A stretch of DNA of 64,000 bases from Podarcis liolepis (taxonomy: Eukaryota), in assembly GCA_965112155.1 (NCBI GenBank), contig OZ218102.1, one strand, 5' to 3'. The translations under genes were made by a program, and so were the position numbers. Positions 1-64,000 of this stretch are shown piece by piece; position 1 is the stretch's first letter, and each line of letters opens with the position of its first letter. A model generated the notes under the pieces. It ran no database searches. It had not been told where the DNA came from and saw only the letters and a list, made by a program, of their open reading frames with translations.

Positions 1-1808
1 TTAAAATGCAAACCTTGAATGGGAGAAGTGGGGTTGCATTTACTCAATGGAGGCATGGCAATCCCGCAAGCAAACAACATTTGTTTGTTTTTTAAAGGCT
101 TTGAGGAAGAGTATTTCAGTGGAAAAGGTGTTGATGTTTCTATCCTGATTTGAGTCACCTCCCCCCCCCCCTTTTTAGAGTAAGCCTTTGTGATAGTGAT
201 CTAAGATCCCTGTTTTGTTTAAAGAGCCATTATCTTTGGGAAATCATGAAAACTTTGTATGTCTATGGATGCTGGAATCCTGTAGCCTTATGTAAGGAAG
301 AAACTAGGCGTTGGGGAAATTTTGTAAAGCAAAGAAAGAATGATTTTGGTGACTGGAATACCAAATACATTTAAAACATTCTGTCCTCAAATGTAGAAAA
401 TAAGAAATATTCCATCCAGGGGAGGTGTGCTTTGGTAGGGTGGAAGCACTGAGGATTTATAATCCAGCTTTTTTTAACGTTACTATTGATAAGCTATCCT
501 GAGGTAAAGCACCAAGCTCACTTCAAATCTGCAGGGAAATGAGACTAATCAACAGCATTTGCACAATAATAATTGTGCAGGGCAGAGCAAGAAAGCAGTC
601 TCAGGCAAGGCAGCGAAAAATTGCCAACCCCTCACCCCCGCTCACCTCATTATTGGCTGCTAGTCCCTATGCTACCACCTAGCAAAGTGAACATGTCTGC
701 CACCCCATGCACCTTATTCTTCTTCACTGCAAGGAAGGTCCAAGGTCCCCCCCCCCCCCCGAGTGAGGCATTTTTCCAGGAGAGTCCTGGTGCCACCACT
801 GCAGTTTGCCACAGTGGGAAAAAATATCTTTACATTTTTCATTTAAAGTGGGAGACTTAGGCATGCACTTAAATCTCTCCCACTGAAAACAAAGGGTTTT
901 AAAATTCTTAGCTTTGTCTGAATGACTGCCCCATGTTGTTTTTTAAAAAACACATTTGCTGCCCACATGACGTGTTGCTGAGTTGCATTTTTGCCTATGC
1001 TGTTTGTAATTAGCTTCTGAGAATTAATGGGCTTGGTACAATTATCAGTCACTGTTCACTAGCCTTGTTGATAGTGGATCAATGCTTGCTTTGTGCATTA
1101 TTTTTTCAAGTTTTGTTTCTGAGGGCTAACAAACGTTTTTCTTAAAGGCAGAATCACATGTAGGGAGAGGCTATGCTAGAACCTTTCTCCGAGCGTGCAA
1201 GATTTTACATGCAGAAAATTAACTGACATAGTGGAGCATCCAAAAATGTCATTGTCCATCTGCAATCTAATGTGATGTAACCCAGGAAGGATGCTACCAC
1301 ATGATTCTGCCACATGACTCTAAGAATTTTGGAAAAATGCACTCCAAAATTTATCACTGTAAGTTTTTCACTACCATACTGATTTCGTACATCTGGAAGA
1401 TGATGTTTTGGGATACATTTCCATCTTCCGATCAGACTCTGACATGTTACGAATCCTATGTGCGGTTGGTGTCCACCTGTTTGCATACAGAGAAGACACT
1501 TCTGTTGAGGTAAGCCTACATATTCTCTATATTGGATTTCAAAAACTCTAAGAAAGCTGTTCAGCTCTCAGCCACTAATGGTTGTTCTAAGTACCTCTAG
1601 ATACTTTCATGTCACAGGCACACAATTCTCCCTTCATTTTTATTATATGGAGTTTGAGAAAGAGGCACATGCTGTATGTTTTAGTTTGGCACTGTAAGCA
1701 GATCAAGCGAAGCTTGCATCTTGGAAGCCACAGAGACTATTGCATCTCCACACCTACACACTGTTCATTCTAAAGTGAAGATGTACTGTTTGTTACAAGG
1801 CATGATGT

Positions 1809-2178
1809 AAAAGGTAAAAAGGTAAAGGTAAAGGACCCCTGTACGGTTAAGTCCAGTCAAAGGTGTCTATGGGGTTGCAGCGCTCATCTCGCTTTCAGGC
1901 TGAGGAAGCCGCGTTTTTCCACAGACAGCTTTCTGGGTCATGTGGCCAGCATGACTAAACAACTTCTGGCACAATGGAACACTGTGACAGAAGCCTGAGT
2001 GCATGGAAACACCATTTACCTCCCCCCCAGAGCGGGACCTATTTATCTACTTGCACTGGCATGCTTTCAAACTGCTAGGTTGGCAGAAGCTGGGACAGAG
2101 CAACGGGAGCTCACTCCGTCGCAGGGATTCGAACCGCCAACCTTCTGATTGGCAAGCCCAAGAGGCTCAGTGGTTTAG
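1809..2178 (-). mobile_element. Sauria SINE (Squam1)
   Basis: (AAAGGT)n is the reversed (ACCTTT)n tail, with a characteristic body. 14-bp TSD ACAAGGCATGATGT at 1795-1808 and 2179-2192. Confidence 0.88.
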
Positions 2179-2774
2179 ACAAGGCATGATGTGTGTTCAT
2201 ATGACCAAACCCATTCCTGTTCCCTCACTGTGGTCCAGTTCATACATTTCCAGAGCAACATGGTTGCTGTTTCCCACAGCCCCCATCCCATAAAGTTCCC
2301 GAAATATATGACACACTGAATTGTGTTGGAGGCGAAAGTCACAGGGGACTTTGCAGTGCCACATCTGCTAGAACTCAAGGGGAAGTACAGTGATGAAGGA
2401 GCCTCCTGGGATATCACTACACCCTACAGTATTAGCGTCGCATGGGATGGAGCCAGGTGAAGCAGCAGTAATGCTGCTTGGGGAATGTATGAATTGGGCT
2501 TTTGCTACGCAGCGTGAGTCAAATCAGAATAGGATGGGAATGGGTGCAAAAAATACAAAGGGAAGCTGACTTCAAGTGCCAACAAATATTCTGTAAAGGA
2601 TTGCATTTTTGCATGGGCGGGTGCATTCATATGCATTCTGAGCCAGAGGAGATGTTACTTGGTGGGAGGTGGCTAAGATACAGAGTTTCAGCCAAGGCAG
2701 TTTGGAATGAGTTGGGCCAAAAACTGTGAGAGTGAAGGAAGAGTAGCTGGCACATTTTCCTTGTCAGTACTTGC

Positions 2775-2867
2775 CTTACAAATCTCCGTCGCCACCAACA
2801 TGCTGAGGCAATTAAACCAGTTGTCGTACGCCTCCAGAGTGTAAGTCTTAGTAACGTCGCCTCGGCA
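2775..2867 (-). CDS. RASGEF1A: RASGEF1A coding exon (RasGEF catalytic domain); the gene continues beyond the left edge of the window
   Basis: 93 nt, CRGDVTKTYTLEAYDNWFNCLSMLVATEICK. Acceptor ctttcttttgcag|TGC, non-canonical donor AAG|gcaagt. I could not find the expected next exon (VVKKK.R..ML.FFIDVA) in 1-2774. Confidence 0.93.
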
Positions 2868-5157
2868 CTGCAAAAGAAAGGTTGTAAATTATGCCTGTAT
2901 GAAACGCCTGCAAAAAAAATGGTTGTTTCCAGTGACACCCATGCATCTCCACACAAGTGACTTCAGCTTGCATGCTTCAAAGACAGTCACACTCTCCAGG
3001 TTGCGATTCAGTGGCGACATGGGGCAAATGAACTCCCCCATCCCATGTGGTATCCTCCTTACTAGATCAGTGCCCTCTATTATTGGGGAAATGTTATGTC
3101 CTGAGTTCTGTCAGATGCAAAAGTATTCCCCATTTGAGACATTTCCAGCAATCAAGTGCCCCACATGGGCAATTCCCCCTCACCTCACAGGATTACAGCC
3201 TATGTGAGGTCGGGGAGCAGGGCTGAAGTCTCTGGCTCTGCCTCCTATGTCACTTCCTTGTCACCTGATCTGTGCACCTCTCACATATTGCAAGGGTAAC
3301 TTCTTCAGGGGATGGGACTGCTGTAAGTGTTGGATATGTAATGAGGGTGCCAGGCAAGACTCCCTGGGGAGAACCTTCCACAAGTGGGCAGCCATACCCT
3401 ACAAGTATGAGATGCAGTCTGGGCACTGACAACACCCCCTAAGGAAGGGGTGAGGCCCTGTTTCCTCCCTTGCACAATTATAATTGCGGGAGGGGAACTC
3501 CCCAAATATGGCCAATTGTTTTGGCTATAAGTGCACCATTAGAAATAAGAATTTTGGTTCTCTTTTATATCATTCTGAATTTTTGGTCTGGACAGCTGTC
3601 TGGGAAACCACTTAGAGCATTCAGAGAGAAAGGGGTGTATATTTCTCGTGCTTTTCCTCCTGAGGTGTTTGCGAAAATAGTAAGGATTTGCATATTGTCT
3701 TCAATAAGTGTGTAGGAATGACAAGCAGGGGGAAAATACACACTGTCCAAACCCATTTTGTCATATTTAAGAGATGACTGCATGTTCAGTAACATTATAT
3801 GCTAGTAGGGAACAATAGCCAAGGTGGGCGTACTCAACTCACTGTATGTAACTGAGAAACTTCAAATTGCTTTTAACCTTGAAGGAAGGTTGAAAAAAAA
3901 CAAAACAACATATGACACTTTGCTACCTGGGGACTTTAAGGAAAGAGGCTCAAAATAATAAGTACTGGTGTGAATTATGATATTTAATCTTTTCTTGTTG
4001 TTGTGTCTAGACAGATCCCAGTCTTGTGCAATATCCCTGCAGACTTCCTTGACCTCTGAATTCCATAATTGCTAACTTGCAGAAAAGAACTGCTACATAA
4101 GGTGCTCTTTACATGTTCTCCCAGCTGTGTAGGTGGCAGCTCACAAATAGGGATCTCTCTCTCTCCTATCTGAATAAAATCTACAGGGCACCTAAGAGAC
4201 AAAGGGGATGGGGGCAGCGATAGGGGCTATTGTCTTATCCAGCAATTTACTTGTTTATCCTCAATGCTTAAGTCTCATAAAGCATGAACAAAAAAATCCT
4301 CCTTCGTCTGTCATGCTATATGTATGCACAATATATTAAAATGTACTGGAAGCCTCAGCTAGTGAAGAAATCAGTGCAGTCAGCTTATTTAACAGGAGCT
4401 GTCCTATTAGAGCAGAGCTAGCCATATGGTCCTTACAGATGATATTGGACTTCAGCTCTCACAATCCCTGAACATTTACCAAGCTTGCTGAGAGTTGAGA
4501 GTTCAGCAACAAGTGAATGGCACCACACTGGCTATCCCTCTCTTAGAGTACACCCCTCTTTAGTCTCCCATATCCAAGTGCAGCTTGGTTGTCTGACAGT
4601 TCAAGAAACTAGCTAAATACTGCAGGTGATAATTTTCCTATTTCTTCCCATTCGATTCTTGGGTGTACAAAAACTTGGTATGTGCCATAGGAACAGGGTG
4701 TCAACTTAAATGTGGCAGATTGGGCAGCTATTGATGGAATGTCTACACCAGTTGTTGTGTACCAAAACTAGCATCAGCTCCAGTCACCACAGGGCTGTGA
4801 TTGATGGGAGTTGCGGTCCAAAATATCTAGAGGGCACCTGCTTGGCAAGGGGTGGCCTGCACTATGGATTTAGTCTGGTGTAACAGTAATCCTCTTTCTT
4901 GAGGAAATCCTGGAAACTGTAGTTCTGGGTGGAAGATAGTAGCCTAGTGATTTCTGGCCAAGGATCTTAATCCTAACCCATACCATGCCCTTACCAAGCT
5001 AAAATGCTCAAGATTCTTTGGGGGGAATTATAGCACTTAAACTGTTACAGAAACAAGATAAGTTTGCCTTTAATTTTAAACACCTGTATAAGCCATGCAC
5101 ACAATGTTACCTGTAGCCCTGTTTCAAATTGCCACTGCGTTCACACTTTGTACACAC

Positions 5158-5232
5158 CTTGTGATTATCCAGGGAGTCCACGTGGCTGACTATTTGCATG
5201 AGGTCCTCGGGGTAAATGTTGCTCACCCTCTC
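5158..5232 (-). CDS. RASGEF1A: RASGEF1A coding exon
   Basis: 75 nt, ERVSNIYPEDLMQIVSHVDSLDNHK. Acceptor tgtatctag|GAG, donor AAG|gtgtgt. Confidence 0.93.
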
Positions 5233-6001
5233 CTAGATACAGCAAGATAGCAAAGGCCGTCAATTTTGCAAGCACACATATGAGGAACAGAGAGCTGTGA
5301 CAGCCAGCCAGCCCTGTCGGGCCAGATCAGATTCTAGCTGCTCAGCACAGCAGAGAGGAGTGATGGGTGGGCAAAATAACCATTGATGTAGTGGGGCAGG
5401 TGGTTTCACAGCTGCATATTCACCAGCAGAGCTTCCAGGTTAATATTTGGCATCCCTTACTCCAGGTCAGGGAACCAGGGGACAGTAATGCAGATATGTG
5501 GTTGGACCTTTAAGAGAGGTGGTCCTTGGGAAAGATTTCTGCTTTCATTTGTCTCTCCTAGTCTCTGGGTGTGTTAGCCTTGCTCTGAGATGACATTTGA
5601 AACCAGTCCTGGTAGCATGTATGGATGGGTTGAGTGGCTGAAGTACTCATTAGAACGATTTAGAAGACAGTGAGCTTCTGATGTTGACTGTGACTCCTCT
5701 TCCCCCTCCCTTTTCCCCCTTGAGATATTCCAAATCAGGAACAAGAGTTTGATAATGCAATGAATCTCCTAAAAGAGGTTGCAGGAGTGAGAAAGTGATC
5801 AGTCGCAAGTGGTCTTTTCTCTCTCCAGCTCAAGTGAGTTCATTGTCTCTGTAACTGCCAGGCTCCCTTCTTCCTTCGGTCTCTCTTATATCTAGAAGCC
5901 ACTTTTCTCAAACCTTCAAGCTGTAACTCAGAGCTCGGCTGGAGAACAGCTTGCCCTGGCCCTGCTAAACCTTCAAGTAGATGGAAGATAAAGGAACTCA
6001 C

Positions 6002-6223
6002 CAGCTCAATGTGTGTGAGTTGCTGCGCAAGGACAAGTGGGTCACAGCAAACACTCAGTATGTCTTTCTGTGACGACTGAGGCTTTGTTTTAAGGATTGT
6101 GCCTTTGTCAGTCACGGGTTGGCGGAACTTCTCTCTGATCTCCTGGTACTGATTGCGTGCCGCAAGAGTCATCAGTAGATTCTGCGTCATCTGGCTGATG
6201 ATCTTCTTCACAGTTCCATTTTC
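6002..6223 (-). CDS. RASGEF1A: RASGEF1A coding exon (linker and start of CDC25-like RasGEF domain)
   Basis: 222 nt, ENGTVKKIISQMTQNLLMTLAARNQYQEIREKFRQPVTDKGTILKTKPQSSQKDILSVCCDPLVLAQQLTHIEL. Acceptor ttattgattag|GAA, donor CTG|gtgagt. Overlaps ORF 5840..6211. Confidence 0.96.
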
Positions 6224-6610
6224 CTAATCAATAAAACAGACTGTTGTTAATTATTCCTGGCTGAGGAAATTCTAGATTGCCTCTTTGTTAATCAGAATTA
6301 CGCTGGAAAGATTTCTGACTGGGATACTAGAATTCAGTATCAAGTCAGTTCATGTGCTGAATAAGCCCTCAGGAGGATTGGAGAGCTTTTTGCAGATGAA
6401 TTGTATCATCATTCCGATTTGTGTAGGATTGCCAGGTGATTTGAGATACCAGCCAAAACAGGGAGGATGCTAAGTACTTAAATGACTTGAGTCAACAATG
6501 CCCCCGAATGGAAGCTACAACTGCCAATCCATTCTAGTCATATAGAACTACTAGAACAGCTTACAGTTTATAGTCTTAGCCAGCCAGCTAGCTAGCCAGC
6601 CAGCAATTAG

Positions 6611-6750
6611 CCTAGGATAGCTCACTTGGGTAGAGTGTGGTGCTGATAATGCCAAGGTTTGATCCCTACATGGGACAGCTGCATATTCCTGCACTGAAAG
6701 GAGTTGGACTACATGAGCCTCAGGATTCTAACTATACAACTCTATGATTC
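6611..6750 (+). mobile_element. SINE with tRNA-Ile-like head and CR1-derived tail (degraded)
   Basis: Homologous to the 26081 copy and ends in CAACTCTATGATTCT. Confidence 0.7.
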
Positions 6751-7871
6751 TAGTTCAGTTAACAGTTGGACGGTTTTGTTTCAAATCACATGGGAGCTAA
6801 CAATCAAGGAAAGAGCCAGCTCAGTGACTCTTAGCCCAAAGCACAGTTCAACATCAGCTGCAACATCAGGAATGCAGGAGAATATGAGGGAAAGTGAGTA
6901 TATTAAGATGCTCCACCTTTCCTTGATAGAGGCATCTAGTCAAGAATATTTAGGTTGCTTTCCATGTTATCTGTGTAATGTATAGCCTTGCTAAAGTCCT
7001 GCGGAAGAGGAACAATAACCTCTCACCTTAGAAACAAGCTCTAGTTACATATATAAGCAGGGACAACGTTGCCACAACTGACTGAGTCTGCCTAAACTCT
7101 CCTTGCTGACGTCTGTGTTAATTTGGCTTGTTGCTCAATTGTGACCTCAAGCGCATGGCCATGAACCTTGATAAATGTTGTCATCCTGCTTGCATAGGCA
7201 TGTAGGCTGCTTGATCTTCCTTTAGTATTCCTTACTGCACTGAGACTTTAAAGAACTGCCTACGCAATACACTTGGGCCCTGCTCATGTCTGAAATCCTT
7301 GGTATGTCTTGCATCTTTGCTTACTCAGGCAGCAAAAGCAGCCTGTCTGTGTCATCCTTGAGTCTCCACGGCAAGCGACATTGCCAATGTCAGCATGTTT
7401 ATTTTATGGCTGTTACCTGACTGCTATGTTACCACAGCATATGAATATAAGCACAAAAGTCTGACAAGTAGAACCATGTCCCTAGGATGCCCTAGACATC
7501 AGAAACATGGGCTGAGAGAGTTACCTTGGCTAGCCTAAACCTACAGCAGAGGTTAATCTCACTGGGCCTCCTCGCAGAGTGTCACATGTGTGATGTCATG
7601 CACACGCAAAGGGCCTCCTCCCCAAAGTCGGGCAGAGCTTGGCGCCTCTGACATGCACCAACCTCCCCTTTGTTTCCACAGATACTTCAGATATTGCATT
7701 TTGGGGACATATAGACAAGAGTGAGTATGCAATCTTCAGATCAGCAAGATCTGATTTTTCAAATGGTGATTTGATGTTCCCACATTATTACCACTTAAAT
7801 GTGAAGGATTGCACATGGCTCTCAATTGAAAAGACATATGTCTAGATCAGGCTGATATCCTAGGTACACTT

Positions 7872-8215
7872 AAAGGTAAAGGTAAAGGGATCCCTGACCA
7901 TTAGGCCCAGTCGTGGCCGACTCTGGGGTTGCGGTGCTCATCTCACTTTATTGGCCGAGGGAGCCGGCGTACAGCTTCCGGGTCATGTGGCCAGCATGAC
8001 TAAGCCGCTTCTGGCGAACCAGAACGGTGCATGGAAACGCCGTTTACCTTCCCGCCAGAGTGGTACCTATTTATCTACTTGCACTTTGACATGCTTTCGA
8101 ACATGCTAGGTTGGCAGGAGCAGGGACCGAGCAAAGGGAGCTCACCCCGTCGCGGGGATTTGAACCGGCAAATCCTAGGCTCTGTGGTTTAACCCACAGC
8201 GCCACCCGCGTCCCT
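7872..8215 (-). mobile_element. Sauria SINE (Squam1), near full length and CpG-rich (young)
   Basis: AAAGGTAAAGGTAAAGG tail and 5' end GGGACGCGGGTGGCGCTGTGGGTTAAACC on minus. TSD TAGGTACA(C/T)TT at 7861-7871 and 8216-8226. Inserted into an older short palindromic repeat. Confidence 0.9.
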
Positions 8216-9227
8216 TAGGTACATTTACCTGAGTGTAAATCACACTGAAGCCAGTGGGGCTTACTTTTGAGTAGACATGTACAGAAATTGTACATCATAA
8301 GCAGGTGGCCTTATAGCAGTTTATTGTTTTTTTGCATAGGTATGCAAACACATATAGACAACTCTCCCGGTCCCCATTTTATTGGCTCGCATGCTATTGT
8401 TGATCTTGTTGGATATTTGTAGGCATGTTTTACAGCCTGAGAAGCATAGGCCTTTACCAAGATGAATTATTTTTACAACTTATTATTCTTGATTCAGGTA
8501 TAGCCTCGCTGATGAATGGGAGACAAGGAGGAAACAGGAGTGTTTCCTCCAATTTTAAAAATGACCCAGTTAATGAAAACTGAACATAAAACAAAATATA
8601 ATTGTTTTCCTTTAGTGTAAGATTGTACGAGTGTTTTTGCGCACACCGTTTAAAAACCCAGCACATAGCCTTAATCATTTCCTCTTGCCTTCAGGTTGTG
8701 ACAGCTTAATAAAATGCAGGTAAACAACATTGCTGACATCCTGAAACTTGTCATGCTACTCTTGACAACACCTTTAATATCAAAGCATCACCTCCAATCA
8801 TCATGCATTGCTGCCAAAGCTGTTGCACTACTCTAGTCTTTTTGGCCATTAACATTTTAAACAGACACATGCCTGTCACTCTTAAACCTCTGGGGCCAAT
8901 CTCAAATATATATTTGGAACAGTCATTTCAAAAAGACAGCATTCTTCTCGCTCTACCCTTTATAGTACTTAGGCAACATGCCTAACCAGACATAGACTCA
9001 GGAAGCAAATACCACTGAACTCAGCTAGACTTTGGAGTAAACAACTTTAGGATTATGCTGTAAGGATCTAGTTAGAGCCTTTTATCCCCTCCTACCTGTG
9101 TGCTTTCAGAATGTATTTGATTTATCAACATAAAATAAGGTACAATAGGCAGTTTTTAATCACAAGGCCATGTGTGAATTTTGTACCTTGGCACCACTTG
9201 GTAGGCTGTGCCTTGATGCACAGACAA

Positions 9228-9345
9228 TTCATATAGAATCAGAACTGTAGAGTTGGAAGGGACCCCAAGGGTCATCTAGTCCAACCCTCTGCAAGGCAGG
9301 AAACTCAGCTAAAGCATCCGTGACAGATGGCCGCCAACCTACCTG
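9228..9345 (-). mobile_element. CR1 LINE 3' terminus
   Basis: TAGAATCAGAACTGTAGAGTTGGAAGGGACCCCAAGGGTCATCTAGTCCAACC is a reversed CR1 3' end with no tRNA head. Confidence 0.7.
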
Positions 9346-9777
9346 AGAAGCCCTTTCCAATTTTACAGTGAGATATGGAAATTCTAAAGGAATATGTTGA
9401 CATCACACCAGCAGTAAGAAAAAATAATAGGCCAGTTGCCTTACAGGAATATGGCGAACATCCAAGCACTATCCAATAGTATGCCACACAAGTGGAGCCT
9501 GCAAGAAAATGTTGCAGTGTACCCTCCCTCCCTAGAAGGAGTGCTTCTGTTCAGGGTTCTAGGCAGCCGTTCCTTCTAGACATGACATTCCACTCTCTTC
9601 CAACTGTTGTTTTTCTATTCCAATTGATTCTTAGTGTCCCTGGCTACTGAGGGCACTCAGTTTTCATTTAGCTGTATTTTCTGATGTAGCAGAGGGCTAC
9701 CCACTTAGACCTGTTTTTGTTTTAATTTAAAAAAACACAACATTTTGCTCTTCTGCAAACCTCAGGGCCTCCCTAAG

Positions 9778-10010
9778 CAGTGGCGGAGCTAGTCGCTCAG
9801 GCACCCGGAGAGGCGCATATGCCGTGCAACCGGGGGTGGGTTGATTTGCCCAGGGGGGCCGAATGGCATGGCAGCAATACACCCAGGGGGCTGATCGGCG
9901 TGACGGTGATCCACCCGGGGGGCCAATTGGTGCGGCAACGATCTACTGGGTTTTTTTTGTTACCCCCCTGGAATGACGTGGGGCAGGCTGCCCCCACCGC
10001 CCCATGCCCC
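9778..10010. mobile_element. GC-rich hAT-like non-autonomous element remnant
   Basis: Begins CAGTGGCGGAGCT, similar to the 46418 TIR, with a GC/CpG-rich body in an AT-rich intron. Right terminus unclear. Confidence 0.5.
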
Positions 10011-10430
10011 ATACCAATTGATACCTCCCTCTCCCCCAACCCCAGTGGCCTTTCTGGGCTCTTGTCTTCACCACTTGAGATTAGGGGGAGCAAGTGAAAC
10101 ACATATATGGTGGTTTGGGCTCTCTCATTGCTAGGATTACATTAAGACCGGTCCCATATGGGGGTTGCAATGGTAGCAAGTACCGTGCGTTACTCAATAG
10201 TGGTGGTGTGGTCAGTTGTACATAAAATTTGAGGAGTGAGAGGTCCCTGAAAAGGCAAAAAGGGCCAACTCCTCTGCTCTTGTTAATACCATTTAGGCAA
10301 GTCATGGTCAGCAGTTGTGGTGCCTCAACGCATCTAGCAAATATTTGCAACCTGTCAAGACAAATTATAGGTTGGGACGGGTGGTGGTGGTATCTGTTCC
10401 ACCTGCATGTGTGTGTGTTCCTCCCCTTAC

Positions 10431-10568
10431 CTCATCACACTGTGTGATCCTGTGAGCAATTTCCTTCAGCTCTTTCATAGATTTTTCATCCTGGAAGTCA
10501 TAGGGGAAGGTTTCAGTCCATTCTTTCAGGAGCTGAATGATCTTGGCAGCAAAGGACTTAAGCTTTGC
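10431..10568 (-). CDS. RASGEF1A: RASGEF1A coding exon
   Basis: 138 nt, AKLKSFAAKIIQLLKEWTETFPYDFQDEKSMKELKEIAHRITQCDE, including the REM-domain LLKEW..FP.DF motif. Acceptor ttctttcctag|GCA, donor GAG|gtaagg. Confidence 0.95.
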
Positions 10569-11583
10569 CTAGGAAAGAATGCAGAGTGGTTAAGCAATGA
10601 GCCAAGGAGACTTTCCTTGATGGTGACTTCTGGGTAACCAGATGGCACCCCAAGTGCCAAATCTTTGAATCATTAACAGTGGCATATGAAAACAAAAGGA
10701 AAAATAAGTTGTGTTAGGCTAAAGTCTCAGCTGGTCTTACAAATCCCTTTCTGTCTTTCTTCCAATAGGGAGCATTAAAAAGAGAGAGCAGGTGTGTCTA
10801 ATGCTTAGCTCAGCATCCTCAAAGCTTTGCATCAGTGTGGTGTGTGTTGGGGGGGGGTGCAGTTTGGTTCTTCCAGCTGTCTCAAGTGCATACACAACAG
10901 CCATAAAAGAAAGGAAAAATTAAGGGATACCTTTGATGCAAAGTTTTAGCGGCTTGCTCTACGGCTTTAAAGCACATTTTGTCAGAAAGCTCTGTCTCCA
11001 GCTTCTTCCATACAGACAATGCATCCCTTGGGTTTATTTTGTTTTAGACATTAGCCAGTCAAAGTTAAGCACGTTGATTTAAGCGTATGCTTAGCTTCCT
11101 CGTTAAAAACAACAGGAAGCGAAACCGCTTTTAACTGTGACTGGATTGTGGCATTTATTTATGTGTCCCGCAGCGCTGCAAGTCCTCATAGCAGCTTACA
11201 AAATATCAACATAAAAATAAATGTGGTTTCATGCCAATTTGATGCCTGATATTTAAAATGCACAGTAAACTGCCCCACAAACACACAGAGACAAGCAGGC
11301 AGGGTGAAGGAAAGGCACTGTCTCCTCTGGCAGCTCAAAAGCTGTTTGTTAAAAAAAAAACACACAAAAAACAAAAGAAGGTTTTGCCAGGTGGGTTTCT
11401 CAGGGAGAGTTACAACGAGAAAGGACTCCAGGTTTGCAAAGATTGCCCTAAGCAGAGCTGCTTCTGAATATCATAATGAATATGAAGGAATAAAGTGCTG
11501 AGGTGCTCCTTCAGATACTGAGGGCCCAGGGCTTTTGGGGTTCTGAAAATCAAAACCAGCCCTTTGAACAAGCTTGCAAAGTG

Positions 11584-11745
11584 GGAAGGAACCTAGGTCA
11601 GTGGCAGAACATATTCGTTACATGTAAAAGATCTTGGGTTCAACCTGGTATCTCCAGGTAGGCCTTATGAAAGACTTCTGCCTAAGACCTTGGAGTGCTG
11701 CTGCCAGTTACTGAGCTGCATAGATCAATGGTCTAACTCGTTCCT
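11584..11745 (+). mobile_element. Squam3-like tRNA-derived SINE (degraded)
   Basis: A/B-box-like head followed by CTCCAGGTAGG...CTGCCTAAGACCTTGGAGTGCTGCTGCCAGT...CAATGGTCTAACTC. Confidence 0.6.
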
Positions 11746-11863
11746 AAATCCAGTGTAAATATTTAAGATAGGTGGTGATTCCTGCAGCAAATGGCCATTG
11801 GGCACCTTGAATTGGACCAAGTGTTATTTCCAGCACTTCCCAAAATCCAGTGCATTTACTATA

Positions 11864-12105
11864 CAGTGCTACCTCGGATTAAGTACTTAATTCGTTCCAG
11901 AGGTCCGTTCTTAACCTGAAACTGTTCTTAACCTGAAGCACCACTTTAGCTAATGGGGCCTCCTGCTGCTGCCACGCCGCTGGAGCATGATTTCTGTTCT
12001 CATCCTGAAACAAAGTTCTTAACCTGAAGCACTATTTCTGGGTTAGCAGAGTCTGTAACCTGAAGCGTATATAACCTGAAGCATATTTAACCTGAGGTAC
12101 CACTG
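11864..12105 (+). mobile_element. Tc1/mariner (pogo/Tigger-like) MITE
   Basis: TIR CAGTG(G/C)TACCTC...GAGGTACCACTG, TA TSD on both sides, internal TAACCTGAAG repeats. Confidence 0.88.
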
Positions 12106-13929
12106 TACAAGGAACATGCACATCTTTCTACATTGTAATCAGGTGTCACGAGGCAAGATCATTCTTCTAGTTTCATTACATATTGGTTGGAGTCTAGTAT
12201 CAGCAAATTCCAATGCAGCCTTTTTTGGAGGGAGATGGAAATTTAGATTTCCTTCATTACTGAGTCATTTGAACTTCATCCAGGCTTTGGAGGGTGGGGA
12301 CTTCCTAAATACTCCTTGGTCACAGGGCATCTTATTCATTTCTCCTAATAGCTCTGTTGTTGTACCTTTTCTTCACTGTGCTTGGGTTTATTAGCTAATG
12401 ACATTTAATTAAAGTTCTCAGCGAGAGAAAATGATTTAAGTTTTGCTGTGAGAAGGAGCAGAAATACTGTAATGCTCTCAGCAAAGTTTGGGGGAGCAAC
12501 CATTTCCTTTGTTTGCCATTCAGCCAGTTGCTTCAAGTTTCTCCCCACCCACAGCCACTTCAAGCAAGCAAGGGAAGGGTTATTCCTTCCGTGATTTCCA
12601 CCCTTGCCTGGGAATTTACAGAGCTCTAGGGGATGTCAAGCAGACAGGTTCCCTTTTCGGAGAAAGAAGAAAATGCCTTGCGATTGCTTAACATAAAGAA
12701 AGTGATCCTTAGGCTCCAGTATTTCAGGCTTTGGGTTTTTTTGTTCTTTAAGAAAAATAACCCAGCAGCTCTTTATTGATTCTTAACAACTCACCAAAGA
12801 CAATCTGCTGGAGACTCAGCCACTTGCTTGCGATATTAATGTCTAAACAGATTACATAGGAATTCTAGAAAAGGGTCGTTTAAGAACTGCAAGGAACAAC
12901 TGTTGTACTACCCAGCAGATGCAGCGTCTAGGGCAGAAAATGGATACTGGCAGTTCCTGGGCTAGACTCTGTGTTTTAACATTTGGCCCCCAGGTTAACA
13001 AGGAAAGAGTGATGTGTGGAAGGAGAAACAGAGGACTTAAACAGCAGTCTCTGAAGGGTTGGTAGCAGGATAATGGCCAATCACCCTCCCTACCTAACTT
13101 CTAAAATTCCAAAGACCAGGTTCACATGTGAATATATATCCTTTAATTTCACTGTGCTTGATTACTGTGCACTTGAGGATTGAACGAAAACTAGAACTGA
13201 GCCAAAGTTTCTCAGAATACACATTTTTTCTAAGAAGATGGTCAAGATCTTTCTCTGCCCCCCCCCAATCCATTTTGCAGAATTCTCTGCCATCTATCAT
13301 GGTGACCACCATTTCCCCCTCCAAGCGCCCTCGAGCTGCGCTGGGCTTTGGGTGGGATGCAAATTGATGGCCAAGCTGCCAGCACAGTTGCAGCATCTGC
13401 AGCATCAGCAACAAAAAATATTCAGGGGGGAAGAGACAAAGAAGCTGTGCTAATGATTAGCCACACCCGCAAGAACAGTTGGAGAACTCCTCCTGAAAGA
13501 AAAATGGCAAAATGGTTCCCCCAATTCCTCTCCCCACAAACAGGGTGGAGAAATTCAAGATACGGTGAAGCGTTTAGGGTAGGGGAACATGTGGACTTCC
13601 AGACATTGCTGGACTCTCATCTCCCATCATCTCCAACCAGCAGGGCCCATAATGGCCAGGGGTGATGGCAGCTGTAGATGGGATCTAAAAGGTCACAGGC
13701 TCCCCTCCCCCCATTTTAGGCAATTAGTTCTTCTGGGAAAGTATCACTCCTCCCCACCTCCAGTTGAGATGCTTGTTAGTTTTTGGACTAGAACTCCTGT
13801 CATCCCTAGCCAGCAGGACCACAGTGGTCAGTGATGATGGGAATTGTAGTTTATAAACAGCTGGAGACCCAAGTTCGAGAAACACTGCAATAAATCAAAC
13901 TGAGCTGTTCAAAGAGAAGAGAGTGGGTT

Positions 13930-13930
<1 letters not shown>

Positions 13931-13977
<47 letters not shown>
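13931..13977. repeat. (TAA)n microsatellite
   Basis: About 15 perfect TAA units. Confidence 0.95.
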
Positions 13978-13978
<1 letters not shown>

Positions 13979-15138
13979 CATTTTTGACACATATCCAGTG
14001 GAAATTCTTGGCAGTGGAAAACTTAAAGAAATGAAACAGCACTCCTTTGATTTACTGGTGGGGGGGGGCAGTGTTGATAGCTATCATGCATGCAGGTCCT
14101 AAATAGTTCTACCTTTTCAGCAATTTTCTGGATTCTAGCTACAAATTACATTCTGGCAGTTCCCTAAGGAGGGCAATATCTGATTCCCCCCTTGTCCCTA
14201 TTATATAGCCTTATAAAGTTAACTTGCTACTTTTTGGCAGGGTTAACAGCCCTCTGACATATTTATGAAAACGTGGTATTTTAAAACACCGAGACCCTCT
14301 CCCTTGTCAAATAAAGCAGCAAAAGCCTCCCAAGTGGATCTGAGCAGGGCTAAAGTTTGTGTTTAATCTGTCAGCTTGTGTCTTGGAACATTTTGTGTGA
14401 GATTTTGCTAGTGGCTGGTGATGTCATTAATAAAGGAATGATAAGTATAAGCACATAACCACAAAGCCTGGCTTCTTGCCAGGGTTTCTGCTCACACGCC
14501 ACCCAACTGGTATTTGATTTAATAGTTTGTTTATACAGGTACCTTATCACAGTGCATCAGAGCTCTGTGTGTTTCATCTATTTTGCACAGTAGTAAGCTT
14601 TGACTGGCAGCACTATGACTTTTCAGAACTCACGATTCCTTAGCAGATCACGGACAAAATTAAAACAAGAACTGTTCTGCTGAAGAAAGCTCCACAGACG
14701 CAATAAACAATGCCGTCTCCTCCAACATTTGAGAAGAGGAAACCAGAATCTTGATACATAACCATTTCCTCTTACTATGTAAGAGTTAATGTCTCTGGAA
14801 TATGACAGTGTGACACAAGAAAGACTTCAAATACTGTCCTGAAAATAAATATTTGCAAGCTTTTGAAAGGACAGAGGAGATAGGACTCCAGTGCATCACT
14901 CTTCTATCCTTAGCCATTCCCTTCTGGTGGGGATGCCCAGAAGCATGGAGAAAGCAAGGGTCTGATTCATTATACATGGTTTAACGAGGATCAATCCCAA
15001 TGTATATGTATGCTAGGCTTGTTAAAGCAACTTATTTGTTTAGGGACAGTGGTGCGCAATGGGCTTGGTGAGGGGCGAGGCAGGACAGTGAATGGTAAGT
15101 GGAACCGGGAGTTATAATAGGTAGAATCAATGCTTAGT

Positions 15139-15290
15139 TCATAGAATCAGAGAATTGTAGAGTTGGAAGGGACCACGAAGGTTCATGTAGTCTAATCCAC
15201 TGCAATACGGGAATATTCTGCCCAATGTGGGCCTCGAACCCACGAGCCTGAGATTAAGAGTCTCATGCTCTACTGACTGAGCTATCCAAC
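15139..15290 (-). mobile_element. SINE with tRNA-Lys(CTT)-derived head and CR1-derived tail
   Basis: Minus strand reads TGGATAGCTCAGTCAGTAGAGCATGAGACTCTTAATCTCAGG...GGTTCGAGGCCCACATTGGGCA, fused to GGTCCCTTCCAACTCTACAATTCTCTGATTCTATGA. Confidence 0.8.
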
Positions 15291-15954
15291 TCTCCCACCC
15301 CCTGTCCATTTTTCTAACAGGTCCCACCCCTGATCTTTAGCAACAGTCTGACATAAGATAAATTAATGGCTGTTGCTAGGTATAAATTGCAGTGTGTTTC
15401 CTACACATGTAGCATTAGCATGCCCAGAATCTATTGCCTGAGAATGCTGCAATTGTAGGCACCTTGCACGTGAGGCTGTCTCTGTAAAGTCTCACACAGA
15501 TAATGTTTTGTTTGTTTTAACATTTGACTCAGATGATGCCTAGGTACGTTCAGTAATGGCTGCTAAGGTGAAATTTACAGGTGTTTGTTTCAAGGAAGGC
15601 TTACACAGCCGTGCTTATCACGATGTAAATGCAATTACCCTGGCAGCATTGCTGTGCAAAACAGCCAACGCGGTTGCTCAGCGCACGAAAACAGCTATGA
15701 GATTCAGTTCTCCTACCCACAGCAATAACACTGTGCCAGTTCCAGTAAATACAACTGGCAGTAAAGTTCGTATTATTGAGTATATACAGCATGTGCAAAA
15801 ACGAATAGGTTAGCAAAAGGGTACAGCTGGTGACTAGGAGATTGTATCTGTTAGTTGGAAGAACCTGTTTGACAAGAGGGTGTAGAGATTTCAGGGAGAG
15901 AAGAAGAAAAATACATTGCTTCTAAACCAGTGAGAATCTTTGAATTCCACATAC

Positions 15955-16083
15955 CTTGTCTGCATCGACTCCAGTCTCCAGTTGCTGCTTCTGTTTAAGG
16001 CAGATTTGCCCCACTTTAGCTAGGAGTTCATGGGGGTGAATGAAGACTCGGGAACTCAGTAGGAAGGTAAAGATATATGTCCT
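15955..16083 (-). CDS. RASGEF1A: RASGEF1A coding exon (REM domain)
   Basis: 129 nt, RTYIFTFLLSSRVFIHPHELLAKVGQICLKQKQQLETGVDADK. Acceptor tttccaacgcag|AGG, donor AAG|gtatgt. Not in the ORF track; read manually. Confidence 0.95.
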
Positions 16084-17592
16084 CTGCGTTGGAAAGACAA
16101 GGAAAAGAATAAAAAAAGGGTGTGTGAATGTCTTATTCTCAGGGTTAGAATCTAATAATCAGATAACTGGTATCATTTTGACAACCACCAGCCAAAATAG
16201 ACTAAGCTTTTGAGTTTCATACTAACATATAACTATGTTCTCAGAAATTCATACCAGCAGATCTTAACCACAGTTTACTTGGAAGTAAGGCCTGCACCAC
16301 TTATTTACATACACAGATAACTACATTTTTCTACAGATGGTGTGATTTTTCTTGGTTGCAGGCTGTGTAAAATTTGAGTCCTGGTCTGGGCAAAAGGTGA
16401 TATATAAATAATGATGATAATAATAACTACAAGGTGTTCAAAGCAGGTACAATGATTGCACAGTAGTAGTGGCACTGCCATAACCTGTGTTTCATTAGAC
16501 CCTCCTGCATGCTTGGCCCCTTCTGAATGTGTTCATTGTACACATTTTTAATGCCTGAGGAGGCCTGCAAATGTAAATAATTTTCTGCTTCTGTCTGTAG
16601 TGTTAGATCACTCCACTTCCACATGCAAGCCCTTACATGTGTCAGCCATCACATAGTAACCATGCATGTGTGAACCAAGCTTGATGTAAGTAAGACAAAA
16701 CTTCTAGTTTAGAGCTGCAGTCTTTGTTCTGTGTAATAATTTGTGTTTACAGTTCCCTCTTAGTCTGCACAGAGTTAGAGTAAGGAGTATGGACTTCCTT
16801 CTAAGAGAAATATGGATCTTTGTTCCTGGAATCTTTGTGAAAATGTTAAGAATCAATGGAACGTAATTCTAAGCAGGCATAGGATTCCCAGAGTAATCCC
16901 TTCCCCCCCAAGTAACTTCCCATGTAGTTAGTACCAATGCAGTTTAACCTGGTCTACTCAGAAGTCCTGTTGAATTCAATGGGGTTTATAAATGGGCTTA
17001 GAATTGCAGACTTAGGCTGGAATGATCTGGCGTACACCCTCAACTCTGAGTTTAATCTGAAAATTTCAACGTACAGACAACATACCGGTGCATAGCATAG
17101 CTTGCCAACAGTACAGTAGACATGTATAATTCGTGAACAATCTCTACCAAATTGCCTAGTACTGTGTACCAGTGCCATTGCTTGACAAGGTCAAATGCTC
17201 TCCATTCTCCAGACCCCTCATCCTCTATGCTTCCCTTGACTCTCCATCTGTCAGTGAATGAGGATTTCTCTCTCTCCCTGCTTGTCCTATGGTCAAAGCC
17301 ACAAGACCACCAAGGGAAATTTTATTTTTACTGACTGTGATTCATTCTCTCAAAGTTGTTGTAGTGCCAGAAAGCAGAAGATAACTGAATTTATTGTGCA
17401 AGGACTTTAATATAATTATTGTATGCAAGAAGTTTCTGTTTTCACATTTTTGCCTTTGGACTGCAGTGGGAAAATCCTAGCTGTCCAAGAAAAATATGCA
17501 TGAAAATACATAGTGTGGCAGGCAGTAGATCATGTCTAACTGCCTTGCCTCAGCATCACCTCATCTTCTTGTTTGAGAGGTAATATCTAAGG

Positions 17593-17682
17593 TAGGGTTG
17601 CCATAGATCCGGGCAGTGAAGTAGCTGAAAGCTCAACAACTTTTGTCTCCGGATTTTCACCTTTTTAAATATGGCAACCTTA
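17593..17682. mobile_element. Short hAT-like MITE
   Basis: TAGGGTTGCCATA...TATGGCAACCTTA inverted termini, with TCTAAG repeated in both flanks. Confidence 0.6.
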
Positions 17683-19094
17683 TCTAAGACCCCTTACAGA
17701 TGACTTGCTTATTCAGAATTCATCCTGATTTGTTTGTCAAGAGGTTAGATGACTTCGCATCAAGCAAGTTTTATCCCACACTTTCCAATATTTATTTCCC
17801 CATCATTCTCCTTATTGCAAAAAGTCCAATCTTGTGGAAAGCAGTTTTGTCACACAAAATCTCCATACGAGCTTTAACTGTGCAACCTGAATGTGCCAGT
17901 ATGCTACTGAATACCACCTAAAAACAGCAGCCATTTGGAAGTGCCCTACCTGTCAATTAAATCACTAGAGACAATGTGCATGGGTCTGATAATACGCAAA
18001 TAAATCCTGTAGGGTTTTTTGTTTTTTCCCTTCAAGGCTACGGTGGTCAAGCCAACTATTTGGGTAGTGGCTGCAGGATCCATGATTCATACAAGTGTGC
18101 ATTTGTGATTAGGCCACAGCCTTTGAAGATAGTTAAGGTAATGTTGAAATGTTCCCTTTGAAAATCCTACATATTTTATGTATCAGCTCACATGCTGTGT
18201 ACCAGTCACATAGTGTATTTTCTCCCACCTCTTTTAACAGCAGCTGAGTACTAGAACAGAAGTAGATGAATCTCCTTAAATCTGCAGAACAGAATATAAC
18301 GCTTCTCTTCCCCTCTCTCCATCTTATTGCCAGAGATGAGCAGCTAACATTTGCAAAATATATGACCATTTATTTTTATAGAAAACCCCATCATACATTA
18401 CATTTTAATGCCTAGCTGAGTGAATCCATCATGTTAATGCAGAACTTATGATCTATGGAAGAATTACTAAGATCTTAAACTCGCTTGAGGACAGATGAAT
18501 TATCAATAGCTGGGGCAACATATGTTCAGAGGTCTGGAACTCATCACAGTAGAAGGGAGTGGAGCACGAAGGAAGCATGACCGATAGAACATTAATATGA
18601 GGTTGGAGAAGGCTATGTGCACTGGGTTTCATGATGTTCAGAATGCCTGTTTAGTTTGGGAGACAAACGACCTATGTCCAGTTATGTTATGACTTTAACC
18701 TTAAAAAAACAACAGACTGGTGTAGTTCCCCACCCCCTTGATTTAGGCCTACTTTATATATGCCCTTGCAGCTTCTATGTGGCCAGGAACCCACAACTGT
18801 TCCCAAGTGGAAGCAGAAGTGGTATGGGATATAATCACACCATCTTGCTTCTCTAAATGTTCTCTGCAGATGTTCCCACTTCTGTGTGGGATTCTGCCAT
18901 TTAGAGAGGGTAAGTGTGGGCTGTTGCCTGTCTCACATGTGTATTTCAGCTCACGTGATTGCTCCTTAGGAACATCTATATCTCAAGTTCTTCGCTACAG
19001 TCATTGCTGTTTTCTGATGCTAGTTGCTGACTTGTGGGGGTGGGGATGTTTCTATACTATTTGGAAATCTTAATTTTATGTTTGAAGTGACGGC

Positions 19095-19445
19095 TCAGGA
19101 CGGCAATACTCTGCCTCCATCATCTGAGGCCCTTCCATGTGTAGTCTGGAGGGTGGCAACATGAGAATGGGCCTTCTCTGTAATGGCTCCCCATTTGTGG
19201 AATCCTCTCCCCAGGGAGGTTTGCCTGGCTACTTCATTATATATATTTTAGGTGCCAGGAGAAAATGTTCCCCTTCAACTAGGCCTTTGGCTGATTAATA
19301 TTCTACAGCCATTTAAATGTGTCTGTGGGAAGGGGGAGTTATTGTCTTGCTGTTTTGTTTTCACTTATTTACTTGTTTTTATCCTGTATTTTATTCTGTG
19401 AATTGTCCTGAGATCTTATGATATAAATAATAATAATAATAATAA
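19095..19445 (+). mobile_element. L2-clade LINE 3' fragment with (TAA)n tail
   Basis: GGGCCTTCTCTGTAATGGCTCCCCATTTGTGGAATCCTCTCCC (AFS..AP.LWN.LP), T-rich UTR and TAA tail. Related L2 pieces near 3300-3420(-), 21150-21228(+), 32930-33060(-), 38190-38385(+), 55650-55760(-) and 61310-61440(-). Confidence 0.7.
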
Positions 19446-22400
19446 AGAAATATCATTGATTTCCTTTGCTGATATTTGAGAACCACCTGCAAAATGGAGC
19501 TAAGTTTGTTAAGCAAGTTTGGTATCTTTTTTGGGGGGGGGGGTAGCAGCTGACATCTGTTTCTTTGGTGGAAGGCTATCAATTCATTCTTGTTATTTAA
19601 TGCACTGTTTCAAGTTCTGATAAGTCAAAAACCTTTGACCAAAGCAGGAAAAAAGACTCATTCTCCAATCTGTCTGCTCACACAAAGATAGCCAAGCTTG
19701 CTGTGACAAATTATTGACTCAGCTGACAGTGACACGACAAGAGGGTACAGTTGTGTGTTTGCAAGTGATAAACGCTACACATATTTTCCTGTTCCCCTGT
19801 TCTCCTTCCTTTGCCAGCAAGCTGTACTAAGTGCAGAACTGGATGTAATATACAAAGAAGGTGGCCCTGCAGTTTGAATTGTGTCCCCCAAGCTTCCAGT
19901 TCAAGTGAACACCTACCCTGACATTACAATGAGCCTTCCCCCCCCCACCTCACTTTATATAACTGCTTGATGGGACAAAAACACACACATTGTAATGATG
20001 TCAGGACACAATGTAAATTGAAGCAAACATTACAGAACATGAACTTGAAGATAGCACGCCCATGTTGAGTTCATGTTCCATCTTCTCTGCAACAAAGTTG
20101 CTGGACTCCATCACCCCAGCCAGAGTGGCCAGAGATGGAGGCAGTTAAAAGTCCAGCAACAAGAGGGCCAGAGGTTCCCTGTTTCTCTTGTATGGAGTAG
20201 ATTTACTTTCTCTGTGATGGCACAGAATTCCAACAAGCATTTATCAGAGATGGTATCTGTGTTATGGTTGTCATTGGTAAAACATTGGGTTGGAACGCAC
20301 GCTAAGTTGGTCAAACTTAGTTCCCACTGAAACCAATGGGACTCACATCTTGTCTAATCTGTCCCAGTGAGGGCTAGGTTCAACTAACAGTCTGGAACCA
20401 ACCCACAGTCCGCAATTGCCTTTGAGGGAGCTGCTGGGGGTGCTTATTTAAAATGTTGTTACTCGCGTACATATATGTTGACTGGAGTTCCTTGCCTTTC
20501 ATCTCTCTGTCTCCCACCCTGCTCCTGGGCACCTGCAATTTAAACCCAGACTGAGTATTTCACAAGAATATTGTGAGCAGTTTGCTGACTTTTAACGCAA
20601 AACTGAAGAGCAGCTGTGTGAGCAGAGGAAAGGCTGGGGCGGGGGTACTTAATCCTTCCCCCTCCTGCTGCTGGTTGCTTAGAAATAACCTCCCTGGACT
20701 GTTTAACTTTCTGCAGAGGAAAAGATGTGGGGACTCCATATATTTCCCCCTGGGAGCAAGACAACAACTTGGTGTGGGACTGGTTTTGAGCAGGAAAGGT
20801 TAAGCTGCCCCCTCTTCAGCTCACAACTGCAGCTTCCAAGGCTGCTTCTCCATAAACAGCAACAAACGATCAGGAGGCTGTTTATATCTCCCATGTTTTG
20901 CCCTTGAAACCTTGAGGTGGCCCTGGGAAGAGCTTGGACAGATGCATTTTGATTCTAGAGCACATGTTTGCAACCATACATACGTGGGCCTCAGTTATTT
21001 CCACTCCCATCTCCTGTCTCCAAACCAACATATTATGATACTGAAAGATCAACATCTTTCCTCTTGCTGCTATTATGCAATGAGCACAACCAGTTTCGCT
21101 GAGCGATTAAACATTCTCACGTTTGTTTGTTTTTAAGAGGAAATTGTTGTAGTTGGTCAGCTACAGAGTGGCTGGGAAACTCAGCCAGATGGGCGGGGTA
21201 TAAACAATAAATTATTATTATTATTATACCCTGCTTCTGAAGCCAGAGCAAGACAGGCATGCTGCTGTGGAGTTAATGGATGCAACATTGTGATGGAAAG
21301 TCTTCGGCAAAATCTGAGTGGGGGAAAAGAGCCTTAGGCTCTTCCTTGATCTGCAAATAAGGGTGCTGCAAGACTGTTCCTCGTTTCCATCTGTCAAATG
21401 TTGGAGGGAATGAAAGGGAAAATGGACAGGTGTGGCTATAGTCCTTCATGGTAGTGTGCCAATTGCCTGCTGCTTTGTGCTGCCTCCATTCCAACTCTTG
21501 AAGTTAGGAAGAACTGAAAGAGGTTTATCTTGGAAAACTGAATAAATTCCCCCTTCACTCTACTGGAGAAAACCAGTAACAGTGGTGTTGGCGTATGTCA
21601 CGCAAAAGTTTTTGCTACATGTGTCAGTGCAAAGAATCTGACATGTAAGCAGCTCTGCCCTGTCAGTGACCCTTCTTCCAACAAGCTAGGCCACATTCTT
21701 CTGAGGACAGCATGTTATAATTCAGTCCCCTGCACTAAGTCTAGTTTGGGACTCTATTCTGAACAGTCTGCATAAAGCAGGAAATTGCTGTCTAAAGCTG
21801 AGATAACTCCAGTCCGAATGCTGGCTTTTCAAATGCTGTGGGATGGGAGCCATGAATAACAAAGGCTGTCAATACAGACAGGGCCACCAATTTCTCCATT
21901 TATCACAATCAAGAAGGTTGTCTAAGGCATCAGACTCCGAGGTTCACTAGGGAATCATGAAAATATTTTAATACCTTTACATTTTAAGAATTTGTTTATA
22001 TTATTAGCCACCTTGTTTGCCGAGAAAGATCAAATTGTGTGTGTGGGGGGGGGGGGGTTAATTTATTTTTTACACTGTACATTCAGAAGACATAAATCCC
22101 AAACAAACACAACCCATATTACTAGGTTTGGAAGGAATATTCCATTCTCAGAAATGCAGGGGGCCTCCGTTGATATAAAAGACTCCTTCTTGCAGAGAGT
22201 TACCTTCCACAAGTTGGTAGGTGAGAAAAATGGTCAAAGCGTTTACGCTGTTCTAATATACTTCCACCTGCTGCTCTCCTGCCATATGTTTGCACTGTTT
22301 TCTTCATAATGCCGCAAGAGATCTTGCATGTCTGGGAGAATGATTCTAACCTAACCTTTGCTTCTACAGGTTAGTGTCTAACGTGCAGTGTTTGTGTATG

Positions 22401-25400
22401 TGTGTTGTGGGAGAAACCATTCAAACATACTCCGTCCCTTATTATCACCTGCAGTCTAAAATAGCACAAGTCTAGTCTAGTAACAATTTTTCAGCCTCAA
22501 TTACTGTTTGTGTAGGCCAGAGGTTTCACTGTCTCTGGGAGTGGTTCTGCATTTGAGACCAACGTGTTTTGTTTCTCGTGGACAAAAGGTTTGCAAAACA
22601 AGAAGCTACAGAGGCCTATGTGGCATTTCCCCAGTGTTCAGAAGATGGGGAAATACCTGGGGAAAACCAGGACTAAACACTTCTGCGGGGGGGGGGGCAG
22701 CCTCCATGCAAATAGTCACAAGTTTATGAGCTAGAATGTCGGGTTAGATACAAGAAACTCAGGTTCAAATTCCCATTTGGCTATGAAGGGGCAAGTCCAG
22801 TATCTCTTAGCGAAACCTTCCTGGCACTGTTGTTGTGAAGCAGAAATTCCGCACTGAGCTCCTTTGTAAGAAAGTCAATTATACCAAATATAAATTGGGT
22901 GCAATCTGTTCCTGGAGTTGCGCCTGCTCAGAATGCTTGGTAGGGAGCAATGCCTGGAAAGCACCCCAAAATTCAATGTCTTTTCCTTAATGTGTTAACT
23001 TCCAATGTGCAGAGAGGCTTTTATGCGGGGAATACTTTACAGCTGAGCCCTCCCACACACAGTCTGGAGAGAGACACTTCTCTGAAAAGGTTGGCACACG
23101 CAGCGTCCCTAACGTTTTGAATAGGTTTCCATATGTTAAAAGGAAGCCAGGGAAACCGTTTAAGACACTGAGGGGTGGGTGGGTCTAGCTTTCACAACAT
23201 CTTTGATTGCATTCATGTGGGAGTGCGTCCAAACCTGTGCCTACCTGACCCCAATCTCATATACTGCCATGTGTAGGCAGGCAACAGTGTCTGGGAAGGT
23301 GATTTGAGACGTTCTGTACCAAACCCCTGTAAAATAAGAAAATCAGCCCACTTGCAATCCCGGTAACGGCTTTTAAATGTCTACAGTGAGGTGGCCTCAA
23401 ATACACTATCACTCATTATGCCAACGCTGCACGCAGACATGCTGGAAGTGTGGGTAATAAGGGTGTGGGAGGGTACTTTGCCCTTAGATAATCCAGTATT
23501 CCTTTACAGGGGGGTTAGGCAACTGGGAGCCCAAACCAGCATCTGAATCCCCCAGTCTGCACCCAACAGAAGCCCTGATCCCAAAGACCTCCCCCCACAC
23601 CCTTGTTAAAATGTGTTTATAGGAGAAGAGGTACTCAAGATTGGCAGATGCTTCACCCACAAAATACCACCGGGTGAAGCAGCCATCGTGCTCTGGCCCT
23701 CATACTGGTCCAGGGTGATGTATTGATACATCAGCCAAGCCTAGAGTGGACACTGCAAACTAGGAATGTGACCAGATTTGGTTAAATCCCAGTGGGCAGA
23801 GGGCTCAGTCCTGCTGGCTGCGGGGGTCTCCTTCACCAGTATGTTCCCTGCAGGGAATGTGCTGGCAAGCAACATCCCAACAGCCTGCAGTGGGGTCGGA
23901 GGGAGAGGGGGCAGACAAAGTGCCTCCTTTCTCCCTTGCCCCCTTTTGGTTAGGGTTTAAAACTTTAACAAAACATTAGGGCTTTCTCCCCCATCCCACA
24001 ATTGGTTTGGGGACCAGATCCATTTCAGAATGGAGGCGTGTGTGCCCAGCCCTACTGCCAACTCCATTTTTGTGAGAGTGGTTCAGGAGTGAACAATTTG
24101 TTCTGGATGGAAGTCTGCACACAGTGAGTTGGAGGGAAGCAGCTGATGAGCTTATTTTAGTGGCCTGTGATTAATGTAATTTGAATGTCATTTTTTTAAA
24201 ACACTGCAAAATGCATATTACAGCAAGAGAACACTTAACGTACTGCATTCCTCTGCGTGTGCTTTCCTTAAAAAGGACAGACTCAAGCCAGCTCTTGAGT
24301 AATGATGTATGAACTTAGAAAGGGTGAGAGCTGAAAAACAAGTTGGGTTCTCTTCTAAAAGCAACCTACACTGATTTGATTCTTAGGATGGGGAAAAATG
24401 AGGGAAGCGATCGAGTTTGCAAGTGAATTTGCAGCTGAAAGTCCCCCCTGCCCCCGCTCAAAACTGCTTATGTTGCCTCAAGAAGCAGTTTCCTTTTTAA
24501 ATAGATTCATAGACTTCTAGAAAGAGGAGGCCTGAAATGAAAGTTGGATCCAGATGACCTGTTCATTATTGAGCATTCATCCTGATTTGTTTGCACAAGG
24601 TTTGCAGTCATGTTAGACGTTGGCTGTTTATGGAGCATTCATTCTGATTTGTTTGTGAAGAGGTTAAGCAAAGCAAATCTTATTCCAACTTTCCAGTGCT
24701 TCTTGCCACTTTCCTTATCATTAAAATCCAATCGTTGGAGTGGGGTGGGGACAGAGGTTTGTTGCATAGGAGCCCCAAGTCAACATTAATAGTGTAACCT
24801 GAATCCCACTCAAATATAGCAACAGTGTTGAAGCACGCTAGTTGAGGCTTTACAAAGGTTGCAGGTCCCAGGCTGTAAGGCAGAATTGTTGTCTTGTATG
24901 AAAAGCAAAAAACCCATGTATGCATGCAGAAATGCTGAAAGTCAGAGAGATAGCTCAACTTCCCCAACCTGCCCCACCAAAAAGGCTTGTTTTCTATGTG
25001 TGTGGAGTTTTACACAGATGAGACCATTCCAAACATTCACCAACCACTGACAACTATCAGTGTCAACCAAAACATCATCCTGGGCAGATGCCGGACAAAT
25101 GTTCCAACTTTTAGACACAGGACCCAGTTAATGCTAGATGGTAGCACCAGCCACTCCCCTAAGGGACTATTCAGATGCAGCCCCAACATGCATGGAGGCC
25201 ACATGCAACTATCATGATATTTTTTCTGTGCCACCATGGTTGTGCAAACAAAATGAGGCTGTGGAATCTTTGGGGTTGAAAATTACACCCCATTTAGTTT
25301 CCAGCAGCTGGGGAGAATTTGGGAGAAGGGGAAAACCCCATGAACCCTTGGCCCAATTTAAGATGATACAAAAGAAGGACTGGGGCCTTGAAACTGAAAA

Positions 25401-26080
25401 GGTCGAAGTGGATTCCTATAGCTCCTAAACTTGTTGCTAAGAGACACGCTTAATTGAAGGAGGGGTGGAGGAGAACAGGAAGAGAACACGTAAAAGGGAA
25501 GACTAAAATAGTAACTGTTACTTAAGGACCAAGAATGCAGTGATAACTTCTAAGGAAGAAGAAGAAAAATATTTCCCCCTTCAGCTCATTCTGTTCTATC
25601 CAGAATGTTTTGTCTGAATATTTTTCTGAAATGTTTGCTTGCAATGGGCATCAAGGGTTGCAGCTAAGGACATTCCATTCCTAACCTCCAGAAAGCTGAA
25701 GTCTTGCGAGTACGCATATTTTCCTGGGTCCTAGGCAAATGAAGTCCTGTATGCACAGAATCCTCTATGGAACTGTGTGTACCTCTTCTCTCTCCTCCCC
25801 CCCCCCAAACCACCCTTGTAGTTTTCCTGTTACCCTCCAGCGTGGTCAGAAGAAGATGGGGGAAAAACTTGTTATGCTCCAAGTGATCTTTTTGTGCCTT
25901 TCTGGAATTTGTATCCAGTTGGAGACATGGGTGTGGGACAATTTCTGCTTGGGAATGGTGAGGAAGTAGCTGGTTGTTATAATGGTGTGCTAAAATGGCC
26001 CCAGAATTTAATCTGAGCAAAGACTGCATAAAATCAACTTTTGTTTCCATTGTTAATTGTGTCAGTACTGTAAGGAGACA

Positions 26081-26219
26081 GCTGGATAGCTCCCTTGGTT
26101 AGAGTGTGGTGCTAATAATGCCAAGGTTGCAGGTTCGATCCCCGTAAGCAACAGCTGCCTATTCTCGCATTGCAGGGGGCTGGACTAGATGATCCTCAGT
26201 GTCATTTCCGACTCTATGA
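26081..26219 (+). mobile_element. SINE with tRNA-Ile(AAT)-derived head and CR1-derived tail
   Basis: GGTTAGAGTGTGGTGCTAATAATGCCAAGGTTGCAGGTTCGATCCCCGTA followed by GCATTGCAGGGGGCTGGACTAGATGATCCTCAG. Confidence 0.78.
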
Positions 26220-27179
26220 AATGGGGCAAGAATGGCACACCAATCTTGGGTATAACCTGGATAATGGCACCAAAAGGCAAGGATCATGTAATATATGGGC
26301 CACTATTGAAATATTGTATTTTCTTGTTGCAGATTGTGCAATTCCCTCTTCTTCTTGAATTGATTTGAAAGACAAAACTGCAAATCTCACAGTCCTTGGC
26401 AGAAAATGATAGCCAAAGACCACGGTGATTATGCTTTTCTCTGTCTCCTGATTCAATTCAGGAGGCATAGAAAACTTCTACATATACTCGGGTGGGAGGG
26501 CATAATTTCCAGCTAAGGACAGACCACACATCTGGTTATCCCTTCTCTTCCGCAAAATAACTATTACTTTTTGTTTGGAAAAAGGGGAAACCAGCAGGGG
26601 AGGGCTGGCTAGTGCCAGGAGCAGGAGACAAATGCAGTTTCAAGCTGGTCCCAATTTAAATGTGACACGTTTTTGGTTTGTTTGTTTTTAAGCTGGTGTT
26701 AGTATTTGGAATCCTTCAACCTTCAGAATTTGCCCCTAATTCATAGATACATAGAAGGATAAATATGCCCCCCAAGCATCATAAAGGAAAGATCAAACAT
26801 GCATGTTGTGCTGTATACATTTAAAAGGTCAGGAAAGAATAGAGCAAGCTATTTAGAAGCAACCTTCCAGGGTTTACACGTACATGGGAACTGCCTGTCT
26901 ACTAGGTGCAATGCAATTACAGGTCAGCATAACTGGTTTAATAGGCTGGCAGGACTCAATAACTTTTTATCATGTGACTAAAGTTGAGTATGTCAGACAT
27001 TCTCCTCCTTCAAGACGTACATGAATTGGCAGATTTGACTGTGGGAGCAGGAGGAGGGGAATATGAAGAGATTGTTTTAAAAGGTGATGATGCAGCTTGC
27101 TCCTGAAATCAGGGGCCTCTGAGATATAATACTCATGCTACTTGCCATTTCATTTTATCCCACTCTTATCAAGCACGTA

Positions 27180-27431
27180 TAGTCATACCTTGGTTCTCAA
27201 ATGGAATCCATTCTGGAAGTTTGTTCAACTTCCGAAAACATTTGAAAACCCAAGGTGCGGCTTCCGATTGGCTGCAGGAGCTTCTCGCACTCAATCAAAA
27301 GCCACGGAAGCCACGACAGACATTCGGCTTTGAAAAAAAGTTCACATACTGGAACATTCACTTCCGAGTTTGCGGTGTTTGGGAGCCAAAATGTTCGAGT
27401 CACAAGGCATTTGGAAATCAATTTATGACTG
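27180..27431. mobile_element. Second Tc1/mariner (Tigger-like) MITE family
   Basis: TA|(T/C)AGTCATA...TATGACTG|TA termini, about 250 bp. Confidence 0.65.
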
Positions 27432-27754
27432 TACTTAAATACTCAACAATCTCAGAGGTATGCAAACCAAGAGGCTTAAGCCACTGCCAAATGTCATCCC
27501 AGTTTAAGGGTGGATACTTTCTAACACACCTCAGATGAAAATTTATTCACTTAATTTTTGTGGGAGATAAGCCCCTCATTGTTGAAATGGCACAATCAAA
27601 TTATTTCCCTGAGGTCTGGAAATCGGTACGCTGTCTTAAGGAATTTATGGAGGTGTATACTCAGAAAGTACATTTTTAAAACACTGGATGCAGCAAATCT
27701 CCATTTGTTTTGCTATTTATATTTATTTTCATGAATTTCCTCTAATCCAAGTAA

Positions 27755-27875
27755 CTCAGGTTGGTATAGTTTCTCCTCAAAATAACCCTACGAAGCTGGT
27801 TAACAAAGAGAGAGTGACTAGCCTAAGGCTACCAAGTGAGCTTTGAGCCGAGGTCTCCCCAGTCCAAATCCAAAT
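27755..27875 (-). mobile_element. Old MIR/Squam2-like SINE fragment
   Basis: CCTCAAAATAACCCT...GAGAGTGACTAGCCTAAGGCTACCAAGTGAGCTT. A plus-strand relative lies near 22730-22865. Confidence 0.45.
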
Positions 27876-28383
27876 AATACAAGCTTGAAAATTCAAAATG
27901 CAGTGTATAATAACAAAGATCTGACCAGCAAAGTGAGAAAGCTGACAGTTCAACAACCAAACAAAAGTATCTAGGCCATATCTGCACAGCAAAGTTCTAC
28001 TGATTTTATACATGAAGTCCTTTTTTTAACATGGCTTTCTCCACAAGGATCCTTAGCTGGATAATGCTGAGAACAGCCTCTGGTCAGAGGGAGGAGATTC
28101 CCCCCTCCCCCCAAACTACAGATCACAAAGCTCCTTAGGGAGAGAAAATGACTTTTTAAGAAATTTAACTGTATTGTGCAAATACGCTCATCATGTTTCC
28201 ATGGGAAAAGCTGCTTCAACCAACCAACCAACCAATTGCTAACTAAAAATCCTAGGAAAGTGTTATAAAGTTATAAACACCAAGGATGAATTGAGTTCTC
28301 CTCCAGCAGCTCTGCATACCCTCAAGTCCCCAGGCCATGAAAACGGTGACAAAAAATAAGGAAAACGCCAACCATTTACTTAC

Positions 28384-28557
28384 ATCTGGATAATAGTCTG
28401 TGGTGGGTACTAGGCGCTCAATCAGGGCCTCTAGTGATCCAGAGATGAGACTCCCATCTTGATAAACAGGATCTCCATTCCTCTCTCCTGTATCTGGCTG
28501 CACCTGCCCACTACATCCGGAACCAAGCATGCTGGAAAATATTGGTGTCTGGGGCAT
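28384..28557 (-). CDS. RASGEF1A: RASGEF1A first coding exon (exon spans 28563-28384; ATG at 28557), N-terminus and start of the REM/RasGEF-N domain
   Basis: Translates MPQTPIFSSMLGSGCSGQVQPDTGERNGDPVYQDGSLISGSLEALIERLVPTTDYYPD (58 codons), matching the RASGEF1A N-terminus as I recall it. Acceptor ttttgcag|GAAACTATG at 28564/28563, donor GAT|gtaagt at 28384/28383, phase 0. Confidence 0.95.
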
Positions 28558-31500
28558 AGTTTCCTGCAAAAGTGGAGGAGAAAATGGAAGCGATGTGAGC
28601 CATATACAGCGGCTTTTTCATATATCTCATTGGTGCTTTCCCATGTTTTGAATAAATATTAGCCTGATCCTGTGCAACATTAGGCATGCTTAAGTCCACT
28701 ACAATTATTCGGCTTAGACCTTTGGCCAACTCTTCATAGGGTCAGACTGCTTTTTTGTACTGCACATAACATAGCATGAACTTTGGAAGAGGAATTTGCA
28801 GTCCCAACATGCCCAAGTGTGTACGAAGCCTTTTGTCTGGCTTTGTTGTTAAATTAAATACGCATTGATAGGTCTACATTGTGCACTGGCTAGCAGGATG
28901 ACATTTGTGTCTCACAATAAGAGTGTTTGAAGACAACCTCGAGGACACATTCTTACAAAGGAGTAAACCAAACAATCAGTCTTAAAAATTGTTCATAAGG
29001 ATTCTTATGAAAACAAGTAACTATTAAAAGAGAAGCTTAAGATTCACAATTAAAACATTCCAATGAAAAACCCACAAACTGAACACATGGTGGAAGTGAG
29101 TTGCCTTACAGCAGGAGTTGGGGACCTGTACCCTTCCAAGGGTTGTTCAACTTAGTCCTCAATAGCCTCAGCCCATGTGATCAGTGGTCATGGTTGGTGG
29201 GCTCTTCGTCCAGCAAATCTGGAAGCTCCTCACTCCTGGGTTTAAGCTTTGTAAGTAAAGACTTCAAACAGTGTGCCTCAGTTGGGGGGAGAATTCTCAA
29301 GAGAAATGACACTGCTCTTCCAAGGCCATCAATGTTTAAGCATCCCAAGGACAGGGCATGTGTAGTGAAGTCTCTTCACCGGATCTTGACAGGGCAAGAA
29401 ATATCCACATGACATGAGGAGCTTCCCAAGGTGGAACAAAGCAATTCTGCCTGACCCGTTTAGATGGCTACTTAGCAGAAAACCAATTCACGCGTGGCTG
29501 TTCTCCTTGATCTGGTTTAGATCTTGACAGCAGTTCATCTCATTTGCCCTGCCCTCTCATACACAAACACTTCTAGAAGTGTCTGAAGATGTGTCTGCTG
29601 ACACAACATCTGCCAAAGAGCAGGTAATCTGGGGAGGCAGTTGGCTTCTGGAACACTGAAGAATGTGTTGCTGGGGTGATGCTTTCAGAGGTGTGTGGGC
29701 TATAGGGACAGTTGGGAAACCGAGCAGTTGGTTAAACCGAGTCTCTGAGTCTGGCAGCTTTCTCTAAGCATGGTCAGAGGGAGGTGGCAGGAACCAGGTC
29801 TTATCCTGGGACAGAAATACATGGGGCCAGACTGTCTGCTTGTCTTAACAACATACTGGTGAGTGCAAACACAACCTTACAGTGTCTTGTGTTTCTGTCT
29901 TGCTTCAGGGAAAAATAGTATACCTGCTATCCTGGGTTATTGGCAGAGATCAGAGCTCCCCCCACCCAGCTCTTCTAGCTATCAGACTGAAGTATGCGAT
30001 AGTCAACAACTACAAATATGTGTGGCTGCAAAGCAAATTTACATGGGAGGCGAAAACAAGCAAGTTGCCATGGTGTGCTTAGATCATGAAACGTGAATGT
30101 CAGAGTGATTATGCATCAGCCCTCCATATGCTTTCTCGGTATCTCGTGTTTACTAGCCTGAATTTTCAAGGTTGCTAAGCTATATCAGGAGTAGCTGCTA
30201 AGAGAAATCCTCAATAGTGGCTCAGGTGACATTGCTCTGCTTCCTTCGTGCCATGGATATTGAAATGGCTTTGTAAACATTTCATGGCTGGTATGTATGG
30301 TATCATGTCCATGAGACTGTATTATTGCCATGAGCAAGAGATCTAGTAGAAAATTAGTTTCCTGAAATATGTGACTACTCAATGCCTATAGCCAAAGTTA
30401 TTATTGCTAGTTAATATGCAATTCTTCACCTTTGCATTTCCTGGTCATGAGCAATTTTGCCATCTCAGTTTTCTTTTCTTTGCAGTCTCTCTCCTCACCC
30501 CCACCCCACCCCAGCCTTTGCTTTCCCTCCATTCTCTGGACCCTACTTTCTTTGATGGATTGGCACTGCTTTCTCAGGACCTTTCCTTTCCAAACCCCCC
30601 GTTTCTTCCATATCACCTTTCCTGCTGCCTGCCATGCTTGTTTCTGGGCTCTGAGCTGCTGAGCCAATGGCAGTCAGAGACATTTCTGCTTTCTGTGACA
30701 TTAGAGCAACTAAGCCAGTCACTGCCAGGCACATCATAAACCACAAAGTCCCCCTTAATCGCACTAAAATGTAGATATCCTGCAATATTTGAGGATTCAT
30801 TAACTAAGTTATAACACATCACTGTTAAGTACTGCTAGAGCTCCTGTATGCCATCACTCAGAATTCTACCATGCATATGTAATGTCTATATGGCACATGA
30901 AAAATTCCACCAGCTATGGAGCTTCAGCAAACTTTGTAATGGGCATGTGTGACTCCTTACTGCCCTTTGATGCATATGCAAGCAAACAGTTCATGAACCT
31001 CCCACTATCTGATGAAAATTCATGGATGTTCATTGCAAGGTCCAAGGTGGTGAGTCAACCTCACTTCATCATTAATACTAACACTAAAATAATGGTTGCT
31101 TTCTACTGTTCACCCTCTTCCACTCCCTGCATTCCTGGCAGCTCAACACAGTATGAAGGACATGCAGCTGCCTGGCTTATCCAAATCTAGGGGGCTACTG
31201 TGAAACCCAAAACAAACCCTGAATGGTGTAACACAAATGCCTCACACCTCTTAGGACAATAGGGGCTAGAACAAGGGTATTGCAACTCTCATAACTGCTC
31301 CCATTTCAGGTCCTTCCCTTCACACAATTTACTTATATAAAAAAGAGGGGGACGGAACTACTTTTGGGACAACCTTGAGGAGGCAATACCACAACATGAT
31401 GTGAGCTGGGGGAGCAACATTAAATTTCATATGGGACATTAATTCAGTGTGAGCCAGCTCTGCTATATAAAGCATCAGCCAAACATTATGTTCCCTTTTA

Positions 31501-32291
31501 AGGAAGCTTTCCCCCTCCCCCCCCCCAAAAAGCAATATTTAGCAAGCCAGTTGGGGACTTGTCTAAGTTAATTCCAACATCACCCTGACACCAAGAAAGA
31601 AGAAAACTCCTGCCAGCTCATATGCTAGGACAGAATCCTGCACAGCTGTTTACGACTTAGAAGGCGGAATGTCCCTAATAGTAAACAGCAGCATATCCCT
31701 CCCACAGTTCAGGCCAGTGTTTGTCATTTAAATGTTTGAAGTGACTCATGTGAATGGGGACGAGAGACAAAATGTACAGCATCTAATTGACATATAATTG
31801 AGAAATGAGACACGGCAATTCTATGCACAAGTGCTTTCTTGGTAATGTTCTGTGGTATTTCACAAATTTAGTCACAAGGCATCCTTGTAGGCTCACATGA
31901 CAGCTTGACAAATGGGATGTTTCTTTGGGAAGGAGGGAGGGACGTGGACGGCAGCTTGACTCTGTTTATTATGCGAGTTGCCTGTGAGTTTACTCCTTCC
32001 TTTTAAGGGATATGGCAGTGGTTTTTAATGAGCTACTCATGTACAGTGTGCACTGTCAGGCTATTTCATCTAGATGCATGCCCAAACTGCAGATTATGGA
32101 ATAGGAGGGAACATGCTTCTTTCATAGTATTAAAACGCAGGGTCAGGCAATGAAATTGATTCATTGGCAGGGTTAACACAGGCAAAAGGAGGTATTCCTT
32201 CACAAAGTGAATAATTAACATAAGATTCAAAGCAACAAGATGCAGGGATCTGCTTAGACCAGTGGGGCCTGCAACAAAATGTTGTCATGTA

Positions 32292-32630
32292 ATGGTAAAG
32301 GGGCCCCTGACCATTAGGTCCAGTCGTGGCCGACTCTGGGGTTGTAACGCTCATCTCGCTTTATTGGCCGAGGGAGTTGGCGTTCAGCTTCCGGGTCATG
32401 TGGCCAGCATGACTAAGCCGCTTCTGGTGAACCAGAACGGTGCACGGAAATGCCGTCTACCTTCCCGCCAGAGTGATATCTATTTATCTACTTGCACTTT
32501 GATGTGCTTTTGAACTGCTAGGTTGGCAGGAGCAGGGACTGAGCAATGGGAGCTCACCCCGTTGTGGGGTTTCGAACCCCCGACCTTCTGTTCGGCAAGT
32601 CTTAGGCTCTGTGGTTTAACCCACAGCGCC
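32292..32630 (-). mobile_element. Sauria SINE (Squam1)
   Basis: Same body as the 7872 copy. 13-bp TSD ATGTTGTCATGTA at 32279-32291 and 32631-32643. Confidence 0.88.
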
Positions 32631-33104
32631 ATGTTGTCATGTAGTGCACTTCTTTTCAAGGTTAGAGCCTGCCAGCCAAGCCCTCTTTCAGGAACACCAT
32701 TCCATACTCCTCCCAGTTGCCATTCCACCAATGGACATTCAGCATCCTGAGGCCACCGACTATGGACAGTACTAACTAGATGGTTTTGGTAGTGATGGGA
32801 TTTTCCTTTTAAGATTTTCCCCTAGGGATTTTTTTTTGTACTTTTGGAAACCTTGGGTTTGCTTCCAAGCCTGCTGCTCCCTCCCTCTTGTTCATCAGTG
32901 GCTCCATTTAGGATACAATCCTGATAATAATAAAAATGTTATTCTTTATACACCAGCCACCCTGGACAGCTTCCAACACATAAAAAATAATAATAAAATG
33001 TCAAACTTCCCAATACAGAGCTGCCTTCAGATGTCTTATAAAAGTTGTGTAGTTCTTATCTCTTATCAGTTGAGGAAGACAGGTGTATCAACAGCTCTCA
33101 GCTG

Positions 33105-33290
33105 TGATAGTTGAAAGTTACCATGTTAAGAGGCAGTAGACCTCTGAACACCAGATGTGGAGGGCAGACTACATGTAAGCGCTGTTGCCTTCATGCCCTT
33201 TCTCATCATCTGGCCAGCTGTTGATGTAAACAAAATGCTGGACAAAATGAACCTTTGGCCTGATCCAGAAGGACCACTCTTGTGTTCTTA
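33105..33290 (+). mobile_element. CR1-type LINE 3' end
   Basis: AGAGGCAGTAGACCTCTGAACACCAG...ATGCTGGAC...TGGCCTGATCCAG...TCTTGTGTTCTTA. Confidence 0.55.
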
Positions 33291-34000
33291 GGCACCTAGA
33301 TTTGAATATGAAGACTAGAATCCTTGGCCATGAATGAAGAGATTCCAAATCCATGAAATGACATGTTAGCACATCTATACTAAACAACCCCCTCCTCACA
33401 TGATAAATAAACTTGGGTAGAGGCTTGCACCTGCTAGCAACTTTGCTGGTATTGGTGCACACATTACCCATGCTCCCTGGCACCCACATGTTCAGAATGA
33501 GTGTAAAAGCAGAATGTGTGCAAACTGCTGTACATGTGTACAGCTTGGTTTGTGGGGCAATCAGCGTTCCCAATTCTGTGAAGGAGCCCCATGTGTATTT
33601 GGCTCTGGGCAAGGAGGCCACTTTCACACTCACCCTGAACATGCAGAGTTTAAGAAGCAATGATAGCAAGCATTCTGCTCCTGTTCCTCACCCACCACCC
33701 CCAGAATGTACAGATAGAGGGAACATATGCACACCTGGGGGGGGGGGGGAGGTCAATGCAAACAAATGGTGACTGTACATTGCATTTCAGCTAAACCTAC
33801 CCAGGATCCATTTCTTTACACCCTTAGATATTCTGTGGCAACAAAACCTACTTCCATTTCCCCCACTGGAAAAACCAGGAAGAAGTCTTAAGGGGAGGGA
33901 AAGAATGAAATTGGGGTTTTTCCCTGATTCTTTTCTTGCCTTTTTGACAGCGCCTTCACGTCTCTAGAAAGGACTGGCTTATCTCAAATCAGTTGCTTAC

Positions 34001-34060
34001 CTGTGGATTTCCTTTAAAATACCCCATTTTCTTTTCACAATGACCTTCTGAGGTTGGCAT
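34001..34060 (-). other. Candidate alternative upstream coding exon end for RASGEF1A (MPTSEGHCEKKMGYFKGNPQ)
   Basis: Strong donor CAG|gtaagc at 34001/34000 preceded by two in-frame ATGs (34060, 34027) with no stop. Phase 0, in frame with GAA ACT ATG of the 28563 exon. Confidence 0.35.
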
Positions 34061-35159
34061 AACAGGGACTTACTGAAGGCTACCCCAAAAACATGATTGA
34101 ATAGATGTTTGAACCTGGATTTTCCCAGCCCAGGGAAATGCCACCCCCCTGTACCACACTGACTACCAAGACAATGGATTCAATGGTTTTGAGACTTGTA
34201 GTTGCATGACATGTTTCCCTTATGTGGTATATTGTGGTATATAGAATAATACAAGCAATAAGCAATATCTCCGTGCCCCAAGGAACACAAAAATCTAAAA
34301 TAACATAACATTCTGCCATGTGTTCCCTCTCTTATCATTGATCGTGGTGTCAGAAAAATGAAACGGGTGATGACATCACATTGTGCATTGTAGAATGCTA
34401 TAGGTTGCCATGAGGAGTACAAAATATACACAAAGTAGTGCGTCTAGCAACATCTAGTTCCACTCCAAGAAAAGAGAGCAATAACCAAACAAGTTAAAAG
34501 CTAACAGAGAGAGAGAGAAGAAAGGAGGGGAGGGGAGAAAGAGAGGGAAATAATATATTTGCTTTGGCATGTTAAGAATGCGGAGCTGGGATGTTTAAGA
34601 TCTTTATGTTTGCCCATGCCGAGGCTAAAAGTCACCTACTCTTGTTATTTCTGTCAGTAAACACTGGAATAGAGCTCAAAGAATTCCTTATTTCTAGATA
34701 AAACAATGTAAAACGCATACTGTACTTTCGCCAGCAGTCTCTGGAGCACAAGTGCTCTGAAGCTGGCCCAATTATATTTATACAACAGCAGCCAAACGCG
34801 AAACCAAACCGCAATGTGCATTTTGGATCTGTAAGCAAAAATGCACTTTGACAGGATCCCATAAAGAGAAAAAGAGACACCCCTCCAGCTCTTTTAACGT
34901 GGGAGCCGTTCTTTTCCCCACAACACAGCAAAGCCATTTAACAATATCCACATACGCACTACTTTTAAACCTTGGCTGTCGTGCATGCGACACGACTCCA
35001 GTTTAGCAGAGAAGCCAAAGCTTCACCTGGGGGGACTGAGTCCCGAATGTCGTTTACTGCTCTTTCGGGAGGAGGGGGGAAGAAGTATTAGAACAACAAA
35101 ACAAAACATTCCCAGGAAATTCCGTAAAAGAGAAATAAAGGAAGAATGGGGAATTGTTT

Positions 35160-35600
35160 TTCCTTACCCTCATTGTTTTCTGTAGTATGTACATAAGCTT
35201 GTAGTGTTATGTTGATCCCGGTGGCTTTCTAAAAGAGGTAACCCTTAGCCGAGCATCGCAGTTCGAGCCTGAGACGAGAAAACGAGAAAGCTCTCTGGCT
35301 TCAGCTGCCCTTCCCGCCAGCTAAGATCTCAAAAACAGCTCCAGTTCATCTGAGCAAAAGCAGCAAGCCTGCAAGCTTCCCAGACGAGCTCTGACGTCAG
35401 CAGCTGGCTTGGCTTGCCGTTGGCTGAGAGGAAGCTTGTCTGATTCAAAAGGAGCGGAGTTTACTACTACAGCTGCCTTTTGTGCGCTGAGAGTGCCAGC
35501 TTTGAAAGGAAAAGCCCACCCTCTGCTTCCCTTTATGAAAAGCTTTCCAACAGGTTGGGTCGCATGGTAATACTATTCCCCATTCACCCTTCAGCTCTGC
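35160..35600 (-). promoter_or_regulatory. Candidate alternative promoter or first exon
   Basis: Apparently non-repetitive, locally CpG-retaining stretch with a full CRE TGACGTCA (35392-35399) and an ATG AGG|gtaagg donor at 35168/35167. Confidence 0.3.
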
Positions 35601-36754
35601 TTTCTCGGAGAGCGAAAGGGTGGGGAAGCAAAGATGAGGAACTTACTGAATGGATTGGAGTTTTTATTTTGAAAAAATAAAACACCCAAGATCGTGTGTG
35701 GAGCAGTCAGGGTATTTCTAGCCAGTTTCACAGAACCGACTCTGTTTCTCTAAATAGTTCCTCAACGGCTTTTTGAGTTATTTCTTGTCAGAAGGGGAAT
35801 TCTGACAGATAGTAACGGTAAGCACTGACAAACAGACCCTTTGCATGAGTGCCAAATCGTGGATTGTGTACTTGTGATTTGGATGACTATTATTATTATT
35901 ATTCATTTATGTAGCATTATCAGGGCACATGGCTCCTTACAAAGTTTTACAAGCAACAAATAGTATGATCATCCAGCAATCCAAACAGATTGAATTAACA
36001 GATACACAGCACACTCTACATTGACATCAACTTCACATTACTTCAATATGACGCTAGCAGCTGTGGAAAAATTCCCCAGATCCGAATAATTAAAACAGTG
36101 TTCTCATCCCCAGCTAAAACCTAACAAACTTTTGCTTACATTCATCCTGTTTCCTTTGCCTCCCTTCCTTCCCTTTGTTGTCTTCCGCATTGTGTATATT
36201 TAGAATGTGAGCTTCTTGGGGTGGAGACTCACCCTTCCCCACTTGCTAACATGCTGCTACTCCTACTCTTATTACAATGGTCGTAATTAGTAAATAATAC
36301 TAAAATAATAATAAAATGATTACTGTATATCATGTTAGTGTGCTTACAATAGCCCTTTATTGTCCGACACGTTTTGCCCAGCTAATAGGGTTAACTGCTG
36401 TCCTGTCCTGGAATAATTTATGGGTTAAAGGGCAGGTACTGTATCCCTCTGATTTTTTTCCACAAGTAGCCATGCCTTTTGGTCTTCATTTGTTACCTCT
36501 TTTTCCAGTATTTAGACATATCAAATATAGAAGAGGCTTATTTTAAAAACCGAATGAATGTTCTAGCTCATTTAGGTTTCATTATTTGTGTTCGAGTGTA
36601 GGAAATGCAAAAGACAATTTAAAAGCTGATTGCAAAAACAGTTCTTAGATGCACCACTCCCTGCCCCCATGACCCCCATGACCCTCCCCCCCCGGCCCTT
36701 CATTGCTGTGTTGAAATATGCACAAGATTACTCACATGGTTAATTGTTAAATGC

Positions 36755-37810
36755 AACACAGTCACATCTGACTTCAAAAGAGGAATTTTCCTCAAAATGA
36801 AGTTGAAAGAGAAAGTTAAGAAGGGTCAGATGTCTCCAGAATGCTTCAGGGTTATTGAAAACTACAATATTAGAAGTTCAGTTAGAAGGGTTACCACCGA
36901 TCAAGAAAGGTACCATCAGGACCAAGGGGATGTGGTTTGCAAGCAGAGTGAAGGAAGTGTTAGAAGCAAAAAAGGCTACCTTCAGAAAGTCTTCTCCAAA
37001 TGAGGAAACAAACTTTGGCAAAAGAAGTGCAAGTAGACAGTATGAGATGGGGGGAACGAAATGTGAGGAGCACATAGTTATGAACAAGCAAACATAAAGA
37101 CCAACAAAAAAAATCACTGTATACATTAGTAGCAGGAAATAAGCTAGGGAGGTGCTTTAGCCTTTAGACGACAAGTAGGTAAAAGGTATATTGAAGGAAG
37201 AAAAGAAGATTGCAGAGAAACTGGGTGAATACTTTTACAATGGACAATATAGTTCAGATCCCTGTGCCTGAACTAACTTTCAGAGGAAGGAGAGTCTGAA
37301 GAATTGTGGTGATAAGAGAAAGTGCTCTAGGCCTTCCTGGCAAAATAAAAACGGAAAATCACCAGGCATTTGCCCAAGTGTTCTTAAGTAACTCAAATGT
37401 GAAATTGCTGATACTCTTAACAAAAAGATTTAATGTGTCTCTAAGATCAGCCTCTATACAGGAAAGTGGCCATCGGGCTGCCAGTTTTTAAAAAGCGATC
37501 TGGGGGAATCCAAGAAATAACAGCCAGTTAGTTTCATGTGTCTTCCAGGAAAGCAGGTGGAAAGCTTATGAAGAACAAGTCTTGCTGAAGCAGAACCAGC
37601 ATGGCTTTTGCAAGTGTAAGCCCTGTCTCACTAACCTCTTAGGGTGCTTTGAGAGTATCAACAAGCATATAGATAGAGGTGATCCAGTTGATATCAACAA
37701 CAACAACAACAATCTTTATTACAGTCCAGAGACCCAACTAAGCAATACAGCCTTGTACTTGGACTTTCAAAAAGCTTTTGACGAAGTACCTCACTGAAGA
37801 ATTTTGGAGA
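36755..37810 (+). mobile_element. CR1 LINE ORF2 fragment (decayed reverse transcriptase)
   Basis: ORF 37582..37797 contains QHGFCKCKPCLTNLL.CFE...D.G.PVD...YLDFQKAFDEVPH, the CR1 RT signature. The upstream part is frameshifted. Confidence 0.88.
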
Positions 37811-38412
37811 AATTCCAATAATTTATTTATCTACTTGTTCTGGAGGGTCAATAAGAATGAATTAAGTATGCATTTCTGGCAACCCCCCCCTTAAGTATTA
37901 TGATTGTACTATTTATATTGCATTATGAAAGAAGAGAAAAGAATACGGTATTACCTAAATTGCTTGAGACCCATATACCTTCTTCCATAAGTTCCTCTTC
38001 ACATGCTCCATTCATCACCCAAGGAATCACCTGAATCCTAGGGGGCAGCAAAATGGAGCAGAGTCCTTTTTGTGGCGTGCACCTTGTGAAAAGTCCTCTT
38101 GGCTTAGATTTGCCAAGTCCGAACAGTTTGTGGGCCAAAGCCTGGTTTAGGATGGAAAACCTCCATCCTCTCATTCCTATTAATATTTTAAGACTGTTTT
38201 CCTTTATAGCTTCACTCAGTTTGGGGAGCTTTATGAATGGATGTTTTTTGTTGATTTTTTGTTTTTTAAAAATTAAGGTTTTTATTATGTTTTTTGTGGT
38301 TTATTTGTCAATTTGGTATGTGTGTATATTTTATTGTTATTGGCAGCTTTGAATTTCTTTTTGCGGGGGGCGGATATAAATTTGTGAAATAGACACTGAT
38401 CATTTAGCTATA

Positions 38413-38660
38413 CAGTGGTACCTTGGGTTACATATGCTTCAGGTTACATATGCTTCAAGTTCCAGACCCCGCTAACCCAGAAATAGTACCTTGGGTTAAG
38501 AACTTTGCTTCAGGATGAGAACAGAAATCGTGCAACAGCGGCGCAGCGGCAGCAGCAGGCCCCATTAGCTAAAGTGGTGCTTCAGGTTAAGAACAGTTTC
38601 AGGTTAAGAACGGACCTCCGGAACAAATTAAGTACCGGTACTTAACCCGAGGTACCACTG
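38413..38660 (-). mobile_element. Tc1/mariner MITE, same family, opposite orientation
   Basis: TA|CAGTGGTACC...GGTACCACTG|TA. The interior is the reverse complement of the 11864, 46030 and 56540 copies. Confidence 0.88.
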
Positions 38661-40816
38661 TATTTGGTTTAAAGACAAGTATGACTAAGATTTTTTTTCA
38701 TTTTTATTTTTTTTTAGTCGTAATTCCCATTGCTAAAACTGGGCTACTCTGGACATCACTCCAATTTTGTAACCTGGTTGTAGCAACCCATCACTTCCCA
38801 CCTTGCTTGTAAGAATGTATATATTTCAATGTATTTAGAAACACTTACATTTTGGCCTCCACTGCTCTACACTTAGTGCCTGCCTTGTGCCTCTTGAAAG
38901 CAGCTGTGTATAATAACAATGGCGAACATGCCTAATAAGAATGACTAACCTGCTGCTTGGGCCCTTTTCTAAACAAACCTTGGAAAGAACTAATTTCTAC
39001 GAGCTTTTCATCTTGAATGTTGATGGGTGGTTATGGACAAGGTTGTGTGTTGCTCTTTCCACACTCTGTTACAAAGGTCATGGCAGTTCATCTCCCTCCC
39101 AAGAACCTCTGTCAACATTTGAGGCTTTCCTTGCATGGTGATAAGAACGTTACTATCAAGGTAGTTGAGGGAACAATGAGCTTTTCCCTCACAAGCACAT
39201 TTCCAGTATCTTATCCCTGGTGTTTTCTGTGTGTGGCTAGAAGTAGTCAAAGTGTTACCTTCCAGATGTTGTTGACTTATAACTCCCATCAGTCAGCACA
39301 GCCAAAGTCAGGGGTGACGGGCAGAGGTGTATCTAGGGTCCCTTATGCAGTTGGCAGGGATCTGTATTGCTCCCCCCACCCCAAAAATCAATATACCATA
39401 GTAGCCACATGAGAAATCACTACGTTTTATGTGACCCAAGTAGTCAAAGTGTCTGGAGTGAGGGTGAGGTGAGGAGGAAGGGCAAGAAAGACAGGAAGAA
39501 TCTCCTGCGTTTGAACTTACTGCAACAGCAGTGGCATGTTGCTAAACACATGTACATCATAGATGCCATTGTCTCCAGTGGTCTGCCTTCATACCGCCTC
39601 ACCATTTCTCCTACTGCTCAGTTTCCAGCTCTGGTCTAAACTCATGACCTGACACAGATAACTGGAGGCAGATTTCTGGGGTGGTTTTTGTGCTCCCTCA
39701 GGGCCTGTGCCCCTGGAGAGTGCCGGCTTCTCCAACACCTACGTACACCTCTCTGGTGATGGGAATTGTCGTCCAACAACTTTAGTGCATTTAGTATGTG
39801 TGTCTTGTCTGCAAGAAGAAGTACAGTCTGACTTGGGCTTAGATTGTGGATTGATAAAATATTTGACCCAAACCTCTGTAAAGTGTAATGGAAACAAATA
39901 ACCAAGCATAGTTTGGGTGCAAGGTTGGTAAAGCTCCCCTTAGATACCTAGATTTTACATGGCTTTACTTAGACGTGTCTGGAAATGTGTAAAGGAAGCA
40001 CACAATAAAAGCTATAGTCGTCAGTTGACCGTAAACCAGTTTGCCCCCCAGCCAAGATGGGGTACATTTCAAAGTTGAGTGAAATTACAGGAAAGAACAT
40101 GACTTCAGTTTGGTTTGAGAGGAGTATTACAAATCTCTCCTTTTGCTGCTTGCCTTGAACTGCCAAAGCAGGGAGGTTTTTATGCACCTGGCTGGCTGGT
40201 AGGCTTGCCAAACAACCAGCAGGAAACTGGCCTGGCCAGATGTTATCTGTGTTGTTTTTACTCTCAGGCCAGTTGGTTTGTAGCTGTGCACCTTGGGGTT
40301 TTCCAAGGTTTGGCTGCTGTTCTCCTTTGCAAGCCATTCTCTGTTTTGTCTTGGTAAAATGCAAATAATATTTCAGTTAGAGGTTAGACGGTGATGTTTA
40401 TACTATGGTAAAGGCTGTCATTCAGGTTGCATTCTTCCAACTGCTGAGAATATTTTACAGTTCCTATTTCCTTTATCTACTCCAAACCCTTCCAGAAATG
40501 ACAGTTTTGTCATTTTTATGGTGTGAAACTGAAACTGATTCATTCAAAGTCGCTAACAACAGAGTTTATCACAGCTGGCCAAAAAGTGTGACCCTATCCA
40601 TGTTTATCCACAAAGCTAAAATCACATATAGTCAAAACACAGAGGGTTCAATGGTGGGTGGGATTACCAAAGCCTTTTTTCCTGGATGCCCACCCCCTTT
40701 TAATTCTCTCCCTGCCCCAGCCAGGACATAAAGATGAACATGCACAAGTTAAAGGCATGTAAATTGTGGACATACTGTATTAAAAAATAAGTCTCGTGAT
40801 GTTGAATGTGTCTTAA

Positions 40817-40905
40817 GCACAATCCTATATGCACTTACTTAGAAGTAAGACCCACTGAATGATGTGGTACTTATTTCTGAGTAAACAGGCATAAGAATTA
40901 CAGCT
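40817..40905. repeat. About 90-bp palindromic dispersed repeat
   Basis: CAATCCTAT...ACTTAGAAGTAAG...CTTATTTCTGAGT...ATAAGAATT fold-back. Relatives near 7850-8290 (split by a SINE), 8980-9062, 16935-17010, 44555-44625 and 57930-58015. Confidence 0.55.
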
Positions 40906-43900
40906 CAGACACAAGACCAATGCACTCCATTTGCACTGCACTATGTGTTATGTACACATAGCTCTATAAATAGCACTCAGTTTGACACATAAAATTTTTG
41001 GGAAGAGAAACTGTTCAAAAGTATTTTATCCTACTCAACAAGTCTGAGCGGGGCTTCCTTCTTTCTTTAGACTAAGCACTTTTACATAAAATTGTGAAGG
41101 CGGGGGTCAAAGGGAAGCGGGATAATTTAAAGAGTCAAAAACAAACGAAGAACTGGATTACAGTGCGCTGCAGCCGATTTACTTAAAGACACTTGGATAA
41201 ATTGCATACCCGATTCCTACAGGACAGCAACAAGTAATTACAAAGGCACCAATTTACATTCTTCTGAATCATGTTAATTACAAGGGAAGTAGTTTTGACA
41301 TATGCCATTTACATCCTCTTAGTAAGTTCTTTCAGTAATGTTTAGGTTCATTACATGTACATTGCTCTTTAAGAAGAGTTCGCAGAACATCATGCATGCT
41401 ACAACCATTTGAAGAATTCACATTTTTTTGGATTCCTATATGAAACGACCTGATGCACACATCTCAGACCAATGCGTGCACTGGAACTGAAGTTATCCAC
41501 CATATTTCACATTTCTCCAAGTGTAATGACATTGTTCTGGAAAGTATCGAAATATGGATTTTGAGAGCAATTGCCCATTTTAATGCATATTCTTGGAGAA
41601 AAATACACCACATGCCAACCCTTGACCCCACTCCTGATTTTGAGAAGGGTTTGGTTTTTTAAAAAAATGCAGATTAATAGGGAAATTGAAATAAATTATG
41701 GGTGAAAGCTTGTGATGTGGTCTAGAAACATAGAGATTCTTCCTTCCCTAATACATGTGCAATGAAATGCTGTTCTGAAAAAGAAGTTTGGCGCAGAAGG
41801 AGTGAGGAAATGGGGAGGGAATAATGAGGGCGGGCGACGGAAAAGACATGATCTTTCTCACTCTGTAAATAGCAAATAATGAGACTTCTAGCTTAATAGT
41901 GATTTCAGTCACTCATGTATAGTAGCAAAAAGGCTGGGGAGCATCTAAGGAGAAAACAGTCTTCTTATCATAGAGGATCTTTCACCTCAGATTTGTGCAG
42001 GAGGAACACTTGGAAACATTGCTGAAAGTGCCTTATTGGAATGCAGTGATGTGGTAAACCAGTGGAGGGGATGACATGCTAGGTTGCCTTTCTTTCTTAT
42101 GTAACAGCACAACCTGTACACAAAGGGAAGTATTCTTGGAATGTTCATACTCAGCATGCTTTATGAGCTTAGTATTACCTCGGGCCTCCCAGTTAGAAGG
42201 TGTGGTACAGAGGCGTGAAGCAGAAACCCTTAGTTAATTTCAACATATGAGATACTCCATTGAAAACCAGATTGGCCACAACTGTGGTGCAGGCAACTTC
42301 TGCAACAAGTGCTTAAAAGCGGTTTACTGAATCTTCAGTCAGGCTACAGCCAATACCTTCCGAGGCATCTTTGGATCTAGTTGCAATAGTTTTCAAGCTT
42401 CCCTCCTTGCAGAGAGCCTTTCACATTGGTTTCGTTTGTCATGAAAACCCAAAACCCTGCAGAACATTGTGGGCTGCGTTCTAATGTCACCCTCAGTTTA
42501 TGTGGGGCATTGAAAGAGTCTTGTTTATGAAACTGGATTCTACAATGTGCAAATTGAGAGACTACTCTGGAATTGCAAAGGAAGGCTAATAGGAGCATGC
42601 CATCTCACTTTTAGGGAAGCTTGCTTGCCATTACTCATGAGGAACCCCTGAAAAGTGCCTGAAGATCCAAGGGTTTCTACAACAAAATTTGAAAATCATT
42701 GGAGCCGTATAAAATAGGGGCCCAGCATCAATAAATTTACTAAAATATATTTAATGTGGAAACTGAGATTTTTCTCATGATGTTACATATTTTGCTGTAA
42801 ACTAAGCTGGAAATAATAATAATAACAACAATAATTTCTAGTTTGTTTTATTGTACAGTTTGAAATCAGGCCCACAGCCAGAGATTTTGTAATAGGGATA
42901 GCGTAGTGCTAATTGTTGAGAGTCTTCCTGGAAAGAGTGAGATTGGAGTGGGGATTGTGTTTTTTTAATAAGAAATAACAAAGCCCAAATACATGTAGTC
43001 CAGTTTAAGTCAATAAAATACAACTTTGAATCCTCCTAAGGATAGATCATTATTCCCCAGTGCTTTTGCAATAACTAACCAGAATGCTAGAAGCAAGGAG
43101 CAAATTTACTTCATTGTTCCTGAGAGAAAAATAATTTTGTTGATGTTTTAATCTGGGTAGAGAATGCTCTTTAATATTGTGGTGTTCATATAATCACTTA
43201 AGAGTGCAATCCTTTGTAGCCATAGGGCAGATTGGATCTTCACCTTGGATGTTGAAGACCAAACTTCAGTGTTGGAGCCTAGTTCTTCAAAACCACCAGC
43301 ATCCCACTGAAGTTATGGCCCAACTGACATCACGCTTCTGGCATCAGTAGGGCCAGAAAAGGGACATTCTAGGGACATTCTGGATCCAACAACTGGAGAA
43401 AGGTTTAGACACCTCTGAGCATCTCTAAACCTCTCCCCCGCCCCTTTCCCCTCCTGCTGGAAATAACAGGATGGAAACAGACAATCCTGACTCTCACCCA
43501 AAATTAATACTTGAAGGCCCAGAAACAACTGAGGTATGCAGACTGTTCTTCCATCCTCACTTCCACTCTGCTGGCTTGAGTCCAGAAGGGGTTTGCATTA
43601 GGTGGTAGAACTGCCTTCAGATTTACGCCTCCCCTCTGACACGTTGGTATTGCACCCTCAAAAAATTGATTATAAATTTTGAGTAAGGCAACTGAAACAC
43701 CATGCTACAAACTATCCTCTCAACTGTAAATCGTATGCTTGCTATTTTACTGATGATACTAAATGCTTCCTTTCTGTAGAAACCTCAGAGTTGTTTACAT
43801 GGGATATATGTCATCTTCCATCTAGGCATTGGCCAGGGTGCATACTCATTGAGTGCTTCCACATACGTAGTGTTGTATGTACAACATAGTGTTGTACTGC

Positions 43901-45521
43901 TACACTTCAAACACTGTGCACTGGTTTATTGTGAGATCCACAGCTCTTATTTGATACTGCACCACATCAAACAAGCATACTATATGGGGAGGTGATGCAG
44001 AAGTTTTGGAATTTGCAAAACGGGGTGGTTGTTCAGTTTGCCTGTTATCTCTACGCAGCGAAGTAACAAAGCCATTTAATGCAGCAAACACATCTTTTAA
44101 AAATCCATTTTTTTATGCATTCATACGGAGCACGTGGCAATTCACGAGAATGTTTTTATGCGAGTGAATTTTATTGAGTCTATTACGAGTTTAAATGCTG
44201 CAAGCTCTGTGCTGGTTTGTGACCTTGTCATGTGCAAGCGCAATGGTAAACAAGCTTATTCAAAACTGGGCTGGATTAAGTTTAGGGTATCAGTTCTTAG
44301 TGTTCTTGTTTATCACTACTGGGTTGCTTTGGCAGGGCAGGGCTCTTTCGAGTTGGCAAACAAAGCCTGACACAAACAAGAGAGGCAGGCAGGGTGAGGT
44401 GGCAGCATGGAACGTGCAGGAAATGCCCTCCAGGAGCAATTAGCAGCAGGTAGCTAAGTATGCAGCCTCAGAGGGCACCTAGGGGAGATACCTCTGTATA
44501 TTATAAAGTTTCATGACATTATTGGTATTTGAGTCTGAATTATGCATAATGATAATGCAGTCCTATGTATATTTAACAGGGAGGGGGAAACTCCCACTGA
44601 ATTTGAGCTTCCTCCTAAGTAAAAAATACATTTAATTGGCCGGTGCAAAACAAACAGTGCGAATAAAGGACGTGTCTTTTAGCAATAGGAATTAAGGGCA
44701 CATCCGCTTGACAAATGGAAAGATGGTTTTCAAAGCTGCCATGAAACTCAAGCAGGGAATCCTGGGAACTGTAGTTCTGTGAAACAGCTCAGGGTTACTC
44801 CTAATTACCAATAATAACTAGTTCCAAGTTAGTTTACATTTTCAGTGCAAAGGATGCTTTTATTTTAAAGGAAAAGCCTTCATTTTAAAAATTTAACCTC
44901 TCAGTTCCTTTTAAAAAAATTAATAAATTTCCCCTTCTGTTACGTTAAATGTTCTGTTTTTAATTTAGTAAAAGGCACATTATATGTAGATTTTTTAAAA
45001 AAATCCTTTTTTTTAGAAAAGAATTCATTGTGGAACTTTAAGCTTTAGTATAATAAGATGCAGTAATGGTTTCAATGAGGCAGTAACTTTATTTAGCTCT
45101 TCTCAGTCAGCTGTGAATATAAAAGCTATCAGTGAAAATCAGGTTTGTGGGTTCTGTGGTCATATCAACAGAGTTTAGTCAGTTTAACAGTCATTCCTTC
45201 CTCCCTTTGGGATCTTGGCACCAGAAGTTCTGTGAGGGGATCTCTTAAAGACTGTCAACACCCTCACTAAACTCAATTTCCCAGGATTCTGCGGGGGAAG
45301 CCATTAAACTGACTGGGGCTTTTTTATAGTATAGGATGATATGCCCTTACAGTGTGAGCCAATCAATGGCTAGTCAGAAGTGAATATACATATGTGAATG
45401 TTCTGTATTCTCTGGAGCATGCACTCAAGGCAGTGTAAACAGGACTGTGAGCCACGTAAGACTGTAATCCAACTCCCTGGCTGGCAGCAGCAGAGCTCTG
45501 ACAGAGCAACATAACCGCTAC

Positions 45522-45750
45522 CATACCCTCCAAGTGTCCCGATTTTCAAGGGACAGTCCTGAAATTACAAAAACCATCCCAGCTTCTGATTTGATCCTGG
45601 AATGTCTCCATTTCCCCTGCCAGTGCTGCTGTCAAGCTAGGGGAGGAGGAGGAGCCAGCGCTTGTCCCTAGATGTAGCAGTGGCGACAGTAGCACAAAGG
45701 AGCACCCCGTTGCCTCTCCATGGCTGCCACCGCTGGCCTACTCCCTTGAA
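45522..45750. mobile_element. hAT-like non-autonomous element end (outer layer of a nested stack)
   Basis: Starts CATACCCTCCAAGTGTCCC, the reverse complement of the right part of the 61447-61584 element. Confidence 0.55.
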
Positions 45751-46029
45751 CCAAAAACAAACCCCTGTGTTGCAACAAGAACCAATCACAGCAATACACA
45801 CACAAGACATAGGCTAATAGTAGAGAATATATAATAGAATAATGATATCATTCAAATTATAGGAAGAAGCCAATCAAAGTTCATATGTACAATATAACAG
45901 AGTGGTAGCGAGGACCGTCAAGCTGTGTGTTCAAAACAGATGTCTAATGACAGTCTCTCAATAGTCTTTCAAAAGTTTCAATGGAAGATGTCTCAAAAGC
46001 CTCAAAAGGACAGTGTCTCTGGAATGATA

Positions 46030-46271
46030 CAGTGGTACCTCTGGTTACGTAGTTAATTCATTCCGGAGGTCCGTTCTTAACCTGAAACTGTTCTTAACCT
46101 GAGGTACCACTTTAGCTAATGGGGTCTCCCGCTGCCGCTGCACTGCTGCCGCATGATTTCTGTTCTCATCCTGAAGCAAAGTTCTTAACCTCAAGCACTA
46201 TTTCTGGGTTAGTGGAGTCTGTAACCTGAAGCGTCTGTAACCTGAAGCGTATCTAACCCGAGGTTCCACTG
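46030..46271 (+). mobile_element. Tc1/mariner MITE, same family, nested in older elements
   Basis: TA|CAGTGGTACCTC...GAGGTTCCACTG|TA. Confidence 0.88.
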
Positions 46272-46417
46272 TACTACTGTTTCATAATATTCTTCATCAG
46301 CTGATATTTTTCAACAGAATATGTAAGTAAGATTCATGCTAAGGATCCGTGCTCACTAGACAGTGTAGCTGCTGATCAACTATTAGCCTACGTCTTGTGA
46401 TTGGCCTCCTTCCTTGG

Positions 46418-46564
46418 CAGTGGCGTAGCGTGGGGGGTGCAGGGGGGGCCGGCGGCACCGGGCGCAACATCTGGGGGTTAGGGTTAGGGGGCGCAAATCC
46501 ACGGGTTAGGGGGTGCAAATTACTTGCCTTGCCCCGGGTGCTGACAACCCACGCTACGCCACTG
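46418..46564. mobile_element. Young hAT (Tip100-like) MITE, 147 bp
   Basis: 17-bp perfect TIR CAGTGGCGTAGCGTGGG, exact 8-bp TSD TTCCTTGG (46410-46417, 46565-46572), CpGs intact. Confidence 0.9.
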
Positions 46565-49500
46565 TTCCTTGGGCAGCTGGAGAATGGGAGAGGAGGAGGA
46601 GGAGGAGGAGAGGCCGTGGCCCCCCAGACTGACGTGACGTGCTGGCTCTGAGAGGCAGGTAGAGGGCAGGGTTGCCCTGGGCAGGAAGGAAGGGGGAGCA
46701 GAAGGAGTCTTGATTTTTTTTATATAAAAGAAAATGCTTTGTGTGTCCATGTCAAATCTTGCCCCTTTCTAAAATTTATTCATTGGTTTTTCTTTTTTGC
46801 AAATCTACCAAAGAATAAAATAAAATAAAATTGGGATCATTGAGTTTTCTCAGGACGAAGTCTACTGTGTCCTATTGCTGTAGTGTGGGGGGGGGCACTC
46901 TCCCTTCTTGCGACAGGAAATGCTGTACAGGTAGTGGTGGCTGTGGATGCTCCCAGTAGCACATTTCCCCCCACATGGGACTGGAGTATGAATTATTAGT
47001 CCCTGCATCCTTAGTTGGAAAGTGATGCTATCCCATTCGTGCTTGGGAGGAGGCTTTGTGAATAGTATCTGAAACATCGCTTCTCCACCAAGGATGCTGG
47101 GATATGATTCTAGTCCCAGTTCTCGGGGCAGGAGGAGGAGGAAAGGAAGAGATGGTTTTCAGGGACAAATGCAACCTCTGCTTTCTCTTCACTTCCTACA
47201 TTTTTTCCATGGTGGGGCAGGGAGCTTGGGAGGCAATGGCTCGCAGACTGAACACAGTTCTGCTTGCATCAGGCTGCAAGCCATCCTATGTTCCCCTTGT
47301 TCCTTCTTGTGAACATTTGTGGAGGGGTGTGTGTGTGTTTGCCTCTCCTCAAATGCTTGCAACTTTCCTACTAAAATTGTACCAGCGTAGCTGAATGTGG
47401 AAAACCCCTTATGTCAAGATGCAAGCACATGAATGTTTCAGCAAATCGGCAGAGACAACACAAAAGTCTGCTGATGTCAGTCTTTAAATTGGTATTTTGG
47501 GATGTTTATAAGCTTCCTCTTATTTAACATCAACATTCCCTTTGAAAGCTTTTCAAGCCACAAGACATCAGAAGCAGCAATGTGTTAAAGAAAACTAAAA
47601 ACAACAAGGCTAGCAAGTCAGTTTAATAGTTCTGGCAGGCAACAGCAAAGCAACTTTCTTTATTTTCCCAGGTTAGATTTAAGCTGTTGCTTTCTTGTAT
47701 AATTTTGAAGGATCCCATGTGTGAAAGTGACCATGAGACAGACACAAACTGATAAAACTTAGGCACATGAGCCTTACGTTTACTAATACAACAATTTCAG
47801 AGCAAACCTCAGCAATGAAAGTTTCCAAAACACTGATCTGAGTCATTGCTTAACTCCATTTGCAGAAAATCCCCATAGAGGTGAGATTATCTTGCTCTGA
47901 AAGGAACAAATGCATTTATAAAACTATTATTTTGCAATGGATCCCTGGCTTGATTGGCCATATTCACAAAGTTCTGGAAACAGCTTTGCCTTTTCTGGAT
48001 ATGTGTTCCAGCGCTATACAGTATTAAAATCCTAGCAAATAATGTTTTTAAAATAGCAACAACTTTTTGCTTCTCTGCTCTCTTGGCAATAGTGCTAAAT
48101 ACTTACACCATGTCTTCTAAGGTATCCCGCCTGAAAGACATGCAAATCAGCCATCCTTTCCAACTGCTTCTACTGTATGCTGCCCATTTAGTTAGATGCA
48201 ATGTCTTGTGATCTTTACAAACAGTTTATTTTAAAAAGTTTTCAGAGCAGCCTGCCAGTTTGGCATATACACTAATAAACACAAGGCTACCTCTGACTTT
48301 CCAAACAAGATGTAATCCAATAAACAGATTATAGCATCCTGATTATTGTATTCTTGTTTATTTCCAAAACTCCTTACCCATGTTCAATTCCAGTGCATAC
48401 AATACAAGCATCCCTTTGCAATAGTGTAGAAGCAACAGTTGCCACCAGTGGCTTGATGCACCTTGCAATGTTTCCATGGGATGACAGTGCCATAAACAGT
48501 CTTCGTACAACTAATTTTGACTATTAAACAGCAAAGACTACCCAGTTTGCAAATAGTGGCTGATGGCTGCTACAAAACTTGGGTGCCTTCCTCTCTCTAC
48601 CCAATGGTGGCAAGAGCCATGGAGTTCCAGGCACTCACCCAGGGTCTGTGGTCCTTTGGGGAATTGAGACATGGCGGAGACTCATCGTTTTAAGAAATAT
48701 GGTTGATTCACCTATTTACACCTTCAGTCTGCATAGAGGGAGTCCAGATCTTACAGCAGGATCATTTCAAGAGAGACTTGTATCCCACAGCAGTGCAGCC
48801 ATGGAGTCCAAGGCATCTCTCCTAGCCTACCTGCAGCCAACCTGCCCAACATGGATCCCAGTCCTTCTTCCTTTTCCTTCTTCCAAGCAACCCTTGCTAA
48901 AGACTCTTCCTATCACCTCATACCCAGTAACCCTGGCAACCTTCCAAACCCCTGTCTCTGGGCAGGGGGGAAGGACATTTTTCTTGCCTTGCCAATAGCC
49001 CTCAGTGGCCCTATATTGTTTCTTAATGGCCCTAGCTTGCCCAGGAATTACTCTGCAGTTTGTATTTCTCCCTTCACATCCCAAATAATCAAAATCCTGC
49101 CATTTATTAATTTCTTGGGGTTGTTTTTTTTTGGGGGGGGACGGGTCCCTCTTCCAAATCTATAACATGGCTAACATTGATCAGTGACCAATAGCTTCTC
49201 CTGTAACACAAAAGAGAGCTGTGTGGATGAAAAGTTTTTTTCCTTTCCAAGATCTGAATGGCTGATGCTGCCAGTAAACTTCCATAGATATTATCTGTGC
49301 GACAGTGATGATCATACATTTCTCAACAGCCTTTGATGGCTTATGCAGGAAACCTTCCTTTGCATGGCGCACTGTGATAATGACCTGTGGACATAAGGGA
49401 TGGATAATGACTGAGCAGAGCTCTTGAGCCAGGGCTCAGATAAAAAGTTGAAGGAAATCTTATCCAGATGCATCCTTTCACGGTTACAATCAATCTGAAC

Positions 49501-51545
49501 CACCTTCCTGTCTCGGTCCCAACCCTTTTCACAAAATATACACGGCTCCTCCAACCCAAATAATACATGAGACTAATGTTCTTTTCACATGTAGCTACAG
49601 CTACAGACATGTTATCCAAATGTGTCTTGAAATACGGACACCTGCAGACAAAATTATTATTCTGCTGAACATCAAACATCTCATTTAGAGGGAGAGGAGA
49701 GTGGGGATTTCTCACCCAGCCGCCTTTGTTTGACACCACATATTATGATTCCTCAGAGTCAGGAGTACATATACTGCTGATGGCAACTTTTCACACCACA
49801 TAATCACAAGAAAATCCCCCTCCCCCACATGGAGCGCATTGCATTTTTGCAATTTAATCTTGAATATACCCAAGAGTGTATCGTCAAACCTTTATAGAAA
49901 TCCCACTCATTACCAGAATGCTCACTGCTCCTCTGCCACCATGGAGACATGAAATTATACCTCTGCACAGCGTTCAACGATGGTCATCAAATATATGTAG
50001 AGCTACTTTCAAGGGCAGGCCTCCATAGTATACTCATCACAGGTATTAATGTCCCCCACATCTTCTATGTAATTAATAGCACCTGTAAATATATACGATG
50101 CCCTCTCATAAGGTCTCAATGATGCCAGCATCACCACCCTGTAAGGAACATGAGTTCCGCCATGGAGATGCCCCATGACTCAAATAAGTGGGCATATTTA
50201 TTGTTGTTATCTACCCAGAGGCAATGGAAGAGAGTTCTCCTTTGAAGGTGTAATGTATATTTGTAGCAGACTATCCCTCTAGCAGGAATTGCTGACCACT
50301 GTCCCATGTGAAAAAGGACCCAATTGCATCCTTTCTGTGAAGAACATTCCAAGTTCTGGACCTGGCCTATTCACTGGACTGCTGGCTGCTTCTGGGCAGG
50401 AAGTTGTATAAGAAAGCTTCCTGTGTCAACTCACTGGTGCTATGCTTCATCAGAAGGGTCTACCTGAGCTTCAGTACTGCCTGGTAGCTCACTCTCTGAT
50501 CCTGATTGCCCTTCCTTTCCTGTCTTCAGACACCTTCCCATGGTCCAGCCCTGATTCCTAGAAAATGTCAAGACCAAATCTTATCCCAAAATGCACCAAC
50601 TATAAATTAGAACCCATTTTTTTTACCTGTTTCAAAGCTGCCTGTTGACATGTGTTTTGTTAATTGAAGCAGTGTTGAGATATCAAGAGATAGAAATGTG
50701 GCATATGTCTGTTTAAACAAATTACTCATCTCCCACGTATACAGAAGCCCCCCTTCCAAACTTTCTTTCATATTTGTTCTGCTCGGCACTGATGTTTCTG
50801 CAAAAAAGCTAATCCATTATTCATCAACACCTCTGATTTTGGCCTAAAATCTGAATTAGAGATAATTGGAATCTCTTCCATTGTTTATGTTCACACATCA
50901 AGGATCATCTAGTCAGTGCTGTTATGCTTCATGTACTGAAGCTAATCTAATTTTTTGAAAAACGGTTTCCATAATGGAATTGTTGCATTTAGGCTTGCAT
51001 CTGTCACCAAATGAAATTCAGAATTTGAATCGGTGAAGATGGTGGAAATAATCTCATTGGCGTTAATGGGATTTGCATCAGCATCATGACTGGATCAGTG
51101 CAGGAGGCTATAAAAAGACAACGAATGTTATGGCACCCAAGTGCCTAAGCTTTTGTAGGCTACTACTTATTTGATCAAGTGTATAAAGTGGATCGGGATT
51201 GTTATGCATGTTTATTTTATTATGTGCATCCTTTCTCTCCAGGGAGCATAGAGCAACATATCCAGGGGTTATCCCACTTTTATGCCCAGTGAAGTAAGGG
51301 GAGCCACCCACATTGGTTCATGGCTGACCATCTCTCAGGTCTATCTATTATACCAGAGATGTTCAGACTTCATCCCTGCCAAGGAAACCCTGCACATCTG
51401 CTACACAACCTGTGTGAGGTACAGAGAATTCTTGGGGAAGAGGTTATGTGTTTTGTGCATTCTGTCAATGCCAATTGCTGGCCAAATGTGTTGGGACTCA
51501 CTGGAGCTACATGATAAGTACATGAGCTAATAAATGCAAGCAACA

Positions 51546-51672
51546 CAAGGGATGGGAACCTGTGGCCCTCCAGATTTTGTTGGACCACATTTCCCATCAA
51601 CCCTACTCACTGGCCATGCTGATGAAAGTTTTAATCAAAACCATTGGGAGGGCCACCATTTCCCCATCCCTG
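51546..51672. mobile_element. About 125-bp hairpin hAT-type MITE (abundant squamate family)
   Basis: CAAGGGATGGGAACCTGTGGCCCTCC...GGAGGGCCACCATTTCCCCATCCCTG inverted arms. Degraded relatives near 4420-4540, 4770-4855, 13575-13712, 13785-13888, 20090-20180, 29130-29240 and 61170-61295. Confidence 0.65.
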
Positions 51673-52739
51673 CTGTAGGAGAAGACCAGTAGTATTTGAG
51701 AAACTGCCTTTCAGTAAAGTTTGTTCACCGTTACTGATCTTGATCAGCTACTGAGAAAACTCAGGGTCCCCTATAATACAGCTTGGAAACCACTTCACCC
51801 CACAAAACTGGCTCTCTGTATCCTGCACATACACACTGTAGACAAAAGGGTGGAATGACTAGCAAGGTGAGAACTACAGAGAGCAGAATCCACTCTGATT
51901 AGCAGTGTGCTAAAGGATTACAAAACTGGAGTGATCCTGAGCACATGATCCTGTAAGCTGTTGCCCTACGACCTTTTTGTTTTGGTTGTGGGCTATCATT
52001 TGCATCTCGAGCTAAGTATGTTGATGGCTTGCACAACAGCACTTCACTCAGAATCAGCTCAGTCAACGGTATCCATACCAACCAAGACCATATGCCCGTA
52101 AGCTATACCAGCAAAGCTGCACCCTTCCCCCTTGCAACTCCATACACACATATGTGCCATTCCAGGAATCTTAAGATTTGACAATAAAAGGCTATTACCT
52201 TTCTCCAAGAACATATTATTTGAAGAGACAAGGCAAATGCCTCTGTCGCCCACTCAAAACTTCAATTCCTGCTATTACAAAAGAGAATCACCTCTCTCAC
52301 CTCTTGTTCTCTCTAGTTTCTCTGGTTAGACAACTGAAAAGGGGATAGCCATTAGAATTTTATTGATTCACTATTTCTGTATGGGTACACATAGCCTTTC
52401 TGTGCATGGACCTTTTCAGACAACTTTTAAAGGAGAAGAAATAAAGAAAACTTCTTAGAACAAGTCACAAAGACAGAAAACTCATTCTCCCATTTTCCAG
52501 GCTCAGTCTCTTCCTCTAAAAGAAATACTTTGCTTCTATTGGATTTTCTTCTGCTAATGTTAAATGTGCACATTGTATGATTGTGTGGTATTTGGAGCTG
52601 GCATCGCACCATTTCTCTGCTTTTACACTGGTGCAAGCATCCTTGATTGCAGCAAAGTTGTTGGCACCTGTCTATCTTGAGACACAATGGAGTACATTTC
52701 TTGGGGAGAAGTCAAAACTGCTGTGTTAACAGGACCAAA

Positions 52740-53030
52740 GTGACCTCCCCAGGGTGCAAGCCTGGGAAGTGTGCATGGAGGTCCTGGGCTGCCCAGATGG
52801 CAAGACCCCCCTCTTGGCAGAGCAATTCATTTGGCACCAGCATGGCTGCATGGCCACTGGAATGAGGTGTATAATGTGCCATCCATCTTAGGGCCTCCAC
52901 TCCAGATTTGGTAGGGTTTGCTCCTTAGCCTTTTCTTCTCCCAAAGATGTCCCTCAAGGCTGTGGAGGTTTAGGGTCAGTTTTCCTTCTCCTAAGTGGGC
53001 TGTTTTCCCAGGCTGACAAGTCTCATCAAA
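52740..53030 (-). mobile_element. Probable RTE-clade LINE 5'-UTR remnant
   Basis: Minus strand reads GTCAGCCTGGGAAAACAGCCCACTTAGGAGAAGGAAAACTGACCCTAAACCTCC, resembling the 5' motif of RTE-type elements as I recall it. Confidence 0.4.
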
Positions 53031-53079
53031 ATAAAGGAGAAGAATATAGGATGCAACAGTTCATGGGGGTACACTAGGC

Positions 53080-53966
53080 CAGTGTTTCCCAACCGGTGTT
53101 CCGCGGCACACTAGTGTGCCGCCGAACATTGCCTTGTGTTCCGTGGGAGGGAGACGGGCGAGTCGGGCGGCGAGAGGCGGGGCGGCGGCGGCGAGCACAC
53201 GCGGGGCGGCGAGCGAGCGAGCTCCCACATCCCATCGCCGCTCGCTTCGGCCGGCCTACTGGAGGAAGGCGCGAAAACCCGGCGGGCTTTTGGGTGGGCG
53301 CCAAGCAAGAAAGGCGGGAAGGCTCTGGTCCCTCCCCTCCCGGCGGGGCTCCCGCACGCACCTTTCTGCGCCGCCGCGTCCCGCCTGAGCAGCAACAGGA
53401 GGAGGAGGAGGGAGGCCAGCGCCGGCCGGGTCCCCCGGGGGAGCGGGCGCTCCGGGCTGCTCACCATACCCCGCGTCTCGGGCGCAGCAGCCGGCAGTCC
53501 GAATGCATCCCGAGCCGCGCTGCTCTCGCCTTGCCTCCTTCTTCGCGCCTCCTCCCGGCTCGCGCGCCGTCCCTGCGCGGATCCGTCCAGCCTCCGGCCG
53601 CCGCCGCCGCCCCCTCCTCTTCCTCTCCTTCCCCCACCCACCAACCCGCACGGCGCGCTCCCACCGCCCCCGATGGGCGCAACCACTTCCGGGTCCGCTG
53701 CAGCCGCCCCTTCCCCGCCTCCGGCAGCCGAAAGTCCCCCAGCGGAGCCCGTCTGGCCGCTCCCCCCGCTCCCTGCCCACCTCCCGGTGTTGAGGCGCCC
53801 TCTTTCGTTGCTTCACGGGGAGGGAAAAAACTTTGACTTTTGTGCGTCCCTCCCGGCGTGACGCTGCGCGCTGACGTCACGGGGCGGGGCTTTAATGGTG
53901 GTGTGCCGCGAGATTTTTTTCCGGTAAACAGGTGTGCCGTTGCCCAAAAACGTTTGGGAAACACTG
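53080..53966. mobile_element. Non-autonomous hAT (Buster/Charlie-type) DNA transposon, 887 bp, carrying GC-rich cargo
   Basis: TIRs CAGTGTTTCCCAA(C/A)CG (13 bp perfect, 15/16). Exact 8-bp TSD CACTAGGC at 53072-53079 and 53967-53974, matching the nnnTAnnn Buster target pattern. Subterminal GTGTGCCG/GTGTTCCG repeats at both ends and a perfect 20-bp palindrome GCGGCACACTAGTGTGCCGC at 53103-53122. Confidence 0.9.
53465..53890 (-). promoter_or_regulatory. CpG-island promoter-like and first-exon-like cassette inside the hAT element
   Basis: Very CpG-dense. GC box GGGGCGGGGC at 53881-53890, full CRE TGACGTCA at 53872-53879, half-CRE at 53858-53863, ETS/GABP CCGGAAGTG (minus) at 53692-53684, a (GGC)n tract, then ATG|gtgagc donor at 53465/53464. 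Activity is inferred. Confidence 0.6.
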
Positions 53967-54349
53967 CACTAGGCAGTTTCTGCTATTGGACTAAGTACTT
54001 CCTCTGAATAGAGAAGCAGCTGCACTATTGCTCAGTAGTCTGGTTCTTAAGTTATGCAAGCGATGTGATTACTGCTCCCCATAGCTGCTTTCCACCCTGC
54101 TCCTGTAATGGATGAAGGGCATGTTTATGCAGCTAAAAGCTCATCAGCATCACCTTCTTAACTCAGCCTTTGTTGCTGGTGTGGTTCTTCTCATGTGATC
54201 CTGCATCTCTTTGTGGTTCATCCATTCCTACATTACTGGAGTGATGTGGAACCTAGGACCTGGTTTTCTGTACCAACTGGTTCATCTTGTTGTTTCCAAC
54301 AGCGGCTAGTCTGGTACCTCCCCTGTTGATTGTCTCGATATGGAATACA

Positions 54350-54495
54350 GAGGTATAGCACTTCTGAATTTTGAAGCATCCATAGCTAAAAACAGTTGAT
54401 AGACCTTTCTCCATGATTACTCCTTTAAAATGTCATTGAGGACGGCACTCATTGCCACATCATGTGGCAGTGAATTCTATAAGTTAAGTATACAT
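54350..54495 (-). mobile_element. CR1 LINE 3' fragment
   Basis: Reverse complement resembles the CR1 C-terminus (WNSLP.DV) and 3' UTR. Confidence 0.5.
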
Positions 54496-55617
54496 TTGGG
54501 AAGGGGGAATTAAGCATGCAAGCCCAGACTACACATTGATGTAAAATATAGTTTGATCCTTGTTTGCCGACACTATTGCAGAATAGGGCTCTAAGCTGCT
54601 TTTGGTAGGTTGACCCCCAAATCTTTTATTACCTGACCTCTATGCATACTCCCACACACACTTCATTTCCAGCAGATCTAGGGAAAAACATTAAACATTA
54701 AAATCTCAAACAGGATGCTGACCACCTAGGCTGTTGACATTCTTAGATAACCCCTCTCTCACTAACTAGACTTAATCTAAGAATGTCAGCTGCCTAGGTG
54801 GTGAGCTTCCTGTTTGAGAAATTGACTAGAGCTTCAACAGAAAAGTTTGCCAAGTCTGCTGAAAAGTCAGTCTCCATGGACAGACTGAAGACCTATTGGA
54901 TTCATCAACCTCTGGGGAAGCACCATTCTAGCAAATCCCTCACCCTGTGGGACTCAGACAAATGGGACTTAGGCATGACTAAGTTTTGCTGAAAATATAG
55001 CCACTTTTAACTAATGTTTATGTAATTTCTGCTGATGAAATTATCTGAGGGGAAAAACTATTTCTATATGTATCACCACTTTTCTCTCAAATCTCCCTTG
55101 AAGTTCTGCCACCACCAGATGTCAGAAAAAAGAAAAACGAAGATGGGGGGGACGCCGCCGCCGCCAGTTGCAGCATGTCTCTAAAATCTAACATTTTTCA
55201 ATGCTCCTGTTAAAATAAGTATTTAGGCTATTGTTTGTTCTCTTGAAGGCATTAATGCTCATTGCCAAGATTACAGAAAATATAGTAGACATCAGTGCTT
55301 CTGCATCCCTTTAAGGGGCTGGTATGTGATGTTGTATTACAATGGATTTGCAAATGCAGAGCAGTGGCTATAAACACTTACTCAAGGGACTATTCATGTC
55401 TCAGCCCATCTGAAACTGGCGCACACAGAGAATGTGGGTTTTATATAAACAAGCTATATATAGATAAATGCAGCTTGTCCTTTACTCTTCTCCTTTCTCC
55501 TGTGAGGTTTTTGGAAAACCAAGTGAGGCTTCTTGCCGTCTGTGTAGTACGTACACCCTTCAGGATTGCATGTAAGCTTTGGCACTGAGGGTTGAAAGAT
55601 GTGAGCACTGTGCTCAT

Positions 55618-55650
<33 letters not shown>
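55618..55650. repeat. (GTA)n microsatellite at the tail of a reversed L2 3' end
   Basis: 11 perfect GTA units. Confidence 0.95.
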
Positions 55651-56539
55651 ACAATAATTTTATTAGTTATACGCTGCCCATCTAGTTGGGTTGCCCCAGC
55701 CACTCTGGGCAGCTTCCAACACACATAAAAACATAATAAAATATCAAACATTAAAAATAATGCAAGTAAACCCATTATGCTTTCTGGGTTCAGAAAGTAG
55801 CATTTTTGGTGTTTAAAGCACTCTCTCAATTCGGATCTTAAAGCACTTTTAAGGGTATTGCTCCTTAATTTAGCACCAGTTTTAAGGCAGTGCAGGTGCC
55901 CCCACCCACACTGCTCAGGGCACTGAGCCAAGGGGCACAAACTTGAGAAGATCCATAATTGAGAAGATCCACTTTTGGCTTCACACAGGGCGTTAAAGAT
56001 TGCCAAAGTCTGCCCCTGCCTTAACCTCTCCCTGTTAAGTTGCAAACTCTGGAATCGGCACCAGTTCCCTGACTTAACCCTGTATTTCCCCTTTGGCTAA
56101 TGGCAGGTCCCATTTGGATTGCGGCAGTGGTATGGGATCCTAGAGTTAGAGTCCCCTACTCCCTGCCCACAGTAGCCCCAATCCAAATCTGGAGCCCCTG
56201 CAGCTGCTTTCTCTACAATAAAAATACAGCAAGCATTCCAATCACATATATAGTGTACCCTCAGACTTCCATGCATTACATACCAGCAAACAGAGGTTTG
56301 CCAGTTAATACACATTAATCTGTGTACTCACTCTGGTTTATTTTGCACCCAGTGTGCTCCACCACTGATTTGGAAATTGTGTACACACAATGTTAACTAC
56401 AATCCACATCTACTGTTTTGTGTTTTAAATGAAATGCTATGCTTTGATGCATGTTACCCTGAGCCAGTGCCAATACTAATTGGGAAAAAAAGTTATGTTT
56501 GAAGTTGCCCTTAGACCCGCCCCAACTGATACAGGAATA

Positions 56540-56767
56540 CAGTGGTACCTCGGGTTAAGAACTTAATTCGTTTTGGAGGTCTGTTCTTAACCTGAAACTG
56601 TTCTTAACCTGAAGCACCACTTTAGCTAATGGGGCCTCCTGTTGCTGCACGATTTCTGTTCTCATCCTGAAGCAAAGTTCTTAATCCGAGGTAATATTTC
56701 TGGGTTAGTGGAGTCTGTAACCTGAAGCGTATGTAACCTGAAGTGTATGTAACCCGAGGTACCACTG
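56540..56767 (+). mobile_element. Tc1/mariner MITE, same family
   Basis: TA|CAGTGGTACCTCGGGTTA...TAACCCGAGGTACCACTG|TA. Confidence 0.9.
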
Positions 56768-59700
56768 TAATAACACCAGTCTATTTTTTGTGGGCTGTTT
56801 TAAAAATTATTGCGTAATTAGCTTAAAACACTTTGAACACTTGAAATGTGCCGCAAAAACATTAAATAGTATTATTTTCAAGGTGCAGTTTACCAAGGCT
56901 TCCTTCTTAGCTATTGCCATGGGTGATGTCAGAGGGTGGGAGGGCAAGCGCCCCCCAAAGGAGCTCCCCACCCTTGCCTCCTCCATTTTGGGACTCCTGT
57001 CATTAACATATACTACTATTTTTCTTCCAGAGTCCTTAACATGTAGTAGCAGGACACAACTCCCTCACTTCTGTGTCCCCCGAAAATTTCTTTCTTTTGC
57101 TGCCACCAGCTATCATAAAGGCTCTTGGCATTAATATGCTCGTTACTTTTAACAGTGATACTGTTTTAGTTGCTACGGGGGGAGAATAACATTCACAAAT
57201 CTAGAAGGAAGAGTCTTCCTGGCTTTTGTCCGGAGGAATCCCTGTGTGCCCTAGTTAGAGCAGTAACTAGAGGGTGGGGGAGTTTAAATCTTGGAAATCC
57301 CCCCAGAAACCTGGCACGAGCACACAGCTAGACAGGCTCCTATTTAGTCTGCTTGCATCCGATTCTTTAGCCTCAAGCAAAACTACGTACAGAACAACCA
57401 TTCAAAACAGAGACAAATAACTGCTTACCTTTCTGGCTACCTCCTCCAGCCAAATATCTGTCCTACAGATTATCTGGGACCACCCGGCGAAGTTTTTCTG
57501 CAGCCCATCCTTCCTGCCAACCTGCTAGCAACTTCAGGTTCTTGTTTTGCAAAAAGGAGCAGGCAAGCAGCGGGCTCTAAGCCAAGCCAGGGAGCTGAAC
57601 GGCTTTTCCTGCTGGCATGTGTTCAGTGGATCTGAAGTCATTAACGAGAGAGAAATCTGTCCACCTTCTGAAATCTCCCGAGGCTTCTTGCCCAGGCGCA
57701 CTATCTGCAAATCTCTCAGGTTCTCTCTCCCCCCGCTGTAATTTTGCACAGTTTTCCTCCGCCCCTGCCAAATCAAACGCGACGAAATGGCAATTTTCCT
57801 TGCTTACTACACTTGTTGACTCAGGAATGTTGTCTTTTGTTGCCACTTTTTTCTCCCTCAAAGAAGGAAAAATGTCTTGCACTGTGGGAGAAACTTGGGA
57901 AAGGGAAAAAAGGGCTGAAAATAACGCTCTACAGTGCCACCCTATGCACGTTTACTCAGATGTAAGTTTCCACGGATTTCCATAGGATTTACTCTCTAGA
58001 GTATGGGGTTGCAGCCTAAAACCATGAGCAAGAGTATTTGTATAACATGGTTACGTGGGGGAAAAGGGCACATTCTAAGATTTTCTTCGTGCTTTGGGCT
58101 TCTGATATTCCCTCAAAGTTAAGCTACTGCAACAGCTTTTATGATGCAAATGTAGCGAGCGAAGACAGCGTCATGGGAACAGATTTTGGGATTTTGATGG
58201 TTAACCTGTTGAGTAGGTAATAAGTAAACAGGGCTAAGTAAACAGGGTTTCCCCCATTTGGAAGCATTTCTCCCCATTTCCTAATTTGTAAGACCTGCCT
58301 ATCAAAGGTAGGCAAGCTATATCCTTTGGGTGGCGAGCTATATACTTCTGTAATAAATATACAAGCAGATAGTTTTAAAAAATTGATCCCCTTGTCAGAA
58401 TTTCTCATTGATCCTTCAAGAGGGAAATCTGTTTGATGTAAGGTTCAGGAGTGTGGGTTAGTTCCCAGGCAGTGCAATCCTCGGCTTACACAGTCTCGCT
58501 TACTCCGAATCCGGCGTGCTCCCACCAGTGGTGTTTGAAGCCAAATACGCACGATGTTAGCCACAATCAATCCGTCTCTTGCAGCTTCTTGTTTGATGTG
58601 CTTTCTCTCAGAGCAGCTTGTGTCTGATTAGAAAATGGAAGGTGTGGTTAAGCTGAGGTGTGTACAGTCCAGGCAGCCATTGCACACGTGCGGATGATAC
58701 CACACGCACAGAAGGCAGCTTCGGTGAATTAGAACTGGGTGTGGGGAAACCAGTCATGTAATGAGCATCGAGGGGAAATATCCTTGTCCCCTTTTAAGCA
58801 CATAACGCCCCCTAACCGCATTTATTCAGAAGTAAATTCCACTTTTTTCTTCCCCCATACCTTTTGATTTCTCTTTTCATTTAATCTTCTTGTTGTCTGT
58901 GTTTTGACTTTTGCTTGCCTCAAGGGATTTTTACTTATTTCATTTATCCGCCATAGCCTGCCTTATCAATTATGACTTTATAAGAGTCATTTTGTGTGGC
59001 TGTTTCATATACAGTACGGTCTAGTTAGTGTACACACCAACCCATTTGTAGCACAAAAATGTGTTGTTGTTTTCTGAATTAGGGCTTACTCATTCTTGTC
59101 CTCATGAAGCATGCTGCTTTTGTTCTAGAGTGATTCCAGACGGTGGCATTAACAAGGGTGGATGTGGTTACTTGATGCACATTTGAAACCCCCGCCTTTA
59201 TTAGATTATCCACACCTTCCCCTCCCTGCACGTGTCCCAGGTGAATGAAGAAAGAAGAGGTGATTGTGACTTTACTGTGGGTCCACACACAATAGCATTG
59301 GGCAGGTGTGGACCTCCCCCACATTGTTGGGACGACCCCCCCATCTGTTTTCAAATGTGGGGTAATATAAAATCAATTTGCAATGAACTTTTATTTGTTG
59401 GAATGAAACCAGTTTCTCAACAATATATTTTCAGGAGCAAAAAATATACAGATTGTGTGTGGATGACAGACAAAAATCAGTCTCTCTTGATTCTACAATA
59501 AAATGGTGGGTGTATACTAGGGATGGGTGATAAATCAATATATTGTCCCAAACTGGATTGAAGTCCATATTGTGATATTGGTTTCATAATGTTTGACCTG
59601 CTTACTTTATTGGAGCTCAATAAAGCAAACTCATTGTTACAACCCTTACAGACTGGGGGTGCTCTGAGGTGCACAATAATTTACAATGTAAAATTCAGAA

Positions 59701-61446
59701 CAAACAAAACCAAAGAGAGGAAACTAGATCCTTTTTAGTTCTTATTTCCCATCCCTGCAAACCAACTTTAAAGATGCCTAGCATAAAAACCTCTGGACCT
59801 ATTTCTAATTTGTCAGGTTTCCTTCCCATGTTTATTTCCCAATAACAATGTGTTATGGGAAGTTTTGTTTTTTGACTTGGTTTTGGCCTCAAACCCCAAG
59901 CCAAATCAGGCAGCCTTCAGATCAAGGCATGCTGTTTTCTGAAGTGCCACATCAAGTCTGAACCAAATCTTGAGGTCATTGCATACCTGCTACTTGTAGA
60001 AATCCCCTTTTAATGAAAGGTGAGCTGTCAGGAAGCAGAATTCTGTACCCAGTACTGCACATTTGTTCCCCAGAGCCCTGGAGAATTGTGGTATAGACAT
60101 ATCCTGAGTTACATCTTGCTTAACTCAGCAATTTAACAATTCATAACATTCCCCCCTAGGTTTATGTGGTCAGTTTGTTTTCACAATGGGAAGAATGTAA
60201 GAAACAGCTTCATTTTCTGGTGGGGGTACCATGCATTAACTGAGTTTCTTTTCTTCCATGGCTCCAAGTAGGCTCAAAATGTCATCTCTAACTGTGCATT
60301 TTCTTACTGCTAAAACTAGTACAGTGTCCTTCCCACAACATTTACTTAGTGCTAAGAAAATAACACATTTACACATGCTGAGATGAAATTTCGGCCAGAC
60401 ACTTTTGCCTTGCATCTCTGCACCCTTTCTGTAAAAAATAAGCAACATCTTCAGCTTATTAACAATGGTTTCTGGTGAAGGCCCTCATTCTAATAAGTGG
60501 AAGAATGTCCTTGAAAATTTGAATGCAATGGGCCCATAGTCTAGATCAATTCAATCTGGAGTGTGGCCACTTTGTTTGTTTAATGTAGGAGACTATCCAG
60601 AGATTAACCAACTCTCCCTGGCATCTAAAATTTTATTTCGACTTTTGGGGGGAAATGCTGTTAATTGATTGGGGCCCCATTTCATATCTACACTTAATGA
60701 CATATAAAGTATGCCAGGTTTGTATATCAAATAAGCAGTTATCATGCCTGTTCCAGGGGTTGTTTTCGAGTGCAGCCGTAGCTCTTTAGGAACCAAAGAC
60801 AGCTGACAACAGCTATGTCTTTTCAATGAAATATCACATCCTTCAGTGAACCATTGACTATTTTTTTGTTGAATGTACACAAACAATGTGAAAAGGCTAA
60901 AGCAGAAGGCAACCATTTCTTTGTTTTAGTCTTAGACCATAATAAAAATGCCATTAAAACAAGGTAATAACAGGAGCTAATAAAAGTACTAAGCGTATTT
61001 CTAATACAACAAGCCCTTAAATCAAACTCTGTTATGTATTGACCAGAGCCAAGGGAAGGGAAGTCATTTGGCTGGAGCTGGTGGGAGTCAAAGTCTAAAA
61101 CATCTGTGATCTTTCAAAAATATAGCTAAAACATTTTATGGACATTCAGAATGATAGGGTAGTGAAACTGCATGGGTAGCCAATGTGGTACCCTAGAGGT
61201 TGTTGGACTCCCATCATCCCTCACCACTGGCCATGCTGACTAGGACTGATTTGGAGTCCAGCAGCATCTAGATTGTGTCATGTTGGCTTCCCGCTGTTAT
61301 AGTACTTTTCCTATTTATACTGTGCCCATCTGACTGGGTTGCTCTGGGTGGCTTTAAGCATATATAAAGACATAATAAAACATTAAACATAAATAAAATA
61401 TCCCTATACAGGGCTGCCTTCAGACAGCTTAGGGGTCAGATAACAC

Positions 61447-61584
61447 CACACCTTCCAACATTTATCTGATGAAAATAGGGATGTCCTAAGGAAAAGTGGG
61501 ACATTTCAGGACCCAATCAGAAACCGGGATGGCTTCTGTAAATCCAGGACTGTCCCTGGAAAATAGGGACACTTGGAGGGTCTG
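61447..61584. mobile_element. hAT-like MITE with GGGAC/GTCCC internal repeats
   Basis: Termini CACACCTTCCAAC ... CTTGGAGGGTCTG form imperfect inverted repeats. Related to the 45522 element. Confidence 0.6.
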
Positions 61585-63302
61585 CTAAGGTAGGTGAAGA
61601 CATTGCTCAATAGATTGCTAGCAATGTGAGACAGCTTTCACTCCCATGTTGGTACATAAACACAGCGTACTATGTTTACTTTGGAATTTGCCAGAGGGGC
61701 CAAATCTTTTTGGACGTGTACATTATCCTCCTTTTAAATTCAAGTTTTGCGGTAACTGCCCTAAAGCCAGTAAAATAATCTAGCGAGAAGCCATGCAATT
61801 AGACCATCTGCCAAGCCCTCTGCAGCCACGATATGTAAATTGACAAGCTAAATTGGCTTTGCTCCAATAAACAAAATTTTGGAAGCTTAAACCAAGAAAA
61901 GCAATAGCATTCTGTGGCTTTAATTATACGGTGTGTAACATCTCCCTGGTGGACTGAAGGCCTCTGTCCAAGACCATCAGCTGGGGGTGGTTGTTTTGTG
62001 TGCTGAGCTGCTAGCAGCAGTTCCTGCATCCAAACTTGCCAGTTCAAAATCCAAAATATAAAATGCAAGTCTAACAGCTCAATTATGACGCCTACATTAA
62101 CAAATTTGGGCAAATTCCTAAACCTCATCTAGGACAAGATGAACGCAAACTAAGATTGTAGATATGCTGAAGATGCTTTCAGGTAATTAATCACCCTTAG
62201 TGTTTTAAAGTCTCTATGATATGAACCTTGTCTGATCTGTCTATCCTTCCTTGTATACATCTGAAAATGTTGGTGTCTAGAGTTTTGCTTCTTCTGAATC
62301 ATACCAGCTGTTATATTCTAGCTACATGGAAGTCAGAGTATAGGGATTTTCTCCTACCGTGGAGTACTTGACTAAGGAAGTATCTTATTCTATTAACTTC
62401 CTAAAGACCATAGTTGGTAACCTCCCCCTCTGCCTCTTTGTAAATTTAAAATAATAGACAAGAAAGAGGACTAGCAAGTAATTTTTAAAAGGGGGGGATA
62501 TGAATTTGATATCATGTTACTAGACTAAATAAAATTGTCAATATGGTCTCCCATTTTCTAAAGAACCATTTTAACAGGGGTGGGTGGAAATCCCCCCCCC
62601 AAAAAAAAACCCCAATGAAAGTGACATTTTAATTTCTATTAAGCTATTATGGCTGAACTTCAATTCTCAGCTCAGACCTACATCGTTGTGGTGGGAAGTC
62701 TATAATCCAAAGCCAGTGCTGGACTTAATAATGACAATACTTAGCGTTTACTTCAGGCTTCCCCATGTGATGCTCCCCAGATGTTTTGGAGTACAACTCT
62801 CATTATTCCTGACACTGGCTATTGTAATACAAAACATCTGCAGAGCACCATTGTGCTTTTGGACTGATCAAAGCACTCTGCGTGCATCAGATGTGGGGAA
62901 CGTTTGTCAGCCTGAGGCCTGTAGGCCCTTGTGGGGAACCTTCTAGGGACTTCATGACATTGGTGTCTGGAGCCAAAGTCAAGAGCGGCTGAAGCAATCG
63001 CACATTTCAGTGCAATCACTGAAGCACATTTCAGCTACCCCAAACCAGAGGTTTCTACAGAGACAGACATTTATGTCTCTGTCCTCCATCTAAGCAAGCA
63101 AGCAGACATTCCAGCTAGGCAAGAGCACTCGAGGAGGGACTGGAGAAGAAAGGGGCGGCCCGAGGGGGCCATGGTGTAGGGAGAGTCCCAAAGGCAGCCA
63201 CACAGAGAGCCCTGGGAGATCACATTCTCTGGTCCTGACATTGAGGGAACCCTGTTAGGCAAGACAGTATCACCTCCATAACGCAGATGGCACTTTCATA
63301 GG

Positions 63303-63960
63303 TTTTTTTTAAAAAAATATAGTTTTAATGAACGATTTTCTTGGGTTACAAAAGTACATACATTGTTTCTATTTTCAGATCATAACGACCTTTCTACAGA
63401 TCAGTTATATTCGATGTGAGACATTAATGTTGTATGCAGTAGGAAGTTGGGGAGAAGAGAGGCAGGGAGAGAAAGCAGGTGCGGGGGGAGAGGGGGGTAG
63501 TAAACTTTCATCGTTTTACATAGTGTATGTGCAAAGTTCTTGTGTCAGCGTCACATGGGTGGGTTGTCTTTCTATTCATTTATTAGTTGTCATTGGCAGT
63601 GAGAGAGGCTAGGGGGCACAGAGCACGGTTGGTTGCCTTCAGCTGACTAAATTTTGTTTGCGTGTGTGTGCGGGTAGATGGGCGTTGGGTGAAGTTAGCC
63701 ATGTCAGTTCATATGCTGTCAGTGGTTTATTGTTGTTTTCTTGTCGGGCTGTGTGTGGGGAGCCACACAGGGGTGAAGACGTCCTCTTCTATTTCTCCCT
63801 GTGTTCGTCTCGGTTTGTTGGTTAGCTTTTCTAGTAAGGCAGTTTCCCATACAGTTTGGTACCAGTGGTCCATGTTCACTCCTGAGCGCTCCCTCCAGTG
63901 TCTAGCTATGATGCTGTGGGCTGCTAAGAGTAGGTGGCTTATAGTTGAGTGTGAAATATG
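63303..63960 (-). mobile_element. L1-clade LINE 3' fragment (ORF2 C-terminus and 3' UTR)
   Basis: The minus frame reads HLLLAAHSIIARHWRERSGVNMDHWYQTVWETALLEKLTNK...VFTPVWLP, typical of the ORF2 end of non-mammalian L1/Tx1. The T-run at 63303 is the reversed tail. Confidence 0.75.
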
Positions 63961-64000
63961 AACTTTAGGTGCTACACTACCTTGCCCGTATGCTACTGAA

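Follow-up and report, generated by a model that had tools for sequence, protein, structure and literature searches.

Pack-TIR transposons, in which terminal inverted repeats (TIRs) enclose gene fragments, exist in animals and are mostly hAT elements; only 4 multicopy cases have been found in 100 animal genomes (PMC8277862). In Xenopus tropicalis, Pack-hAT-N8_XT carries cargo from the CAPSL 5'UTR and has 3 copies and a known parent gene (Tan et al. 2021, PMC8277862). The plant Pack-MULEs and Pack-TYPE elements of rice and maize are, like the lizard element described here, non-autonomous TIR transposons that amplify gene fragments (PMC8903248 for Pack-TYPE). They differ from a hAT element in a vertebrate in that plant Pack-MULEs belong to Mutator and have long TIRs, 9-bp target site duplications (TSDs) and thousands of copies. 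Pack-MULEs reportedly favour the GC-rich 5' ends of genes, and the lizard cargo also resembles a GC-rich 5' end.

The arms of the lizard element are like those of ordinary squamate and other vertebrate hAT MITEs, non-autonomous Charlie/Buster-type elements included: they number about 10^4 and combine CAG-type TIRs with short subterminal repeats and an 8-bp TSD. MITEs typically lack a gene-like interior, whereas the lizard subfamily holds an exon-containing CpG island of 0.55-0.62 kb. The Sleeping Beauty T2/Onc vectors are transposons engineered with a promoter and a splice donor for activation tagging. Here the analogy is functional only: a TIR-flanked promoter, short exon and donor could drive downstream exons in sense, but T2/Onc are artificial Tc1/mariner vectors with proven promoter activity, whereas the lizard element is natural and its promoter putative.

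The element is 887 bp long and occupies positions 53080-53966 of the window, by which we mean the whole 64-kb stretch of DNA that was analysed. We consider it probable that it is a very young, insertion-polymorphic copy of a non-autonomous hAT subfamily that carries a putative gene 5' end, with about 40 copies per genome. Like Pack-hAT-N8_XT, it is a transposase-less hAT with TIRs and 8-bp TSDs around the fragment of a host-gene 5' end (putative here), and its copies, too, would have reached distant sites by transposing and may give rise to chimeric transcripts. Unlike the frog element with its 3 copies, it has about 40 near-identical copies in two species and a site that is either filled or empty. 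The frog cargo is UTR only and its parent gene is known, whereas in the lizard the cargo consists of a CpG island that includes an exon and a donor. The features are as follows, X4 and X11 being two other genomes with an empty site and X15 a data set that we take, as a guess, to be an RNA library.

28384-28563, minus strand: first coding exon of RASGEF1A, with acceptor ...ttgcag/GAAACT, ATG at 28557 and donor GAT/gtaagt.
53072-53079, no strand: left TSD copy CACTAGGC, exact; the single copy kept in the empty-site contigs of X4 and X11.
53080-53092, plus strand: left TIR, 13 bp, CAGTGTTTCCCAA, exact.
53080-53195, plus strand: left arm, delimited by contig depth; its two GTGTGCCG/CGGCACAC subterminal repeats form a hairpin with an 8-bp stem (53104-53121).
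53196-53262, minus strand: transition segment, placed by loose ends at 53246 and 53262 and by the depth of the 53252-53347 bin.
53263-53816, minus strand: subfamily-specific CpG-island cargo, comprising a putative 5' region, first exon and intron start; placed by contig depth and the homologue P0001.
53360-53361, minus strand: predicted splice donor GT (AAAG/GTGCGT); an X15 contig stops exactly at 53362, whereas DNA contigs continue to 53278.
53362-53467, minus strand: coding part of the putative first exon, 35 codons plus 1 nt (phase 1), signal-peptide-like MVSSPERPLPRGTRPALASLLLLLLLLRRDAAAQK; its end is conserved in P0001.
53461-53508, minus strand: 15-codon uORF with ATG at 53508, overlapping the main ATG and holding two further GT sites; the X15 contig reads straight across.
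53684-53692, minus strand: ETS/GABP-type motif CCGGAAGTG, inside the cargo; the block that translates as ADPEVVAP is invariant between the cargo and P0001.
53817-53966, minus strand: right arm, delimited by contig depth; contains the CRE, the GC box and two GTGTGCCG repeats (53901-08, 53932-39).
53872-53879, minus strand: CRE TGACGTCA, in the right arm.
53881-53890, minus strand: GC box, in the right arm.
53954-53966, minus strand: right TIR, 13 bp, exact reverse complement of CAGTGTTTCCCAA.
53967-53974, no strand: right TSD copy CACTAGGC, exact, so that both ends match.

TIRs, TSD and motifs all lie where the preliminary description had placed them. The perfect 13-bp TIR starts with CAGTG, and the only two exact matches to CAGTGTTTCCCAA in the 64-kb window are the two element termini. 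The subterminal repeat GTGTGCCG occurs 4 times in the window, each time at most 66 bp from an element end, against 0.46 occurrences expected in shuffles; a count of 4 was reached in 0 of 100 shuffles. Structures with a TIR of at least 11 bp and an exact 8-bp flanking duplication number 2 in the real window and 0 in 30 block shuffles. The other such structure in the window is a 147-bp MITE at 46418. The earlier view that a single insertion is bracketed by TIRs, GTGTGCCG repeats and an 8-bp TSD is thus confirmed in every part, as all of these are exact and the empty site carries a single 8 bp.

The base composition of the element (71% GC, CpG observed/expected ratio 0.99) differs from that of the window (43% GC, ratio 0.27). 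At 887 bp it qualifies as a CpG island (>500 bp, GC >55%, ratio >0.6) and is the sole run of consecutive bins of this grade in the 64 kb. Three lone 200-bp bins elsewhere in the window also reach CpG-island grade. No Pfam domain was found in the five internal ORFs tested, in agreement with the earlier statement that a transposase ORF is absent. No transposase-like frame was seen among the minus-strand frames of the window or on the plus strand of 52000-55000. Neither the arms nor the cargo recur elsewhere in the 64-kb window, and 52000-55000 gave no Rfam match.

Elements of the hAT superfamily are characterized by an 8-bp TSD and short TIRs (about 10-25 bp) with a start of the YARNG type. The element has both, an 8-bp TSD and a 13-bp TIR of fitting start. 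Within the superfamily, Buster/Charlie elements have the TSD consensus nnnTAnnn and Ac-type elements nTnnnnAn; CACTAGGC matches the former and not the latter, though one TSD at a single site cannot set a consensus. A tentative assignment to Buster rests on this one TSD. As in other Pack-TIRs, the TIRs and TSD enclose a transposase-less interior, and the arms exist without the cargo: they reach 170-470 times the depth seen for the interior, and other interiors appear at the loose ends. The element is probably a Pack-type hAT, which is a known kind, and it is unusually multicopy and mobile for a vertebrate. Elements of this superfamily are mobilised by a transposase with a BED finger, an RNase-H-like core and a hAT dimerisation domain that acts on matching TIRs. 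The arms hold the parts that such an enzyme, provided in trans, would require, namely the TIRs and the GTGTGCCG subterminal repeats.

Copy figures derive from the word depth of contigs, and depth is not a strict copy count. In both species the interior reaches ~40 times the single-copy depth, with 0-2 differences over 350-590 bp. The interior contig of X4 covers 53278-53865 at a depth of 474 with 1 difference (flank depth 12), and that of X11 covers 53278-53625 at a depth of 446 with 0 differences (flank depth 11.5). By this measure the element belongs to a set of about 40 near-identical copies in each genome, found in two related lizard species at least. The multicopy state of this Pack-TIR is seen as ~40x interior depth, not as sited copies, in two genomes that both have no copy at this site.

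The arms are far more abundant. Their summed contig depth is 80,000-208,000 (114,000-151,000 for the right arm) against 12 for single-copy sequence, and they belong to a MITE family of roughly 10^4 copies. Among the loose ends listed, other family members diverge in the left arm at 53121 and 53195, and other subfamilies join the right arm at 53817, 53828, 53846 and 53881; one of these keeps TGACGTCACG upstream of 53881. The 53252-53347 bin has a depth of 1,000-2,200 against about 470 for the interior, and by a rough back-calculation the transition segment 53196-53262 is apparently common to perhaps a few hundred other elements. The cargo extends over about 53263-53816 and at most 53196-53816 (0.55-0.62 kb). 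The 24 nt that open the left arm had no exact match in JGI metagenome contigs or IMG/VR.

In contigs of two other genomes position 53071 is joined directly to 53967, skipping 895 bp with 8 shared letters, i.e. an empty site. The contigs are 1,773 nt long at a depth of 12 (X4), the same as the unique flank, and 1,839 nt at 11.5 (X11). One of the two genomes is from a second individual with the same species label as the data set that covers this stretch best, and the other from a sister species; 'another individual of the same species' is based on the run label and 0.9% flank divergence. The filled allele is known here from the assembly sequence. An empty site in a second individual and in the sister species means that the insertion at 53080-53966 is very recent or polymorphic. 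Of the options in the preliminary description, a very recent insertion is hence upheld by the second individual and the sister species, and the single CACTAGGC that it foresaw in relatives is present in X4 and X11.

Read on the minus strand, the interior looks like the start of another cellular gene. The ETS motif is followed by a (GGC)n tract, an ATG at 53467 and the predicted donor AAAG/GTGCGT at 53362/53361. The anatomy expected of a gene 5' end, with ETS site, leader, ATG, exon and donor, is borne out. The GC box and CRE had earlier been counted as parts of the cargo; this must be corrected, since both lie in the right arm, which is common to thousands of other family members.

The predicted donor at 53362/53361 appears to be used in RNA of other copies. 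The contig of the probable RNA library X15 (504 nt, depth 52) ends at 53362, the last base of the exon. Depth in X15 is 52-72 in the exon bins and 20 in the intron bin, whereas in DNA the same bins have 2,172 for the intron vs 446 for the exon. X15 has no depth on the unique flanks and comes from a species with an empty site here. Since its contig spans the cargo and enters the arm, up to 53865, these transcripts derive from transposon copies or read-through and are uninformative on the parent gene. True RNA reads (X23) on the interior are patchy, with a mean depth of at most 6.

A homologous-protein search with the 233-aa frame and the exon region gave P0001 alone, among proteins of 128-408 aa (DCBLD2 has ~775 aa). 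P0001 is an ORF of an unrelated 1,239-nt public Logan contig and a diverged homologue whose alignment covers about 150 residues. Conserved blocks fall at the ETS site, in the uORF/ATG context and at the end of the exon with its donor, and the rest has diverged. P0001 may in turn stem from a copy of the transposon in a different species. With the 35-aa exon as query, phmmer returned no match among 1.84 billion representatives. A parent copy free of TIRs did not come to light in these protein searches. The published human DCBLD2 signal sequence ends in LLLLLVLLLLLEDAGA (PMC13570295), and the cargo has SLLLLLLLLRRDAAAQK, i.e. poly-Leu followed by xDAxA. On this short resemblance DCBLD2 exon 1 is a candidate source of the cargo, which is only a lead.

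Based on these observations, we suggest the following origin. The middle of the element would have been copied once from a host gene, and gap repair or template switching would have placed it in a MITE. The cargo would comprise a conserved ETS site, a leader that contains a short uORF, an ATG, a signal-peptide exon of 35 codons, a GT donor and intron sequence of about 100 bp. The composite would then have spread by cut-and-paste transposition with 8-bp duplications. Each new insertion would deliver a promoter-like first exon and donor, and could start chimeric transcripts with downstream exons. Because the interior is present in about 40 near-identical copies in two species, capture would have come earlier and the composite would have spread afterwards. 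Of the earlier proposal that a Pack-hAT captured its cargo and inserted it here, the single transposase-less hAT-type insertion stands and capture at this site does not, given about 40 copies in two species. The counter-proposal, an invariant body of a high-copy MITE with no host source, holds by half, namely for the invariant and multicopy body; the host source is putative.

It is also conceivable, although we regard it as unlikely, that the interior is the transposon's own. It would then be an internal-deletion derivative of an autonomous hAT that kept its promoter (with the CRE and GC box in the arm), leader, first exon and part of the first intron, or else non-genic GC-rich filler, and the signal peptide would be a chance product of 75% GC and (CTC)n repeats. 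Both the CRE and the GC box do lie in an arm common to thousands of copies, and the protein searches found no parent gene or annotated protein with this exon. Long ORFs arise in every frame of GC-rich DNA. However, interior depth stays level at about 470 across 53348-53731, contigs run unbroken across 53278-53865, and no internal deletion junction is among the loose ends listed. The interior is, moreover, absent from thousands of other family members. The hAT transposases begin with BED-type zinc fingers or similar, and a poly-Leu signal peptide is unlike such an N-terminus. Finally, P0001 shows the block conservation of a promoter-like region together with a diverged intron. We prefer a captured gene 5' end as the source of the interior.

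The exons downstream of the element are on the minus strand, in the same orientation as the cargo, and the first coding exon lies 24.8 kb downstream of the cargo donor; the earlier placement, in sense about 25 kb upstream of the first RASGEF1A coding exon, was accurate. We presume the paralogue to be RASGEF1A, judged by the human protein. Two downstream exons gave weak RasGEF_N matches, below the Pfam cut-off.

That the insertion already acts as an alternative promoter and first exon of RASGEF1A in carriers seems to us very improbable. Transcription would start in the element and be spliced from 53362, or from an ATG/GT site, to the acceptor at 28563. The element is in sense 24.8 kb upstream, is of CpG-island grade with CRE, Sp1 and ETS motifs, and faces a good acceptor 6 nt before the ATG of the exon; its donor is apparently used in RNA from other copies. 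The RNA examined, however, comes from a species with an empty site, and interior RNA depth is low even when summed over about 40 copies. A splice from the supported donor is out of frame and gives an overlapping uORF, no fusion protein, and the RNA-like contig runs through both in-frame GT sites. An in-frame RASGEF1A fusion from the main exon is ruled out by frame arithmetic (106+6 nt), with a TAG after 17 codons of the RASGEF1A exon.

A native RASGEF1A promoter, or an assembly artefact, with coincidental flanking repeats has next to no probability, for although this is the sole CpG island of the window and lies upstream of RASGEF1A in sense, the site is precisely empty, with one copy of the 8 bp, in two other genomes, which rules out both the native-promoter and the chance-repeat reading, about 40 copies lie elsewhere, and the TIR and TSD structure arose in 0 of 30 shuffles. 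The element, one of about 40 copies of a small transposase-less hAT at a site that is empty elsewhere, is therefore not the native or ancestral RASGEF1A promoter. The earlier warning that an annotator could mistake it for one was justified, the insertion being very recent. For annotation this means that the sole CpG island upstream of RASGEF1A in the assembly is a private or polymorphic insertion, not a conserved promoter.

Among the major forces in plant genomes are DNA transposons that carry gene fragments, whereas those of animals are seen as rare relics that mostly exist in a single copy and arose with no transposition (PMC8277862). About 40 copies, present or absent between individuals, offer a live vertebrate system for cargo capture and for the effects of mobile CpG islands. 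We speculate, with considerable doubt, that this is a still-active vertebrate DNA transposon that spreads a promoter-like CpG island with first exon and donor, its tens of copies varying from one individual to another. The element would then be a natural activation-tagging or gene-trap vector, making polymorphic alternative promoters and chimeric 5' exons at host genes, RASGEF1A among them. Unique flanking sequence differs by about 2.8% between the two species and the cassette is near-identical; if the vector reading is true, this near-identity would reflect very recent spread, possibly across species by introgression. For lizard population genetics, such insertions are candidate regulatory variants and useful markers.

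The 887-bp element at 53080-53966 is a real and very young hAT, probably of the Pack type. In brief, terminal inverted repeats (TIRs), subterminal repeats and an exact 8-bp target-site duplication (TSD) bracket a CpG-rich interior, the cargo, all present as the preliminary description had it.

Ends of the element, and a second element in the window
53072-53079 and 53967-53974, the two copies of the TSD CACTAGGC, read in the sequence
53080-53092, TIR CAGTGTTTCCCAA, exact, directly inside the left TSD
53954-53966, reverse complement of CAGTGTTTCCCAA, exact, directly inside the right TSD
46418-46564, 147-bp MITE with TIRs of ~17 bp (CAGTGGCGTAGCGTGGG / CCCACGCTACGCCACTG) and a perfect 8-bp duplication TTCCTTGG

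An exact search of the whole window found CAGTGTTTCCCAA only at the two element ends. The motif GTGTGCCG occurs four times in the 64 kb, each at most 66 bp from an element end; 0.46 occurrences were expected from shuffles, and four were reached in none of 100. The left pair of copies forms a hairpin with an 8-bp stem. Inverted repeats of 13 bp are by themselves common (49 pairs within 5 kb in the window). TIRs of at least 11 bp combined with an exact 8-bp duplication were found in two cases in the real window versus none in 30 block shuffles, the second case being the 147-bp MITE, an intact hAT-like element of another family (window 46410-46572). No Pfam domain was found in the five internal ORFs of the 887-bp element tested, in agreement with the claimed absence of a transposase ORF. 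The element has 71% GC and a CpG o/e of 0.99, against 43% and 0.27 for the window. It is the only run of consecutive CpG-island-grade bins in the window; three isolated 200-bp bins elsewhere also qualify.

The region 52100-54950 was compared with four sequencing runs. X4 consists of DNA contigs from a second sample, labelled as the species of the best holder of the stretch, and X11 of DNA contigs from the related species F. X15, whose RNA nature is guessed, and X23, raw RNA reads, also come from species F. A 1,773-nt contig of X4 and a 1,839-nt contig of X11 run through the left flank to 53071 and resume at 53967, omitting 895 bp; eight letters fit either side. This joint is the target without the insertion, with CACTAGGC in a single copy: the empty site that the preliminary description had named as a supporting find in relatives. 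These contigs are as deep (12 in X4, 11.5 in X11) as the unique flanks, and neither run's contigs showed a filled allele at the site. The flanks differ from the window at 16 of 1,753 positions (0.9%) in X4 and 51 of 1,840 (2.8%) in X11. Since the site is empty in both runs, the insertion postdates the divergence from species F, and it is missing from at least one other animal bearing the species label of the best holder. The arrival was thus very recent, one of the two possibilities that had been suggested.

The interior is found as a single contig in X4 (53278-53865, depth 474, one difference) and in X11 (53278-53625, depth 446, no differences). Both values are about 40 times those of single-copy sequence. 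Although word depth is no exact count, an excess of this size within one contig is difficult to explain except by multiple copies. Of the earlier Pack-hAT reading, the young, probably Pack-type element stands, but a one-off capture at this site does not, the element being one of ~40 copies by contig depth. Over 53278-53865 the cargo consensus of species F differs from the window copy only at 53807 and 53815, whereas the unique flanks (52100-53071 and 53967-54950) are ~2.8% different. This near-identity could be explained by spread in very recent time, by introgression between the species, or by an unmethylated CpG island that decays slowly.

Summed contig depth reaches 26,000-208,000 in bins over 53060-53251 and 53828-54019. 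Other members part from the element after 53121 and 53195 and join it from 53817, 53828, 53846 and 53881, one of them keeping TGACGTCACG directly before 53881. These loose ends and depths place the arms, the ends common to a larger MITE family of roughly 10^4 copies, at 53080-~53195 and ~53817-53966. The stretch 53196-53262 is common to perhaps a few hundred elements by a rough back-calculation from bin depths, and about 53263-53816 is confined to the subfamily of ~40 copies. RNA reads and contigs also contained a family member with the arms joined in opposite orientation (53094 to 53921, 58 reads) and another running from 53885 through 19 other letters to 53195-53262, variant layouts that indicate many rearranged subfamilies. 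In the flank, ~110 bp upstream of the insertion, 52676-52963 has a summed contig depth of 12,000-40,000 versus 12 for single-copy sequence, with numerous joints across internal deletions and with RNA reads from either strand. This very high-copy repeat is probably a SINE.

Features of the right arm, the cargo and RASGEF1A
53881-53890, GC box, right arm
53872-53879, CRE, right arm
53692-53684, minus strand, ETS motif CCGGAAGTG, cargo
3' of the ETS motif, minus strand, GC-rich leader with (GGC)n, cargo
53508, minus strand, start of a 15-codon uORF, cargo
53467, minus strand, main ATG, opening 35 codons MVSSPERPLPRGTRPALASLLLLLLLLRRDAAAQK plus one base
53362, minus strand, last base of the predicted exon, splice donor AAAG/GTGCGT
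between the donor and the transition segment, minus strand, intron-like remainder of ~100 bp
28563-28384, minus strand, first RASGEF1A coding exon, acceptor ttgcag/GAAACT, ATG 6 nt further in

The GC box and CRE, earlier described as promoter motifs of the interior, are where they were reported, but depth and loose ends put them in the common arm and outside the cargo. The sole protein-level relative of the cargo found in 5.8 billion clusters is P0001, an unannotated public ORF of 183 aa on a 1,239-nt Logan contig, which aligns over ~150 residues. In a diverged homologue, this ORF runs from the 5' leader across the exon and past the donor. Three blocks are invariant, at the ETS site (ADPEVVAP.GGGGS), at the uORF/ATG context (ARDAFGLPAA..ETRGMVSSP) and at the exon end and donor (ASLLLLLLLLRRDAAAQKGA); outside these the two have diverged, intron included. 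The pattern is compatible with the 5' end of an orthologous gene in a more distant species. An exon-only homology search among proteins of 128-408 aa gave nothing beyond P0001; DCBLD2, a protein of ~775 aa, lies outside this range. A phmmer search with the exon against 1.84 billion representatives gave no match. DCBLD2 is a lead only as a possible source of the cargo: the signal sequence of the human protein ends LLLLLVLLLLLEDAGA (PMC13570295), and the cargo has SLLLLLLLLRRDAAAQK. The main rival explanation takes the interior to be 5' sequence belonging to the transposon itself. We saw no TIR-free parent locus of the cargo, so this rival keeps some probability, but we consider it rather unlikely.

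X15 does not cover the unique flanks at all; its depth is 52-72 in the exon bins and 20 in the intron bin (53252-53347), compared with 446 and 2,172 in DNA. A 504-nt X15 contig ends at 53362, the last base before the GT, where DNA contigs continue to 53278. A branch exactly there is expected if spliced and unspliced RNA are both present, and we take X15, guessed to be RNA, as such and the cargo donor as used. The contig also extends into the arm, to 53865, indicating transcripts from transposon copies or read-through. X15 comes from species F, where the window's insertion site is empty. In the raw RNA reads of X23 (12% of the run) the mean depth of the interior is at most 6.

Tan et al. reported 370 Pack-TIRs in 100 animal genomes, 208 of them hAT. 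Nearly all are single-copy, ascribed to transposition-independent gap filling, and only four are multicopy, three in frog and one in alligator; a frog example with the CAPSL 5'UTR has three copies (PMC8277862). The window element is of the same kind, but has ~40 copies in two species against three for the CAPSL example, is present or absent at its site, and has as its cargo a CpG island that includes an exon and a donor. We found no lizard reports of such elements in the literature. For the Pack-type origin, we suggest that a MITE of the arm family may once have acquired a fragment of ~0.55-0.62 kb that came from the 5' part of a cellular gene. Gap-repair or template-switching models of Pack-TIRs set new sequence between retained arms (PMC8277862), and the element has the same layout. 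A hAT transposase acting in trans would then have spread the composite element.

RASGEF1A is encoded on the minus strand of the window. RasGEF_N is matched weakly, under the Pfam cut-off, by two of its downstream exons, and the paralogue is presumably 1A, not 1B or 1C, as judged from the human protein. The distance from the cargo donor (53362) downstream to the first RASGEF1A coding exon is 24.8 kb, with both on the minus strand, which bears out the sense placement at ~25 kb described earlier. The element as the native RASGEF1A promoter is rejected, the insertion being very young and its site empty in X4 and X11. No further CpG-island block was found between the first coding exon and the window end (28384-64000); the native 5' exon and promoter are either non-CpG-island or beyond 64000. 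In the latter case the element is inside intron 1, not upstream of the gene. Joining the 106-nt cargo exon to the first RASGEF1A coding exon, with its 6 nt ahead of the ATG, breaks the reading frame, and the frame entered from the cargo donor meets a TAG after 17 codons of the RASGEF1A exon, so that a chimera would have an overlapping uORF and yield no fusion protein. Two other GT sites, 53465/53464 (after the ATG) and 53470/53469, would be in frame by arithmetic, and the RNA-like X15 contig reads through both.

On its motifs, the element is an unproven candidate for promoter activity at RASGEF1A. With the CRE and GC box of the arm joined to the ETS site, exon and donor of the cargo, each copy may be a potential portable first exon.
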